Below, piece after piece: positions 1 through 64,000 of a stretch of DNA of 64,000 nt (position 1 is the first letter of the stretch; the number at the start of each line of letters is the position of its first letter). Source of the DNA: Candidatus Pyrohabitans jungbluthii (GTDB lineage Archaea > Hydrothermarchaeota > Hydrothermarchaeia > Hydrothermarchaeales > BMS3B); NCBI GenBank assembly GCA_002010065.2, contig MTMD02000008.1:192001-256000 (forward strand). Reading direction: 5' to 3'. The translations under genes and the position numbers were made by a program. The notes under the pieces were generated by a model that was given only the letters and a program-made list of their open reading frames with translations, had not been told where the DNA came from and did not search any database.

Positions 1-1
1 A

Positions 2-322
2 GACTGCATAGGTCCCAGCACCGGAAAATTCGCCAGCTTGCTTGCCAATGCGGGCATTGCCTGCTCGCTGGTGGTTGAGCATCGCGCTGACGAGCGCTAC
101 CCGATAGTTTCGGCTGCCTCGATAATAGCCAAGGTAATACGCGACCGCAAGCTTGAGATGCTAAAGCAGGAGTACGGCGACTTCGGAAGCGGCTATCCCA
201 GCGACCCACGCACAGTAGCCTTTCTGGAGGAGCACATCAGCAAAGGCCTTCCTCCATTTGTGAGAAACTCCTGGCGCACTCTATCCAGATTTAAAAACCG
301 CAGCTTAGACAGCTTCGAGTAG
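2..322 (+). CDS. rnhB: Ribonuclease HII, C-terminal part (gene starts before the window)
   Basis: EHRADERYPIVSAASIIAKVIRD and DFGSGYPSDP motifs, R-SW, C-terminal PIP-box-like tail; frame is open back to position 2. Confidence 0.93.
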   Translation, partial: DCIGPSTGKFASLLANAGIACSLVVEHRADERYPIVSAASIIAKVIRDRKLEMLKQEYGDFGSGYPSDPRTVAFLEEHISKGLPPFVRNSWRTLSRFKNRSLDSFE

Positions 323-1735
323 CTACTTCTCTTCAAGGCCCACGGCCCTGAAGAATCTGTCTGTAATTGCCTCCTCCGCTAGCTTGAGCAGGGAATCCTT
401 GTCCTTTACCCCGCCAAATAAACCAAGGGGTATCTTCGCCGCCGCCGCAGTGGCATGCCCACCTGCGCTGCCTATATTTCCAAAAGCCTTCTGCATGACC
501 TCACCCAAGTTTATTCTTATATCCTTATTCCTACCCGAGATGTGAATCACATCCCCGCCTATGCCATAGACGAGCACCGTGGAGATGCCCTCAAGACGGA
601 GGAGGTAGTCGGCAGCCTGCGGCAGCGTATCGCGATCCCTGATAAAGCCAACATTGGTGAGGAGGAAGCTGCCCCTTATTTTCCTGTTTCTTATCGCCTC
701 GCTCAGCACATCTAAGGTTTCCGCCGACATCAGTGGAGTCTCAATCTTCAGCAGGAGGTCGTGGTCTGCCTTGGAGTAGAGCAGCGCCACAGCTTGGAGG
801 TCATCGCTGGTTGTGCCCCGGGTAAAATCGTTGGTGTCTGTCTTTATCCCATAGAGCAGTGCCGTAGCAAGCTCAGGGGTTATCTCTATGTTCAGATGGG
901 TAAGGTACTCTGTGAGAATGGTGGAGGTGGCACCCACCTCTGGGCGTATGTCCTTGTACACAGCCACCACCCTGCTCTCATCCACAGGGTGATGGTCTAT
1001 TACTATGTCAGGGGTTATGTTCTTCGGCAAGGAGTTATTCTCTCCGGGTATCGAAGCCTCAATAAGAGCTATCTTGGAGTAGTCGCGAAGGTCACGCACC
1101 TTGGCTATGGGTATGAGCGTTATCCCGAGAAGGTTCACAAGGGCGCGGTTTTCCTCATGACCTATCTCTCCACCGTAGATTATGTCAGCCTTGTTGCCAA
1201 GATGCTCCACAATCTGCTTCAATGAGAGGGCGCTGGCAATCGCATCTGGGTCTGGATTGTCCTGGGTTACTATCGCCACACCCTTTGGAGCCTCTTTTAT
1301 AATCTTCTGGAGCAGTTTGAGCTTCTTCCTCAAACCCAGCTCTTTCAAGGATTTTATCGCCTCCTCGGCGACGACGACGGTGGGGTATACCACAACGTCA
1401 ATGTCAAGCTTCCTGAACTCATCTGCTGTGCTATCCTTGCCGGCGCGGAGAATTATGGGAACTTCTTCGTTAAGCGTCCTCACAGCCTTGGCAGCGCGCT
1501 TGTTCAACTCAACATCTGTGGTTAAAATAAGCACCGCCTCAGCCTTGTCCACATTTGCAGCCTTTAGCGTCGCGACATCTGTTATATCGCCCTTTATCAC
1601 ATTCTCAAAATTCCTCTCCTTCAGGGTCTCTATCCTCTTATCATCCTTGTCGATGATCAGCAGGCTTTTCTTCTGCTCCTGAAGCTTGCTAGCTGCCAAG
1701 TAGCCAGCGGTGCCACAGCCGAGTATTACGTACAT
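323..1735 (-). CDS. TrkA-N (RCK_N) domain + DHH/DHHA1 phosphoesterase
   Basis: N-terminal GCGTAG Rossmann motif, DNPDPDA, IDHH, C-terminal AGGH; start placed at ATG 1735. Confidence 0.88.
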   Translation of the reverse strand: MYVILGCGTAGYLAASKLQEQKKSLLIIDKDDKRIETLKERNFENVIKGDITDVATLKAANVDKAEAVLILTTDVELNKRAAKAVRTLNEEVPIILRAGKDSTADEFRKLDIDVVVYPTVVVAEEAIKSLKELGLRKKLKLLQKIIKEAPKGVAIVTQDNPDPDAIASALSLKQIVEHLGNKADIIYGGEIGHEENRALVNLLGITLIPIAKVRDLRDYSKIALIEASIPGENNSLPKNITPDIVIDHHPVDESRVVAVYKDIRPEVGATSTILTEYLTHLNIEITPELATALLYGIKTDTNDFTRGTTSDDLQAVALLYSKADHDLLLKIETPLMSAETLDVLSEAIRNRKIRGSFLLTNVGFIRDRDTLPQAADYLLRLEGISTVLVYGIGGDVIHISGRNKDIRINLGEVMQKAFGNIGSAGGHATAAAAKIPLGLFGGVKDKDSLLKLAEEAITDRFFRAVGLEEK

Positions 1736-1912
1736 GAAAACCACCTGAAAAAGGCTGGGTGTTAACTTTCATAAACCTTTCGCAGATAAGGTATATAAAA
1801 GGTAGCGAGGAGTTCACCAAACCATGGCTGAATAGTGGCGCACAGAAACCTTTATTAGACTCCCGGGAGTTACTTTTTACCCACACGTTCATTTCTGGAG
1901 GCGTTGAGAAGA

Positions 1913-3049
1913 ATGAAGCTTCTGATTCCTGGTCCGGTAGAGCTGGACAGCGAGGTTCTCCTCGCCATGGCAAAGCCGCTGATGGGTCACCGCACCCCTG
2001 ACTTCGAGGAGATACTCGTGGAATGCTGGCGCCTTCTCAGGGAGGTTTACCAGACGCGCAACGACGTGGCGATCATCACTGGCTCCGGCACCAGCGCCAT
2101 GGAGGCGGCGGTGGCAAGCGTTATCAAGGAGGGCGATGAAGTAATCTCAATTACTGGCGGAAAGTTCGGCGAGCGAATGGGTGAGATAGCCCAAGCTTTT
2201 GGCGCAAAGGTTAGGCGCGTTGATGTTGAGTGGGGAAATACCTTCGCCCTGGAAGATGTAGAGCGTGCTGTTGCTGAGAGCAACGCCGTGGCAATTACGC
2301 TCACCCACAATGAAACCAGCACGGGCGTGGTGCACGACGCAAAGGCGATAGGAAAGCTCGCCAGGGAGTACGACCTCCTTTTCATAGTGGACGGAATAAC
2401 CAGCGTTGGCGGCGATGATGTTAAAACCGACAAGTGGGGCATTGACCTCTGCATCACAGGCTCGCAGAAGTGCCTTGCAGCGCCACCTGGCTTAGGCTTC
2501 GTCGCGGTCAGCGAGCGAGCGTGGGAAGCAATAGAGAACAACCCGCGGAAGCGGGCATATTACCTAGACCTGGCGAAGTACAGGAAGTCGCTGGCAAAGA
2601 ACACTACGCCATTTACACCCTCAGTCACGCTCATCTACGGGCTCTATGCGGCGCTCAAGAAAATAGAGGAGGAAACCCTCGAAGCGAGGATAAAGCGCCA
2701 CCGAACTCTAGCGAAAGCCACCCGCGAAGCTGCGAAGGCCATGAATCTGGAGCTTTTCGCAGCACAGCGCTGCGCCAGCAACACAGTTACGGCGATTAAG
2801 ATCCCATCTGGGCTCACCGACGACGACGTGCGTGGCGCCCTCAAGCGGGAGCATGGCATTCTCGTGGCTGGAGGTCAGGCGCAGCTTAAGGGCAAAATCT
2901 TCCGCATAGGGCACATGGGCAATGTGAGCTTCTCTGACCTGGTGCAGGTGCTCGCAGCGCTGGAGCTTGTGCTGAAAAAGGCAGGACATGAGCTAAAGCC
3001 GGGCGAGGGAGTTGCAGCGGCGGAGCAGGTTTTCGCCTCCCAGAAATGA
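1913..3049 (+). CDS. Class V PLP-dependent aminotransferase (serine-pyruvate / archaeal aspartate or phosphoserine aminotransferase type)
   Basis: LIPGP, HNETSTG, DGITS, GSQKCL (PLP lysine), FRIGHMG. Confidence 0.92.
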   Translation: MKLLIPGPVELDSEVLLAMAKPLMGHRTPDFEEILVECWRLLREVYQTRNDVAIITGSGTSAMEAAVASVIKEGDEVISITGGKFGERMGEIAQAFGAKVRRVDVEWGNTFALEDVERAVAESNAVAITLTHNETSTGVVHDAKAIGKLAREYDLLFIVDGITSVGGDDVKTDKWGIDLCITGSQKCLAAPPGLGFVAVSERAWEAIENNPRKRAYYLDLAKYRKSLAKNTTPFTPSVTLIYGLYAALKKIEEETLEARIKRHRTLAKATREAAKAMNLELFAAQRCASNTVTAIKIPSGLTDDDVRGALKREHGILVAGGQAQLKGKIFRIGHMGNVSFSDLVQVLAALELVLKKAGHELKPGEGVAAAEQVFASQK

Positions 3050-3483
3050 GCAGCACACTCGACGGCTACATCTCAGGTGGTATCTTCTTCCTCTGGGTAG
3101 CGTTGGGCAGCTACGCGCTGCTGAACGCTGAACTAAGCGAGGCTGTCTACCTCTGCGCTGTTATGCTCTCCAGCTTTGCGGTGAATACTCTGCTCAAGCT
3201 GGCTTTCAAAAAGAAGAGACCCCACGAGATAGATGCGCAGAGCAGGAAATTCTATCTAGGTGCGCAGCGCTATGCCTTTCCCAGCGCTCATGTGCAGCTA
3301 GCATTTACAGCGTTTGCCCTGATTCAGGGCTTTTTCCCGTCGCTCTTTACAAAAGCGCTACTTTTAACCCTTGCCACACTTCTCTCCCGCCTCTACCTGG
3401 GCAGGCACTGGTTCAGCGATGTTGTGGCGGGTGCAGCGATTGGTTATGGAGTTGGATACGCCGGGGTCGTAGTGTGGGGTTGA
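3046..3483 (+). CDS. PAP2-family membrane phosphatase
   Basis: KxxxxxxRP, FPSAH, SRLYLGRHWFSDV motifs; ATGA overlap with upstream gene. Confidence 0.9.
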   Translation: MSSTLDGYISGGIFFLWVALGSYALLNAELSEAVYLCAVMLSSFAVNTLLKLAFKKKRPHEIDAQSRKFYLGAQRYAFPSAHVQLAFTAFALIQGFFPSLFTKALLLTLATLLSRLYLGRHWFSDVVAGAAIGYGVGYAGVVVWG

Positions 3484-3748
3484 TCTACACCTTAAGAAGA
3501 CTCCCCTCATGTTCACATCACGCTTGAGAGTAAAATATATAGAGGAGGAGGCTAAAGAAAAAATCAATAAATTTATACTTTCCCTCATTATATCCATCAT
3601 TACAGCCTTCGAATATTTTTAAAAACTAATTTATTGTTAGAAATATAATATTTATGCAAATTATAACTTTATATAAATTTTAGCTAAAATTTTTTCTAAA
3701 ACTATTCTCAAAATTTTGAGAAGTCATCCTTGTCTTCTCTTATGCTAC

Positions 3749-3850
3749 TTACCACCCTCCCCACAGGTATTCTCCGCAATACATGCTCAAGCTCATCAGC
3801 TCATCCCTCAACTCTCTCCCCTCAATCTCCCGCAGTTCTTCTTCACCCAT
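3749..3850 (-). CDS. Putative 33-aa peptide MGEEELREIEGRELRDELMSLSMYCGEYLWGGW
   Basis: Hand-translated ORF 10 nt downstream of the purQ stop, same strand; purine-rich coding-like composition. Confidence 0.45.
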   Translation of the reverse strand: MGEEELREIEGRELRDELMSLSMYCGEYLWGGW

Positions 3851-3860
3851 ATGGGCACAC

Positions 3861-4661
3861 TTAAAACCTCTCAACTATATACACCAGCATCCCCTCAAAA
3901 ATCGCGTAGCCATCGCCTTTTGCTTCGTTGTTTCCGCGGGTCCAGTCCGGGTACATATAGCGATAAAACGCCCTCTCTGGATGGGGCATCATCCCGAGTA
4001 TTGTGCCCTCCGGCGAGGTTAAACCTGCGATATCGGCATAGCTACCGCTGGGGTTGAGGGGATATTCCCCCTGAGCAACTTCGCCTTCCGCAGAGCAATA
4101 GCGAAGCGCCACCTGGTGATTCTCCTCAAGCTGCGCGAGCATGCGCTTCTCTTCGCCCAGAGGCAGCACTACTCTACCTTCGGCGTTTGCCACCGGCATT
4201 CGGGAGACGTTCTTAAGCTTTAGGGTAAAAAGTGAGGAGTTGCACTTGCGCAGGTAAACCCACCTGTCCTCGAAGCGCGCTGAGGCGTTCTTCGCCAGCG
4301 CAAGCGTTGGTTCGCCTACTTCTCCAAAGGGGAGAAGACCCGACTCTATGAGCACCTGAAAGCCGTTGCATATCCCCAGGATAGGCTTTCCCTCGTCCAC
4401 AAAGCTTTGAAGCTCTCGTCTAAGGCTGTAGCTCAGCATCTTTCCAAATATAGCGCCGCTACGAATGCGGTCACCGAAGGAGAAGCCGCCCGGAATAACC
4501 AGACCATGAAACTCTTCAAGGGAGCGTTTTCCTTTTATGAACCTGTTGACGTGCACCACCTCAGCCTTCGCCCCAAGTTCTACGATTGCCGCCGCCGTTT
4601 CTGCGTCGCAATTTGTGCCCGGGCCGCGCATCACTAGCACGCGAGCTTCGCTGAGCTTCAC
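3861..4661 (-). CDS. purQ: FGAM synthase glutaminase subunit PurQ
   Basis: PGTNCD, PGGFSFGD, GICNGFQ, MMPHPER. Confidence 0.97.
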   Translation of the reverse strand: MKLSEARVLVMRGPGTNCDAETAAAIVELGAKAEVVHVNRFIKGKRSLEEFHGLVIPGGFSFGDRIRSGAIFGKMLSYSLRRELQSFVDEGKPILGICNGFQVLIESGLLPFGEVGEPTLALAKNASARFEDRWVYLRKCNSSLFTLKLKNVSRMPVANAEGRVVLPLGEEKRMLAQLEENHQVALRYCSAEGEVAQGEYPLNPSGSYADIAGLTSPEGTILGMMPHPERAFYRYMYPDWTRGNNEAKGDGYAIFEGMLVYIVERF

Positions 4662-6994
4662 AGCCTCACCCCGCTCTGCCAGCTCTCCTTTAGCTCCCTT
4701 ATACCCTCGCGGAGAAGCTCCTCACCAAGGTGCGTCACCACCACCTCATCGCCGCCAGTTTCGCCTATTTTAGCAAAGGTTACGCCATTCATCAGTGCTT
4801 CAAACTCCTGTGCCTTGCTTGGTGGCACCTCGACAAGGAAGCGGGAGTTGCTCTCAGAGAAGAGTATAAAATCATGGCGCATCGTTTGCGATGTTGGGAC
4901 AAGCGAAAGCTCAACCTCTGCGCCTACGTTGCCTGAGAAGCACATCTCCGCAAGGGCAACAGCTAAGCCTCCCTCGCTCAGGTCATGGCACGCTTTAACC
5001 AAACCTGCGTCTATTGCTCTGGTGAGGGCTTCAAAAGTGCGCTTGGCTTTAGAAGGCTCTACCTTAGGCACGCTCTTGCCCAGAAAACCCTTGAGCTTGT
5101 AGTAGTGCGAGCCTCCAAGCTCTGGCTTTGTCTCACCAAGGATGTAGATATAGCTTCCCTCGCGCTTGAAATCCATGCTCACAGTCCTGCGCACATCCGG
5201 AACAATGCCCAGGGCGGAGATCAAAAGTGTGGGTGTGACCCCCCCGAGGGGCGACTCGTTGTAGAGGGAGTCCTTGCCGGAGATGAAGGGCGTTTCATAG
5301 GCTCTGGCAATGTCGTAGCAGGCTTTGGCTGCCCTGACGAGGGTACCTAAGTTTTCGGGCTTCTCCGGGTTGCCCCAGCAGAAGTTGTCCAGAAGCGCTA
5401 TCCTGCGACCTCCCACGGCGATGTTGTTGCGTATAGCCTCGTCTATGGCTGAGGCTGCCATCCAGTACGCGTCTATCTTGCCATACTCGGGGTTCAGTCC
5501 GTTGGAAATAGCTATGCCCTTCCAGGAGTTGCGCAGCGGCTTGAGCACCGCCGCATCTCCTGGACCGTCGCAGGCTTCGCCCTGGAGTGGCTTCAGCACC
5601 GTCGCCGCCTTCACCTCATGGTCGTATGTGCGGATAACACTTTCCTTGCTCGCCACATTGGGCATCGCTAGGATGCGGTGCAGGTCCTCGCCAAGCCTGC
5701 CCGGCTCGAAGCTGGGTTCGCTGAGCTCAGGTGGCGACCACCTCGCGGTGCGCCTCACGCGGGGCAAGCCCTCGAAGAGGAACTCCACGTCCAGCTCCGC
5801 CACCTTTTCATCGTGATAGTAAATCTCAAGCCTGCGCTCGGGTATAAGCTCGCCTATCGCAGTGGCTTCAACCTCCTCATCGGCAAAAATCTCCAGCACG
5901 CGGTCAAGATTTGAAGGGGGCACAATCAGGAGCATCCTCTCCTGGGATTCAGAAACCCAGATCTCCCAGGGCTTCATGTTCTCGTACTTTAAGGGCACCC
6001 GCTCCAGGTGCACCCTCGCTCCACACCCGAAGCGATGAGCCTGCTCGCCTATTGCGCTGCTCAGCCCGCCTCCACCCAAATCAGTGATTGCGCTTCCAAG
6101 CTCAGCCTCACGCACTTTAAGTATCGCCCGCTTTATCTTCTCCTCCTCTATGGGATCGCCTATTTGCACGGCGGTGCCAAAAATCTCCTCGGCGCCCTCC
6201 TCAAGCTCTGAGCTTGCAAAAGTCACGCCATGTATGCCATCTCTGCCGGTGCGCCCTCCCACGAGAAGAAGCACATCCCCTGGCTTTGCCTCGCGCTTGT
6301 ACTTGCTCTTCTTGACTATGCCCACGGTGCCGCAGTAAACCAGGGGGTTGCCCACATAGCTCTCATCGAAGAATATGGCGCCGTTGACAGTGGGTATGCC
6401 CATGTTGTTTCCGTAGCTTCCTATCCCGGCTACGACGTAGGTGAAGATGAACCGCGGATGCCTCATTCCTTCTGGCAGCTTCTCGTAGGGGTAGTCGAGG
6501 GGACCAAAGCACAGCACGTCGGTATTTGCTATGGGCTCGCCCCATACGCCGAGAACATCGCGAATAACCCCGCCAACACCAGTGGCGGCGCCGCCAAAGG
6601 GCTCAATTGCACTTGGGTGGTTGTGCGTCTCCACCTTGAAGGCTATGGCGTAGTCGCCTTCAAAATCCACAATGCCCGCGTTGTCTTCAAATACTGAGAA
6701 GCACCACTCCGGCGAAAGCTCTCGCGTGACCCTTGCGACGGTGCTTTTAAGCAAGCCGTCTATCTCCTCACCGTCATAGAGGATTATGCCCTTAAACGTC
6801 TTGTGCACACAGTGCTCGCTCCAGGTCTGGGCAAAAGTTTCAAGCTCCACGTCAGTAGGCTCTCGCCCCAGCTTGCGGTAGTACTCCTGTATCCGCCTCA
6901 TCTCCTCCAGGTTCAGAGCGAGCTGACGGTGCTCACTTATCCTAAGAAGCTCCTCTTCGCTCGCGTTGAGCAGGGGGATTACCTCAGCACTCAG
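4658..6994 (-). CDS. purL: FGAM synthase synthetase subunit PurL (probable CTG start at 6994; first ATG at 6901)
   Basis: WSEHC, ETHNHPS, GGAATGVGG, GRDGIHG, SESQERM; in-frame upstream extension of 31 codons. Confidence 0.95.
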   Translation of the reverse strand: MSAEVIPLLNASEEELLRISEHRQLALNLEEMRRIQEYYRKLGREPTDVELETFAQTWSEHCVHKTFKGIILYDGEEIDGLLKSTVARVTRELSPEWCFSVFEDNAGIVDFEGDYAIAFKVETHNHPSAIEPFGGAATGVGGVIRDVLGVWGEPIANTDVLCFGPLDYPYEKLPEGMRHPRFIFTYVVAGIGSYGNNMGIPTVNGAIFFDESYVGNPLVYCGTVGIVKKSKYKREAKPGDVLLLVGGRTGRDGIHGVTFASSELEEGAEEIFGTAVQIGDPIEEEKIKRAILKVREAELGSAITDLGGGGLSSAIGEQAHRFGCGARVHLERVPLKYENMKPWEIWVSESQERMLLIVPPSNLDRVLEIFADEEVEATAIGELIPERRLEIYYHDEKVAELDVEFLFEGLPRVRRTARWSPPELSEPSFEPGRLGEDLHRILAMPNVASKESVIRTYDHEVKAATVLKPLQGEACDGPGDAAVLKPLRNSWKGIAISNGLNPEYGKIDAYWMAASAIDEAIRNNIAVGGRRIALLDNFCWGNPEKPENLGTLVRAAKACYDIARAYETPFISGKDSLYNESPLGGVTPTLLISALGIVPDVRRTVSMDFKREGSYIYILGETKPELGGSHYYKLKGFLGKSVPKVEPSKAKRTFEALTRAIDAGLVKACHDLSEGGLAVALAEMCFSGNVGAEVELSLVPTSQTMRHDFILFSESNSRFLVEVPPSKAQEFEALMNGVTFAKIGETGGDEVVVTHLGEELLREGIRELKESWQSGVRL

Positions 6995-6995
6995 G

Positions 6996-7223
6996 TTAAT
7001 CCACCCTCCTTATCTCGTAATCCTGACTCACGGGGTTAGCTAAGAGCCGGCGGCACATCTTCTCCACATCTTCTCGCGAGTAGTCGCCCTCGATTATAAA
7101 CAGCTTTGCGGTGTGCACATCTTTAACCCTATCGAAGCCCAGCATCTTCAGTGCATACAGCGTGGACTCGCCCTCTGGGTCCTGCACCCCCCGCTTATAG
7201 GAAACCCGAACCTCCCACTTCAT
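6996..7223 (-). CDS. purS: FGAM synthase subunit PurS
   Basis: [17 protein letters not shown]; ATGA overlap with hom stop. Confidence 0.95.
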
Positions 7224-8236
7224 TGTCCTGCCCCCCTCTTCTTCCATATGGCGATTATATCACTGAGTATTGCGCTCTGCGTCTCTATGGCACCTGCCCC
7301 CTTACCCACGACGGTTATCTCGCCCGCGACGTCGCAGTGGAGCATGGCAACGTTGAGAGCGCCGTCCACATTGAGGGGGTGCGTCTCGGGAATAAGCCTG
7401 GGAGAAACTTCGAGATGGTTGTTCCTTACCTCGCCTATGAGCTTTATCACATATCCTCTCTCCTTGGCTAGGCGAATCGCCTCAGGGGTTATTCGAGTTA
7501 TACCCCTTGTCTTAACATCGCTAAAGGTGGCATCTATGCCCATTATCGCATTCGCAAGTATCACCAGCTTGCTGGCTGTGTCTATGCCCTCAATGTCATA
7601 CGTGGGGTCGGTCTCAGCATAGCCAAGCTCCTGCGCCTCCTTGAGCACCTGCTCGAAGCTTAGCCCCTCGCGCGTCATTCGGGAGAGGATGTAGTTGGTT
7701 GTGCCGTTGAGTATTCCCTCTATCGCCGTAATTTTATCACCGCTTAGCGTCTCCCTCGCCAAGTTTATCACCGGCATTGCTCCGCCCACGCTGGCCTCGA
7801 AGCGGAACTCCACGTTATTTCGTGCTGCCTCTGTAACCAGCTCTTTATATTTAAGCGCAAGCGGCCCCTTATTAGAGGTTACCACGTGCTTCCCAGCCTT
7901 AAAGCCAGCGAGCATGTGGCTGAGCCCTGGCTCGCCCGTCTTTATATTTGAAGGCGTGGCCTCGATTACCAAGTCGGCGTCTATCTCCTCGATCGCCTCT
8001 ATGCCAGTCATCTCCTTTGCTCCGGGGTAGTTGACTATTGCTCTGGTTTGCCTCGCAACGCTGAGTGCCTTCTCTAAGTCGAGTCCCTCTTCAGCGTAGG
8101 CGGTGCCGCTTATGTCGGTTATCGAAACCACCTTAACCTCGAGGGAGTAGCGCTGCTTTAGCTCCTCCCGTTTGCGAAGCAGCACCTCTGCAAGACCCTG
8201 ACCTATGACACCAAAGCCGATAATCTGGACGCGCAT
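7220..8236 (-). CDS. hom: Homoserine dehydrogenase
   Basis: [47 protein letters not shown]. Confidence 0.97.
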
Positions 8237-8237
8237 G

Positions 8238-8747
8238 CTATACCTCCAGGCTTCTGACTATCTCCAGGTTCTTCTCCTTTGCTATGGAATAGATCCTCTC
8301 CATTACCCTGCGCCTGTCCACACCTTGGGAAACTTCTATATCCACTATAGCTGAGGACTCCTTATCAGGGTGGGGCATCGCAAGGCTGAGGTCAGAGACC
8401 ATAACTCCTTCAAGCTCGTTTATCCTGTCTATTGTGTCGCGGAGGTCAGTATCTACGACATGCCCAATCATGAGCAGGGTTATCCTCTCCTTCTTGGTTA
8501 CCTCTCCAAGCTTTGTCACACGCACCCCTTGCTCTTCGAGTTCATTTATAATGCGCTCCAGGCTTGCCTCGTCTGGCACGTCGATGGTGAAGTGCACAGG
8601 CACTCGCCCTGAGCGGAGCTTCTCCTCTTCGCGCAGGTGGATTATGCTTATCACATTACCGCCGTACCTTGAGATCGGCTCCAGCGCGAGCAGAAGCTGC
8701 CCTGGCGTATCCTTCAGCTCAAGATCAACGCTAACCCTCATGTCCAT
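8238..8747 (-). CDS. ACT-domain protein, allosteric partner of homoserine dehydrogenase
   Basis: ELKDTPGQL...[12 protein letters not shown] signature, [17 protein letters not shown]; directly upstream of hom. Confidence 0.88.
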
Positions 8748-9292
8748 CACCACAGTTTTCCTTCTTCTCCCCATAAGCCGGAGAAGAGATTCTCCTCCTC
8801 TTCCTTGTAAACCTCTGGTTTTGTTTCTCTCTTTTTCTGCTTTTGGGCACGCCTCCTCTTCTTTATGCCCCTGTCAGCAAACTTTAAAAGAGTGCCGTAG
8901 TCCTCGAGAAGGTGCTCAAGACTGTGAAGCGAGATGTTCTGGGTGAAGCGCTTGTGGGTCTCGTACACCTCGCCGGTAAACTCTCTAATCGCCTCCTTCA
9001 TCTCAGAAAAGGTGGCATGGTCAGTGAGGTTGAAGAGGAAGTCTTTATCCAGGTAGCGGCAGAAGTCGAGAATGAAGGTTTGCACAACGTAGCGGGCGGC
9101 ATAGCTATCGCGGTCCATGCCGGAGATTATCCTGATGAAAAGCTTTATCTGCTCCTCCACCGCCTCCCGAGAGGTGATGTCGGCGAAGAATCTGTTGCCC
9201 TTTCGTAGCGAGGTGAACTCGTCTCTTCCCTGAGCAGAAGTTTCTACCTCATATGCGCGAAGCGCTTGCTTAAACTCCTCTTCGCCGAACAT
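8747..9292 (-). CDS. Hypothetical helical protein with charged C-terminal tail
   Basis: Long ORF filling the hypE-ACT gap, TGATG coupling to the ACT gene; no family recognised. Confidence 0.7.
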   Translation of the reverse strand: MFGEEEFKQALRAYEVETSAQGRDEFTSLRKGNRFFADITSREAVEEQIKLFIRIISGMDRDSYAARYVVQTFILDFCRYLDKDFLFNLTDHATFSEMKEAIREFTGEVYETHKRFTQNISLHSLEHLLEDYGTLLKFADRGIKKRRRAQKQKKRETKPEVYKEEEENLFSGLWGEEGKLW

Positions 9293-9336
9293 GCAAGAGA
9301 ATTTTGGGGGCAGGGAATATATAATTTCCGGATGGC

Positions 9337-10356
9337 TCAGCAAATCCTGGGCACCGGGTCTGCCAGAGGCCAGTCCAGGATTCTCTTCCCGCCGATCTCT
9401 GTCTCCATTACCACCCTCTTTGGGTGCTCAGAGGTGACCTCCCCTATTATCGCCGCGTTTTTCCCGACTTTTGTGGAGCGAACTGCGCTGAGCACCTCCT
9501 CCGCCTTTTCTCTCTCCACGGCGATTAGCGCTTTGCCCTCGTTGCCCACGCTCAGGGGGTCTATGCCCAGAAGCTCACACGCAGAAAGCACCTCTTCGCG
9601 AATTGGCAGGTCGCTTTCCCGGATTACTATGCCCACATTAGCTTTGGCAGCCCACTCGTTAAGCGCACTCGCGACACCGCCTCGAGTGGGGTCCTTCATC
9701 GCCTTTACCCCGCCTACCCTGAGGGCGCGCTCTACCGCAGGCCATACGGGGGCGACGTCCGACTCAAGCGTTGTCTCAAACTCAAACCCCTCGCGGAAGG
9801 CGAGCAGCGCAGTGCCATGGTCGCCTATAGTGCCGGTGATTATAATCACATCCCCAGGCTCAACACCGGCGTCGGTTATCACCCTTCCCCTTTCAGTTAT
9901 CCCCACGCCTGTAGTGGTGACCACCAGCTTATCCAGCTTTCCTCTCTCCACCACCTTGGTGTCACCTGTGACTATCGCCACGCCGCACTCGCGAGCGGCG
10001 GCATCCATGCTCTTTATAACCTTTTCAAGTTCCTCTTTGGGCAAGCCTTCCTCTATCACCAGCGCCGAGGCTATAGCGAGAGGCTTTGCTCCCATTACCG
10101 CAACGTCGTTAGCCGTGCCGTACACCGCAAGTTTGCCAATATCGCCACCCGGAAAGAAGAGGGGCGAGACGGTGTGCGCGTCGGTGGCGATAACAATCTC
10201 GTAGTCGCCCACGCGGAGCGAAGCGCCGTCATCGAGGGCTTCTAAGCCAACTCCTCCAGCATTCTTGTTTGTTATATTCGCGGCTATCACCTGCTCTATC
10301 AGCTCCTCCATAAGTCTGCCACCGGCGCCGTGGGCGAGAGTAATCTCTTCACTCAA
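9337..10356 (-). CDS. hypE: Hydrogenase maturation carbamoyl dehydratase HypE
   Basis: ITLAHGAGG, GGDIGKLAV-GTAND, GDTKVV, DPTRGG, C-terminal PRIC. Confidence 0.96.
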   Translation of the reverse strand: MSEEITLAHGAGGRLMEELIEQVIAANITNKNAGGVGLEALDDGASLRVGDYEIVIATDAHTVSPLFFPGGDIGKLAVYGTANDVAVMGAKPLAIASALVIEEGLPKEELEKVIKSMDAAARECGVAIVTGDTKVVERGKLDKLVVTTTGVGITERGRVITDAGVEPGDVIIITGTIGDHGTALLAFREGFEFETTLESDVAPVWPAVERALRVGGVKAMKDPTRGGVASALNEWAAKANVGIVIRESDLPIREEVLSACELLGIDPLSVGNEGKALIAVEREKAEEVLSAVRSTKVGKNAAIIGEVTSEHPKRVVMETEIGGKRILDWPLADPVPRIC

Positions 10357-11411
10357 AGGGGTACAACCTCCGTCTCAAGTCGATCTGCAGTGGGATACTC
10401 CTCTACTATATAAAAGCGCAGCTCCTTTAAGTACTTTGCAAGCTCTCTTGCAATTTCCCGAGTGGTCTCCAGCCTTCGCTTTTCTTTGTCAACAGCTATT
10501 AAATGAGGTGGTATGTCAAACTCGCGCACCAGGCGCAGCCTCAGCCTCTCCAGGTCTCCATCTGCGTAAACTACGCCCTTGAGCAGAAGGCCCTCTTCTG
10601 TGACCTCCTCATAGGGCTTTGCACTCGCTAAGGCGGTGCGTAGCAGGCGCTGGCGAAGCTGCCCTGCATCTTTATAGCGGGAGGTGCAGAAGTGCACCCT
10701 CGCATCGGCGAACCTCTCCAGCCTCTCCATAGCTTTTAGCGCCGCCTCTCTGCTTCCCACAACTGCGTACGAATCCCCTCGCAGAGAGAAACCCCTCGAC
10801 CTTAAAGCCTGAGCATTTGTGTCCGAGAACTCAAGCTCATTGAGGTTGAGAAACCCTCCCAGTGAAGCAACTCTGGTTGCGATTTCGACAATCTCCTCCT
10901 CTCCATCCGGGAAGGCGGGTATCTCAACCCCAACCTCCAGCCCAATCCGCTTCGCCTTGCGGATGCTCTCCCACACCTGCGTGCGATTCTTCTGTGTGAT
11001 GTGAAACCTCAACTCGTCCAGACCAGCGCTCTTAAGCTTCTGCAGCTCGCCTTCGTCCAGGCAGGTGGCGGTGTACATGTGGATGTGAAACTCCTCACCA
11101 AACTTCGACTTTAAAAGCTGAATGTAGTGTAGAGTTCTTTCCAGCTTCAGCGCAGGATCGCCGCCAGTTATGCCAGCGCCTTCAGCTCGCATGCGAAGTG
11201 CCTCGGCGATTACCTCGGCGTCACTTTTCACAAGCCTCTCGTTAACCCAGGCAACATCTTTGCCGCGGCGCTTCTCTGAGAGAGGGCAGTAGTAGCATCC
11301 TTCGCGGCACAAGCCTGTGACGAAGAGCACAAGCTTCGCTCCCTGCATGCAAAGCTCGCAGCCTCTTGCTAGTTCGCCTATGTACGCGTTGCCTTCCCTG
11401 GTTGTTTGCAT
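10353..11411 (-). CDS. Archaeal radical SAM protein (COG2108-like)
   Basis: GCELC..GAKLVLFVTG, CxxxCxYC, ITGGDP, GLDELRFH, NLNELEFS. Confidence 0.9.
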   Translation of the reverse strand: MQTTREGNAYIGELARGCELCMQGAKLVLFVTGLCREGCYYCPLSEKRRGKDVAWVNERLVKSDAEVIAEALRMRAEGAGITGGDPALKLERTLHYIQLLKSKFGEEFHIHMYTATCLDEGELQKLKSAGLDELRFHITQKNRTQVWESIRKAKRIGLEVGVEIPAFPDGEEEIVEIATRVASLGGFLNLNELEFSDTNAQALRSRGFSLRGDSYAVVGSREAALKAMERLERFADARVHFCTSRYKDAGQLRQRLLRTALASAKPYEEVTEEGLLLKGVVYADGDLERLRLRLVREFDIPPHLIAVDKEKRRLETTREIARELAKYLKELRFYIVEEYPTADRLETEVVPL

Positions 11412-11441
11412 ACCCAGCGAGGGATGTCTAACCTCTGAAAA

Positions 11442-12407
11442 TCACCGCAGGTGGATGCACTCCCCGTAAATTATACGCCTCTGCTTGCCCGCGTCGGTTT
11501 TGAGGATGAGGGCGCCTTCCTCGTCTATCTTCACTGCTTCGCCCTCTATCGTTTCCCTGGGTGTGAGTATCCTTACCCTTTTGCCCAGAGTGGAGCACAG
11601 GTCTTCCCAGTCTATCAGCAGGCTTTGCATTCCCCCTTTAAGAAAAATCTCATATGAGCGCTCAAACTCATTGAGAAGCTCTGCCAGGAGCCGGTTCCTA
11701 TCCACATTTTTACCAAGCTCCTCAACCAGCGAAGTGGCACCGGAGCGAATCTCCTCTGGGAAACTCTGGGTGGAGTTGTTCGCGTTTATCCCTACCCCTA
11801 CCACGAGGAAGTTGAGCATGTCCAGCTCCGCCTCCACCTCAGTTAAAATTCCGCACACCTTCCTATCATGAATCAGCACATCGTTGGGCCATTTTATACT
11901 AGCGTCGACGTGGTAAAGCCTGCGCAGCGTCTTTGCAACGCCTGCACCGAAAATCAGTGTGATTTTAGGAGCTTCCTCAGGCGCTATGTTTGGCCGCAGA
12001 ATGAGGGAAAACCACAGCCCACCCCGCGGCGAGAGCCACACTCTGCCCACCCTGCCTCTGCCATGGGTCTGCTCCTCCGCTATGACAACGCTCCCCTCCT
12101 CTTCCTCTGAGCGGGCAAGCTCCTTCGCAAGGTCGTTGGTCGAAGCTACGCGTTCGTGAATGTAGAGCCTCCTACCAAATCTTCTCGCCTTAAGATACCT
12201 TCTTATCTCCGATTCTAGGAGCAGGTCAGGCATGCTCGTAAGGCGATAACCCTGTTTACCAACTTCGATTTCCACCCCCCTCGCCTTTAGCGTGCGAATC
12301 TGCTTCCATATTGCTGTCCTGCTCACCCCAAGCTTGGTTGCAAGTTCCTCGCCTGAGATATAGCTTCCCAGGCGTTGCATGAGTATGCGCAGAAGCTCCT
12401 CCCGCAT
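11442..12407 (-). CDS. birA: Bifunctional biotin protein ligase with N-terminal HTH
   Basis: ISGEELA..LGVSRTAIWK HTH, STND, GRGR, KWPND, KVCGIL; start placed at ATG 12407. Confidence 0.95.
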   Translation of the reverse strand: MREELLRILMQRLGSYISGEELATKLGVSRTAIWKQIRTLKARGVEIEVGKQGYRLTSMPDLLLESEIRRYLKARRFGRRLYIHERVASTNDLAKELARSEEEEGSVVIAEEQTHGRGRVGRVWLSPRGGLWFSLILRPNIAPEEAPKITLIFGAGVAKTLRRLYHVDASIKWPNDVLIHDRKVCGILTEVEAELDMLNFLVVGVGINANNSTQSFPEEIRSGATSLVEELGKNVDRNRLLAELLNEFERSYEIFLKGGMQSLLIDWEDLCSTLGKRVRILTPRETIEGEAVKIDEEGALILKTDAGKQRRIIYGECIHLR

Positions 12408-12445
12408 AAAAACTATTTTATCCAAGAGGTTATAAAAATGTAATT

Positions 12446-12787
12446 ATGAAGGAAAAGCTCAAAATCTTCCGCAGAGGTGAGGGGGAGAAGGAGATAAATC
12501 TTGGCTCGGGTCCAATACGTCTGCTTGTGCGCAGTCGCTTACTCGAGGGTATGGTGGTTGAGCTTGAGCCGAAAGCTGAGATACCAAAGGTCTACTCCCA
12601 CGAGGGCGAAGAGCTTAGAATAGTGCTCGAAGGCGAAATTGAGGTAGAGGTGGAAGGGAAGCGCTACCTTCTTAAGGAGGGGGACTTCATGTGGTTCGAC
12701 TCCAGCTTAAGACACAGGATAAGGAACCCCACCGATAAAAAGGCGGTGTACTTCTCTGTCAACTCGCCCCCTTCGCTTGAGTGGTAA
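12446..12787 (+). CDS. Cupin domain protein
   Basis: HEGEE..VLEG and GDFMWFDS..RH..RN cupin motifs. Confidence 0.88.
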   Translation: MKEKLKIFRRGEGEKEINLGSGPIRLLVRSRLLEGMVVELEPKAEIPKVYSHEGEELRIVLEGEIEVEVEGKRYLLKEGDFMWFDSSLRHRIRNPTDKKAVYFSVNSPPSLEW

Positions 12788-14284
12788 CTACTCCCTCTCG
12801 TACTTCTCCTCGGATTTTCTTTTTGCAGCGTCGATGTACATGCTAACCGCCGTTGCTATGGCTGCGACGCGTTTATCCTCGCGGAAAGCCTCGGCCAACC
12901 TCGCTTCGCGTGCTTCGTCCTCCTTTATTATCTCGGGTATCTTTGCGAGGATGTTCTGCTCCTCTATGAAGTTGGTAGAAAGCTCACCTCTGCGGAAAGC
13001 CTCATTGCGCATCACCGCTTTGTGGAAGGGGATGTTGGTTTTTACGCCTGTTATTATATACTCGCTAAGGGCGCGCTCCATTCTCGCAATCGCCTCTTCT
13101 CGAGTTCTTCCCCACACGACGAGTTTTGAAATCATGGAATCGTAGTAGGGCGGAATTGTGTAGCCCATCCTTATGCCAGAGTCTATTCTAACTCCAGGAC
13201 CTCCGGGGGAGCGATAGCGGGTTATTTTTCCAGGCGAAGGTGCAAAGTCGTTCAGCGGATCCTCGGCGTTAATCCTGCACTCTATTGCATGCCCAAAGAG
13301 GGGCACCTCGCTCTGCTCATATTCTATTGCCTCTCCCGCAGCTATTAGTATCTGCTCCTTAACTATGTCTATGCCGGTGGTGCGCTCTGTTATGGGGTGC
13401 TCCACCTGCAGGCGGGTGTTCATCTCAAGGAAGTAAAACTCCCCCTGGGAGTAGATGAACTCCACTGTGCCCGCGTTGGTATATTTTATGGACTCCGCGG
13501 CTTTGACCGCTAAGCCGCCGATGCGCTCTCTAAGCTCCGGCGTAACAATGGGCGAGGGGCACTCCTCAATAAGCTTCTGATGCCTGCGCTGTATAGAGCA
13601 CTCGCGCTCGTTGAGGTGAAGCGTCTTGCCGTGCTTATCAGCGAGAACCTGAAATTCTATGTGCCTGGGGCGAGAGAGGAACTTTTCAATGAAAAGCGTT
13701 GCATCACCAAAGGCGGACTTAGCCACGCTTTTCGCAGACTCTATCGCCTGCTCCAGTTCAGCCTCGCTTTTGACAACCTTCATCCCTATTCCGCCGCCGC
13801 CTGCAGAGGCCTTGAGCACAATGGGATAGCCTATCTCTTCAGCTATTGCCTTGGCTTCTTCAACATCGCGAACCTCGCCCTCGCTACCTGGCACCACAGG
13901 TACGCCCGCCTTCTTCATGGTCTTCCTTGCCTCAATCTTGCTCCCCATGAGTTCGACAGCTTTGCTCGAAGGGCCTATGAAGGTTATGCCGTGCTTTTCG
14001 CAGGCTCGCACAAATTTCGCATTCTCAGCCAGGAAGCCGTAGCCCGGGTGGATTGCATCTGCGCCGCTCTTCTCTGCCACATCTAGAATTGCGTCGATAT
14101 TCAGGTAGCTCTGGCTCGGGGGTGCAGCTCCAATCAGGTAAGCCTCGTCAGCATACTTCGCATGAAGCGCGTGCTTATCTGCTTCAGAATACACTGCTAC
14201 AGTGGGTATGCCAAGCTCCCTGCATGCGCGCATCACGCGAACTGCAATTTCTCCCCTGTTTGCAACAAGGATTTTACCGAACAT
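12788..14284 (-). CDS. pycA: Biotin carboxylase (pyruvate carboxylase subunit A / AccC type)
   Basis: [51 protein letters not shown]. Confidence 0.92.
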
Positions 14285-14315
14285 GATTTAGGCATCTCCT
14301 GCGCGCTTTTTATAA

Positions 14316-14753
14316 TTATCGAGGCACCCTGCGTAGCACCACCTTAACCAAAGGAAGCCCGCGCTCACAAGAAAGCTTTGCACCGGAATCTTTAATCATA
14401 ACCACGTCGCCAACTTTAAGTCCCTCGGGGGAGCAGAGCAGGTAATTCTCGCACAGCACTTTATTGCAAGCGACCGGCGAATACACTAGCTTTGCGCCGA
14501 TGAGCGCCTTCCTCGGCTCTATTCCTGCCTCAACCTCCGCCTCCTCCACCTCGACAACCACAGCCTCGCCATAGACGGCACAGGTATGGCTTTTCTTCCT
14601 TACCCCGACGACGCGGTACTTCCTCCCAGCCTCAAGGTTCTCCAAGCAGGTTTTGCTGAGCTTGCACTCTGCGCATTCTTCCGCTGCGCCGTAGTGGATA
14701 AAGAGGTATCCCTCCTTTGCAGACCTCTTATCTATAAGCGTGATCGGCATCAT
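14316..14753 (-). CDS. UPF0179 family Cys-rich archaeal protein
   Basis: ITLI..AKEGYLF, CxxC..C..NLE.GRKY, further Cys clusters; typical neighbour of egsA. Confidence 0.82.
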   Translation of the reverse strand: MMPITLIDKRSAKEGYLFIHYGAAEECAECKLSKTCLENLEAGRKYRVVGVRKKSHTCAVYGEAVVVEVEEAEVEAGIEPRKALIGAKLVYSPVACNKVLCENYLLCSPEGLKVGDVVMIKDSGAKLSCERGLPLVKVVLRRVPR

Positions 14754-15793
14754 ATTACCCCTGTTACCTTTGCAACCTTCTCTGCCTTATCTCTACTCAG
14801 ATTCACGTGCTCAAGGATGGTGTAGCGGTGCGGGCGTATTTCGCGCGCCTTCACAAGCGCCTCAACCACCTCTCTCCTGCTCACCCCTAGCTCCTCTGCG
14901 CATGTGGGTGCACCTATTTCGCTGAGCGCGCTGCGTATGCGCTGCCAGTCGCCGCCATGGAGGTACATCATCATTATTGTTCCCACTCCACACTGCTCGC
15001 CGTGGAGCGCGGGCTTCTCGGCTATCATATCCAGAGCGTGGCTGAACTTGTGCTCAGAACCAGAGCCAGGGCGGGAGCTGCCAGCGATGCTCATAGCTAC
15101 GCCGCAGGATATGAGCGCCTTCACAACCTTGCGGATACCCTCGCGGGAGCTGCGAATCTCCCCGGCGGAGCGCATAACTATTTTTGCGCTCATCCTAGAT
15201 AAGGCGATTGAATACTCGCTTATCTCCTCGCCAGTAACACGGTGGGCAAGCTCCCAGTCACGCGTCGCCGTGAACTTTGAAATCACGTCCCCACATCCGC
15301 TGGCGGTAAGGCGATAGGGTGCTGAGTCTATAATCTCTATATCTGCAAGCACACCAAGCGGCGCAATTGCTTCCTTTGAGACTGTGCCATTCTTGTCCTT
15401 TATAGAGGCACGAGAGCTTGCGACTCCATCATGGCTCGCCGCTGTCGGCACACTCAAAAACTCCACACCAAGCCTCTTTGCTACCAGCTTGGCTACGTCT
15501 ATCACCTTGCCTCCTCCCACACCCACAAGGAATTCTGCGCCTAAGCTGCGTGCTGCCTCAAGCGCTTCCTCGACAGCTTCAAAGCTCGCCTCCCTCAGCC
15601 CGAAAACCTCAACCTCATGCTCCTCCCCCAGGATTTCCGCAGCGCGCGCCCCCGCAACCTTTGCAGTGGCGCTTCCTGTAAGAAGAAGGCAGCGGTTCCC
15701 GAGCTTTAACTGCGCCACCAGTTGATTAAGCTTGCCCAGCACGCCTTCACCCACGAGCACAGCTCTCGGAAGCTGCATCAGCTTGGTGCGCAT
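14750..15793 (-). CDS. egsA: sn-Glycerol-1-phosphate dehydrogenase
   Basis: GGGKVIDVAK, PTAASHDG, SSRPGSGSEHKFSH, HGEQCG. Confidence 0.96.
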   Translation of the reverse strand: MRTKLMQLPRAVLVGEGVLGKLNQLVAQLKLGNRCLLLTGSATAKVAGARAAEILGEEHEVEVFGLREASFEAVEEALEAARSLGAEFLVGVGGGKVIDVAKLVAKRLGVEFLSVPTAASHDGVASSRASIKDKNGTVSKEAIAPLGVLADIEIIDSAPYRLTASGCGDVISKFTATRDWELAHRVTGEEISEYSIALSRMSAKIVMRSAGEIRSSREGIRKVVKALISCGVAMSIAGSSRPGSGSEHKFSHALDMIAEKPALHGEQCGVGTIMMMYLHGGDWQRIRSALSEIGAPTCAEELGVSRREVVEALVKAREIRPHRYTILEHVNLSRDKAEKVAKVTGVI

Positions 15794-15830
15794 AAAAAAT
15801 AGAAGAGATTTCAAAGATTATATAACTTTG

Positions 15831-16199
15831 CTATTTCTGGAGTAGCGATTCAATTGTGCGAAACAGCTTCGCCATGTTTATCGGCTTGTCAACATGTGCA
15901 TCTGCCCCTGCTTCCCTGCTCTCCTCCTTGGTCTCCGGCTCTACCATCACTGTAAGTATTATCACCGGGATGTCCTTAAGCGTGGGATCTGACTTGATAA
16001 CCCTGCACGCCTCTATTCCAGACATCCCCGGCATCATGAGGTCGAGGATGATAAGGTCTGGTCTATCGCCAGAGCGAAGCTTTTCTATGGCCTCCTCCGC
16101 ACTCTCATAGAGGTCCACCTCGTACCCTCGCTTATTCAGGATTTTTGAGAGTATAGCCCTTATATCTGGCTCGTCGTCCACAACCATTATCCTCGCCAT
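15831..16199 (-). CDS. Single-domain response regulator (receiver)
   Basis: VVDDE, LDLMMPGMSG (phospho-Asp), ILT, KP. Confidence 0.93.
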   Translation of the reverse strand: MARIMVVDDEPDIRAILSKILNKRGYEVDLYESAEEAIEKLRSGDRPDLIILDLMMPGMSGIEACRVIKSDPTLKDIPVIILTVMVEPETKEESREAGADAHVDKPINMAKLFRTIESLLQK

Positions 16200-16200
16200 A

Positions 16201-17562
16201 CTACTCACCCTTTGGTAATTTTGTCCAGAAGATGCTTCCCCTGGGAACGTTGTCCTCTACGCCTACTTCACCACCGTGCAGCTCTGCCACGCGTTTGGCT
16301 ATCGCCAGCCCCAAACCTGAGCCTTTCACACCACCTCTACCTCCTCTGCTGAACCTGTCAAATATTGTTACCTTCTGCTCCTCCGGTACACCAGGCCCAT
16401 AGTCTGCGAAGCTTATCTTCCAGTAGTCTCCTTCTTCCTCTGCGGAAATCATCACCTTCTGTCCTTGCCTAGCGTATTTAATGGCATTGCTGAGGAAGTT
16501 CCCGAAGATTTCCTCAACTATTGGGTTAGCCTTTACCGGCAGACTTCTGTCGATTCTGTTTTCTACGCTCATGCCAGCTTCGCTGAGCATTGGTTTGAAC
16601 TCCTGTACCACGTCAGAGATAACCTCAGCAAGATCCATCTCCACTTTTTTGATTTTCTCCATGCTGGCGAGCTTTGAAAACTTTGTGGCATTCTCTATCA
16701 CTTCAATAATCCTCCCTGCATTCCTGCGGATTGCCATTATTGTTTCTGAGTCTATTCCATCGCCCTGAGCCTGCTCAGCGTACCCCTTTATTATACTTGC
16801 ATAGTTCATGAGGTCATGATGAAGGATATCTATAAAAAGGTCTTTAAGCTCGTTGCTTTGCTTCAATTTCTCTGCATAATCCCTTAGTTTCTCCTCTGTC
16901 CTCTTCAGCGGGGTTATGTCTGAAAGAGTCGCAATTGTGACTGTGATATCTCCTTTATCATCGAAAATCGGAGATATACTGACGAGTACGTCTTTTATTT
17001 TTCCATTCACATCTGAAATCTCTGTTTCAAGGGTAAATGGAACACTTTGTGGTTTGTATATCGCCTGCATGAACTGCCGAGAGCACTCCTCACCACAGTA
17101 ATTCGTAATCGGTGTGCCGATTATATCATCGACGCTTGATCCAAAGAGCTCAGCCGCCTTGGAATTAGCATAGATTATACGCCCCTCCCTGTCGAGGGTT
17201 ATCACGCTCTCATTCATCATTTCCACCAGAGTTCTGTATTTCTTCTCAGACTCCACCAAGGCTCTCTCTGCTTTTGCCTTGCTTTTAAAGTAATCTGAAA
17301 TATAAAGCACACCAGCTATCATGAGTACTGAAATTACAAGTGCCACAAGCTCTGGCAGCACGCCTGTAAAAATCTCCCCGGCACCGTAGTAAAGGGCAAG
17401 GAGGGAGATGAGCCTCCTTAATCCCATGAAAAGAAAGGCGATGCTCAGAAGAAGCCATCCTCTTGATTTTGTGACCCCCACCAGGTGAAAAGCAATGTAT
17501 GCAGCAATAAACTGGAGTAAGGCTGAGAGAGACAATATACTCGCAGTTAAACTATCGACCAT
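16201..17562 (-). CDS. Membrane PAS-domain sensor histidine kinase
   Basis: Three N-terminal TM segments, PAS/PAC, HHDL H-box, NFLSNAIKY N-box, DYGPGV, GSGLGL G-box. Confidence 0.93.
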   Translation of the reverse strand: MVDSLTASILSLSALLQFIAAYIAFHLVGVTKSRGWLLLSIAFLFMGLRRLISLLALYYGAGEIFTGVLPELVALVISVLMIAGVLYISDYFKSKAKAERALVESEKKYRTLVEMMNESVITLDREGRIIYANSKAAELFGSSVDDIIGTPITNYCGEECSRQFMQAIYKPQSVPFTLETEISDVNGKIKDVLVSISPIFDDKGDITVTIATLSDITPLKRTEEKLRDYAEKLKQSNELKDLFIDILHHDLMNYASIIKGYAEQAQGDGIDSETIMAIRRNAGRIIEVIENATKFSKLASMEKIKKVEMDLAEVISDVVQEFKPMLSEAGMSVENRIDRSLPVKANPIVEEIFGNFLSNAIKYARQGQKVMISAEEEGDYWKISFADYGPGVPEEQKVTIFDRFSRGGRGGVKGSGLGLAIAKRVAELHGGEVGVEDNVPRGSIFWTKLPKGE

Positions 17563-17677
17563 TCATTCCCCTCTTTTTAATTTCAGAGACTTGAAGCTAC
17601 TATTATATCTGTACACACAAATATTTATATCATTGGGATGATTTTGTGGTGCATCTCAGTAGCTAAAAGGTGAAAAC

Positions 17678-18442
17678 ATGGCTGTTTATACACCCCTCGA
17701 CTACGCGAAGAGTTTTGTCATTCTCATAACCATCCTGTGGCTCCTGAGAAGGTACCTTTTTACTAGAATCGCCCTGGACAGGGAGTTCATGCTGGCTTTG
17801 ATCCCGCCCATAGTGTTGGCGATAACCATTCGCCTTCTCGTAGACGCGGGCGTTTATGAAAAGTCCCAGTGGTGGAGTGTGACCCCGGGCATCTACGTGC
17901 TTGGCGTTGTCTATGGCTCGATGCTTGTTGGGGTAGGTTTGCTCGTGCAGGAGAGGTATGGAATAAGGTACTGGAAGGTTGTACTCGTCCTTGGCGCTGC
18001 CACAATACCCTATTTTCTACTAAAGCTCATCGCTGAAATGACATCTCCGCTAAGGTTCTTTTATCCTGTCGCCCTGGCGGCGTCGCTTACGCTTGTGGTT
18101 GGAGGTATCGCAAGGGTTGCTAGCGTGGACTTTCTTCGCACCCCTGACAACCTAGGCATAATCTTCGCTCACCTCTTAGATGCCAGTGGGACCTTCATAG
18201 GCATAGACTACTTCCACTTCAGTGAGGAACACATTCTGCCAGAGATTTTCATCAACCTCGCTGGCACCGCTGCGGTCATGATACCCCTGAAGCTGGTTGT
18301 TGTTGGGACAGCGCTCTACCTCCTTGAGAAGTGGAGGCAGGAGGAGGGTGAGGATGTTTACTACCGGATCATCAAGATAACCATGTTCATCCTTGGTCTG
18401 GGACCAGGAACAAGAAACTCCCTCCTCCTGACTTTGGTTTAG
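17678..18442 (+). CDS. DUF63-family archaeal membrane protein
   Basis: RLLVDAG, VTPGIY, AHLLDASGTFIG, EEHILP, LGLGPGTRN. Confidence 0.85.
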   Translation: MAVYTPLDYAKSFVILITILWLLRRYLFTRIALDREFMLALIPPIVLAITIRLLVDAGVYEKSQWWSVTPGIYVLGVVYGSMLVGVGLLVQERYGIRYWKVVLVLGAATIPYFLLKLIAEMTSPLRFFYPVALAASLTLVVGGIARVASVDFLRTPDNLGIIFAHLLDASGTFIGIDYFHFSEEHILPEIFINLAGTAAVMIPLKLVVVGTALYLLEKWRQEEGEDVYYRIIKITMFILGLGPGTRNSLLLTLV

Positions 18443-18497
18443 TTTTAAAAGCCTCCACTGAAAAATATAAATAGGGACTGGGGGATAATTAAATGCA

Positions 18498-19211
18498 ATG
18501 GGCATCCAGAGGGTCAGAACCTTTGTGCATGGCTTGGACGAGAAGATGGAGGGGGGAATTCCAAAGGGAAGCGTAAACCTCATCTGTGGTACCGCTGGCA
18601 CAATGAAGTCTTCCCTTGCGTACAGCATCCTTTACCACAACGCACTGAGTGCAGGAATACCGGGGCTTTACGTAACCCTGGAGCAGGACCCCAGGAGCCT
18701 GCTTATCCACATGGAAAAGCTGAACATGGCTAAGGAGGGCGCCGTTGACATAGTGAGCTTCAATGACATTAAAGAAAAGGTCAAAGAGAGAAGGGTGGAA
18801 AACTGGATTCAGAAGCTATCTGGCTTCCTCAAGGAGATGAAGGATGAGAAGAAGTATGAGCTTCTGGTGATCGACTCGCTGAACGCGCTCTACTCCCTCA
18901 CCACCATAAAAGACGTTCGAGCGGAGATATACTTCTTCTTCAAGTCCCTCAGCGACCTGGGCTTTACCTCCTTCCTGATCTCCGAGATGCCCCCTGAGGG
19001 CGGACGATACGGCGAGTACGGCGTTGAAGAGTTTCTCAGCGATGGCATAATCCACCTGCTCTTTCAGCGCAGAGGAGGCATACTAACCTCGCTGGAGCGC
19101 TACATAGGCATAGTGAAGATGCGCGCCACAAACCACGACACTCACTACTTCCCTCTGTTATACCAGAACGACAGGTTCACCATCTATACCAAAGAAGACC
19201 TTGAGCTGTGA
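18498..19211 (+). CDS. KaiC/RAD55-like RecA-fold ATPase
   Basis: GLD...GGIP, Walker A GTAGTMKS, VIDSL, EEFLSDGII, KMRAT.H. Confidence 0.9.
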   Translation: MGIQRVRTFVHGLDEKMEGGIPKGSVNLICGTAGTMKSSLAYSILYHNALSAGIPGLYVTLEQDPRSLLIHMEKLNMAKEGAVDIVSFNDIKEKVKERRVENWIQKLSGFLKEMKDEKKYELLVIDSLNALYSLTTIKDVRAEIYFFFKSLSDLGFTSFLISEMPPEGGRYGEYGVEEFLSDGIIHLLFQRRGGILTSLERYIGIVKMRATNHDTHYFPLLYQNDRFTIYTKEDLEL

Positions 19212-19320
19212 TTGCAGACGTTAATAACCAAAAGACTTAAAAACCTGCAGGTGGTTACTACTTTCGAAACTTTTATATTGCTGCTCTGCGAGCTTTTAAA
19301 CTCCAATTTCGGTGATAGTT

Positions 19321-19599
19321 ATGAAGATGCCAAAGGAGAAGCGAACCTACTGCCCGAGTTGCAAGAGGCACACAGTGCATGAGGTGCTGAAGGTTAAGAA
19401 GCGTAAGGCGAGCGAGCTTAAAGCTGGGCAAAGGCAGTTCCGCAGAGTTTTGGCTGGCTATGGTGGATTCCCCCGCCCCTTGCCGAGCGGCTCAAAGCCC
19501 ACGAAGCGCGTAGCGCTTATACTGAGGTGCAAAGAGTGCAAGAAGGCGCACAGCATGAAGGGCTTCAGGGTTAAAAAGCTGGAGATGGAGGCGGTATAG
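19321..19599 (+). CDS. rpl44e: 50S ribosomal protein L44e (eL42)
   Basis: [26 protein letters not shown]. Confidence 0.96.
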
Positions 19600-19796
19600 T
19601 GGCGGAGGATGACAAGCTTATTCCAAAGCCTCGCTCTCGTTTCCTGCGCGTTAAGTGCGACGACTGTAGCAATGAACAGGTAATATTCGGCTCCGCATCC
19701 TCAAAGGTTGTCTGCCTGGTGTGTGGCAAAACGCTTGCGGAGCCCACTGGTGGTAAGGTTAGAGTTCTCACCAAGATAATCTCTGTGCTGGAGTGA
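19599..19796 (+). CDS. rps27e: 30S ribosomal protein S27e
   Basis: [28 protein letters not shown]. Confidence 0.96.
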
Positions 19797-20611
19797 AGAA
19801 CTTGGTTCTGAAACGTGAGCCCTTTCCGAGCGAAGGCGACCTGGTGGTTTGCACCGTAACTAAGGTTTACCCTCATGGAGCCTTCGCCAGGTTAGATGAG
19901 TACAGGGATAGAGAGGGCTATATACATATCTCGGAGGTAGCCTCCACCTGGATAAAGAACATCCGGGATTTTGTGAAGGAGGGGCAGAAGACAGTAGCCA
20001 AGGTTTTAGCTGTCGACCGCAAGAAGGGGCACATAGATTTATCGCTTCGCCGCGTTAGCGACGCCGCCAAGAAGAAGAAAATGCAGGAGTGGAAGCGCGC
20101 CCAGAAGGCTGAGAAGCTCCTGGAAATGGCGGCGACGCAGCTTGGTAAGAGTCTCGAGCAGGCGTACCACGAAGTTGGCTTTGTGCTCGAGGAGGAGTTC
20201 GGCGAAATTTACGGTGCCTTTGAGGAAATCTCCGCTCTGGGCGAGGAGGCGCTTAAGGGAATAAAGATACCCAAGGAGTGGGTGAAGCCGCTGGTAAAGC
20301 TGGCGCAGGAGAACGTCTCCATACCCAAGGTTAAGATTGACGGCTACGTTGACCTGCGCTCTCGCGCGCCCAATGGGGTTGAGATAATACGGGAAGCGCT
20401 CATCTCAGCCAAAAAGCTTGATCACGGCGATGATGTCAGCCTGGACATAAGCTATGTAGGCTCACCTAGGTATCGCATCACCGTCGTAGCGTACGACTAC
20501 AAAACCGCAGAAGAGGTGCTGAGGAAGACAGCTCAGCACGCGATAGACATCGTAACCCAGAAGGGTGGAGAAGGCAAATTTTACAGGGAAATAAAAGAGG
20601 AAAAGTCGTAG
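19793..20611 (+). CDS. eif2a: Translation initiation factor aIF2 alpha
   Basis: S1 domain with [23 protein letters not shown]. Confidence 0.96.
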
Positions 20612-20797
20612 ATGAACCGACTTAGAGTGTGCAAGAAGTGCAGGGTTTACACCCTGAAGGACACCTGCAAGGTATGCGGTGAGCCTACGGTTTCTCCCCA
20701 CCCACCGAGATTTTCACCTCAGGACCCGTACGGGGAGTACAGGAGAAAGCTCAAGAGGGAAATTATGAAGGAAGAGGGGAAGGAGTATGCAGTTTGA
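20612..20797 (+). CDS. nop10: H/ACA RNP protein Nop10
   Basis: CxxC.VYTLK..C..CG, HPPRFSPQDPYG.YRR. Confidence 0.95.
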   Translation: MNRLRVCKKCRVYTLKDTCKVCGEPTVSPHPPRFSPQDPYGEYRRKLKREIMKEEGKEYAV

Positions 20798-21569
20798 GGT
20801 TGTATTTACACGTAAACCTGAGCTTCGCTCGCCAGTGCTCATCGAAGGCTTGCCCGGCATTGGGCATGTGGGTAAGATAGCAGCCAAGCACATGATACGC
20901 GAGCTTCGCGCAAAGAAGTTCGCTAGGCTCTACTCAGCTACATTCCCACCCCATGTTATTATTAAAAAGACGGGAATGATAGAGGAGATGAAAAACGAGT
21001 TTTATTACTGGCATGCGCAGGAAGAAGGACAACGAGACCTGATTTTCGTCATAGGCAATACTCAGAGCACCTCTCCGGAAGGGCAGTACTTGCTGTGCGA
21101 GAAGATTCTGGATGTGGCGCAGGAGCTTGGCGCTAAGGAGATGTTTACCCTTGGCGGGCTTGGGGTTGGCAGACCGGTAGATAACCCGAAGGTTTTTGGA
21201 GCTGTTAATCACCCCCGCTACATACCCCTGCTGGAGGAGAAGGGCGTTGTAATGAAGCGCGACGGCGTGGGGCAGATTATAGGCGTCTCTGGCATGCTTC
21301 TGAGTCAGGGGAAAAGGCGAGGTATATATGGCGCTTGCTTGATGGGCGAGACCTCTGGCTTCTATGTTGACCCCAACAGTGCGCGTGCAGTGCTTGAAGT
21401 GCTCACCGCGATACTCCAAGTCCCCATAAGCATGGAAAAGCTTGTGAAGCGTGTAAAGGACGCTGCGAGGCGTGTGGAGGAGGCGCAGAGGCTGGAGAGG
21501 AAGATGATGGAGGACATGGGAATAATTCGGCGAGAGCCCAGCGATGAGGTGATGCGCTACATAGGGTAG
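20787..21569 (+). CDS. PAC2-family proteasome assembly chaperone-like protein
   Basis: EGLPGIGHVGK, TLGG, CLMGET.G..VDP, C-terminal YIG. Confidence 0.9.
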   Translation: MQFEVVFTRKPELRSPVLIEGLPGIGHVGKIAAKHMIRELRAKKFARLYSATFPPHVIIKKTGMIEEMKNEFYYWHAQEEGQRDLIFVIGNTQSTSPEGQYLLCEKILDVAQELGAKEMFTLGGLGVGRPVDNPKVFGAVNHPRYIPLLEEKGVVMKRDGVGQIIGVSGMLLSQGKRRGIYGACLMGETSGFYVDPNSARAVLEVLTAILQVPISMEKLVKRVKDAARRVEEAQRLERKMMEDMGIIRREPSDEVMRYIG

Positions 21570-21688
21570 GGCGCCCCCGCTTGGTTTAATGCTGGGTTAA
21601 CTATCGTTGCACAATATATTTTCCCCTTTTCTCTGAATCTGACGAATTCATCTCTTTAAAAAATCTAAACCCAAAAAGTAAAGTCAAT

Positions 21689-22417
21689 TTATATGAGTCT
21701 GACATCAAACTGGCAGTAATTGTCTCCAAGTCCCCAGCATTTTATCTCCTTTACACTGGATTTCCCTATGGTTGCATCCACAAGACCGCCGATAATACCG
21801 GCTTCAAAGTAGCAGATAGCCGAGCCGATATTTGGCATACCGTAGCAGGTTGTACATTCCCGCAGGTCTACCAGGATGTGTTCGTCGTTAATTGGATGAA
21901 CCTTGACAAGTCCTATTCTCAGTTTCTCAAAAATTGGAGCTGCTGATTTCATCATTGTAGCTAGGTCTGAGGTGTCAACGTATTTGCTCAACTCCTCCTT
22001 GGCTATTACCTCCCCCATTTCGTAAAACATATTATCCACAGAATCAACCATTGCGAGGGCGATTTTAAATGTCCTGAAAAAGGTAAGCGGGAATGCATCT
22101 CCCAGTGTTGGTCTTATTTTTGTTTCGTCACCCCTAAGGATTGAATCTATCACAGGACCCTGAGTACTTCTTATATATTCTTTAATTTTATTAATTTTCG
22201 GGGAGATAAACCACAGAGTTACTGGACCTAATTTTCTTTTCTCGATATTTCCAGTAAGTCTTATCATCTCCAGATATTTACTCGTAGTGGTCCTGCTGAC
22301 ATTCAGTTTCTTTGCAATTTCCGATGTGCTCATGCCAGTAGGCGTTGATTCTAGGAGTGTCATCACCTTCTTTCGGATATCAACGTAATCTAATTCTCCA
22401 TTTGGCATGATATACAA
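21689..22417 (-). CDS. Winged-HTH + V4R domain regulator
   Basis: STSEIAKKLNVSRTTTSKYL HTH; EC..C, CYFEAG, E.KCWGLG..YCQF V4R motif; AT-richer than neighbours. Confidence 0.85.
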   Translation of the reverse strand: MYIMPNGELDYVDIRKKVMTLLESTPTGMSTSEIAKKLNVSRTTTSKYLEMIRLTGNIEKRKLGPVTLWFISPKINKIKEYIRSTQGPVIDSILRGDETKIRPTLGDAFPLTFFRTFKIALAMVDSVDNMFYEMGEVIAKEELSKYVDTSDLATMMKSAAPIFEKLRIGLVKVHPINDEHILVDLRECTTCYGMPNIGSAICYFEAGIIGGLVDATIGKSSVKEIKCWGLGDNYCQFDVRLI

Positions 22418-22440
22418 TATCTCCGAAATTTATTTATATA

Positions 22441-22461
22441 AGGTAGGCTTTCTGTCTACCT
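22441..22461. promoter_or_regulatory. Imperfect inverted repeat AGGTAGGC-N5-GTCTACCT abutting the TATA box of the HTH-V4R gene
   Basis: Palindrome directly upstream of TTATATAA on the - strand; candidate operator. Confidence 0.4.
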
Positions 22462-22602
22462 CTTTTCTTTTATTACTGGAGTCTCCATTAATACCCTATC
22501 ACTAGGCCTGCTGTATTCATCGCTATGTTGGGGACACCTAGCTTTATGCTACCAGAAGACCCGCCTGCAAAAGGTTTTTTTACAACCACATAAAAAGAAA
22601 TA

Positions 22603-22854
22603 TTGACCATGTACAAGGATGAGGAGCTTTTGGGGAAGGAGGTTATAGACGCTTCCGGCGAACTTCTGGGCGAGGTGTTAGAGATAACTATGGTGGACGA
22701 CGTGCCCTGCATGCTGGTTGGCGAACGAAAATTTCTCGCCTCAAAGGAGAGGGTGATAAACACCTCAGCAATCAAGGTGCCCTACTACGAGATCGCCTCT
22801 GTAGATGATGTGATAATACTCAACAAGAGCAGAGGTGAGCTTCGTCTTCTCTAG
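22603..22854 (+). CDS. PRC-barrel domain protein
   Basis: LLGKEVIDASGE.LGEV, VPYYEIASVDDVIIL. Confidence 0.85.
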   Translation: MTMYKDEELLGKEVIDASGELLGEVLEITMVDDVPCMLVGERKFLASKERVINTSAIKVPYYEIASVDDVIILNKSRGELRLL

Positions 22855-22985
22855 CGTTTTCTCCTCAGTCTGTCAAGCAGGGCGTGCTTCCTCGCCAGCC
22901 TTCTTGCGTGGTAGGCCAGGTTTATCAGAATCAGTCCCAGTATAAGGGTTAAGAGAAGCTCAATCAGGTACTCCGTAGCCCTCAT
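22851..22985 (-). CDS. 44-aa single-TM protein MRATEYLIELLLTLILGLILINLAYHARRLARKHALLDRLRRKR
   Basis: Hand-translated; ATGA overlap with the Rqc2 stop; hydrophobic helix followed by a basic tail. Confidence 0.6.
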   Translation of the reverse strand: MRATEYLIELLLTLILGLILINLAYHARRLARKHALLDRLRRKR

Positions 22986-24973
22986 CTTTCATCCTCCACT
23001 ATGTCGCTTGTGCCGGGTGGTAAAAACGCCTGAATATCCTCTATTGGTATGCCTTCTATTTTCCCGCGCACCTCTTCGCCCAGCTTCTTGGCAAGCTCCC
23101 TCTTTATGCGCTCCGCAACCTCCTTGCTCTTGCTCCTGCCAGGAGCAAGGAGTACGTACGCATTAGCCCTCGCTCTTATAGCAGAGGGAGGCCCGCCTAT
23201 AACCCGAGGCTCTTCGTTCAGCACCACGCCTATAGCTACGCGCACCTTACCTATGCCATAATTTCGCCTGCCACGAATCACAAATGCACCCTTCGCTACA
23301 TACTCACCGCTCTCAGCGCGCTTGCTAACCTGCTCTGGCTTAACCCAGTAAACCTCAATGCTGGCGATGCCATGCTTCCAGGCACGAGAGTAGCTTGCTG
23401 CGAAGTCAAAGGCTTCCTGAATCGTTGCCTCTGGCACCTCTTTTCCTTCAGTTCTTATAATCACTGCGGGTGCGCCGTGAATGTCGGCGTGCACAAATAT
23501 ATCATCCTTGCCAAGGTGCTTCTTAACAAGCACCTCGTTGCTCACCGCGTCCCTGCCGCCAAGCACCAGAAAGCCGTCGCTGGAGATAAACCACCGGAAC
23601 TTCTCATACCACTCCTTCTTCCTCTTCACCCGCTTCTGTGGCGCCTTAACCTCTGCCTCAAAGGCTTCAACGCCCCGCGCCTTGAACTCGCGTATCTCCT
23701 TAACAGTCTTCAGCACCGCTTCCCTTGCGCTAATCGCCTTGCTTCTGAGCTTCTTGCTCCTCTCATAAAAAAACTCAGCATTCTCGGCGGCGCTCTTCCT
23801 TATATCGAGGGTAACCTCCCTGCCATCGAGGGTAAGCACCACCTCTCCTCGCGATGGGCTGAGCCGCTTTATAAGCTCAGCCTCCTTCACCTTGCCTTTG
23901 CCCTGTTTTATCCTTGCCTCTATCTCCTGCCAGGAGTACTTCTCCCGTGCTCTTCTCAGCACGCTAAGGATGCGCTCCACCTCATTAAAGTGAAGGTAAA
24001 TCGCATCCCCCTTGCTGCGCAGCTCCTTCTCCTCCTGCAGGTACTTCTTTATCGTCTGAGTCTGGGACTTAAGGCGGAAGAGCAGGCGATTGAGCTCCGC
24101 TTTAAACTTCTCCTCCCGTTGCTTTGCTAACCTCTCCACCTCGTGCTTTGTGAAGTACTCGTCCAGCGCTTGGTTAAAGCTCGTGAAGCTCTTTCTCTCG
24201 TGCTGGGCGTAGATTTTCAGAGGCACGGGTGTGAGGTCTATCGCAACGCCATCCTCAAAAACAATCTCAGGCTTCTCCACACCAACCTTTGCTCTCAGCT
24301 CTTCAAGCGCTGCCTTAACTCTAGAAGCTTCTTCAGCGCCTATCTGCTTGGCATTCTTATCAACGCCTGCGCGGAGGCAGGTTTCTTCTGCATACAGTCC
24401 GCCCAAACCTAAATCTCTGGCAAGAGCGCGCACCAGGTCGCCCTTAGATTCGCTAACCACCCTCGCTATCTCCTCAGCGCTAAGCTCAAAGGGGTTTGCC
24501 CTCGCAGGCGGGAGTTGGTATTTCGCCCTGCCAACAAGCTCACGCGTAGAGTATCGCTTAGGCAGCATCACGGCGAGGATCTCATAGCTATCGTTTGTCA
24601 GTATAACATTTCCCTTGCCGAAAAGCTCAGCGATGAGGTTGTACCTCTCGCGATTTCTGCCCGTGAAGCTGAGAATTACTATCCTATCGAAGCCTACCTG
24701 CTCAATCTCCTCAAGTATCGCATTGCCAAGATGCTTGCGCAGTGCCATGGCGAACATCGATGGTTGCTGCGGTGCTGGCCTCGGGTAAGCGGTTAGGTGA
24801 ATCCTCTTTCCTGCCTCTATCACCAGGTCCTCCCTTCCTTTACCTCTAACGTTGAGGGTTATTCTCAGCTCACTCGGGGTGGGTTGAAAAACTTTATTAA
24901 CCCTGGCACCTATTATCTCCTGAAGTTCCCTGACTGCAGCCAGAATATCGAAGCTGCTCATACTGGTCTTCAT
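22982..24973 (-). CDS. rqcH: Ribosome quality-control factor Rqc2/NEMF (NFACT family)
   Basis: MSSFDI, MALRKHL, FDRIV, ELFGKGN, WYEKFRWF, GGRDA..NE, HADIHGAP, GAFVIRG; GGTGA SD before ATG 24973. Confidence 0.93.
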   Translation of the reverse strand: MKTSMSSFDILAAVRELQEIIGARVNKVFQPTPSELRITLNVRGKGREDLVIEAGKRIHLTAYPRPAPQQPSMFAMALRKHLGNAILEEIEQVGFDRIVILSFTGRNRERYNLIAELFGKGNVILTNDSYEILAVMLPKRYSTRELVGRAKYQLPPARANPFELSAEEIARVVSESKGDLVRALARDLGLGGLYAEETCLRAGVDKNAKQIGAEEASRVKAALEELRAKVGVEKPEIVFEDGVAIDLTPVPLKIYAQHERKSFTSFNQALDEYFTKHEVERLAKQREEKFKAELNRLLFRLKSQTQTIKKYLQEEKELRSKGDAIYLHFNEVERILSVLRRAREKYSWQEIEARIKQGKGKVKEAELIKRLSPSRGEVVLTLDGREVTLDIRKSAAENAEFFYERSKKLRSKAISAREAVLKTVKEIREFKARGVEAFEAEVKAPQKRVKRKKEWYEKFRWFISSDGFLVLGGRDAVSNEVLVKKHLGKDDIFVHADIHGAPAVIIRTEGKEVPEATIQEAFDFAASYSRAWKHGIASIEVYWVKPEQVSKRAESGEYVAKGAFVIRGRRNYGIGKVRVAIGVVLNEEPRVIGGPPSAIRARANAYVLLAPGRSKSKEVAERIKRELAKKLGEEVRGKIEGIPIEDIQAFLPPGTSDIVEDER

Positions 24974-24994
24974 ATCACCACCGGAGGAAATACA

Positions 24995-25276
24995 ATGGAA
25001 CGTGAGATAGAGCGAAAGGTGAGTCTTATCCACGCTTTGGTGGGCGCGGTCGTAGGTGTAGCCTCGCCCTTCCTATTCACCAGAACATTAACCTTTGTCT
25101 CAGTAATTATTGTAGGCTTTTTGCTCGCTTACCCGCTATATATTCTAACCCGCAAAATATTCAACCTATCAGAGAAGGAGTTCACCCTGAAAGACTGGGC
25201 AGGTAAGGGTTTCCTCTACTTCTTTGCTGCCTGGATTCTGGTATGGACTATAGCATACAACTTTATAATTGCCTAA
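24995..25276 (+). CDS. Small archaeal 3-TM membrane protein (EMC6-like / DUF5379-type)
   Basis: Three hydrophobic segments, KDW..KG...F..W...WT..YN; GGAGG SD. Confidence 0.7.
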   Translation: MEREIERKVSLIHALVGAVVGVASPFLFTRTLTFVSVIIVGFLLAYPLYILTRKIFNLSEKEFTLKDWAGKGFLYFFAAWILVWTIAYNFIIA

Positions 25277-25316
25277 AATAAGAAAACTGAGAAAAACAGA
25301 AAAAAAGGGCGGAGGC

Positions 25317-25634
25317 TCAGCCGAAGAGCGCTCCCAGTCCCTCGAGAGCCTCCTCTTCGCTGGGCTCTTCCTCTTTCTCTTCTTCCTTCTCCTCTGCAGG
25401 GGCGGCTTCCTCCGCAGCAGGCGCCGCAGCAGCCGCAGGTGCTGCAGCTACAGGCGCAACCGCAGCCTGCTTAATAGCCTCGTCTATGTCGATGCCCTCA
25501 AGGGCAGCGACGAGAGCTTTGACCCGAGCCTCGTCAACGCTTATCTTCGAGGCTTCGAGCACCGCCTTGACGTTCTCCTCATTTATCTCCTGCCCTGCAG
25601 CATGGAGAAGCATGGCAGCGTAAACATACTCCAT
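25317..25634 (-). CDS. rpl12: 50S ribosomal stalk protein L12 (aP1)
   Basis: [11 protein letters not shown], Ala/Glu-rich hinge, GLGALFG. Confidence 0.97.
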
Positions 25635-25647
25635 TTCTTCACCTCCA

Positions 25648-26670
25648 TTATCCGAACAGTGCTCCTAACCCTGCCGCAGCCTCCTCTTCGCTCGGCTCCT
25701 CTTCCTTCTCTTCCTCTGCCTCTGGTTGTGGCTCCTCCTTCGCTGGTTCTTCGCTTGGTGGCGCTGCAGCTTGGGTTGCGCTGAGCGCTTGCCTCAGCTC
25801 ATCGTCAAGGGCTGAATCGCTGAGCTTAGACGCCAAGGATAACATCTGCAAGTGGGCTTTCGCAAGAAGCTTGTCCACCACATCAGGCTCTGGTATCGCT
25901 GCTTCGAGCGCAAGAGCGAGCGCTTCGCGGTACGCTTTGGCGATTGCAAGAGGTGCCGTTTCCTTGGTGAGGAAGCCAGAGTTAACGCTCAGATTGACAG
26001 CCTGCTGGTACGCAAGAGCAAGCTTCGCCTTTATCTCCTCTTCGTCTACCCTAAGCACATCCGGCAGAAAAACTGTACCAGCCTCGTAAGCTGCGATGAG
26101 GTCAAGGCCAACCTCCATAGGCTCTATACCAAGGCGGCTCAGTATGTTCGCCAGCTTGGCATCTATCACATCGCCCGCCTTGGCTACGACAGCGTCCTTC
26201 TTAACAGCGATCTTACCACCCTTTATCTCCGTCTGTATTCCCAGCGCCTGTAGCTCGCCCAGCAGCGGGCCAGGAGCAAAGGGGGTCTCACCCTTGGGTA
26301 CTACAATATCGCGGGGAGCGATGCTGTTGGGTTTAGCAGGAGCGGGGACCTTGTTCTCCTCCAGTATCTTGTACAGCTTGAACGGGTTGATCTTGGAGAA
26401 TATAAACGCCGGCTGACCGCGGAGCATATCTTTTAAGCCCTCGAGGCTCTTCTCCTCCTTTGCAGCCTTCTCAATCGCATGGCGCATTATGGACTTCTTC
26501 GACATTTTGATGAGCACATCTCCGCGAAGCTTGGCGCGCATCTTCTGCAGCGTCCTCGCGGGGATGTTCTCCATGTTCACTATTCCTACGACTGGATAAT
26601 CCTGTATAAGCTTTGCAAGCTCTTCAACCTTTTCCAGCTTCCACTTAGCCACAGCACCCGAAGCCCGCAT
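25648..26670 (-). CDS. rplP0: 50S ribosomal protein L10 (aP0)
   Basis: WK..VEEL, LQKMR, T.F.PGP, C-terminal GLGALFG. Confidence 0.97.
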
Positions 26671-26673
26671 CTC

Positions 26674-27321
26674 TTAAACCTCCACCCGTACGCTCGGCCC
26701 CATGGTAGTCTTGATGTACACACTCTTTATATTACCCATACCCTTGTCCAGCTTTCTCTCCAGATGCGAGAGCACTGCCTCAACATTCTGGGCAACATCA
26801 TCGTCGCTCATATCCTCGCTTCCTACTGCTACATGTATCACCGGCTTATCCTTGGTGCGGAGCCTCACTGTGCGCCTCAGGCGCTCCACTATTGGCGCGA
26901 TAGGCGCATTCGGGGGCACAGGCTTGGGCATCTTGCCTCGAGGACCAAGCACAGGGCCAAGAAATCTACCTATGAGAGGCATCAAATCTGTCTGGGCGAT
27001 AAAGAAGTCAATATCGTTAGCAATCTTTTTCGCTTTCTTCTTATCCTTTGCAAGCTCTTCAAGCTCCTCCTTGGTTATCACCATATCAGCATGCTCCTTC
27101 GCGGCGAGAGCAAGCTCGTCGCCCGCGATAATCGCAACCTTAACATGCTTACCTCTGCCCTTCGGCAGAACAACCTCCTCGTTGAGGCGGTTCTCTGGCT
27201 TAGACATATCTATGTCGCGGAGATTTATCGCCAGGTCAAAGCTCTGGGTAAAGTTGCGCTTTTTCGAGGCTTTTCTGGCCTCTCCTACAGCTTTCACAAT
27301 TTTTTCTGTAGTGACCGCCAT
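26674..27321 (-). CDS. rpl1: 50S ribosomal protein L1
   Basis: [22 protein letters not shown]. Confidence 0.97.
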
Positions 27322-27325
27322 TTTT

Positions 27326-27805
27326 TCACCCCTCGAACTTATCGTCGTACTTGCCTTCGTCTATCTCTCGCTGGACTTCCTTCGCAGGCTTGCCTTCGAC
27401 AGTTACCCCCATGGAAACGCAGGTGCCAAGAACTTCCTTGGTCGCTGCCTTGAGGTCTGCGGCGAGCATTCCATCGCGCTTCATCCTTGCTATTTTAATC
27501 GCCTGCTCTATGCTTAGGTTGCCCACTATGCTTGTCTTTGCATCGCTTGAGCCCTTCTCTATGCCGAGTTCTTTAATTATCAGCGCACTCGTCGGCGGAG
27601 TGCCAACCTCGATCTCGAAGGCTTTTGTCTTGGGGTCTACAATGACCTTAACCGGTACCTTCATGCCAGCGAAGTCCTTTGTCTTCTCGTTAATCGCAGC
27701 TACCACTGCGGAGATGTTAACTCCAAGCGGGCCAAGCGCAGGTCCAAGAGGTGGACCCGGTGATGCCTTGCCGCCCTCAACGAGACTCTCAACCACCTGT
27801 TTCAC
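27326..27805 (-). CDS. rpl11: 50S ribosomal protein L11
   Basis: [32 protein letters not shown]. Confidence 0.97.
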
Positions 27806-28268
27806 TTTCCGACGCCTCCTTTCTAATCACCTTGATGCTCTCGCCCTTCACCGTGACAGGTATAGGCACAGTAGCTTCAAAAAGCTCTACTGTGATTTCC
27901 TCCTTCTTCAGGTCAACCCTCACAACGCGCGCTTTTTCACCCTTGAAGGGGCCACTTATAAGCTCAACTATGTCACCTTGCTCAACCTTGGTTACCATGG
28001 GTTTGGGCTCAAAGAACCGCTCGATGTCCGCTATGGGAATCTCACCCGGGACAATGCCCTTGTTGTGAGCAACACCGCGCAACGCCTTCTCTATCTCCGT
28101 CTTATCCTTTGCCTCCACGAGGATGTAGCCTCTTATGTCATGGGGTACAAGTACAGCGTAAACCTCAAAGCCCTCCTTCTCTATTCTGGCGCTCATCATA
28201 TCTGCTACGTTTCTCTCCTGCCCTATGGTTGTGCGAACCGCGTAAATTTTAGAATCCATGACCTTCAC
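27789..28268 (-). CDS. spt5: Transcription elongation factor Spt5 (NusG homologue)
   Basis: [33 protein letters not shown]. Confidence 0.96.
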
Positions 28269-28346
28269 CGAGTTAAAAATTTAAAAACAGGCTTAGGTAG
28301 TCTGAGCCTTTATTCTATATAAACTTTTTGCCTAACGGATTCAAAC

Positions 28347-28550
28347 TTACTTGATGATGGAGCTGGCGAGATGTATGGAAAGGCGTATGAAGAAAGCCAC
28401 TGCGCCGATGAGAATCATGCCCGCGCCCGTGACCTTGGCAACACTCAGGTACTCACTTTTGCGTGGTTTCCGCGAGAGCTTTATAACGCGGTTCCACTCC
28501 TTTATCTTCTCGTTCAACCTAAACTTCTGAACCACTGCAATCTGCACCAT
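28347..28550 (-). CDS. secE: Protein translocase subunit SecE (Sec61-gamma)
   Basis: [11 protein letters not shown], one TM; lies between ftsZ and spt5. Confidence 0.92.
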
Positions 28551-28555
28551 TTAAA

Positions 28556-29677
28556 TCAGTCCAGGAAGTCTATTCCTAGCTTTGATTTCAGGTCTTCCTT
28601 CTCCTCCTCGACAAAACTCTCCTCTGAGCCGAGTATCTGCTTTGATCGCACCCCGGTTACAACTAGCATAACGCGAAGCACGCCTTTGAGGTCGTCCTCT
28701 ATCTGCGCGCCCCATATTATATTGGCTCTAGGATCGAGGCGTTCCGAGACGACCTGCACCACCTGCTGTGCCTCCGCCAGCGTTAAATCTTCGCCGCCAA
28801 CCACGTTGATAAGCGCGCCCTTTGCACCGGTTATATCCACGTTGAGCAGTGGGCTGTTTATAGCCTTCTCTATGGCTTCGACCGCCCTGTTCTCAGTATC
28901 GCTCTCACCCATGCCTATCATGGCAACGCCGCCACCCTCCATGACCGCTCGCACGTCCGCGAAGTCCAGGTTTATCAGGCCAGGCTTTGTGATCAACTCT
29001 GCAATGCCTTTAACGGCACGCACAAGTATCTCGTCCGCCACTTTAAAGGCAGCCGGCAGAGGAAGGTTGGGGGCTATCTCTAGGAGCTTGTCGTTGGGGA
29101 TGACTATCACTGTGTCCGTCTCCCTGCGCAGCTTCTCAAGCCCCATCTCGGCGTTGCTTCTCCTGCGCATACCCTCCATGGCGAAGGGGAAGGTGACTAT
29201 AGCCACGGTAAGCGCTCCAAGCTTCTGGGAGATGTTGGCTATTACAGGGGCGCTTCCTGTACCTGTGCCACCTCCCAACCCGCAGGTTATGAACACGATG
29301 TCGGCGCCCTCGAGCATCTCCTTAATCTCTTGCTCGCTTTCTTTAGCTGCCTCCTCTCCAATCTGAGGCACTGAGCCTGCGCCCAAGCCGCCTGTGAGCT
29401 CCTTGCCTATGAGCAGCTTCCTGTGCGCCCTTGTATGAAGCAGGTCCTGAGCGTCCGTGTTTATGGCTACTGTTTCCGCCCCCTCTATACCAACCTCCAT
29501 AAGGCGAGTCATGGTGTTGTTTCCTGCTCCCCCTGTACCTACAACTACAATCCTCGCCTTGGTCTGTGATAGGATGTTCTGCAACTCATCGTCTATCCCG
29601 GTTCCTCCTGTGACAGGCATATTGTTACGAGAAACTTCACCAGCCCTCTTTATGGCTTCCTCAATGATGCTGTCCAA
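28556..29677 (-). CDS. ftsZ: Cell division protein FtsZ
   Basis: [22 protein letters not shown] tubulin signature, INLDFADV. Confidence 0.98.
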
Positions 29678-29706
29678 AGCGATTCCTCCTGCTGGTTTAT
29701 GAATGG

Positions 29707-30975
29707 CTATCGCCGGTATTTAAACGTTTTCCTTATCACCTCAAGAGTTCGTTGCTCTGCTATGGGTATGCGGATTTCCCTCCTGGAAAGCACCATCTCG
29801 GGCGTTATCTTTTGTTCGCCTAAAACCACGCTCTCTCCTCGGCTCAGCTTTGCATACTCCGGGCCAGGACGCAGCCCAAGCTGCGCTGCCTTAGCCGGGT
29901 CGAAGGCGGCATAGGTAAGCACCAGCTCATTACCATTAAAGACAAGCTCGCCTCTGGCTGAGAGAATATCCACGCACGCATTTACAACCGCTTCGCTTAC
30001 ATCTCGCCCTGAAAGCAGCTTCTCCAGCCTGCCACTTTCGTCACGCTCTGCAACCACTCCCAGCGAATTGAACATCTCCTTTACTCGCTTTGAGTTGAGC
30101 TTTTCTGCTGCCCTCACCAAGCCAAGGTCAACGCTAATAATAGAGTAACTTTCAGCAGGCTTCTCAAGTTCGCGCCTGCGTCTCACCTCTATGCCCAGTC
30201 TTTTGGCAAACGCCAGAGCTTTCTCCCGCTCCTCACGCTTCATCCCCTTCCAGTCGAGGTAGACGAAGCCCGCGCCGCTCTTCTCCACCGCCTGTTCAAA
30301 AACCTCAAAGCTGAGCTCAGGTATCGCATAGCTGGGTATGATGTGTCCCACTGCATATCGCGTCTCGAGCGCAACCTCGGTGTGGCGCGGAGCATAGTGC
30401 GTCCCTCCTATGCCCACGCACGCTTCAAAGCTCTGCTCGCACTGCGCCGCTTTAAGCGCCGCTCTAGCGACGGCGCGCACCGCACGCGTATCGCGCCACT
30501 CTCTCTCAGTGGAGCCAACCTCCACGAAAAGCACAGGCTTCGAAAGCTGCGTAGGCCCATGATGTGTCGCCTCAAATGAGACCTCATACTCGAGGTTGAG
30601 CTCCCGCTTTGCGCGCTCAAGCTCCTGAAGCGCAACCTTCATTGCGCTGGGGTTTGCATATGCAAGCGTCTCGGGCTTGCCCCCCACCTTCGCTTCCTTG
30701 CCAAGATTGCCAGTGACGTGCACAGTAAGCGTCTTACGCTCTGCTTGAGCCTTGTGGCGGGTGGCAAACACGTAGTACTCCGCCTCAGGGAAGTGCTCGT
30801 CCAAGTGCTCCGCTTCGGTTTGCCTTCGCTCGGTTGCCACAGCGATAATTTCGCCCTTCTTCAGCAGGGGCATGCCCTCAAATTCGCCCACCTGCGAGAA
30901 GCCCAGCTCCTCGTGGAGCACCTTGAATATATTCATGCCAGCGATGTCGTGCTGCGAGGTAACGATCACACGCAT
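29707..30975 (-). CDS. dtdA: D-aminoacyl-tRNA deacylase (DTD2) with C-terminal extension
   Basis: D.AG.NI, TRH, LTVH.TGN, EATHHGP, FVEVGS, GGTHY, GHIIP. Confidence 0.92.
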
Positions 30976-31550
30976 AGGCTAGCCACCACCCTTTCGAGGT
31001 CTCCTAGGCTGTGAAGCACAAAGTCGGCTTTGTTCAAGTATGCCGAGGAGAATTTATTGTCGAGCAGAGCTATTTTAACTCCCGCACTTCTCGCCGCGAG
31101 GTAGTCAAAGGCGTGGTCTCCCACCGCCAAAGCTTGCTCCGGGCTCACTCCGAGAAGCTTAAGAGCAAGCAAGAACTGCGCCGGCGAGGGCTTGGGCTCA
31201 GCATCCTCGCGGGTTACCACGGCATCGAAGGCAAGGCAATAGCGCTCTGCAACTATCTCCCACGCTTGCCTGCAGTTCCTCGTAGCCAGGGCGAGGGCAA
31301 TTCCACGGGAGCGCAGGCTTTGCATAACCTCCTTTACGCCAGGCTTAAGCTCTGCCCGCTTGGCGGCGCTAACCTCGTACTCTACAACTTTTGCGAGCGC
31401 TTCTTTTCTTTTCTCCGGCGCAAGGGTGTCTATCATCTCCAGGAGAGGCTGCTCAGCGTCGAAGCCAAAAATCTCCCTCTTGATGCGCTTTATATCCAGG
31501 TTAAAATCCACCAGTGTGCCGTCGAGGTCGAAGATAACGGCGCGAAGCAT
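30966..31550 (-). CDS. HAD-superfamily hydrolase
   Basis: FDLDGTL, TRN, KPSP, VGD..FD. Confidence 0.92.
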   Translation of the reverse strand: MLRAVIFDLDGTLVDFNLDIKRIKREIFGFDAEQPLLEMIDTLAPEKRKEALAKVVEYEVSAAKRAELKPGVKEVMQSLRSRGIALALATRNCRQAWEIVAERYCLAFDAVVTREDAEPKPSPAQFLLALKLLGVSPEQALAVGDHAFDYLAARSAGVKIALLDNKFSSAYLNKADFVLHSLGDLERVVASLCV

Positions 31551-31646
31551 GCGTAGATGGGGATTTTTAACCTAAGCAAATTTCAGAGCGCAGCGAAGGG
31601 GATACAAACATATAAATTTGTAAGAATAACCAAAGGCTTGAGCGGT

Positions 31647-32849
31647 ATGAACGACCAAAAACACATACTCTGGGCCAGCTTTCTCGTAGTATTTATCGCC
31701 AGCATTGCCTTTTATCTGATCAAACCAGCTTTGGCGCTTAAAGTCAGGGCAGATCTTCACGCTACTGCCATTGAAATCACAGCAATTACCTCTGGCTTTA
31801 TGGTTTTCCGGGCAATTGCTGCTCCCCTCGCTGGGGTTGCTGGAGACAGGTCGCCAGCTCTCAGAAATTATATAGTAAGGCTTTCTCTCTTTCCGATTGC
31901 TCTGGTTGCCATCGCCTATGCCTATGTGCCTGAAGCGTTTCTTGCAGTGCTGCTCAGCGCGATGCACGGCTTTTTCTCAGGCATGCTCTGGCCTACTCTC
32001 CAGGTTATTGTCGGATTCTCAGCGCCTGAAGATAAGAGAGGAGCCTACCTGGGCGCCTACTTTACCCTTGCCGCCCTCGGCTCGAGCATTGGCTACGCCC
32101 TCTACGGTTTTCTGCCCCTGAGCAGCACCTACCTTATACTCACCGGTGCTGCACTCTATGCGCTCTCCGCAGTGGTTGCAGCTTTTCTGTTTTCTACCTC
32201 TTACACCCCTGAGAAATATTTTGAGCATAGGAGGAAAAGGGATAAACTCCGTTTGAGCAGTTTTCCACCTCTTACAATATGGGTTTTGATGATTTCTTTT
32301 GCAACAGGAGGAGTTTTAGGGCTGATGAATGAATATCTCTACATCTTTCTCTACGAGGTGCACAGTTTAACAAGAAGTGAGCTGGGATATGTGCTTACGC
32401 TTGCAACGCTTCTGGGTGTTTTCAGCGGCATCCTTTCAGGTTTTCTGTCAGACAGATTTGGCATCAAGAATGTTCTGGTTATAATTCTGTTGCTATCCTC
32501 CGTCGGTCTATTTTCCCTTGCAGTCTCACCGAGCAGGTTAATTGTTGCTCTTTCGCTTGCCGCTGTACTTCTGGCAGGTAAGGCAACATTTCCCATTACA
32601 CGCAACATCGCTGTGGCAGGAAACTGGGCTTTTGCAGGCACCGTCGTGGGTCTCTCCAATACCTTCTCCAACGCAGGCTCGGCGATATTTCCGCTGATTG
32701 CGGGGTATATTTACGATGCTTTTGAAGGTGAAATTATATTCGGGATAGATGGACGAGCGATGCCGCTGATTTTGTCTTCGCTCGCGGTGCTTTTCCTGGC
32801 TGTTCTTTCACCTCTCGCAAGAGAAAGGAAATATCGAGAGAAACCATAG
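31647..32849 (+). CDS. MFS transporter
   Basis: About 12 TM segments, G..GDR and GFLSDRFG motif A, RGAYLG. Confidence 0.88.
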   Translation: MNDQKHILWASFLVVFIASIAFYLIKPALALKVRADLHATAIEITAITSGFMVFRAIAAPLAGVAGDRSPALRNYIVRLSLFPIALVAIAYAYVPEAFLAVLLSAMHGFFSGMLWPTLQVIVGFSAPEDKRGAYLGAYFTLAALGSSIGYALYGFLPLSSTYLILTGAALYALSAVVAAFLFSTSYTPEKYFEHRRKRDKLRLSSFPPLTIWVLMISFATGGVLGLMNEYLYIFLYEVHSLTRSELGYVLTLATLLGVFSGILSGFLSDRFGIKNVLVIILLLSSVGLFSLAVSPSRLIVALSLAAVLLAGKATFPITRNIAVAGNWAFAGTVVGLSNTFSNAGSAIFPLIAGYIYDAFEGEIIFGIDGRAMPLILSSLAVLFLAVLSPLARERKYREKP

Positions 32850-32910
32850 CATTTTTTCTGACCCTATGAATAGCTTTATCTGCTCTAACTATATCCTCCT
32901 ACGCCAATTT

Positions 32911-33321
32911 CTAAAGAAATCCCGATATAACTTCCTCAACATACAATCCTTGAGCCGGTTTAAACAAACTGAGGATTATGAGGGGCAGAAATACTATAAT
33001 CCTCAGAGATAGAGGGTTAAGCAACACCATCCCGGCAACAGCCAGCTTCTTCAGCCCGCTGGGGATTTTCTCCCTTCTCCAGCGGTATTCTAAAAGCACA
33101 ACCACAGAGCAAACGAAAGGATAGTAGATGATTGCGCTAAAGAGATAGGATACCACCAGAGTTATGAAGGGCAGCTTAGGTGGCGCGACGACCTCTACTT
33201 CGGGTGGCACGAACAGGTGAAGCCAGAGGTACCCTGAAAGCTCAATCAACCCCGGAAAAGCCAAGGCGGCGATAACCTTTTTTCTGTCAGGTTTGAGAAG
33301 CTCAGCTATGGCGGAGGTCAT
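32911..33321 (-). CDS. Hypothetical 3-TM protein, probably truncated at the start of a PDZ-like domain
   Basis: Hydrophobic segments; ends GLYVEEVISG, and the frame continues past stops as KLA*EDIVRAD. Confidence 0.55.
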   Translation of the reverse strand: MTSAIAELLKPDRKKVIAALAFPGLIELSGYLWLHLFVPPEVEVVAPPKLPFITLVVSYLFSAIIYYPFVCSVVVLLEYRWRREKIPSGLKKLAVAGMVLLNPLSLRIIVFLPLIILSLFKPAQGLYVEEVISGFL

Positions 33322-33442
33322 GATTCATCCGCCTCTAAAATCCTGGTGGTGGATAAACATCAGAGAACTGCTTTTATGTGTTCCTACCTCCTTCTCTTAA
33401 CGGGATCTCTTCTCTAAAAGGATTGTTATAGTAAATATAAAT

Positions 33443-34119
33443 TCATACCTTATATTTTCTTTGCCAGAGATCCTTAACTAAACTTAAAACTTCATAAAAT
33501 CTTTCTTTGCCCTGTTTTATGTTCTCTTCCGGTTTCACGCGTGGATAAAAACTTTTTCCCAGGTCTTCTATCGCAAATAAAAATTCTTCAAACTGCACTA
33601 CAGCATGATATGGGTTTTGTCTAATTACGACTTCAAGTATCACCTTATCAGAAGGTATCCAGCTAAATATTGGCTTCATGCTTGAACTCACCCATTTTCC
33701 CTCTAACCATTTTTCAAAGTGTTGTATAGTTTTTTGCTTAGGTTCAAATTTGTTAATTTTAGCAATAGCAGAATAAAGTTCTGCAAAATTCTCTGCTAAG
33801 GCATCAGAAGAGGTATATTTTCCCAGCCCCGAGAGATAAAATGGAGAAGGATGAAATATTATTTTAATATTTTGCTTATTAAGCAGCAGGTCAATTTTTG
33901 GAGCGGATACCCTGAACCCAATAACACATAGCTTTTTCCCTTATCTAATACTTCTTTTAGTCCAACTATAAAATCAATAGGATTTATTTTCACTTGCGCA
34001 ACAATCTCCTTATTATTTTCATCAATTAGTTTCATTATAATTGGAAAACCCTCTACGTACTCATACCCTTCACTTATATCGTACTCTTCCAGCGCCGGTT
34101 CTAATTTTATCTTTTTCAT
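33443..34119 (-). pseudogene. Frameshifted approx. 225-aa hypothetical protein (putative immunity protein); joins track ORFs 33859-34125 and 33443-33691
   Basis: The -1 frame is open from about 33940 to 33443, far upstream of its first start codon, and overlaps the end of the upstream ORF. Confidence 0.6.
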
Positions 34120-34251
34120 AAGCAAGCCCTCGGTTTTAGTAGGTTACTAGGATTTACTTCATAATACTTTATTCCGGCTCCACACTTTTTACATATTTCA
34201 TTTAATCCAGCAATGTAAGTTGTTATAACACCGTTTTTACCTAATATACAG

Positions 34252-34659
34252 TTATTTAAGCTTCAAATACTTTTTATATTTTTCAAGATATTTTTCCTTC
34301 AACTTTGATGAAGGGTCCCGCCCGTCCTTGATTTTAATGACCTTCTGAATTGCAGAAGTAAGCTCGTTCACAAAATCTTTATAAGGAACACTTACTATTA
34401 AATCTCCCTCATTGAAATCGAGATATATGTTATCTTTCTTTCGCTTAATTTTGATTGAACAATAGGGTCCTAAAAAGGTATTAAATTCTTGCCTGTTATT
34501 CAAGTCTTCTAAAATAGTGAGAAGCTCACGCAAAGACCCATAACATGTAATACTCTCATCGTTTAAAATGATTTTTATTTCTAAATCGTCTGGAACAATA
34601 AAAGTATCCCACCCTCCGTCAACATTTTTAACCTTAATCCTCACTGGTTTAATCATCAT
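34252..34659 (-). CDS. Hypothetical protein, putative immunity protein of the upstream nuclease
   Basis: Intact 135-aa ORF, ATGA-coupled to the nuclease stop with a GAGGGAG SD. Confidence 0.65.
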   Translation of the reverse strand: MMIKPVRIKVKNVDGGWDTFIVPDDLEIKIILNDESITCYGSLRELLTILEDLNNRQEFNTFLGPYCSIKIKRKKDNIYLDFNEGDLIVSVPYKDFVNELTSAIQKVIKIKDGRDPSSKLKEKYLEKYKKYLKLK

Positions 34660-35274
34660 ATGACTCCCTCAACGGGTACCGGGACAATTTTATTTTTCTC
34701 ATATATCTTTTTAAATCCAGTTTGTCTTAAAATATGTCTAATTGCCCAGTCATCTGAATATCTATTTATATTCCTTCCCGGCATTGGAATATATGCAGTT
34801 TGAACATTACCGTTAGCATCAACAAAAACTACAACAATATATCCGCCCAACTTCTTCACATACATCCGATAACCATTTGCATCCTCATAAATTTCATCAG
34901 GATTTTCGATAACATCTCTGATGGTATCCTCTACTGATTTTTTTATCCTTTCCAATTTCAGGATGTTTTTTAATGATCTTTTCAATAGTTTCGTCATTTA
35001 AATTAACTTCTCTGCCCTGAGGATCATGAATTATAATCGCTCGATTAATAACTATATTAACCACAACATATACCCCTACCGCAACAGCCGCGACTATTAT
35101 CACTTCTGGTGCGAGTAGCGAAGCAATAATCTCTGCCAGCGTAGCGGAGGATGTTACTGTCACACCTCCAACCACTACCCACAGCGGAACCATTGAAGAA
35201 AGCTCTGGATCACTCGGATTCGTCAGTGTAATTGTTATCTCTGCAATATTGTTATCTTCTCTAAGCTCGTCAAC
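34656..35274 (-). pseudogene. Orphan toxin cassette: CARDB-end remnant + hydrophobic segment + BECR-fold (PBECR2/DUF4258-like) nuclease, frameshifted at an A7 run
   Basis: VDELREDNN; long V/A/I-rich stretch; DPQGREV.L..E..EKI..KHPE | I..VIENPD.IY...YVK....VVVFV..NG.VQTAY; removing one A at 34938-34944 fuses two track ORFs. Confidence 0.65.
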
Positions 35275-35314
35275 TTATGCAGGGCTTCACTGTCTCAACA
35301 GAGACTTAGCCTTT

Positions 35315-35339
35315 CCATTCCTGAAAAACTCAGGAATGG
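35315..35339. repeat. Perfect 10-bp inverted repeat CCATTCCTGA-AAAAC-TCAGGAATGG, next to hairpin GTCTC-AACA-GAGAC (35292-35305)
   Basis: Read directly; lies at the junction between two cassettes. Confidence 0.8.
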
Positions 35340-36091
35340 GTTTCTCGTTCTCTAATGATTAATTCTCGCCTTAAGTTGATACGTGTTTTGAAGTCGCCAA
35401 GTTTTTTAAAAATTTCCGGATTCTCTTCAACATAAAATACGCCTTTTTCATATCCGCTAACAACTAATTCCTCAACGAAATCCTTAACAAAATAATTGTA
35501 GTCGAGTTCATTAATTATGGCAAGCGCTCCCTGCTTGCTTTTTCCTAAATATTCCTTGGCTTTATTACAGTGTTCTAATGCGTTCTCGTATTCCTTGAGC
35601 TTTTGGTAAACCATAGCAAGCATTTCGCAATAGAGGCCGGCATCACCGTAAAATAGTTTGTTAGTTGCAGCTTTCCTCTCATAACTTCTTAATTTGATAT
35701 CCAAAAAGTCAATTACTTTTTGATAAATTTTTTTAGCTTGTTCTTTTTTATTTAATTGTGAGTAGATATCACCAATTCTTTTTCTTGTCCAGTTTATATG
35801 AAATTCTATTCCTGGAGCTGTATATGTTTCTTCTGTAAGTGCAAATACAACAATACTTTTTTCATACGCTTCTATAACTTTTTCAAAGAGTTTCTTCGCT
35901 TCTTCTAATTTTCCCATTTTATTATAACAAAATGCAGCTGCTTTAAAAAATTCAGCAGCCCATATATATCCAAGATAGCTGTCTTCAGCATCTTTGTATT
36001 CCTCTTTTGCATACTCTAAGTATATCTTTGCTGCCTTTTCATACTCTCCTTTTTTTTCATATTGAGCAGTATTCACATTTTTATTTGTCAT
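35330..36091 (-). CDS. TPR/SNAP-like alpha-helical repeat protein (putative immunity protein)
   Basis: Repeated A..Y..A helical pattern (GEYEKAAKIY, AAFCYNKMG.LEEA, LAMVYQKL.EYENA); AGGAGAGG SD. Confidence 0.7.
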   Translation of the reverse strand: MTNKNVNTAQYEKKGEYEKAAKIYLEYAKEEYKDAEDSYLGYIWAAEFFKAAAFCYNKMGKLEEAKKLFEKVIEAYEKSIVVFALTEETYTAPGIEFHINWTRKRIGDIYSQLNKKEQAKKIYQKVIDFLDIKLRSYERKAATNKLFYGDAGLYCEMLAMVYQKLKEYENALEHCNKAKEYLGKSKQGALAIINELDYNYFVKDFVEELVVSGYEKGVFYVEENPEIFKKLGDFKTRINLRRELIIRERETHS

Positions 36092-36101
36092 TTTTCCTCT
36101 C

Positions 36102-36300
36102 CTAACAACCTATGTTCTCAGGCACGACCCCTATTTTTGGATCTCTCAATGCCTTTTCCAAATTTTGATCTATTCTGCCCTTATATTTCGTATAATCTTG
36201 GTTTTTTAGCCACCTTGCTATTTCTTTCCACTTTTTTGGGCTTTTTAGCCCTTCTTTTCATGAAAGCCTTCCATCCTACTATCCTCTGCCCTCTATAATC
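36102..36300 (-). pseudogene. Start-less, frameshifted C-terminal protein remnant upstream of the TPR gene (putative toxin tip)
   Basis: DYRGQRIVGWKAFMKRRAKKP | KKWKEIARWLKNQDYTKYKGRIDQNLEKALRDPKIGVVPENIGC*, broken at an A6 run (36232-36237); stop is 10 nt before the TPR ATG. Confidence 0.45.
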
Positions 36301-36306
36301 AACCGA

Positions 36307-36394
36307 TATTTATACTTTTTTGGAAATTTCCTTCAAATAAATCGAACAATTTCAATTTAGTAACCTTCTGTTATTGTAGCAAATTTACAATAAC
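36307..36394 (-). promoter_or_regulatory. BRE/TATA (CAAAAAAGTATAAATA) pointing into the island, plus 9-bp inverted repeat GTTATTGTA-N7-TACAATAAC (36370-36394)
   Basis: Archaeal promoter consensus and perfect palindrome read directly. Confidence 0.5.
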
Positions 36395-36400
36395 CATCTT

Positions 36401-37501
36401 CTACAACTCCCACCTCTTAAATACCCTCAGCTTAAAGCAGGAAAGCTGCGGCTTTTGTATGCCTTTATACTGCACCAGAACCTTGAAAATCTCACCCATG
36501 CTGCCCGGCATTATGAGCCTCTTCAGCGGTAGAAGCGTTCTGAGATAGGCTTCTTCTCCCTTCTCCTCCCGAAGCTTCAGCATCTCCTGCTCCAAGCCAA
36601 GACCGAGCAGAAAGCTTGCTAAGTCTGTGAAGCCCGCCACCTTTAGCTTAGCCTTCTCGCCAAAGTGCGCCAGCGCCGAGAAGTTCACATGTGAGGTAAT
36701 GTCCTGCTCACCTATGTTGACGTAAGGGTTGGCGATGGCGCGGTGGCGGTGGTAGCACATCAGCGTGCCCGCGCTGCGATAGCTTGCGTAAAGCTCACTG
36801 CTCGGATAGCCGTAGTCTATTGTGAGCAGAAAGCCGCGCTTCAGCACCTGCGAAACCTCGCCGAGCCAGCGCAGTGCTTCCAGGTTAACCTCCGTGCGGA
36901 AGCCGTCGGGAAGGGCAACGCCCAGCTCGCGGAAGTAGCTCTTGAGCTCATCCCCAGCCGGCATCAGCACCTCCTTAAACCCATTTTCGTCAAGGGTAAC
37001 GTACACCTCGTGAAGCTCGCCCTCTCGCACTTCCACCACATGCACGGGAAAAGCGTCCACGAGTTCGTTGGAGAAGATGCATCCCTCCACTTTGCGAAGC
37101 TCTCGCAGAGATTCGACGATCTCCACGCTGTAGTCTTTAAGTGCTGAGCGCTGCATGCGCCTCATGCTGGGAGAACGCTCCACTATGACGTAGCGTACCT
37201 CGCAGCTCAGCGAAGAGAGCACATCCCGGGCGAGCGCACCAGTGCCCGCGCCCATCTCCACCAGGGTAAACTCATCGCTTTCGAGAAGGTGACGCATCTC
37301 CTCAAACTGTTTGGCAAGCATAACGCCGAAGAGGCGGGAAACGTTGGCTGCGGTGAAGTAATCTCCCTGCTTTCCTATCTTCTCCTTCGCTGAGCAATAG
37401 TAGCCATAGCGCTCGTGGTATAGTGCAAGCTCCATGAAGTCCCGGAAGGGTATTGCACCTCGCTTCCTTATCTCCTCTACTATAACCTCGCGCGCACTCA
37501 T
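36401..37501 (-). CDS. MidA/NDUFAF7-family SAM-dependent methyltransferase
   Basis: FMELALY..YGYY, GDYFTA, EMGAGTG, SNELVDAFP, IDYG, QDITSHVNF, MGEIFKV. Confidence 0.92.
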   Translation of the reverse strand: MSAREVIVEEIRKRGAIPFRDFMELALYHERYGYYCSAKEKIGKQGDYFTAANVSRLFGVMLAKQFEEMRHLLESDEFTLVEMGAGTGALARDVLSSLSCEVRYVIVERSPSMRRMQRSALKDYSVEIVESLRELRKVEGCIFSNELVDAFPVHVVEVREGELHEVYVTLDENGFKEVLMPAGDELKSYFRELGVALPDGFRTEVNLEALRWLGEVSQVLKRGFLLTIDYGYPSSELYASYRSAGTLMCYHRHRAIANPYVNIGEQDITSHVNFSALAHFGEKAKLKVAGFTDLASFLLGLGLEQEMLKLREEKGEEAYLRTLLPLKRLIMPGSMGEIFKVLVQYKGIQKPQLSCFKLRVFKRWEL

Positions 37502-38121
37502 TGCAACCTCGCCTTACCCACGAGCGTTGAGAAGGTTATCTTCCCCCCACCCTCTTTAAAGTACCTGAGCAACCTCTCCCATTTCTCCGGATTCCACTTC
37601 CTCTTAAAGCTGATGAAATAGGTTAAAGCGTCCTCATAGGAATCAAAGTAAACAACCTCCTTCTCCACCAGCAGGTGCTCCACAGCAAACCCATTTTCAG
37701 CGAGGAGCGTCTTCATCCTCCGCCTGGAGTACGCGAATCTAGAACGCCACCCTATCTCCTTAAGGTTCTCCTCCTCTATGCACGCGAAGCACAAGCACTC
37801 CCCCTGCTCAAGCGCCTCCGCCGACTTAACCACGACTGCATCGTCCATAAAAAAGTGTGCCGTAACCATGTCTGGAGCAAAGGCAGAGTAATCGCACTTC
37901 AAAGCGTCGCAGGTGCAGAAGGCCACATTTGTTATGCCCCCGCGTTCAGCCTTTCTTTTCGCTTCCTCAATCGCCTCTTCCGCAACATCTATCCCCACAA
38001 CAAAACCTGCGAGAGGGGCAAGCTTCAGCGCAAGCGCCCCGCTCCCACAGCCCACATCTAAAATGCGCATACTCGCAAGAGTCTCTTCTCTGATAAGCTC
38101 CAGAAGCTTTTGATTTACCAT
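37498..38121 (-). CDS. Class I SAM-dependent methyltransferase
   Basis: ILDVGCGSG motif I, GID; ATGA-coupled to the MidA-like gene. Confidence 0.88.
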   Translation of the reverse strand: MVNQKLLELIREETLASMRILDVGCGSGALALKLAPLAGFVVGIDVAEEAIEEAKRKAERGGITNVAFCTCDALKCDYSAFAPDMVTAHFFMDDAVVVKSAEALEQGECLCFACIEEENLKEIGWRSRFAYSRRRMKTLLAENGFAVEHLLVEKEVVYFDSYEDALTYFISFKRKWNPEKWERLLRYFKEGGGKITFSTLVGKARLQ

Positions 38122-38183
38122 AGTAAAGTAGCACAAAACTACCGAAGTAAGGTTTTGTAAATTTTTAGAAAGAAACCTCTCAC

Positions 38184-38204
38184 GGTTTCATTAAAAATGA
38201 AACC
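38184..38204. promoter_or_regulatory. Perfect 9-bp inverted repeat GGTTTCATT-AAA-AATGAAACC upstream of the histone promoter
   Basis: Read directly; about 20 nt upstream of the BRE/TATA-like GAAAGATTTAT. Confidence 0.55.
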
Positions 38205-38269
38205 ACACTCAAAAACAGGCGAAAGATTTATCTTTAATGAGGTGGAATCAAATTGTGAGGTGATTATTT

Positions 38270-38470
38270 ATGGGAGAACTGCCAGTATCTGCATGCGGTA
38301 GAATAATAAGAAACGCAACAAACATGCGCGTGGGAAGAGACGCTGCTGTTGTTTTAGCTGAGATGCTTGAGGAGATAGGTGAGGAGATAGCCTCAGAGGC
38401 AGGGAAACTGGCTAAACATGCAAAAAGAAAGACAGTGAAAGCCTCTGATATAAAACTGGCTATTAAGTAA
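38270..38470 (+). CDS. Archaeal histone (HMf family)
   Basis: MGELP...[22 protein letters not shown]. Confidence 0.96.
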
Positions 38471-38495
38471 ATTATGGAATCTACGTCACCCGGAA

Positions 38496-39296
38496 CTATG
38501 TCCCGGGTAACCAGGCACCCATTACATCGTCTCTATCTATTATCCCCACTACTTTTTTATCTTCTGCCACCGGAAGGCGGCCTATCTGCTTTTCAACCAT
38601 AATTTTCCCAGCTTCGCGTACATCAGTTTCTTTGTAAACTGTAACCGCCGGCGTCGTCATTACCTTCTCAACGCTTGGCGGATTTCTGGCTTTGCCTTTG
38701 TCACCCTCCCGCGATATCCTCGCAAATCCCGAGTCTATTATATCCTTTCTGGTAATTATTCCGATTATCTCCCCATTTTTAACCACAGGCATGCCGGAAA
38801 AGCCGGTGTCGTCCATTTTCGCCCAAACCTTGGTTACAGGGTCGTCGTAGCTGCAAGTCACAACCTCTTCTGTCATGATGTCCACGACCCTCTTTTTGAT
38901 GGGCTCATGTCCACTCTCAAGAAGTGCTTTGATGATGTCGTGAGCACTTATTATCCCACGAAGGGTTGAATCCGTAGCCGAGGCGACCACTGGCAGGCGC
39001 TCTACATCCATACGTATCATCCTATCTGCCGCGTCCAGGATGCCCTCCTCCGGCAGAGCGGTAGCCACGCTTGTTGACATTAGCCCGCCCACGAGGAGAT
39101 TTGACCTGCTGGAAGATATCCTCATTATATCTCCACGGGTTATTATCCCTATAAGCCTGCCGTCGCTGTCAACCACGGGAAAGCTCCTGTATCCGTAGTC
39201 TCTGAAGAGAGCTCTAGCCTTCGTGGCTGGTTCATCCTCATGCACAGTTACCACGCTGGTGGTCATTACGTCTTTAACCTTCGGAAGCTCGCTCAA
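38496..39296 (-). CDS. Four-CBS-domain protein
   Basis: Four V.DVMT...PVV...GII repeats. Confidence 0.92.
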   Translation of the reverse strand: MSELPKVKDVMTTSVVTVHEDEPATKARALFRDYGYRSFPVVDSDGRLIGIITRGDIMRISSSRSNLLVGGLMSTSVATALPEEGILDAADRMIRMDVERLPVVASATDSTLRGIISAHDIIKALLESGHEPIKKRVVDIMTEEVVTCSYDDPVTKVWAKMDDTGFSGMPVVKNGEIIGIITRKDIIDSGFARISREGDKGKARNPPSVEKVMTTPAVTVYKETDVREAGKIMVEKQIGRLPVAEDKKVVGIIDRDDVMGAWLPGT

Positions 39297-39308
39297 CTTG
39301 ATGCCCCC

Positions 39309-39863
39309 TCACTCACCCATGAACTCTTCCTTGCAGCTCTCGCACACAAAAATACCGTTCACCTCGTAGAGGGTTACGCCGAAGTCACCGCAGTTCTCAC
39401 AGGTGCCCTTCTCTGGCACTTCCTTGGGCATGCCCTCGCCCTCCTGCTTCATTGCCACAAGTTCGCGAAGCACCTCTATCTGCTCAGGGGCTATGGCGAG
39501 TATATCTTTGTTGGTGATTATCCCCACAAGCTTCCCGTTATCTATAACAGGAAGTCGGCGGATGTTGTACTTTGCCATTATCCTTGATGCTTCTGTGAGG
39601 GTTTTATCTGGCGAAATGGTGCGAAGATTTTTGCTCATTATGTCCTTAACCTTTACAAGAGAGGGTTTCAGATCAGTGGCAGCGACGCAGTAGGCAACAT
39701 CTCGCTCTGTAATAATGCCTATGGGCTTCTCTCCCTGAACCACTACCACGCTTCCTATATTGTTGTCGGCCATAAGCTTAGCTGCTTCCTGAACTGTGGC
39801 ATTTGCATCGATGGTTACCACGGGTCGGGTCATAGCTTCCCTGACCTTGACCTCTGTATCCAT
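39309..39863 (-). CDS. CBS-pair protein with C-terminal Zn ribbon
   Basis: Two CBS repeats, GTCENCG...VCESC. Confidence 0.92.
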   Translation of the reverse strand: MDTEVKVREAMTRPVVTIDANATVQEAAKLMADNNIGSVVVVQGEKPIGIITERDVAYCVAATDLKPSLVKVKDIMSKNLRTISPDKTLTEASRIMAKYNIRRLPVIDNGKLVGIITNKDILAIAPEQIEVLRELVAMKQEGEGMPKEVPEKGTCENCGDFGVTLYEVNGIFVCESCKEEFMGE

Positions 39864-39935
39864 AGCTTTACCTCCTTCTACGATTGTGGATTTATGTATG
39901 GGATATAAATATTTTGTTCTCAGAAATATAAAAGC

Positions 39936-40418
39936 ATGCATTTCGTTGCAGATGCAATGCTTGGGAAGCTCGCAAGATGGCTCCGCCTCAGTGGTTACGA
40001 CGTTTATTATAGCAGGAGCGCTGAGGATGAAGAATTGCTGAATGTGGCACAGCGCGAAGGGAGAGTGCTTCTAACGAGGGACACGACGCTTGCGGAGAAG
40101 GCGAGGAAGCTGGGGACTAAGGTGGTGCTGGTAGAGAGCAACTCTATTGAGGAGCAGCTCATCCAGCTTAGGAAAGAGCTTGGGTTAAGCTATGAGAAGA
40201 CGCCTGCAAAAGCGCTTTGTCCAGAGTGCAACGGTGAGATTTTGGAGGTGAGCAAGAGCGAGGTCTCTGAGCTCGTGCCTCAGGGCGTGCTTGAGGCTCA
40301 CGAAGAGTTCTACCGCTGCTCGCAATGCGGCAAGGTTTACTGGCACGGCTCCCACTGGCGGAGCATAACCAAAAGGGTGGTGAGAATTGAGGGCAAAGTA
40401 TCGTCTTCCGAGAAGTGA
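39936..40418 (+). CDS. Mut7-C (PIN-like RNase) domain protein with Zn ribbon
   Basis: DAMLGKLARWLR..GYD, LLTRD, CPECN, CSQCGKVYW.GSHW. Confidence 0.92.
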   Translation: MHFVADAMLGKLARWLRLSGYDVYYSRSAEDEELLNVAQREGRVLLTRDTTLAEKARKLGTKVVLVESNSIEEQLIQLRKELGLSYEKTPAKALCPECNGEILEVSKSEVSELVPQGVLEAHEEFYRCSQCGKVYWHGSHWRSITKRVVRIEGKVSSSEK

Positions 40419-40770
40419 CATCGTGGTTAGAGCAGCGCGGGATGTGATCAAAAAAAGAGGGGAGGTTAATTCTCTGGCTCAGATGCACACCCTGGTGCTG
40501 GAGAGGCTGAAGAGGGAAAATCCAGAGTACAGGCTTTCTAGAGCGAGGCTGCTCAAAATCCTTGCTCTCTCGCCGAAGGTGAGGATTAAGGTAGAGAAGC
40601 GCAAAGCAAAGCGAAACCCTGCGCTCTGCCCATTGTGCGGCTCAGAAATGGAAGACCTCTACGGTGTTGACCTTTTCGGCAAAAAGGTTAAGCTCGGTAA
40701 GAGGTGCGTAAACTGCGGATACCGCGTTGAGAGGAGACTGGAGCCAAAAAGGTATGTATTCTACATTTGA
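40387..40770 (+). CDS. Basic archaeal hypothetical protein with Zn ribbon
   Basis: CPLCG..CVNCGY; overlaps the Mut7-C gene end. Confidence 0.75.
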   Translation: MRAKYRLPRSDIVVRAARDVIKKRGEVNSLAQMHTLVLERLKRENPEYRLSRARLLKILALSPKVRIKVEKRKAKRNPALCPLCGSEMEDLYGVDLFGKKVKLGKRCVNCGYRVERRLEPKRYVFYI

Positions 40771-40835
40771 GCTGAAAGCGGTTAAAAGCGAAAGCCATAT
40801 ATATGCACCCATCGGCAGAAATTCTTGGGGTTTAA

Positions 40836-40976
40836 ATGAAGCTTAAATTCAGATTGATAGACGTGCTCAGGGCAAAATTGGGGGAAACGGAGGATATAGA
40901 TAAAGAGCTTATTGACAGGTTTGAGGATATTGAGAAGAGTCTGGAGAGGGGAAGCTGGCGCATCGTAGCACCTTAA
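40836..40976 (+). CDS. 46-aa protein MKLKFRLIDVLRAKLGETEDIDKELIDRFEDIEKSLERGSWRIVAP
   Basis: Hand-translated; upstream GCGAAAGCCATATATAT BRE/TATA-like element; amphipathic helical pattern. Confidence 0.55.
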   Translation: MKLKFRLIDVLRAKLGETEDIDKELIDRFEDIEKSLERGSWRIVAP

Positions 40977-42058
40977 AGCAATTCTCTCAGCGCCGCTATA
41001 AACCTCCTGTTTTCCTCAGGCATGCCCACGCTCACCCTTATGTAGCGGGCATCTAAGCCCGGGAAGGACTCACAGCCTCGCGTAATAATCCCGCGTTTCA
41101 GCAGCTCTTCAGCTAAGCCTAGTTTTTCTACCCTGAAAAGCACAAAATTCGCCTGTGAGGTGAAAGCCTTTATGCCTGGAATTTTCCTCAGCTCCTCTAC
41201 GAGGTATTTTCTGCCTTCTCTGACAATATCAACACTCTGCTTTAGAAATTCTTTGTCTTCAAGCGCCGCCATAGCTGCAACCTGCGCTAAGAGGTTGACG
41301 CTGAAGGGCTGCCTCACGCGCGCGAGGTAATCTATAACCTTCTCACTTGCAAGGCAGTAGCCCACGCGGAGACCGGCTAATCCAAAAGCCTTTGAAAAGG
41401 TTCTCAGCACTATTAGGTTCTCGTGGTGTTTGACAAGGTGGGCAAAGCTTGTGCCTGCGAATTCGGCATATGCCTCGTCAAGAATCACGATTGCCTCTTT
41501 TTCAAGTATTTCCCTGAGAAGCGCCTCAGGGATTAAATTTCCCGTAGGGTTGTTGGGCGAGCAGAGAAAGAGTAGCTTCGCACGCGTAGCTGCGTTGAGC
41601 AGGGCTTCGGCATCGAAGGCATATTCAGTGTCGCCCTCTTTAAGCGGCACTTCAATGCATTGCGAGCCGTACATTGTGATGAGAATCTGGTAGTAGGAGA
41701 ATGTGGGCGGCGTGATAATCGCAGAGTCGCCGCGGGAAAGGAAAACCTTTGCGCACTGCTCCATCACGTCGTCGCTGCCGTTGCCCACGAGGATGTTTTC
41801 CGCGGGTAAGCCGATGTAACGGGAAAGCGCATCCCGTAGCTCTCCCGCAAGGGCATCTGGGTAAATGTTTACCTTTGCAGCGTGGGTGCGAATCGCCTCT
41901 ATTGCTTTTGGCGATGCCCCGAGAGGGTTCTCATTGGAGGCGAGCTTGATAATCTTCTCCTCTGGCAGAGAGTAGGCTCTTGCGATTTCGTCGATGCTCT
42001 TGCCGGGGATGTAGGGGGGCACGCGCTTTATCTCTTCTTTCACCAGCTTTTCTATCAT
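40973..42058 (-). CDS. hisC: Histidinol-phosphate aminotransferase
   Basis: KLASNENP, GNGSD, CSPNNPTG, DEAY, RTFSKAFGLAGLRVG. Confidence 0.95.
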   Translation of the reverse strand: MIEKLVKEEIKRVPPYIPGKSIDEIARAYSLPEEKIIKLASNENPLGASPKAIEAIRTHAAKVNIYPDALAGELRDALSRYIGLPAENILVGNGSDDVMEQCAKVFLSRGDSAIITPPTFSYYQILITMYGSQCIEVPLKEGDTEYAFDAEALLNAATRAKLLFLCSPNNPTGNLIPEALLREILEKEAIVILDEAYAEFAGTSFAHLVKHHENLIVLRTFSKAFGLAGLRVGYCLASEKVIDYLARVRQPFSVNLLAQVAAMAALEDKEFLKQSVDIVREGRKYLVEELRKIPGIKAFTSQANFVLFRVEKLGLAEELLKRGIITRGCESFPGLDARYIRVSVGMPEENRRFIAALRELL

Positions 42059-43233
42059 CTCTGCACCTCTTCGAGTATCTTGCTTAGCCTGGAGCACACC
42101 TCATCTATCTGCTCCCTCGTTATGACCAGAGGTGGGGCGAAGCGGAGTACATTATCATGGGTGCAGTTGAGAAGTAAACCGTGCTCCCTTCCCTTTGCCA
42201 CAATTTCACCGCAGGGTATGCTGAGCTCCACACCTATGAGCAGTCCTCTGCCGCGCACCTCCTTTATAACCTCATGCTTTTCCTGAAGCTGCTTGAGCTT
42301 TGCCATAAAGTACTCACCAAGCTCACGGGTGCGCTGAGCTAAGCCTTCCTCTTCAACAATCTCCAGCACCACCTTAGCGACGGCGCACGCTAGGGGATTG
42401 CCTCCGAAGGTGGAAGCGTGGTCTCCTGGGGAAAAGGAGTCCATAACCTCAGGCTTGGCGAGCATTGCACCTATTGGAAAGCCTGCGCCAAGAGCTTTGG
42501 CGAGGGTGAAGATCTCTGGCTCAATACCCAAGCCCTGCCACGCGAAAAGCGTGCCGGTGCGCGCTATTCCAGTTTGCACCTCATCCAGCACAAGAAGTAC
42601 GTCCCGCTCGTCGCAAAGCTCACGAACCTCCTTAAAGTAGTCCTCAGGCGGAATCACAACGCCGCCCTCGCCCTGTATCGGCTCAAGCATCACCGCGGCG
42701 GTGTCTTTGGTTATAGCTTTTCGGAGCGCTTCGATGTCGCCGTATTCAACGTGCTTGAAACCTGGCAATAGAGGCTCAAAGTCGCGCTTGTACTTCTCCT
42801 GCCCCGTTGCAGAGAGGCTGCCAAATGTTCGCCCGTGAAAGGAATTTTTCGCCGCGATAATCTCCCGCCTGCGGGTGTGCTTCCTGACCAGCTTTATCGC
42901 CGCTTCCACCGCCTCTGTGCCCGAGTTGCAGAAGAAGCTCTTATAGCCACCGGTAAGCTCGCACAGCTTCTGAGCAAGCTCCACCTGAGGCAGTGTGTAG
43001 TAGAGGTTGGAGACATGCATCAGCTTTGCAGCCTGCTCCTCAAGCACGCGAAGCACCTTGGGATGGGAGTGACCCACATTGAGAACCGCTATGCCGGCAA
43101 TGCAGTCTATGTACTCCTTGCCGGCGATGTCCTTAACCACCGCACCCTTGCCTTCAACCAGCGCAACGGGCTGGCGAGCATAAGTCTGGGCGACGCAGCG
43201 TTTGTCCAGTTCAACAAGCTCGGTGAAGTCCAT
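42055..43233 (-). CDS. argD: Acetylornithine aminotransferase (class III)
   Basis: NSGTEAVE, FHGRT, EPIQGEGG, DEVQTG, LAKALG, HASTFGGNP. Confidence 0.93.
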   Translation of the reverse strand: MDFTELVELDKRCVAQTYARQPVALVEGKGAVVKDIAGKEYIDCIAGIAVLNVGHSHPKVLRVLEEQAAKLMHVSNLYYTLPQVELAQKLCELTGGYKSFFCNSGTEAVEAAIKLVRKHTRRREIIAAKNSFHGRTFGSLSATGQEKYKRDFEPLLPGFKHVEYGDIEALRKAITKDTAAVMLEPIQGEGGVVIPPEDYFKEVRELCDERDVLLVLDEVQTGIARTGTLFAWQGLGIEPEIFTLAKALGAGFPIGAMLAKPEVMDSFSPGDHASTFGGNPLACAVAKVVLEIVEEEGLAQRTRELGEYFMAKLKQLQEKHEVIKEVRGRGLLIGVELSIPCGEIVAKGREHGLLLNCTHDNVLRFAPPLVITREQIDEVCSRLSKILEEVQR

Positions 43234-43277
43234 GGTGAGAAGTAGCCGCAGCGGAATAAAAAGTTTGCCTAGGAAGT

Positions 43278-44147
43278 TTACTCCACCGGAAACTTTTCAT
43301 AAAGCACCTTTCGCTTCGCCTCGAGCATAAGCTCTTCTTTGCCTGCGAACTGCGCTGCGCTCATCACGCTCTTGCCCAGCTTCTCCGCGACTTCAAAAAC
43401 CCTGCTGAGCTTTTGCCTCCACTCTAAATCGCGCAGCAGGTGGTGGTCCAGTACGAGCGTCTCTACTCGAGTCTCCTCCAGGATCTTTACCAGGTTCTCC
43501 GCCGACTTATCCAAGCTCGCCTGGGCGTAGCGGTAGCCAAGCATGTAGCTCATTGGCCCGTCGATGTACACTATGCTCGGATTCTGCCGGAGTATAAAAT
43601 CAGCCTGCTCCTCTATGCTTGGCCCCTCGACGTCGCTGCTGAACACGAAGCACTCCTCGCCATCGCGCACCGCTACCTCTGTGACGTACCCCAGCCTGGG
43701 GTTGGTACCATGGTACACAGGTTTGGAGAACACCAGCTCAGTCTCGCCGAAGGCAAAGCTCCTGCCGTCGCAGTACTCTATGCTCTCAGGAAGCTCTCCC
43801 AGCTTCTCAAGGAAATAGCTGGCTCTGCGCTTCTGACTCAGGTTGATGTTGTTCTTGGGGTGCTTCAGGAGCGCAAGCTTGCCCTCATAGATCTCAGGCT
43901 CCTCGGGCGAATGGTGGTCGTAGTGGTAGTGAGTAACCACAAGCACATCGCTGCGCTCTGCGAAGCTCTTAATCAGCTTCCAGTCCTCCTCCAGCTTCTG
44001 GTACTCCAGGGGGTGAGGAGGAAGCCCATACCTTCTTGGTCCCAGGGCAACGCCCGGGTCTATGAGCACCTTCACGTCGCCTGTCTCTATGTAGGTGGCC
44101 ATGCTTCTCGTGCCCATTGAATCGCTCGCCAGGAGTTCTATTTTCAT
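43278..44147 (-). CDS. Metallo-beta-lactamase-fold hydrolase (UPF0282-like)
   Basis: DSMGTRSMA, IDPG, THYHYDH, SSDVEGP, DHHLLRD. Confidence 0.88.
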   Translation of the reverse strand: MKIELLASDSMGTRSMATYIETGDVKVLIDPGVALGPRRYGLPPHPLEYQKLEEDWKLIKSFAERSDVLVVTHYHYDHHSPEEPEIYEGKLALLKHPKNNINLSQKRRASYFLEKLGELPESIEYCDGRSFAFGETELVFSKPVYHGTNPRLGYVTEVAVRDGEECFVFSSDVEGPSIEEQADFILRQNPSIVYIDGPMSYMLGYRYAQASLDKSAENLVKILEETRVETLVLDHHLLRDLEWRQKLSRVFEVAEKLGKSVMSAAQFAGKEELMLEAKRKVLYEKFPVE

Positions 44148-44215
44148 GCTTCAGCCTCTCCACTTCCCGAATGCACCTTAAGGGTATATATTCCCGCAAA
44201 GAAGATATTAAGTTG

Positions 44216-44644
44216 ATGCCAACCTATTCCCTCATCCACCCTGTGGTAGGTGCAATCGCAGTGCTTCTGTGCTACGCCACTGCCTACCTGGGCTTTTCGC
44301 GGATGATGCTCATCGCAGGGAAGCGCAGCAGATTCTACTGGTTCAGGCGCAATGTGCACGTGAACATGGGCAGAAGCTTTGTTGCGCTTCTCTATGTGGT
44401 GTATCCTCTGGGCATACTCGGCATCTCAGAAGCTGGTTTCTCTCCCTTCTCCACTCCCCACGCGTACCTGGGCAGCTTCCTTCTTATTTTATTCACCTTC
44501 GGCGCTGTGCTTGCTTTCCTAATCCTCAAAGGCAGGCGGGAGTATATAAAGTTCCACGGCAGGTTGATGCTTGCCGGTGCGGCGCTAACCATATTTCAGA
44601 TAATCGGTGGCATCGTCAATCTACGCTCTCTGGGGATTCTGTAG
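44216..44644 (+). CDS. Four-TM His-containing membrane protein (DUF4079 / cytochrome b561-like)
   Basis: Four TMs each with a His near its start (IHP, VH, PHA, FHG). Confidence 0.6.
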   Translation: MPTYSLIHPVVGAIAVLLCYATAYLGFSRMMLIAGKRSRFYWFRRNVHVNMGRSFVALLYVVYPLGILGISEAGFSPFSTPHAYLGSFLLILFTFGAVLAFLILKGRREYIKFHGRLMLAGAALTIFQIIGGIVNLRSLGIL

Positions 44645-44701
44645 CCCTCTGCGAAGATATAAATACGAGAATCATCCCCTATTTTATATAGGGGTGTTAA
44701 T

Positions 44702-45058
44702 TTGAGGCAGGGGATTCTATTGAGAACTTGCGGGATTTATGTGTTACTGTTTGTGTTGCTTGTCCTTGCAGCCTGCACAGGGCAGAGGGAAGAAGCCCCT
44801 TCTCCGGATAAGAGTTCCGTTACCGTAGAGGTAAAAAACCTCAGGTTTGTACCGGACGAACTCCGGGTGAAAAGGGGGACCACCGTGGTATGGGTGAATC
44901 GCGACCCCTTTGCACATACGGTAACCTTCTCAGACGGAAGCTTCGATGAAAGGCTAGAGAGGGGCGGGAGTACCACCAGAAGCTTCAGTGAACCCGGCAG
45001 GTACGAATACACCTGCAAAATACACCCTTCGATGAAGGGCGTTGTCATTGTCGAGTGA
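44702..45058 (+). CDS. Cupredoxin (plastocyanin/azurin/halocyanin-like) lipoprotein
   Basis: LAAC lipobox; type-1 Cu ligands H (AHTV) and CKIHPSM. Confidence 0.9.
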   Translation: MRQGILLRTCGIYVLLFVLLVLAACTGQREEAPSPDKSSVTVEVKNLRFVPDELRVKRGTTVVWVNRDPFAHTVTFSDGSFDERLERGGSTTRSFSEPGRYEYTCKIHPSMKGVVIVE

Positions 45059-45095
45059 AGACAAGTAAGCTCTTCTTCACAGGGAGGTAAAGCAT

Positions 45096-45866
45096 ATGGC
45101 CTTCAATATACCATTCAATAAAAATGAGAAGCTCCGCGAAGTGGTTAGAAGGATAGACGGGAGTGAGAAGATAAGAGCCTACATAGAGGCCGCCAACGTC
45201 ACGGCGATAGCGAGGCTGGGCTACAACGACCACGGGTATGTGCATTCTAAAATCGTAGCCAACATCGCATTGAAGATGCTCCGTGTGCTTGTAAAGCATG
45301 GGTTAAAGCCGGGCGTTGTCAAAGACCATCACCTGAGCGAAAGCGAGGCCGAGGTCGTGGTGGTGCTCGCCTCTGTGTTTCACGACATAGGCATGGCGGT
45401 GCACAGAGTAAATCACGTCGAGTACGGCACCGCTATAGCCTTCCAGCTTCTCAATGAACTTCTCGAGGGTGTCTATGATGAGCGCGCCAAGGCTATAGTG
45501 GTGAGCGAGGTTCTGCACGCTATTTCGAGCCATGAGGTGGGTGTTAAACCCCTCTCCCTGGAGGCGGGTATCGTTACAGTAGCCGACGCCCTCGACATCG
45601 CTGGTGGAAGAGCAAGAATACCCTTCTCAAAGGGTAAGATAGACATACACAGCGTCTCGGCAATGGCAATTGAGGGCGTTGAGGTGAGGGAGGGCGAAGA
45701 CATACCCCTGAAAATCAAGATAAAGATGAGCAACTCCGCGGGAATCTTTCAGATTGATGAGCTTTTAAAGCCCAGGGTGCTGGAGTCAGGGCTCAAGGAT
45801 TACCTCCACATCGAGGCGGAGATAACCGGCGAAGAGAAGAGGATTCTGGAGAGGATTGAGCTTTGA
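45096..45866 (+). CDS. HD-domain phosphohydrolase (COG3294-like)
   Basis: YNDHG.VH, FHDIG, ADALD, GRARIPF, IHSVSA. Confidence 0.88.
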   Translation: MAFNIPFNKNEKLREVVRRIDGSEKIRAYIEAANVTAIARLGYNDHGYVHSKIVANIALKMLRVLVKHGLKPGVVKDHHLSESEAEVVVVLASVFHDIGMAVHRVNHVEYGTAIAFQLLNELLEGVYDERAKAIVVSEVLHAISSHEVGVKPLSLEAGIVTVADALDIAGGRARIPFSKGKIDIHSVSAMAIEGVEVREGEDIPLKIKIKMSNSAGIFQIDELLKPRVLESGLKDYLHIEAEITGEEKRILERIEL

Positions 45867-45911
45867 AAAAACGTTACATATATATCACCGGCTACCTTAA
45901 ATAGTATCATT

Positions 45912-46751
45912 ATGCAGGACTATACTGGATTCTTCGGCTCCTTCATTTGGTGGCTGTTTATCTTCTATCTTGTGCTTGGGCCGCAGCTCCAGCACCGCAG
46001 TCTTCAAGCTGCGAGGCAGAAGCTACTCAGGAAGTTGGGGGAGAAGCGGGGAAGCAATGTGATAACCCTTATTCACCGGCAGGAGAGCATTGGTTTATTC
46101 GGCATTCCATTCTACAGGTTTATTGATATAGACGACTCGGAGCAGGTGCTCAGAGCTATCCGCTCCACGCCTGAGGACAAGCCCATAGACCTGATAATAA
46201 ACACCCCTGGCGGGTTAGTGCTTGCCGCTAGCCAAATAGCCAGGGCGATAAAGGAGCACAAGGCCAAGACCACTGTGATAGTGCCCCACTATGCCATGAG
46301 CGGGGGCACGCTGATAGCTCTCGCAGCGGACGAGATACTCATGGACCCAAATGCGGTGCTTGGACCCATTGACCCGCAGATTAAAGAGTTTCCAGCACCA
46401 TCAGTGCTGAAGGCGGTGGAAAAGAAGGGCGTGGACAAGGTCAAAGACGAGACGCTGATAATGGCGGACATCGCGGAAAAGGCGATAAGGCAGATTCAGG
46501 ATTTTGTGTTTGAACTCCTGAAGGAGAGATACAGCGAAGACAAAGCCAGAGAGCTTGCGAGAGTGCTTACCGAGGGAAGGTGGACCCACGATTTCCCCAT
46601 AACTGTGGACGTTGCAAGAGAGCTTGGGCTAAATGTAAGTACCTCAGTGCCCGAGGAGGTTTATTCTCTAATGGAGCTTTATCCACAGCCCATAACAAAG
46701 CGCCATCCAAGCGTGGAGTTCATTCCTACGCCCAGCAAACAGCAGAAGTGA
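45912..46751 (+). CDS. SDH-family ClpP-fold serine protease, membrane anchored
   Basis: N-terminal TM, IHRQE, TPGG, AMSGGT, LGPIDPQ, WTHD. Confidence 0.9.
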   Translation: MQDYTGFFGSFIWWLFIFYLVLGPQLQHRSLQAARQKLLRKLGEKRGSNVITLIHRQESIGLFGIPFYRFIDIDDSEQVLRAIRSTPEDKPIDLIINTPGGLVLAASQIARAIKEHKAKTTVIVPHYAMSGGTLIALAADEILMDPNAVLGPIDPQIKEFPAPSVLKAVEKKGVDKVKDETLIMADIAEKAIRQIQDFVFELLKERYSEDKARELARVLTEGRWTHDFPITVDVARELGLNVSTSVPEEVYSLMELYPQPITKRHPSVEFIPTPSKQQK

Positions 46752-46752
46752 T

Positions 46753-47403
46753 TCACTTTAAAATGACAATATTTCCCCTGCCCTTCTTAATCTTCTTAAT
46801 TTTGCCTCTGTGCTCTAAGTCAGCGAGCATTAAGCTGAGCTTTGCCTCGGAGCAGCCTAGCCTTTTCCTAAGCTCGCTCTGCTTCATCCTTCCGCCTTCT
46901 TTCTTTATAATTTCCAGCACCTGGGCGAGGTCCTCAGGCAGAGGTTCAGACTCTTCCTCTTTCTCTTTCTTTTTCAGAAGAATATAGCCAGCAAAAATCG
47001 CTGAAATGAGGAAAACGGCTATGATTATGAACAGGCTGCTGCCCCGCTCTTCCTCTTCAAGGATACTTACATCTATTTCATCGAAGAGAAATTCCTCCTC
47101 AAGAGTTGGGAAGAGTATCAGGTCTATCCTGTAGCTACCATTCTGAGGCACCTCAATCACTTCCTCTGCCTCAAGCTTCAGAAGGTTGTTCTCGTAGTAC
47201 CTCGCCCTTAGCAAGTAGCTCCCATCCGGCACCGAAAAAGAGTAGCTCCCGTCTCTTGACACAATCACCTGCTCGGGTGTGGTGTTTATCTCCACCACCA
47301 CGTCGTTGAGGGGCTCAAAGGCGTCCCAGCTGTACAGGGTGCCGTAAATCTGGGCAGCATACGCTAAGGGCAGGCTGAGGAGGAGAATCAGCAATATTCT
47401 CAT
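46753..47403 (-). CDS. Membrane-tethered winged-HTH regulator (COG2512-like) with extracellular beta-sandwich domain
   Basis: Signal peptide, DGSYSF..PDGSY, TM helix, C-terminal GGRMKQSEL...SEAKLS..LADLE..G.I.KIKKGRGN. Confidence 0.85.
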   Translation of the reverse strand: MRILLILLLSLPLAYAAQIYGTLYSWDAFEPLNDVVVEINTTPEQVIVSRDGSYSFSVPDGSYLLRARYYENNLLKLEAEEVIEVPQNGSYRIDLILFPTLEEEFLFDEIDVSILEEEERGSSLFIIIAVFLISAIFAGYILLKKKEKEEESEPLPEDLAQVLEIIKKEGGRMKQSELRKRLGCSEAKLSLMLADLEHRGKIKKIKKGRGNIVILK

Positions 47404-47570
47404 ATGGGATTACTAATCCTTTTGCCCATTAAATAATTTTCTATGAAGTAAAATAAATAAAATATGCAACTAATAAACTAAAATAAAGTATTATAAAGCT
47501 TTAAATTTGCCCACATCGAAAGTAAGCTTATATTAACTGAGGGTGGAGTTGGTGGTGGAGGTGAGAAAAA

Positions 47571-48746
47571 ATGAAGGCGAAAAAAACATTCTCAATCGCC
47601 CTGGCGGCGATGCTTGTGCTCAGCCTGCTCCCAGTAGGCTATGCATTGCCACCTATGGGAAAAGTAGAAGAGCGGTACAAAGTTGCTAAGGCAAACTACC
47701 TCAAAGCCCTTGAAGCATATAAGGGTGCCAGACAGGACTACCTGAAAATGAGGGAGATGGCGAAGAGAGAACCAAAAGGTGTAACTTTTGATAAGGCAAA
47801 GAACTTCCTGCTGCGCAGCATCGATGCGATGGTCGCCCACCTCGAGATGGTCAAGGCGAGGGTGGACATAGCAAGAGCATTAAGCGAAGAGGAGAAGGCA
47901 GAGATTGCGGAGACGCTGGATAGCTACATAAGCTATCTGGAAGAGAAAAAGCAAGAAGCAGAGCAGGCTGGGAACAGAGAGGAGTTGGTTAGCACAGCCA
48001 AGGATGTCAGGGAGAAGTGGAAAGAAGCGAGGGTGGAGATAAAGAAGATAACAGGTAAAATCATAATCTCGCGGATAGACCGCGTGCTCGAGAGAGGGGA
48101 AGAAATAGGAGAGAAGCTCGAATCCAGAATAGATGTACTCAAGCAGGAGGGCTACGACACCACTGAGCTTGAAGCACTGCTCGCAGACTACATGGAGCAC
48201 CTCAGCTTAGCCAGGGAGAAGAGGGACAAGGCAAAGGAGAAGTTCGCCGAGATTTCTTCGCCAGAAGATGCCCACAAGCTCTTCAGAGAAGCCAACGCCT
48301 TCATCAGGGAAGCGAACAGGCACATGCGCGAGATGTTCAAAGACCTGAAGCAGATTCTCAGGGAGATGAAGAAAGCGGAGCTGGAGATAAAGGGTATAGG
48401 CTTCCTGTATGCAAAGGGCAACGGTAGCGCGGTGATACAGGGCAACGGTAGCGTCTTTGTGAAGGGAGAGGGCAACCTCACCGTTAAGGTGGCTAATGGA
48501 ACAGTTCGTGTAGCCGGCGAAGGGGAGAAGCAGGAGAACAGCGACGGCAGTGTTACGTACCTCGGCTTTGGGCGAGCAAGAATTTCGGGCAGAGACCTGT
48601 ATGTGAGCGTCGAGGGCACAAACCTTGAGATAAGGGCGAGAGGCGTAGGTGTGGCGATACTCAGCGGCGAAGGCACGTACCGCACCGCAAAGGCAGAAGC
48701 TGACTGGAGCGCAGAGGAGGTCGCCTACGGAGGTGCTCAGAAATGA
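47571..48746 (+). CDS. Secreted coiled-coil/helical protein with Gly-rich beta-repeat C-terminus
   Basis: Signal peptide, long charged heptad region, GNGS repeats; GGAGGTGA SD. Confidence 0.8.
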   Translation: MKAKKTFSIALAAMLVLSLLPVGYALPPMGKVEERYKVAKANYLKALEAYKGARQDYLKMREMAKREPKGVTFDKAKNFLLRSIDAMVAHLEMVKARVDIARALSEEEKAEIAETLDSYISYLEEKKQEAEQAGNREELVSTAKDVREKWKEARVEIKKITGKIIISRIDRVLERGEEIGEKLESRIDVLKQEGYDTTELEALLADYMEHLSLAREKRDKAKEKFAEISSPEDAHKLFREANAFIREANRHMREMFKDLKQILREMKKAELEIKGIGFLYAKGNGSAVIQGNGSVFVKGEGNLTVKVANGTVRVAGEGEKQENSDGSVTYLGFGRARISGRDLYVSVEGTNLEIRARGVGVAILSGEGTYRTAKAEADWSAEEVAYGGAQK

Positions 48747-48991
48747 GAGCTAAGCTTGCGCTACTCGCTATTCTCTTTCTGGGGCTCATCATCACGGGAT
48801 GCACCTCGAAGCCAGAGCAGAAGGTGGGCACAGCCGTAGCACCTGCGCTGGAGGAGGCAGAAACACCCGCACCTGAGCCCGTGATAAACGAGGACGATGC
48901 AGAAATCGATGCCCTCATCCAGGAAGTGCAGGAGCTGGAGGAGTTTCTCAGCTACGTCGAACAGGGCGACACGCTGGAGCTGAGTCTGTAA
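48743..48991 (+). CDS. Small acidic lipoprotein
   Basis: ITGC lipobox; ATGA-coupled to upstream gene. Confidence 0.75.
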   Translation: MRAKLALLAILFLGLIITGCTSKPEQKVGTAVAPALEEAETPAPEPVINEDDAEIDALIQEVQELEEFLSYVEQGDTLELSL

Positions 48992-48992
48992 T

Positions 48993-49030
48993 GGGGCAGG
49001 TTAATATTGCCCCTCTTTTATCTCTTCTGT
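48993..49030 (+). terminator. Hairpin GGGGCA...TGCCCC followed by a T/C-rich tract
   Basis: Immediately after the lipoprotein stop. Confidence 0.5.
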
Positions 49031-49078
49031 GAGCCTCATCCCAATAAATAAAAATACTTGCAGTATTATACCTCTTGT

Positions 49079-49624
49079 ATGCTCGCAACATTCATTCTGG
49101 TGTTGATAAACATCGTAGTCTACCTCTTCTTCGCCACCGAGGCTTCTTCCCCTTTCACAATAAAGGAATTCTCCTATGCTATGGCGCTAACCCTTGAGGC
49201 TCTGAAGGAGGGGGAGTTCAGCAGGCTGATAACCAACTTCTTCTTCCACTTTGATTTCCCTCACCTTGGGTACAACATGCTGTTTTTATTAATCTTCGGA
49301 AGCAGATGCGAGGAGATATTCGGCACCCGGAGGTTTCTGCTAATCTACTTTATCTCAGGCATCTTCTCTTCACTTTCAATCTTCTTCTATCCCCAGGGCA
49401 GCGCCCTGGCAGGCGCATCCGGAGCAATCTTCGGCGTGCTTGGCAGCGTTCTTATTGCCCAGCGCACCCTCTATGCTCACGGCTTTGCAACCTCGCTGCT
49501 CTATGGGGCAATCTTCTTCATCATAGCTGTTACCACAGGCTTCATGGCCCATCTTCTCGGCCTAATAATGGGCTTTGTGCTCGGGTACATATTCACCTAC
49601 GGTGAGGAGAGCCCCAGCGGATAA
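49079..49624 (+). CDS. Rhomboid intramembrane serine protease
   Basis: FFH..PH..YNM, GASG (catalytic Ser), AHLLG (catalytic His). Confidence 0.9.
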   Translation: MLATFILVLINIVVYLFFATEASSPFTIKEFSYAMALTLEALKEGEFSRLITNFFFHFDFPHLGYNMLFLLIFGSRCEEIFGTRRFLLIYFISGIFSSLSIFFYPQGSALAGASGAIFGVLGSVLIAQRTLYAHGFATSLLYGAIFFIIAVTTGFMAHLLGLIMGFVLGYIFTYGEESPSG

Positions 49625-51602
49625 GCCTCTCCAGCTTTGCCCTTTCCGCGCGGGAGCCGAAGACTATGAGCACGTCGTTAGGCAAGAACCTCTCCCCTGG
49701 CGGGGGGTTGTGGATTATCTTTTCTCCTCGCGCTATTGCAAGAATCGTCGCCCCGGTGCGCTCCCTCACCTTAAGCTCAGAGATACTCTTTCCCACAGCG
49801 AAATCTCCCTCGGCAACGTATATCTCGTCAATAACCTCCCCCTCCCTCATCCCCTGGAGTATCCTGCTCTTTGCACTGCGCTCCTCCCTGAGCACGCCTT
49901 CGCTGCTGAAAACACTTTCCACCATCTTCTCCACACCATGGTAGAAATTTCTGACAGTGCGCCACGAGAGGTAGAGCCCAACGAAGAAAAGGAAAAGCAC
50001 CGCCAGGGAAATCGCAGCGCCGTTGGTTGTGAGGTAACCAAGAAGAGGTGGGAGGAAGTAGAGGGCAGAGAAGAGGAGCACAAGAAGGATAGCGAGGTTC
50101 CTGAAGGTGGCCCTTAGAAGGTCGCTGCTAATTGGTAGATACCTCCTTCCCAGGAGGTTTATCAGGATGTCCACGATATCAATAACCCGCTGAAGCGCCA
50201 GGTAGAGCGGCGGGAGTATTAAAATGAAGGTTGCCATAAAGATGAGCCCTCTGCCAAGATGAAGAAAAGCGCCAGCGTACTCTACAGCCTTTAAGATTAA
50301 GAACACAAGGGTGAGGTTGATGAAAACCCGTAGAGCTTTTTTCTTTATGAGAGTGTACTCCTCGCCTCCCCCTGAAAGCTTATACTTAGCCTGGCTCAGC
50401 CACATCGCAGAGTAGCTGAAGAAGTTCTTTACCGTCGAGGGGGCAAGCCTCTCAAGCAGCGTTGCTATGCTCTTTGAGGACTTCAATGAATAGGGTGCAA
50501 CGAAGGTGGTGATAGCTGCAACAGCTACAACAATTGGATAAAGAAAGCTGCTTGCAACGCCCAAATCTATGCCCTGCTTCACTATTGCAAAGGAAAACTC
50601 GCCTATTGGCACTAAACCTAAGCCAACCGCCAGCGAGGTCTCGCCTCGCACGCCGAGTAGGTAGCACGGCAGGCTTCTGCTTGCCACCTTGGCAAAGAGG
50701 GTCACCGCAGTCACAGCGACAACGACGGGGAAATACTGGAGGAGGTACCTTACGTCGATGAGCATTCCCACACTCACAAAGAAGAGCATAACAAACATGT
50801 CCCTTATGGGCGAGACACTTCTAACAATCCTCTCAGCGAGAAGGCTCTCAGAGACTATCGCCCCCATCACGAAGGCGCCCAGAGCCAGAGAAAAGCCCAG
50901 CATCTGCGCAAATACAGCAAATGAGAAACACAATGCAAGGGCGGTAATGAGGAGTACCTCACCGGTGCCACTCCACCTCTCAACCACTTCCAGCAAGGCG
51001 GGGACAACCTTCACCCCCAGCACGTAGGCGATGAAGAAGAAGAGGAGGATTTTCGTCACAACCTCCAGCGCTACCTGAATAGAGAGGGGGGTGAGAAGGG
51101 AGATGCCTGAAAAGAGGGTTAGAAGCACAACCGCGGCAACGTCCTCCACCACGAGGATACCCAGCATTATGGGCGCATACTCCTTGTGGAGGAGTGCTCT
51201 GTCTGTTAGCAGTTTAACAACAATAGCGGTGCTGCTTACAGCAAGGGCTGCGCCTAAAAACGCCGCGTCTATGGCATTAAATCCCAGTGCAATGCCCAGC
51301 GTCTGTCCAATGCCAAGGAGGAAGAGCACACCAGAGACCGAGGCGATTAGAGATATAGCCCCAACCTTGCGGAGCTTTCTTATGTTGAACTCCAAGCCTA
51401 GGGAGAACATGAGGAGCACTAACCCAAGATCAGCGAAGGCGTTGACAATTTCCAGGTTCTTAACCAGCTTTAAGGCATAGGGCCCAGAAGCAGCGCCCGC
51501 GAGGATATAGCCAAGTACAACTGGCTGGCGAAGCCGCGAGAAGGCTGCGCCTATGGCAAAGGAAAGGAGAAGGACTACAGCCAAGTCACGCAAGATGAGC
51601 AT
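49593..51602 (-). CDS. CPA2 K+/H+ antiporter (Kef/KhtU-like) with C-terminal RCK_C domain
   Basis: LGYILAG, GLEF, SSTAIV, VVED, GEFSF; TrkA-C tail. Confidence 0.92.
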   Translation of the reverse strand: MLILRDLAVVLLLSFAIGAAFSRLRQPVVLGYILAGAASGPYALKLVKNLEIVNAFADLGLVLLMFSLGLEFNIRKLRKVGAISLIASVSGVLFLLGIGQTLGIALGFNAIDAAFLGAALAVSSTAIVVKLLTDRALLHKEYAPIMLGILVVEDVAAVVLLTLFSGISLLTPLSIQVALEVVTKILLFFFIAYVLGVKVVPALLEVVERWSGTGEVLLITALALCFSFAVFAQMLGFSLALGAFVMGAIVSESLLAERIVRSVSPIRDMFVMLFFVSVGMLIDVRYLLQYFPVVVAVTAVTLFAKVASRSLPCYLLGVRGETSLAVGLGLVPIGEFSFAIVKQGIDLGVASSFLYPIVVAVAAITTFVAPYSLKSSKSIATLLERLAPSTVKNFFSYSAMWLSQAKYKLSGGGEEYTLIKKKALRVFINLTLVFLILKAVEYAGAFLHLGRGLIFMATFILILPPLYLALQRVIDIVDILINLLGRRYLPISSDLLRATFRNLAILLVLLFSALYFLPPLLGYLTTNGAAISLAVLFLFFVGLYLSWRTVRNFYHGVEKMVESVFSSEGVLREERSAKSRILQGMREGEVIDEIYVAEGDFAVGKSISELKVRERTGATILAIARGEKIIHNPPPGERFLPNDVLIVFGSRAERAKLERLIRWGSPHRR

Positions 51603-51604
51603 CT

Positions 51605-52072
51605 CTAACCCACAAGCTCCTTGAGCTTCTGAATTTCTTCAAGTTTGCCAGCTGCGATTAGCACATCCCCTACTTTAATTTCTGTGTCAGCGCTTGGGTT
51701 GGGGATGGTCTCCTCGCCTCTCACGATCGCTATTACACTCGCCCCTGTGCGTCGCCTTATATCCAGCTCGCCTATGGTTCTCCCCGCGCCTTTTCCAACA
51801 CGAATCCACTCTATCTTCACCCTACCCGCGAGGGCACTGCTCAGCGCTTCCACTGGCGTGGGTTTGAAGTACGCTCCAGCCAGGATTAGCCCCACCTTCC
51901 TCGCCAGCTCATCGCTAAGGGTTATTATTACAGGCTCCTTGCCAGCCTCCTCGTAGTAGATTTCCCTACGCCCATCCTCATGCACCACTATATCGAGAGT
52001 GCTTTCCTCGCCCAGCTTCAATGTGTACTTCTTTCCCACTCCCGGTAGCTCAGCCTCAAATATCTCCTCCAT
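51605..52072 (-). CDS. KhtT-like regulatory subunit (RCK_C)
   Basis: LPGVGKKY, H.DGRRE, IGELDIR.RTGASVIAI.R. Confidence 0.9.
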   Translation of the reverse strand: MEEIFEAELPGVGKKYTLKLGEESTLDIVVHEDGRREIYYEEAGKEPVIITLSDELARKVGLILAGAYFKPTPVEALSSALAGRVKIEWIRVGKGAGRTIGELDIRRRTGASVIAIVRGEETIPNPSADTEIKVGDVLIAAGKLEEIQKLKELVG

Positions 52073-52091
52073 AATAGCACCTCCCCTATCT

Positions 52092-52595
52092 TTACTCTTC
52101 CACCTCATCCTCCTCCATGCTTTTGCATATCAGAAAACCCCTGGCACGCTCTGCATATTTATACTCATGCACTTTCTTCCAGAACATCTTGGAGTGGTTG
52201 GGGTAGAGCAGGTGTGCCATCTCGTGGATGAGCACATAGTCCAGAACCCATTCGGGCATGTGCTTTAGCCTTTCGCTCAGTCGTATTATCCTCCGCTTGG
52301 GATTGCAGCTCCCGAAGCGGGATGTCATCCTCTTAGAAAATTCTATCCTCTCCACCTTTAGCTTACCACCAAAATAGCGCCGGTTTAGAGCTTCAAACTT
52401 CCTGCGCAGGTACTCGTCGTCCCTCTTTCCCCCAAGCTTTCTCTCCATCCTCTCCACAAAAAACTCAACCCAGCGCTCCTCTTCCCTCTTTGAGGCACTC
52501 GCAGGTATGTAGACGAGAAGCCCCTTACCCTTGAGCTTTGCTTCGACTGTTTTCTTCCTCCTCGGACTTCGTATAACCCTGATTGAGAAGTCCAT
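52092..52595 (-). CDS. YgjP/DUF45-like zinc metallohydrolase
   Basis: RS.RRKK, RFGSC, DYVLIHEMAH..NHS..FW. Confidence 0.88.
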   Translation of the reverse strand: MDFSIRVIRSPRRKKTVEAKLKGKGLLVYIPASASKREEERWVEFFVERMERKLGGKRDDEYLRRKFEALNRRYFGGKLKVERIEFSKRMTSRFGSCNPKRRIIRLSERLKHMPEWVLDYVLIHEMAHLLYPNHSKMFWKKVHEYKYAERARGFLICKSMEEDEVEE

Positions 52596-52672
52596 AAAGG
52601 TATGTGTCTCTGGTGGGAAATAAGGTTTTCGTGTTGCTTACTTATGAAACACCTAAACAAAATGCTCAGTCC

Positions 52673-53503
52673 TCACTTCCTGAACACTATACCCGCGTAT
52701 GCCACGACGCTTCCGTAATCGCCCGTGACATCGCCGCTGTTTCCATACTTCAGAAGCTCGGCTCTGGTTGCGCCTCGCTGCTTAGCCACAGCTATAGTCG
52801 TTGCTATTGCGCCGTAGCCGCACGCCGAGACGTTGTGCTCATACACGCGCTTGAGAAACAGCACATCATCCAGCGCGAGGATCGCCTCTATCGCAAGCAT
52901 GTCCTTCTGTTTCGCCAGGGAAGCGCTCTCGTAGTGGGTGAAGTCGCTGGAGGCAAGGATCAGAATATCCTTATCAACTTTGGCAAGGCAGGAGGCGATT
53001 TCTCTCGCCACCTCCAGATCCTGAAGCGCCAGCGAGATAGCCACAAACTTGAAGTCGCGATAGATGTACTGCAAAAATGGAAGCTGAACCTCAATGCTGT
53101 GCTCATACGCATGCGCCGTCTCGTCGCTGTCGATAACACCGCAGCTCTCCCAGAGGTACTCCGCAAGCTCACAATCGCACTTCACTGCGCCTAGAGGGGT
53201 TTCCCAGTCCTGCCTTGAGACAGCAACCAAGCTGCCCATACCTGTGTGATTTGGGCCGAGAATTACCACGCTCTCGGGCTTCTCCTGCATAGCTAAAGCG
53301 TAGTACACATGCGCCGCCTCGTAGCCGGAGTAGATGTAGCCCGCGTGGGGAACCACGGCGGCGACAATATCGCGAGGCGCCACATCCTCGCGTACAGGAA
53401 GCTTCCCCGGGCCTAGCGTGTGGAGAAAGCAGCGCTCAATCTGCTCAATTAAGGCTTCTCGAGAGGCTGGATAAAACTGCCCGGCCACTGCGGGGCTGCG
53501 CAT
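52673..53503 (-). CDS. MEMO1-family protein
   Basis: PAVAGQFYP, PHAGY.YSG, GPNH, EHSIEVQLPF, SSDFTHY, CGYG. Confidence 0.93.
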   Translation of the reverse strand: MRSPAVAGQFYPASREALIEQIERCFLHTLGPGKLPVREDVAPRDIVAAVVPHAGYIYSGYEAAHVYYALAMQEKPESVVILGPNHTGMGSLVAVSRQDWETPLGAVKCDCELAEYLWESCGVIDSDETAHAYEHSIEVQLPFLQYIYRDFKFVAISLALQDLEVAREIASCLAKVDKDILILASSDFTHYESASLAKQKDMLAIEAILALDDVLFLKRVYEHNVSACGYGAIATTIAVAKQRGATRAELLKYGNSGDVTGDYGSVVAYAGIVFRK

Positions 53504-53539
53504 AAGTAATAGATATGCCCTCCTCCCCTAAATAGTTTG

Positions 53540-54133
53540 TTATACCTCGCCCTCAAACTCCTCTAGGGGCATGAAATCCTCTACATCCATTCCCCGCGCC
53601 CTGAGAATTTCCCTCGCAAGAAGCCAGTAAACCAGGGCAAGTGCCTTCCTGCCCTTGTTGTTGGTTGGTATCACTATGTCCACGCCCGCGGCGCTGTTGT
53701 CGGTGTCGCACAGCGCAACCACGGGAATGCCTATATCTGCAGCCTCGCGGAGCGCCTGCTCATCTCCACGCGGGTCAGTCACAACGAGCACATCGGGCTC
53801 AACGAAGTGCTTAAGGTTCGGGTTGGTGAGCGTGCCCGGGATGAAGCGCCCCGCTATTGCCTTTGCACCAATTAAACGTGCAAGCTGCTCTATTGGCTTC
53901 TGACCATACTGGCGCCTCGAAACAATAAGTATCTTGCTGGGTTCAAACTTGGCAAGGAACTTCGCCACCGTGGCGATGCGCTCGTCGGTTTTCTTAACGT
54001 CCAGTACGTAAAGCCCGTCTGGACGAACGCGGTATATGTAGGGCATCATGTCCGCGTTCTTCTGCTGCGTTCCTATGTGTACTCCTGCCGCGAGGTAGTT
54101 ATCCAAAGAGGTAAGCTTCGTCTCCATACTCAT
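53540..54133 (-). CDS. rps2: 30S ribosomal protein S2
   Basis: [31 protein letters not shown]. Confidence 0.97.
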
Positions 54134-54142
54134 CCTCCTCTC

Positions 54143-55393
54143 TCAGAATTTTGGAAGTCTCGCAAGCTTCGCCCTGCTCGGCGTCAGCTCTTCTGCGATG
54201 CGTATAAGCTCGTTGAGCTTTGCTATTCTCTCTCCGCCAATAACACCTGTCTTAATTATTGGGATATGGAAGGCAACCGCAAGGTGGGCTATGCTTTCGT
54301 CTGTGGTCTCGCCAGAGCGGTGAGAGATAACCGGGGTAAGCTTCTCGTTCTTTGCAAGGTTAATCGCCCTGAAGGTATCTGTGAGCGTGCCGCACTGGTT
54401 GGGCTTTATTAGTATCGCATTCGTAGAACCTTTTTCTATGCCCCGTCTGAGTCTATCCTCATTGGTAACGTACAAGTCATCGCCGCAGATAAGCGCCTTA
54501 ACGCGGGAGGTGAGCTGCGCGAAGGTTTCGAAATCCTCCTCCTGCACCGGGTCCTCAACGTAGTAGAGGTTGTAATCCTCTATTAAACCAGCGATGTAGT
54601 CCACCTGCTCCTCACTTGTTCGCTCCTTACCTTCGCGGGGATAAACGTAGCGCTGCTTCTTCTCATTCCAAAGCTGACTCGCGGCTACGTCAAGGCCAAT
54701 GCGGAGCTTAACCCCGGTCTCCTGGGCAACGCGGTCGCACACCTCGCTCAGCACGTTGAGCGCTTCCACATCGCCTATCGCCGGCGCCCACGCACCCTCG
54801 TCACCCTTACCGAGGGTTCCGCTGCTGCGCTTAACCAGCTCACCTTTAAGCTTCTTGTGGACCTCTGCGTTGGTGCATATCGCCTCTGCTATGTCGCGGG
54901 CTCCAATGGGGATGACGAGGAACTCCTGAATATCCGTGGCGTTGTTCGCATGGGCTCCACCTCCAATGACGTTACCCAGAGGATAGGGAAGCTCACAGGA
55001 AAAGTTGCCCCCCAGAAACTGGAAGAGGGGGATGCCATAAGAAGCAGCCGCCGCCTTAGCATTCGCCAGTGAGACTGCCACGGCGGTGTTTCCCCCTATA
55101 TTGGAAAAGTTCTCTGTGCCATCTATCTCGTGCAGCGTCTGATCTATCTCCTCCTGATTAATCGCATCCATGCCGCGAAGCTCAGGCGCAATTGTCTCCT
55201 CAACCTCTATTATCGCCTTCTCAATACCTCCCTCAGGAAAAGCCCTTGCCTCGTACTTGCCTGTGCTCGCCCCACTTGGAGCTGCACACCTCCCTACTGC
55301 GTAGTCGGTTATAACATCAACCTCAATCGTCCAGTTGCCCCGGGAATCTACAATTTTCCTGGCCTTAACATCTTCGATTATCGTGGGAATCAT
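54143..55393 (-). CDS. eno: Enolase
   Basis: DSRGN.T, PSGASTG, GDEG, GDDL, KPNQ, SHRSGET. Confidence 0.97.
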
Positions 55394-55593
55394 TCCTCTT
55401 CACCCAGCAGTTTCTTCTCGGGCATTCGCCTGCGCACGCTTATGGGTATCACTCCCTTCTCCAGCTCCTTGATCGCTATTATTATCGGATCCAGCATGTC
55501 CTCGGAGATCCTTATCAGAGGCGGAGCACCCATGGATAACTGCAGCGCTCTCGCGCCTATGATGCGGGCTTTCTCATACTTTGTGAGCTTCAC
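55390..55593 (-). CDS. rpoK: RNA polymerase subunit K (Rpo6)
   Basis: [15 protein letters not shown]. Confidence 0.96.
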
Positions 55594-55629
55594 GCTTTTT
55601 CCTCCGTAGGCTTTTAGCGGAGAGGGGTA

Positions 55630-55704
55630 TGGGGCCGCTGAGATTTGAACTCAGGTCACCAGCACCCCAAGCTGGGAGGATAGTCCAGGCTACCCTACGG
55701 CCCC
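55630..55704 (-). tRNA. tRNA-Pro(GGG), no intron, CCA not encoded
   Basis: GGGGCCG/CGGCCCC acceptor stem, CCAGC-TTGGGGT-GCTGG anticodon arm, GTTCAAAT T-loop. Confidence 0.93.
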
Positions 55705-55898
55705 TTCTCCTCGAGTTTAATTACATCGTCGATGAAATCGCGGTGGCTGAGAAGCATCCTGCGGCAGCAGTATCGAGTAACCCCAAGGGAGTCGAGGACC
55801 TCCTTGGGGTCCTCGTTCTCCTCTACTCTGCGCTTGAACTCCTCGTACTTGTCGCCGATTACTGCTCCACAACTGAAGCATCTCACAGGTACTAACAC
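55695..55898 (-). CDS. rpoN: RNA polymerase subunit N (Rpo10)
   Basis: [15 protein letters not shown]. Confidence 0.96.
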
Positions 55899-55902
55899 GG
55901 GA

Positions 55903-56301
55903 TCACCTGTAGGACTTCTGGAACCTTGCTCTTGCTCCTCGCCCGCCGTATTTCTTGGGCTCTGCCCTGCGAGCGTCGCCCTTGATAATCGTGCGGTCGT
56001 AGCTCATAAAGGCCTCCTTGAGCTTCATGTCGCCGGTGTACTCCACCAAACCACGACCTATCGCGGTGCGCACGGCTTCGGCTTGACCCATGAAGCCGCC
56101 GCCTCTAACGCTTACATCTATGTCCACAGTGTTTCTAACATCGCCAGCGAGCTCGAGTACCTCTATTATCTTCAGCCTTGCCATCTCCGGCTCAAGAATC
56201 TCCACAGGAATCTTATTTATCCTGACCCTACCCACTCCTGGCCTAATAGTGGCACGCGCTATGGCAGTTTTCCGCTTACCCACGCTGTGAACTATCTTCA
56301 T
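55903..56301 (-). CDS. rps9: 30S ribosomal protein S9
   Basis: [19 protein letters not shown]. Confidence 0.97.
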
Positions 56302-56310
56302 TCAATCACC

Positions 56311-56742
56311 TCAAAATTTTGCACCAAGGTGCCTGCTCAGCTCCTCCAGGGTAACGTACTTGGGAATTCTGAGCTTTGTGTAGCTTGCATCTGGGAAGGT
56401 AATCTTCTCGGCATCCGCGTACTCTTCTGGCACGCCAACATAAACGCGAAGGCGCTTGAAGGCACGCCTGCCGCGCTCCTGCTTATACGGGAGCATTCCA
56501 CGCACCGCCCGCTTTAAAATCCTCTCCGGTCGGCGAGGGTAGTGCGGCCCATGGCGACGCGGATTAACTATGCTCTTCCTTTCCCTTCTCTCCTTATACT
56601 TAGCAAAAACACTCGCCCTGTTACCTGAAATTACCGCTTTCTCGGCATTAACCACCACTACCTCTTCGCCCTCAAGTAGGGCTTTCGCTACGTAGCTTGC
56701 CAGGCGACCCATTATTAAACCAGAAGCATCAACCACCTTCAT
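56311..56742 (-). CDS. rpl13: 50S ribosomal protein L13
   Basis: GRLAS, NAEK, RGMLP. Confidence 0.97.
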   Translation of the reverse strand: MKVVDASGLIMGRLASYVAKALLEGEEVVVVNAEKAVISGNRASVFAKYKERRERKSIVNPRRHGPHYPRRPERILKRAVRGMLPYKQERGRRAFKRLRVYVGVPEEYADAEKITFPDASYTKLRIPKYVTLEELSRHLGAKF

Positions 56743-56746
56743 GTTA

Positions 56747-57109
56747 TCACTCCATAATCTTTACGTTAGAACCTTTGGGCATCTCCTGCATAAGCTCCCG
56801 CAGCGAGAGGCAGCGCCCTCCGGCAGCGGTTATCTTCTGCCTTGCCTTCTCTGAAAAAGCGAAGGCGGCGACGGTTACAGGGTGAGCGATTCTCCCTGCA
56901 CCGAGCACTTTGCCTGGTACAGCGACGATGTCGCCCTTCTGAGTGTACCTCGCAATCCGGCTTACATTGACCTCTGCACGGCGCGAGTTGGAGCGAGCCA
57001 ATCTCTCTGCGAGGTCGCGCCACACAGGTGAGCCTACTTCATGAGTCTTCTTTGCCAGGTCAACAATTATATTCCTGAGCACTGGGTTAGTGGTTCTGCT
57101 CATCTTCAT
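56747..57109 (-). CDS. rpl18e: 50S ribosomal protein L18e
   Basis: TNP, VNVSRI, VPGKVLG, FS..A..KI; AGGAGG SD before ATG 57109. Confidence 0.96.
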   Translation of the reverse strand: MKMSRTTNPVLRNIIVDLAKKTHEVGSPVWRDLAERLARSNSRRAEVNVSRIARYTQKGDIVAVPGKVLGAGRIAHPVTVAAFAFSEKARQKITAAGGRCLSLRELMQEMPKGSNVKIME

Positions 57110-57147
57110 AGATACTGTGCCTCCTTGCTGCACCGTTTGCAAGAATT

Positions 57148-57327
57148 ATTATAGGCCAAACTTCGTCACCCTATCGCCTATCGGCGAGACGGGTAACTTC
57201 GTCACCCTGAGCGCTGCTCAGGGTAACTTCGTCACTCCGGAAGCGGAGCTTCCGGGCAACTGCATACAGTTTGACCATCAGATTGCGGTATTTTCGCTAG
57301 CGCTCAATACCGCTATGTTTCCATAAT
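57148..57327 (-). ncRNA. Candidate structured RNA element: three tandem hairpins with a repeated GTGACGAAGTT linker inside nested closing stems
   Basis: AACTTCGTCAC x3 (57159, 57195, 57225); inter-repeat segments are palindromic; G-U wobbles favour the - strand. Confidence 0.55.
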
Positions 57328-57366
57328 GTTTTTCCTTCTATCCTTGTGGGGGGTTGGGTATACCTA

Positions 57367-57392
57367 AGGGAAGGGGGCTCTCCCCCTTCCCT
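57367..57392 (-). other. 11-bp perfect hairpin AGGGAAGGGGG-CTCT-CCCCCTTCCCT just 3' of tRNA-Leu
   Basis: Read directly; no U-tract follows on the - strand. Confidence 0.7.
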
Positions 57393-57397
57393 GGATA

Positions 57398-57482
57398 TGC
57401 GGGGGAAGGGATTTGAACCCTCGCACCCACTTAGGGACAGGACCCTCAATCCTGCGCCTTTGTCCAACTCGGCCACCCCCGC
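57398..57482 (-). tRNA. tRNA-Leu(GAG), long variable arm, CCA not encoded
   Basis: GCGGGGG/CCCCCGC acceptor stem, CAGGA-TTGAGGG-TCCTG anticodon arm, GTTCAAAT. Confidence 0.94.
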
Positions 57483-57500
57483 ATAGTGACCGCAATATCT

Positions 57501-58274
57501 TTATAACAATGATACCATCTTCTCAGCTTTTTTGGAGATTTCCCTGCAAGCCTCGCGGAATATCTCCACCGCGGGTAGTGAGCCGTTGCTCTCGATGGTG
57601 AATATGAATCGCGTTGGGTCTCCTTTTACGTTTATAGCCTCTTCCTCACATGCCTGAGCGCACGCTCTGCACAGGGTGCATGCTTCGATGTCTTTAACCA
57701 CCACTTTGTTCTCCTCTATTGCCAAGATGTCGCGGGGGCAGGCTGCCACGCACTCGCCACAGGCGGTGCACTTGTCATTGACCTCAATCACGGGGTAGTA
57801 CTTGTAGCCTACTACGGCAGGCTGCCACTTGGCATGCTCCTTGCCTTTGCCCAGCACAGCCTCAGCCTCAAGTCTAAGCCGCTGACCCTTCCCCAGCTTC
57901 ACAATGGGGATGCCCTCTACAGGCGTAAGCTCCGGGTCAGGAGACTTCAAATCGTGAGAGTACACCACCTTAGGTCCCTCTTCCTCAAGGGTGAGCGTGA
58001 GAGTACAGCTCGGGCAACCTGCACCGCCGCAGACACAGGAATCGCGGAAGTTGAATCGCTTCAAATCTGTGCGTATGGGCACTAAACCAAGGCGATGGGC
58101 TAGGATCTCGTCGTAGAGTGAGGATGAGTTCTCATAGATTATAACATCCTCTATCGCCAGCGTGGGCACCTCGCTCAGTATCGCTCTGCGAAGCGCATTG
58201 GCATAACTGGGGTTTGCATTCTCAAGTAGAATCTTCGCCCTGTTGCCCTCGCCCTCAAAAATGCGCACTTCCAA
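57501..58274 (-). CDS. rpoD: RNA polymerase subunit D (Rpo3) with ferredoxin-like domain
   Basis: ANALRR, DEILAHRLGLVP, HAKWQP, two CxxCxxCxxxC motifs. Confidence 0.96.
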   Translation of the reverse strand: MEVRIFEGEGNRAKILLENANPSYANALRRAILSEVPTLAIEDVIIYENSSSLYDEILAHRLGLVPIRTDLKRFNFRDSCVCGGAGCPSCTLTLTLEEEGPKVVYSHDLKSPDPELTPVEGIPIVKLGKGQRLRLEAEAVLGKGKEHAKWQPAVVGYKYYPVIEVNDKCTACGECVAACPRDILAIEENKVVVKDIEACTLCRACAQACEEEAINVKGDPTRFIFTIESNGSLPAVEIFREACREISKKAEKMVSLL

Positions 58275-58276
58275 GG

Positions 58277-58675
58277 CTATACTCTCCTCCCACGCTTACC
58301 GCCTTTCCTCTTGGTCCCGTCGTGAGGTATCGGCGTTACATCCTCAATACGGCCAATCTTGAGACCTGCCCTCGCAAGAGCACGTATCGCAGGCTGGGCC
58401 CCTGGGCCAGGAGTCTTAGGCCCGCTTCCGCCGGGGGCTCTGACCTTGATGTGCACCCCGACGATGCCCTTCTCCATGGCTTCTTCTGCGGCGCGCATCG
58501 CAGCCTGCATCGCCGCATAGGGCGAGGACTCATCACGATGAGCCTTGACTATCCTTCCGCCGGACCACCTGCTTATGGTCTCCGCACCTGTTAAGTCGGT
58601 TATGTGGATTATGGTGTTGTTGAAGGAAGAATAAATATGCGCTATACCCCAGTGCTCCTCCTGCTTCTTTGCCAT
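58277..58675 (-). CDS. rps11: 30S ribosomal protein S11
   Basis: SSFNNT, SPYAA, PGPGAQ, DVTP.PHDG. Confidence 0.97.
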
Positions 58676-58676
58676 T

Positions 58677-59207
58677 TTACGCCGCCTCCTGCTTTGCTTC
58701 TTCCTTTCTCACTATCTGGATGTTTCGTATGGGAGAGTTTTCAGCATAGGCAATGGCGTCCTCCTCATCGGCGCGTACCAAGTAACTCGGCGCGGTTACC
58801 TTCCTTCCGGCGACGGTTATATGACCATGCACAATGAACTGCCTCGCCTGCTTTATGGTCGAGGCGAGACCCTTTTTGTACACAAGCGTCTGGAGCCTCC
58901 TGTCCAGAATATCACGAACGGTGAGAGCAAGCACGTCGTCAAGGCTGGCGTCCTCTTTGAGAAGATTGAGCCTTCGTAGGCGAGCCATGAGCAGCTCTTC
59001 CTGACGCCTTGCTTGCTCTCCGCGCTTGCCGAGAAGCTCTCTCGCCTGACCACGAATGCCGCGGAGTATGGCGAGAGCCTTCCAGATCTCCCGTTTGTTC
59101 TTTAGTCCATACTCGGCAAGCAGCTTCTTCTCTTCCTGAATGCGGTCCGCTTGCCATGGATGTGTTGGGGTGCTGTACTTCTTCCGTATTCTACGAGGAT
59201 CGCCCAT
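58677..59207 (-). CDS. rps4: 30S ribosomal protein S4
   Basis: [27 protein letters not shown]. Confidence 0.97.
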
Positions 59208-59216
59208 GAAATCACC

Positions 59217-59687
59217 CTACTTTTTCTTCTTGGAAACACCCACGGTTATGCCACGCCTGAAGCTGGTACGGGTGCGCTGGCCACGCACAGGCAAGCCCAG
59301 CTCGTGTCTTATTCCGCGGTAGCTTCTTATCTTCCTCAAGCGGTTGAGGTCTTCTCTCAGCGCTATCGCTAAGTCTGAGCCAATGACATGTAGGTCTTTA
59401 CCAGTCTCATAATCTTTGCGGCGGTTGAACAGCCAGCTTGGCACCTTCTGGTTTTGAAAATCCGTAACCAGCTTGTCCAGCTTCTCCACCTCTTCGTCGG
59501 TGAGATAACCTATCCTCTTTTCGGGGTCAACCTTTGCGAGGTTGCATATCACCTCGCCTGTTCTCACCCCTATCCCTTTTATAAGCGCAAGGCCTACGGG
59601 CACCTTCTTGTTGCCATCTATGTCAGTACCACCTATCCTTACGAGGTACTTGAACTCCTCTTTCGCTTCCTCGCTGCCTTTAGCCAC
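59217..59687 (-). CDS. rps13: 30S ribosomal protein S13 (GTG start after GGAGG)
   Basis: IKGIG, YRGIRH..GLPVRGQRT. Confidence 0.96.
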   Translation of the reverse strand: MAKGSEEAKEEFKYLVRIGGTDIDGNKKVPVGLALIKGIGVRTGEVICNLAKVDPEKRIGYLTDEEVEKLDKLVTDFQNQKVPSWLFNRRKDYETGKDLHVIGSDLAIALREDLNRLRKIRSYRGIRHELGLPVRGQRTRTSFRRGITVGVSKKKK

Positions 59688-59845
59688 TACTATTCCTCCG
59701 TTGGTATGAGGTAATATCACCTATATATAATACTTTTGGACTTTCAAAATCAAGCTCCTCTCAATTGGAAAAGTACCATGGTAAAGATTTATGCAAAGCT
59801 TGCACAAGGGAAGCTTTTTATCTCAGCCCCGCGGAAGTCTTTAAT

Positions 59846-60751
59846 GTGATAAAGGTAGTTTCTCCTGCAACGAGTGCAAATCTTGGGTCTGGCTTTGACG
59901 TCTTTGGCTTGGCGTTAAGCTCGCCTGCTGACGAGATGGGCTTCAAGGAGATTGAGGAGGGTGTGAGGATTAAAGTTAGAGGGTACCCCGTGCCAGAGAG
60001 CAGCGAGGAGAACATCGCTGGCTACGTCGCGGCGCGCGTGCTCTCAGCAAAAGGTGTGGAAGCGGGTGTGGAAATATCCATAAATAAAAAAATACGGCCA
60101 AAGAGCGGCCTAGGCTCAAGCGCAGCTTCAGCGGTTGGCGCAGCGTATGGCGTAAATGAGCTTTTTAATCTCGAGATGAGCAGGGAGGAGATTCTCCACT
60201 TCGCCCTTATGGGCGAGAAATACTTCTCAGGCGCTGAGCATGCAGACAACATCGCCGCCTGCCTGTACGGTGGCTTTACCTGCGTCAGCTACTCTCCGCT
60301 GAAAGTGCTCTCCATCACCCCGCCAGAATTTATGGAGTACGCTGTTCTCTTGCCCGAGGTTGAGGTGGAAACGCGCTCCGCAAGGGCGATGCTCCCCGAG
60401 AAAGTGCCCTTAGCTTCGCATGTGCGCAACCTGGCTAATGCTGCCTTCCTCGTAGCTGGTATGCTGCGAGGCGATGGCAATGCTATACGCACAGGGATGC
60501 GCGACGAGATTATAACGCCTCTGCGTAAAAACTACATACCTCACTTTGAGGAGCTAAGCTCAGCTGCCATTAAAGCGGGTGCCCTGGGATTTGCGATAAG
60601 TGGCTCGGGCCCAGCATGCATAGCGCTGTGCGACTCATCCAAAATAGCTGGCGAGGAGCTTGCAGGCGTGCTTAGGGAGGTTTACCAGAAGCATGGCTTA
60701 GAATGCACCACCTACGCTGGAAAGGTCGGTGTGGGATGCGGTGTAAAGTAG
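59846..60751 (+). CDS. thrB: Homoserine kinase
   Basis: PATSANLGSGFD, GLGSSAAS GHMP motif, HADN, SGSGP. Confidence 0.95.
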   Translation: MIKVVSPATSANLGSGFDVFGLALSSPADEMGFKEIEEGVRIKVRGYPVPESSEENIAGYVAARVLSAKGVEAGVEISINKKIRPKSGLGSSAASAVGAAYGVNELFNLEMSREEILHFALMGEKYFSGAEHADNIAACLYGGFTCVSYSPLKVLSITPPEFMEYAVLLPEVEVETRSARAMLPEKVPLASHVRNLANAAFLVAGMLRGDGNAIRTGMRDEIITPLRKNYIPHFEELSSAAIKAGALGFAISGSGPACIALCDSSKIAGEELAGVLREVYQKHGLECTTYAGKVGVGCGVK

Positions 60752-60785
60752 GCAGAATTGAATAATAGTTGTTTCGGGGAACGAA

Positions 60786-60803
60786 AGAAAAATTTTATAT
60801 AAT
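60786..60803 (+). promoter_or_regulatory. BRE/TATA promoter (AGAAAAATTTTATATAA) of the ncRNA candidate
   Basis: Consensus-like TTTTATATAA at 60793-60802, 21 nt before the first stem. Confidence 0.7.
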
Positions 60804-60823
60804 ATTACAATCATGCTATATAC

Positions 60824-60953
60824 TGCGGGCTTAGGGGGAGAATAACAGTATTCCCGAGCTCTAAGCCGGGAATACTGTGGCTGACGCACCTAGTGGTGCC
60901 CACTCAGCCAATCCCCGGGCCGGGTATCTTCCCGGCTCCAACCTAAGCTCGCA
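60824..60953 (+). ncRNA. Unassigned structured non-coding RNA (12-bp closing stem + three hairpins)
   Basis: GC-rich island in an AT-rich spacer; almost fully paired; own promoter and downstream T6 tract. Confidence 0.7.
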
Positions 60954-61042
60954 CCCATTCCATACTCTGATTTTTTGTGACTGATGGGGATATGATTTTT
61001 ATATCACCGCTGCTGAATTCTGCATAGGCAGGGAAAGAGGAT

Positions 61043-61468
61043 ATGGGACTCCACCTTTACGTTGCGGCGCCGCTCTTCAGCGCAGCAGAGCGGGAGTTTA
61101 ACTCGCGGCTTTGTGCTGAGCTTGAACGCCGCGGCTACAGCGTAACGCTGCCTCAGCGAGACTGCTCTGGCGACAGGGAGGAGATATTCAGGTGCTGCCT
61201 TTCAGAGATCCGCAGAGCGAGTGTTGTTATTGCTGTGCTTGAAGGCGCCGGCTGCGACGACGGCACAGCCTTTGAGGTGGGTTATGCCTTTGCGCTGGGA
61301 AAGCGCATCTTAGGTTTAAGAACGGACTTTCGCAACGTGGGCGAGTATGGGGCAAGGGTTAATTTGATGCTGGAAAAAGCGTGCGAGAAGCTTTTAGCAA
61401 GCGAAGAAGAGCTTTTCGTCGCCCTTGAACATATGGAGGGAGAGTATGGAGAAAAAGCTAAGAATTAA
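61043..61468 (+). CDS. Nucleoside 2-deoxyribosyltransferase-family protein
   Basis: YVAAPLFS.AE, LPQ, D.GTAFEVGYA, RTD, NLM. Confidence 0.9.
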   Translation: MGLHLYVAAPLFSAAEREFNSRLCAELERRGYSVTLPQRDCSGDREEIFRCCLSEIRRASVVIAVLEGAGCDDGTAFEVGYAFALGKRILGLRTDFRNVGEYGARVNLMLEKACEKLLASEEELFVALEHMEGEYGEKAKN

Positions 61469-62981
61469 AGCTCTGGACATAAAAGAGGGCAGGTATGAGA
61501 TAACCCTCAATGAGGAGGATGCCCGCGAACTCGGTTTGCACACCCGCGACAGGGTGAGGGTTTACCATAATGGCGAGTACCGCGTAGCCAGCGTTAATTT
61601 GTCCTCTCGAGCTATAGGCAAAGGTGAAGCAGGAGTTACCATCGACCTTCAGGAGGCATTTAATCTTAAGGAAGGGAACTTCATAACCGTTGTGCCCACG
61701 GCCAAGCCTAAATCCGTGGAGTTCATTCGCAAGAAGATGGATGGGCTTGTGTTAAATGAGGGCGAGATTGATGCGATTATCAAAGATGTGGTAAACCGCG
61801 ACCTGAGTGATATTGAGATTACGGCTTTTATAACTGCACTTTATATAAACGGGCTGAACATGGAGGAGGCCGCAAGCTTAAGCAAGAAAATGGCTGAGAA
61901 CGGAGAGATGCTGGAGCTAAGGCGAAGACCAGTGTTCGACAAGCACAGCATCGGGGGTGTGCCGGGCAACAAAATTACCCTGCTCATCGTGCCCATCGTC
62001 GCTGCTGCCGGGCTTGTGATACCCAAAACCTCTTCACGGGCGATTACCTCAGCTGCGGGTACAGCTGACATTATGGAAGTGCTCGCACCAGTGAGCTTTT
62101 CAGCGCGCGAAATTGAGGAGATTGTGGATAGGACCAATGGAATAATCGCATGGGGGGGCGGACTTAACCTTGCGCCGGCGGATGATATTTTTATCCAGGT
62201 GGAGTATCCCCTTGCGATAGACCCCCACTACTTAGCGCTGTGCAGCGTTATGGCTAAGAAGTATGCGGTGGGCGCTGATTTTGTGGTCATCGACATACCC
62301 ATGGGCAGCGAGGCAAAGGTTAAGACAATGGAAGAAGCGAAGCGCTTTGCAAGAGAGTTTATTGAACTGGGGGAGAAGATAGGGATAAATGTGGAGTGCG
62401 CCATAACCTACGGCGACAAGCCTATAGGTAGAGCCATAGGCCCTGCTTTAGAAGCTAGAGAAGCGCTTGCAACCCTGGAGAAGGGCGCTGGACCGAGCAG
62501 CTTTGTGGAGAAGTCTCTGGAGCTTGCGGGCATACTTCTCGAGGCAGGGGGCGTAGCGAGCAGGGGCAGAGGCAAGGAGGCGGCGAAGCAGATCCTTCGC
62601 TCAGGCAAGGCTTTAAAGAAGATGAAGGAGATAATCGCGGCCCAGGGGGGAGATGAAAAAATTAAGGCAGAGGATATCCACGTTGGCGAATACCGCGAGG
62701 TTATAACCAGCGATGGCGAGGGTTATGTAATCCACATATCCAATCGCGCTCTGGTGAGAATCGCCAGAGAGGCGGGCTCACCAAAGGATAAGGGTGCCGG
62801 GATACTTCTCCACGTGACCAAGGGTGAGAAGGTTAAGAAGGGCGACGTTCTCATGGAGATCTACGCAGATAGCGAGTACCGCTTAGAGCAGGCAGTGAAG
62901 CTGGCGAAGCAGCTCAAGCCGATAACCCTCGAGGGGATGGTTTTGGCAAGGGTGCCAGGGATTACCTACTTTGAGCACTGA
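61446..62981 (+). CDS. deoA: AMP phosphorylase (archaeal thymidine phosphorylase family)
   Basis: DKHSIGGVPGNK, KTSSRAITSAAGTAD, IGPALEA, AGSPKDKGAG. Confidence 0.93.
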   Translation: MEKKLRIKALDIKEGRYEITLNEEDARELGLHTRDRVRVYHNGEYRVASVNLSSRAIGKGEAGVTIDLQEAFNLKEGNFITVVPTAKPKSVEFIRKKMDGLVLNEGEIDAIIKDVVNRDLSDIEITAFITALYINGLNMEEAASLSKKMAENGEMLELRRRPVFDKHSIGGVPGNKITLLIVPIVAAAGLVIPKTSSRAITSAAGTADIMEVLAPVSFSAREIEEIVDRTNGIIAWGGGLNLAPADDIFIQVEYPLAIDPHYLALCSVMAKKYAVGADFVVIDIPMGSEAKVKTMEEAKRFAREFIELGEKIGINVECAITYGDKPIGRAIGPALEAREALATLEKGAGPSSFVEKSLELAGILLEAGGVASRGRGKEAAKQILRSGKALKKMKEIIAAQGGDEKIKAEDIHVGEYREVITSDGEGYVIHISNRALVRIAREAGSPKDKGAGILLHVTKGEKVKKGDVLMEIYADSEYRLEQAVKLAKQLKPITLEGMVLARVPGITYFEH

Positions 62982-63546
62982 ACTCTTCGCAAATTCTTAT
63001 AAAGTTCTTGAAAATCTCCGGTCCCAGTGGTGTATGCTCCACTTCAGGGTGGAACTGCACACCGTAGAGGGGCAGGCTCTCGTGCGCCATGGCTTCGACC
63101 TCACAGGTCTCGCTGTGGGCAAGCTTTTTAAAGCCCTTGGGAAGCTTCGCCACCTCGTCCTTGTGGGAGACCCACGCCCTGAAGCTGGGCGCCAGCCCGC
63201 GGAGGATCTCATCTTCGTCGTCCACTATAATCTCCGCGTCGGCATACTCCCCAACTTCGGCGGTTCTAACCTCTCCGCCAAAAAGCTTTGCCATGAGCTG
63301 GTGCCCTAAGCAGATGCCGAGTATAGGCACTTTGCCCGCGAAGGCTTTTATTATCTCGCCGGAGTTGCCTATCTCCTCTAGGTAGGGTCCGCCCCCTACA
63401 ACTATGCCCAGAGGCGACTCCTTCTCCACCTCCTCCACGCTTATTGTGTTCTGCACCAGCTTTACGCTCTTACCCAAATAGCGAATGGTGCGATATATGC
63501 GGTGGTTGTACTGCCCGCGGTTGGCGATTACTATGTACTCAGTCAT
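62962..63546 (-). CDS. guaAA: GMP synthase glutaminase subunit A
   Basis: GQYNHRI, GICLGHQ, SH.DEV, VQFHPEV. Confidence 0.94.
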   Translation of the reverse strand: MTEYIVIANRGQYNHRIYRTIRYLGKSVKLVQNTISVEEVEKESPLGIVVGGGPYLEEIGNSGEIIKAFAGKVPILGICLGHQLMAKLFGGEVRTAEVGEYADAEIIVDDEDEILRGLAPSFRAWVSHKDEVAKLPKGFKKLAHSETCEVEAMAHESLPLYGVQFHPEVEHTPLGPEIFKNFIRICEEFSAQSR

Positions 63547-64000
63547 CTTACCCACCTTATCGGCGCGCCTCTATTTTCAAGAATTTTTATAAGCCTTTCA
63601 GCCCAGACAAGCTTCTTCCTCTTCTTCTCGCTGTCGCGAGAGAAGGAGTATCTTCCAATCTCGCTATGGAAGTCCATCCCATATAAATATATCTCCCCCG
63701 CCTTGAAGTGCTTGGCGAGAAAAACAGCGCGGTCGCCATCGGTGAAGCCGCCGAAGTTGTACACCTCGTCGAAGGGCTCCGCCTGCGTTGTGGCTACAAC
63801 ATTGACGAAGAGCGGAGCGTAGCGTCTGAGCGCTGCCATGTTGTCCCCGTGGGCGTGAATCACAACCACGCTCCCGCGGGCATTTGCCTCGAGTAAATCT
63901 TCAACCCTGCCGTCGAGGTCTGTAACCATAATCTCGGGCACAGTGCCGCGCTCCAGCAGGAAGCTCGTCGCCCCGTCGCATGCTATGGCTATGCCCTGGG
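63543..64000 (-). CDS. mptE: 6-hydroxymethyl-7,8-dihydropterin pyrophosphokinase MptE-like, C-terminal part (starts beyond the window)
   Basis: ACDGA, VTDLDG, HAHGDN, TTQ, NFGGFTDGDRA, GMDF, K.KKL.WA. Confidence 0.88.
   Translation of the reverse strand, partial: QGIAIACDGATSFLLERGTVPEIMVTDLDGRVEDLLEANARGSVVVIHAHGDNMAALRRYAPLFVNVVATTQAEPFDEVYNFGGFTDGDRAVFLAKHFKAGEIYLYGMDFHSEIGRYSFSRDSEKKRKKLVWAERLIKILENRGAPIRWVR

Follow-up and report, generated by a model that had tools for sequence, protein, structure and literature searches.

In bacteria, small RNAs can be transcribed from the promoters of the flagellar regulon, and the available text of two reports describes the sigma28-dependent UhpU, MotR, FliX, and FlgO of E. 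coli (PMC10578931) and the CJnc sRNAs of Campylobacter (PMC11187230). In archaea, a regulatory RNA that overlaps cirA is tied to archaellum gene control. Hyperthermophiles (Methanocaldococcus and Pyrococcus) furthermore harbor the Hgc RNAs, orphan G+C-rich structured RNAs. At the level of the promoter, the available text of a study of Methanococcus and Thermococcales describes EarA-dependent archaellum promoters, in which an activator site precedes a weak A-run BRE and a TATA box (PMC10665913); neither "sRNA" nor "non-coding" occurs in that text. By title and abstract, the literature on non-coding RNA of Hydrothermarchaeota described no RNA of the present kind, and that on archaellum small RNAs described no regulon small RNA apart from the work on Haloferax hvo_1211s.

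We analyzed a 64,000-nucleotide stretch (the window) of the genome of Candidatus Pyrohabitans jungbluthii, here called G000; G001 to G004 are the other four genomes of the same genus, which belongs to the uncultured, deep-sea Ca. Hydrothermarchaeota. An earlier note on the window had proposed an independently transcribed small RNA gene on the + strand, downstream of thrB (homoserine kinase; 59765 to 60751, + strand; NCBIfam NF002288, 330 bits versus a cutoff of 194) and upstream of a nucleoside 2-deoxyribosyltransferase-like gene of 141 amino acids (ndt; 61043 to 61468, + strand; Pfam PF05014, E 1.5e-22), the latter followed by a deoA-type AMP phosphorylase gene (61425 to 62981, + strand; NCBIfam TIGR03327, 726 bits versus a cutoff of 535). 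All the elements that it had listed, namely, a BRE/TATA, a closing stem, three hairpins, a T6 tract, and a TATA box of the next gene, are indeed present at the positions given below. We favor, with about even confidence, the view that the locus encodes a stand-alone, activator-dependent, small structured RNA of about 150 nt, which would be confined to one genus and belong to a motility and chemotaxis regulon.

The promoter of the predicted RNA comprises an A-run BRE (AAAAA) and the TATA box TTTTATATAA (60788 to 60802, + strand), read from the sequence and conserved in the alignment. Abutting them upstream is an operator-like palindrome, GTTTCG-GGGAA-CGAAAG (60771 to 60787, + strand), whose arms (TTTCG/CGAAA) are conserved in all five loci and whose spacer is variable. 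The BRE had been described as strong, but an A-run BRE with an operator upstream of it is the better reading. This layout is reported in the available text of PMC10665913 for activator-dependent archaellum promoters and is found, in the present genus, at both the flaB1 and the small RNA promoters. The motifs themselves differ, that of EarA being given there as TACATA or A(C/G)(C/G)TACA(T/C), while the one found here is GTTTCG-N5-YGAAAR. Downstream of the TATA box, positions -12 to -1 (60813 to 60824, + strand) form a block, (A/C)GCTAT(A/T)TA(C/A)T, that is nearly invariant in all five loci and that we infer to be the promoter-proximal, initially melted region. Transcription would start at G60825, as deduced from its distance to the TATA center (about 27 nt) and from the T/G (pyrimidine-purine) initiator, and would end at a T6 run (60971 to 60976, + strand), a likely terminator on sequence reading. 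The predicted primary transcript (60825 to 60976, + strand), with ends deduced in this way and covariance model (CM) matches in five genomes, is about 150 nt long. Of the sequencing runs recorded as RNA, none contained the stretch.

The palindrome is not restricted to this promoter. GTTTCG-N5-YGAAAR occurred 8, 6, 8, 7, and 6 times in the five genomes, compared to 2, 1, 0, 1, and 0 times for the reversed control (35 versus 4 sites in total), and a TATA-like box lies 5 to 8 nt downstream of all 32 distinct sites. The sets of sites are orthologous across all five genomes. At the RNA promoter, the palindrome is present in all five, with the same 6-nt spacing as at flaB1, although the RNA's copy ends in G (CGAAAG) while most other sites end in A. 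Five of the seven other sites of G000 lie within about 19 kb. Sites in this cluster precede three archaellin genes and CheC, a KaiC-type (ArlH-like) ATPase with a divergent CheB-CheR, a CheY-like receiver with a PAS kinase, and a pair formed by a Zn-ribbon protein and a MEDS-PadR regulator; two open reading frames (ORFs) without known identity are also found downstream of sites in the cluster. The sixth other site precedes a HAMP/dCache/PAS sensor. Based on this gene content, the palindrome is a candidate operator of a putative motility and chemotaxis regulon, a term that may be too narrow, since one site precedes an ABC transporter. We considered the MEDS-PadR protein as a genus-specific factor and rejected it in this role because orthologues occur across the order; it is still one of several candidate binders.

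The two sister genera, g2 and g3, differ in this respect. They harbor an EarA-type palindrome, ACCTACAT, at flaB, which without mismatches is found once per genome, at flaB, in four of five genomes. When we searched g2 and g3 for an RNA gene behind such a palindrome, one-mismatch matches were no more common than those of the reversed control. Both genera are without the operator set and without the RNA, and g3 has ndt without either.

The likeness to the bacterial flagellar sRNAs of the two reports cited above lies in a small RNA gene that shares its promoter logic with motility structural genes. As far as the available text of those reports goes, the bacterial RNAs depend on an alternative sigma factor, are mostly derived from untranslated regions, require Hfq, and have mapped targets, whereas the present RNA belongs to another domain of life and has a BRE/TATA with an upstream palindrome. 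By analogy, the sharing of a promoter with motility genes suggests that feedback or coupling could take place at the RNA level.

The RNA itself is predicted to form five helices, all read on the + strand. The closing stem, P1, pairs UGCGGGCUUAGG (60824 to 60835) with CCUAAGCUCGCA (60942 to 60953) in both the minimum free energy (MFE) fold and the CM alignment, giving 12 bp that include one G.U (G60828.U60949). A second stem, P2, was missing from the earlier description; it pairs GGGGA (60836 to 60840) with UCCCC (60912 to 60916) in the MFE and consensus folds, with GGGG (60836 to 60839) and CCCC (60913 to 60916) as its core. Hairpin H1 (60845 to 60878) has, in the MFE fold, 14 bp made of the arms ACAGUAUUCCCG/CGGGAAUACUGU and an inner GC/GC step, with a bulged A and the "amber-like" loop UCUAA. 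H2 (60879 to 60909), GGCUGA-GCACC/GGUGC-UCAGCC, is found in all five sequences, and H3 (60917 to 60938), an 8-bp hairpin GGGCCGGG/CCCGGCUC that includes GCCGGG/CCCGGC, in four of the five. A pyrimidine-rich 3' tail, CCCAUUCCAUACUCUGA (60954 to 60970), is unpaired in all folds. Because P2 encloses H1 and H2, the fold consists of two nested three-way junctions and lacks the four-way junction of a cloverleaf.

The stability that had been claimed for this structure exceeds chance: the MFE of the + strand is -81.4 kcal/mol, compared to -46.5 ± 4.1 kcal/mol for 200 dinucleotide shuffles, none of which was as good (z = -8.56). The minus strand of the locus gave a z of -6.1. Across the folds of all five homologues, z ranged from -4.6 to -10.5, and the + strand was more stable than the other one in four of them. 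The G+C content of the RNA is 55 to 67%, versus 51% for the genome, and BLAST against G000 found a single full copy. In line with the absence of a sense ORF noted earlier, no ORF is conserved on either strand across the five homologues. By its sequence, the gene looks like a stand-alone, trans-encoded archaeal sRNA, with its own promoter and terminator, no ORF, and a conserved structure.

No recognizable class had been assigned to the RNA, and this still holds, since ARAGORN and Rfam give no tRNA and no known family at the locus. In the Rfam search of the window, no family reached its gathering score at the RNA, and the only matches between 60700 and 61060 at E<=10 were the chance-level mir-1278 (E 0.97), snoU36a (E 7.1), and DLEU1 (E 8). 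The snoU36a match, the only one of snoRNA type, covers the promoter of the next gene. A box C/D or H/ACA guide, of which no clear signature had been seen, was likewise rejected, as there is no C box inside the RNA and its hairpins have no large internal loop. Like the Hgc RNAs, it is a stably folded, stand-alone RNA of about 130 nt with no known function and a G+C content above that of its genome, but it is limited to one genus and has only the three chance-level Rfam matches. With the cirA RNA it would share a tie to archaellum gene control; that RNA, however, is cis-encoded and overlaps its target gene, whereas the present one is intergenic, highly structured, and without an overlapping gene. 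The two come from different phyla and have no detected sequence relation.

Homologues were found in all five genomes of the genus. A CM built from these five sequences (R2) gave no convincing match when run on a further 33 genomes from the phylum and none in the 146 other archaea among 151 relatives searched, and a CM built from three sequences (R1) gave none in 30 genomes of the order outside the genus. Weak R2 matches in G017, G002:C83, G022, and G008 were discarded, the cmsearch alignments having no matching helices; the one in G017 also lacks a promoter and overlaps the end of an ORF. In the corresponding spacers of the sister genera, before ndt in g3 and after thrB in both g2 and g3, we found other genes or a tRNA with an intron and no such RNA. 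When genome contigs were scanned for the exact pattern of the P1 strands, we recovered the same four archaeal MAGs and four bacterial records; the latter had no CM match and do not exceed chance, by which we estimate that 20 fixed bases would give roughly 30 matches. The same scan of metagenome contigs returned four records, two of them real, which score the same as, or nearly as, the G004 and G002 copies.

Conservation was assessed on five distinct genomes and a few strain variants. The 10 outer pairs of P1 are identical in all five sequences, G.U included, and four further metagenome runs listed no differences at 60824 to 60833 or 60942 to 60953. The interior is about 60% identical, with indels, and the inner hairpins vary in sequence and length while their pairing is kept. 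In the CM alignment, 93.1% of the cells are paired, and 9 pairs are changed on both sides, compared to 3.5 ± 1.5 in shuffles (0 of 500 reach 9) and 0 to 4 in slid controls; with five sequences and an alignment fitted to the structure, this covariation test is a weak one. One of these changes affects P2 and three affect the seven pairs of H3, a hairpin lost in G002, where the second pair of H2 shows a compensatory change from G-C to A-U. In the metagenomes, the H3 pair 60919/60936 is changed from G-C to A-U in all four runs, and H1 carries compensatory changes at 60849/60874 (U-A to C-G) and 60855/60868 (C-G to U-A). The length and sequence of H1 vary between species, G002 and G003 having a 6- to 7-bp hairpin instead, and part of H1 lacks pairing in G001, which means that constraint does not act on every helix. 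The covariance check proposed earlier, a model of the relatives' homologues, revealed compensatory changes in H1 to H3. Taken with the RNA's own BRE/TATA, the conserved TATA box of the next gene, and the presence of the RNA in all five genomes, these both-side changes argue for the independent + strand non-coding RNA gene that had been proposed.

Since the RNA and the motility genes have the palindrome in common, we infer that one putative transcription factor activates both the RNA and the swimming and chemotaxis genes. The product would be a body closed by P1 (11 to 12 bp with the conserved G.U), with P2 carrying H1 and H2, then H3, and a C-rich tail. The tail might pair in trans with messenger RNAs, the stable body protecting the RNA at high temperature or docking a protein; we hold this mode of action to be possible rather than probable. 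The tail is the least conserved part of the RNA, and the double-stranded P1 the most conserved, which argues against it. The tail is C-rich in all five genomes but differs in sequence, with CCUCC in three of the five. Among the G000 targets, searched with 7-nt seeds and then by duplex energies, none was outstanding, and the best non-self duplex (-28.7 kcal/mol) was not at a gene start. By-eye comparison of the tail with the start regions of ndt and flaB1 in the five genomes gave 4- to 6-bp matches without consistent co-variation.

A rather unlikely alternative is that the RNA is an RNP scaffold or decoy, as the earlier note had also suggested, in which a protein would read the invariant, G.U-bearing P1 and the hairpins would be exchangeable stabilizing modules. 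Membership in the regulon would still hold, and only the mode of action would differ. Indeed, P1 alone never varies, while the interior diverges with loss of H3 in one genome, and neither the loops nor the tail is conserved. Proteins commonly contact a G.U that is conserved within a helix of otherwise Watson-Crick pairs. By eye, however, we found no K-turn, Sm-like, or other known protein-binding motif. Moreover, the 5' strand of P1 makes up the first 12 transcribed bases after the conserved block, so the promoter could account for some of its invariance, in which case the 3' strand could simply follow by pairing. In a more specific and less likely version, the RNA would be a dedicated component of the archaellum/chemotaxis control circuit, P1 docking a protein of the regulon, such as a regulator or a CheC/CheY-type factor, and thereby titrating or scaffolding it. 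The RNA would then have arisen together with the lineage-specific operator, and no pairing with mRNA would be involved.

We consider it quite unlikely that the locus is a cis-acting element of ndt-deoA, in which read-through from the RNA would either occlude the next promoter or provide a structured leader, coupling AMP salvage to the regulon. The RNA lies 70 to 90 nt before ndt, on the same strand, in all five genomes, and in G004, where the RNA has a different upstream neighbor and thrB is on another contig, palindrome, promoter, and RNA stayed together with ndt-deoA. In addition, a T run follows the RNA only in G000 (T6) and G001 (T4); in G002 to G004 the first T5 after the RNA is part of the ndt TATA box. 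Nevertheless, ndt has its own TATA-like element, TTTTTATAT (60996 to 61004, + strand), conserved in all five loci about 40 nt before the ATG, which leaves a short leader; the T6 of G000 directly follows the RNA; and the sister genus g3 has ndt with neither RNA nor operator. A riboswitch or cis leader was rejected on the same conserved TATA box and on the lack of an Rfam riboswitch match, and a 12-bp G+C-rich P1 would be too stable for a ligand-switched aptamer. The nucleotide-salvage neighborhood pointed out earlier is real, ndt and deoA adjoining the RNA downstream, but the link is positional only.

It is very improbable that the locus is nonfunctional, either as a palindromic DNA remnant (MITE-like inverted repeats) or as incidental intergenic structure. 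The P1 strands can be seen as 12-bp terminal inverted repeats around about 105 bp, yet the element is a single copy at a fixed position in five genomes, has compensatory changes in H1 to H3, and has a dedicated promoter with the candidate regulon operator. The sole mismatch of the repeats is kept as a G.U of the + strand in all five genomes, whereas the other strand would have a C.A. An IS-derived RNA, one of the findings by which the earlier note would have been overturned, was rejected in the same way, with one full copy in its own genome and thrB, ndt, and deoA as neighbors.

Even less credit can be given to an origin from the Alu domain of SRP RNA, by duplication and truncation of a 7S RNA. 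The SRP RNA of this genome begins with CUGCGGGCUAGG and the small RNA with (CU)GCGGGCUUAGG, and the nesting [P1[P2(H1)(H2)](H3)] equals that of SRP RNA, [H1[H2(H3)(H4)](H5)], although few topologies are possible with five helices. A tRNA-Leu of the window also begins with UGCGGGGG, which shows that the two RNAs are not alone in having a G-rich start of this kind. Against this origin, there was no SRP family match even at E<=10, the small RNA's local alignment with the SRP RNA of G000 scored 18, compared to 17.7 ± 2.5 for shuffled sequences (225 of 500 reach 18), and the UGUNR turn is missing between H1 and H2. Because RNase P RNA, 5S rRNA, and SRP RNA are all encoded elsewhere in G000, the small RNA does not stand in for any of the three.

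A tRNA mimic or suppressor-like tRNA relative, suggested by four helices around a core and by the G000 H1 loop CUCUAAG, readable as U33 followed by a CUA anticodon, is contradicted by the present data: the 7-nt loop is not conserved (CUUUAAG in G001, a 5-nt CACAU in G004, and CAACCA in G002 and G003), there is no T-loop, P1 has 12 bp versus 7 in an acceptor stem, the junctions are two nested three-way ones, ARAGORN made no call at 60824 to 60953 either without introns (window) or with introns (whole genome), the Rfam tRNA model matched nothing in the window beyond its two true tRNAs and nothing in 60700 to 61060 at E<=10, and G000 encodes elsewhere a tRNA for each of the 20 amino acids, among them a tRNA-Trp with an intron and three CAU tRNAs (ARAGORN made 51 calls when introns were allowed, of which a few are doubtful). 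A Y RNA of a Ro RNP was rejected, as Ro60/TROVE (PF05731) was not found in G000 (99.95% complete) but was detected in control genomes, and so was a retron or other reverse transcriptase-associated RNA, as PF00078 was not found in G000.

What is known of the control of archaeal motility concerns a few transcription factors, and RNA players are only beginning to appear. Since the Hydrothermarchaeota are uncultured, they can be approached only through genome sequence. The locus provides a new, clearly bounded family of structured RNA, as well as a candidate operator that would define a small conserved regulon of archaellins, the ArlH-like ATPase, CheB/CheR, the CheY-kinase pair, MEDS-PadR, and the RNA. 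It also offers a natural contrast, in that the sister genera have no such RNA and rely on an EarA-type site. RNA family, operator, and contrast between genera can all be tested without culturing the organism. If the RNA were merely another lineage-specific small RNA, the operator and its regulon would still aid genome annotation, and if the protein-docking reading were true, it would represent a protein-sequestering small RNA in the control of archaeal motility.

The small RNA gene lies between thrB (homoserine kinase; NCBIfam equivalog above cut-off), which ends at 60751, and ndt, which encodes a 141-aa nucleoside 2-deoxyribosyltransferase-like protein and is followed by the AMP phosphorylase gene deoA. 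Every element listed in the earlier note was present in the window. A palindrome, GTTTCG-GGGAA-CGAAAG (60771-60787), is followed by an A run and TTTTATATAA (60788-60802), and then by a conserved block, CGCTATATACT, which extends up to 60824, directly before the small RNA. The TATA centre is located ~27 nt upstream of G60825, and the base preceding this G is a T. Since a spacing of ~27 nt is the usual archaeal geometry, we infer that the transcript starts flush with P1, the closing stem of the RNA; expression and transcript ends are likewise predictions. A T6 tract (60971-76) follows the tail of the small RNA, and a separate TATA-like box (60996-61004) serves ndt. The small RNA is present in a single copy in the genome, and no conserved open reading frame was found on either strand when the five homologues were compared. 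A weak C/D-box-like match (snoU36a, 13.9 bits, E 7.1) at 60987-61053, overlapping the ndt promoter and leader, was read as chance.

We then analyzed the fold. The plus strand from 60820 to 60960 folds at -81.4 kcal/mol compared to -46.5 ± 4.1 kcal/mol for dinucleotide shuffles (z -8.56), and none of 200 shuffles folded as well; the minus strand gave a z of -6.1. In the predicted structure, P1 pairs 60824-35 with 60942-53 over 12 bp, including G60828.U60949. A second short helix, P2 (GGGG(A)/(U)CCCC), encloses two hairpins, H1 (60845-78) and H2 (60879-909), while H3 spans 60917-38 and a C-rich tail (60954-70) is left unpaired. Because H1 and H2 lie inside P2, the fold consists of two nested three-way junctions and not of a cloverleaf, the shape proposed earlier.

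With BLAST and covariance models, the small RNA was recovered from each of the genus's five species-level genomes. The copies of G001 and G004 are 87% and 80% identical to that of the window's own genome (G000), and those of G002 and G003 were at first recognizable by their P1 strands only. All five homologues fold better than their shuffles (z -4.6 to -10.5), the plus strand being the better one in 4/5. The outer ten pairs of P1, including the G.U pair, are identical in the five genomes, and no differences were listed for them in four metagenome runs. Much more variation is seen in the interior. H1 comprises 14 bp in G000; in G001 some of it is unpaired, in G004 its sequence has changed, and in G002 and G003 it is a hairpin of only 6 to 7 bp with another sequence. 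Every homologue has H2, with a G-C pair exchanged once for A-U; H3 is found in four and was lost in G002. In an alignment derived from the covariance model, pairing holds for 93.1% of cells. Changes on both sides affect 9 of 48 pairs, compared to 3.5 ± 1.5 in column shuffles (0/500 reach 9) and 0 to 4 in slid controls, a count that comes from five related sequences aligned by fitting to the model. Metagenome contigs provided independent compensatory pairs at 60849/60874, 60855/60868, and 60919/60936.

The five-sequence model found nothing convincing in the 33 other genomes of the phylum, where weak matches were inspected and rejected, and nothing in 146 further genomes (151 relatives searched). 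Pattern scans of large sequence collections yielded no new sequence type, and contigs from the four metagenome runs added three further strain variants. In a genome of the sister genus g3 (locus L074 of G006), an intron-containing tRNA gene lies 3' of thrB, where the small RNA is found in our genus (g1). In one hydrothermal-vent metagenome (run X5), the 3' end of a related thrB (52 nt with 7 differences), corresponding to 60751, precedes GTTTCGGGAAACGAAT, after which the sequence is unrelated; the source may be a relative that has the palindrome but whose RNA promoter is different or missing.

The claim that the RNA belongs to no recognizable class was borne out by Rfam and tRNA searches. At the gathering score, Rfam matches in the window were confined to tRNA-Pro and tRNA-Leu, the same two RNAs being the only ARAGORN calls, and Rfam at E≤10 on 361 bases around the small RNA gave only chance-level matches. 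ARAGORN with introns allowed made 51 calls in the whole genome, a few of them doubtful; among them are tRNAs for each of the 20 amino acids, a tRNA-Trp with an intron, and three CAU tRNAs, and none falls on the small RNA locus. RNase P RNA, 5S rRNA, and SRP RNA were each found elsewhere in the genome, while neither a TROVE/Ro protein nor a reverse transcriptase was found there. The small RNA was tried as a tRNA, SRP RNA, C/D or H/ACA guide, riboswitch, Y RNA, retron RNA, and MITE and rejected as each. Its likeness to SRP RNA, a similar 5' end and the same helix nesting, is not significant. SRP RNA (contig C2:240017-240335) and the small RNA (60823-60835) share the start CUGCGGGCU(U)AGG, and the tRNA-Leu of the window starts with UGCGGGGG; such starts may represent a preferred initiator or 5' end of stable RNAs in this genome. 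Among the intron-allowing predictions, tRNA-Arg(CCG) (C2:215068-215305) and tRNA-Lys(CUU) (C6:2902-3123) have introns of 148 and 132 nt, which may be real, and the 2452-nt "intron" of tRNA-Ile(GAU) (C14:22737-25279) is probably an artefact. The earlier interpretation was partly right: the small RNA's own promoter, the fold (z -8.56), and conservation in the five genomes argue for an independent stable RNA. The idea of a tRNA mimic did not hold: the amber-like loop, that of H1, is not conserved among the homologues, and neither ARAGORN nor Rfam calls a tRNA at the locus.

At all five loci, the arms of the palindrome adjoining the BRE are conserved and its spacer is variable. In G004, the upstream neighbour is a different one and thrB lies on another contig, and palindrome, promoter, small RNA, ndt, and deoA are still together, indicating that the palindrome belongs to the small RNA gene and not to thrB. 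Its core, TTTCG-N5-YGAAA, occurs at 17 distinct places in G000, and GTTTCG-N5-YGAAAR occurs 8, 6, 8, 7, and 6 times in the five genomes, compared to 2, 1, 0, 1, and 0 times for the reversed control. Downstream of each of the 32 distinct sites retrieved, an A-rich stretch leads to a TATA-like box 5 to 8 nt away (15 boxes by a strict TATA pattern, 17 read by eye); the spacing is 6 nt at both the small RNA and flaB1 promoters. The other G000 sites lie upstream of three archaellin genes with a CheC-like fusion; a KaiC-type (ArlH-like) ATPase with divergent CheB-CheR; a CheY-like receiver and PAS histidine kinase; a Zn-ribbon protein and MEDS-PadR regulator; two ORFs of the archaellum cluster sharing a divergent promoter; a HAMP/dCache/PAS sensor; and an ABC transporter with periplasmic binding protein. 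Five of these seven fall within ~19 kb, and the site sets are orthologous across the five genomes.

The archaellum and chemotaxis cluster (C8:362682-381790; loci L079 and L080), outside the window, encodes three archaellins, a CheC-V4R-TrmB fusion, the KaiC-type ATPase, CheB, CheR, a CheY-like receiver, PAS kinases, and MEDS-PadR; in five of its promoters, an A-run BRE and TATA box come immediately after GTTTCG-N5-YGAAAR. The two ORFs sharing an operator-bearing divergent promoter (L079:18576-19172, minus strand, 198 aa; L079:19171-19515, plus strand, 114 aa) match neither Pfam nor NCBIfam; immediately past the minus-strand promoter, the sequence is conserved throughout the genus.

GTTTCG-N5-YGAAAR is a candidate genus-specific motility operator, and the small RNA would be transcribed under the same factor as motility and chemotaxis genes and co-regulated with them. 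MEDS-PadR is only one candidate binder among several, since its orthologues occur across the order. The flaB promoters of the sister genera g2 and g3 have a different palindrome, containing ACCTACAT; therefore, g1 and g2/g3 seem to use different archaellum promoter sites. In flaB upstream regions L088-L092, this palindrome reads TTACCTACATAA...TGTAGGTA and fits the published EarA-type motif in both its forms, A(C/G)(C/G)TACA(T/C) in Thermococcales and TACATA in Methanococcus (PMC10665913). Exact matches to the motif were limited to one per genome, at flaB, and were found in 4 of the 5 g2/g3 genomes searched; with one mismatch, matches are no commoner than in the control. According to the same paper, archaellum promoters that depend on an activator have weak A-run BREs (PMC10665913), which matches the flaB1 and small RNA promoters here. 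Operator set and small RNA both appear to be specific to g1.

Beyond the gene structure, the conserved fold, and the promoter element in common with other genes, two readings of the mode of action compete. The small RNA may base-pair through its unpaired pyrimidine-rich tail, three of five tails containing CCUCC, the anti-Shine-Dalgarno core; this would parallel bacterial flagellar-regulon small RNAs. However, the tail is the least conserved part of the RNA, a seed-plus-duplex scan of G000 revealed no outstanding target, and matches to the ndt or flaB1 start regions extend over only 4 to 6 bp. Alternatively, a putative protein partner may bind P1, in agreement with the invariance of this stem and its G.U pair, although the invariance may in part be due to the location of the 5' strand close to the promoter. 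Thirdly, the gene may act in cis on ndt-deoA, either through read-through or by occluding the promoter; the first T5 encountered downstream of the small RNA in G002-G004 is the ndt TATA box itself. Against this option, a conserved promoter of its own serves ndt, and in genus g3 ndt is present although the small RNA is not. The target scan also retrieved a repeated ~32-nt element, TGGGGT(A/G)ATAGGGGCGGGTGCGGCGCCCCTAT, with an internal palindrome and at least four copies in G000 (C1:53853, C2:125847, C14:189030, C7:50588, and others), three of them upstream of GTG-started ORFs.

Neither the small RNA nor the operator was found in the published literature searched. The closest functional parallels are bacterial motility small RNAs embedded in their regulons and the recently described hvo_1211s of Haloferax, all unrelated in sequence or form. 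The small RNA represents a new family of predicted RNAs with clear limits, restricted to one genus of an uncultured phylum. It comes with a testable regulatory context, and the added value lies in a candidate genus-specific operator that would tie the small RNA to archaellum and chemotaxis genes.
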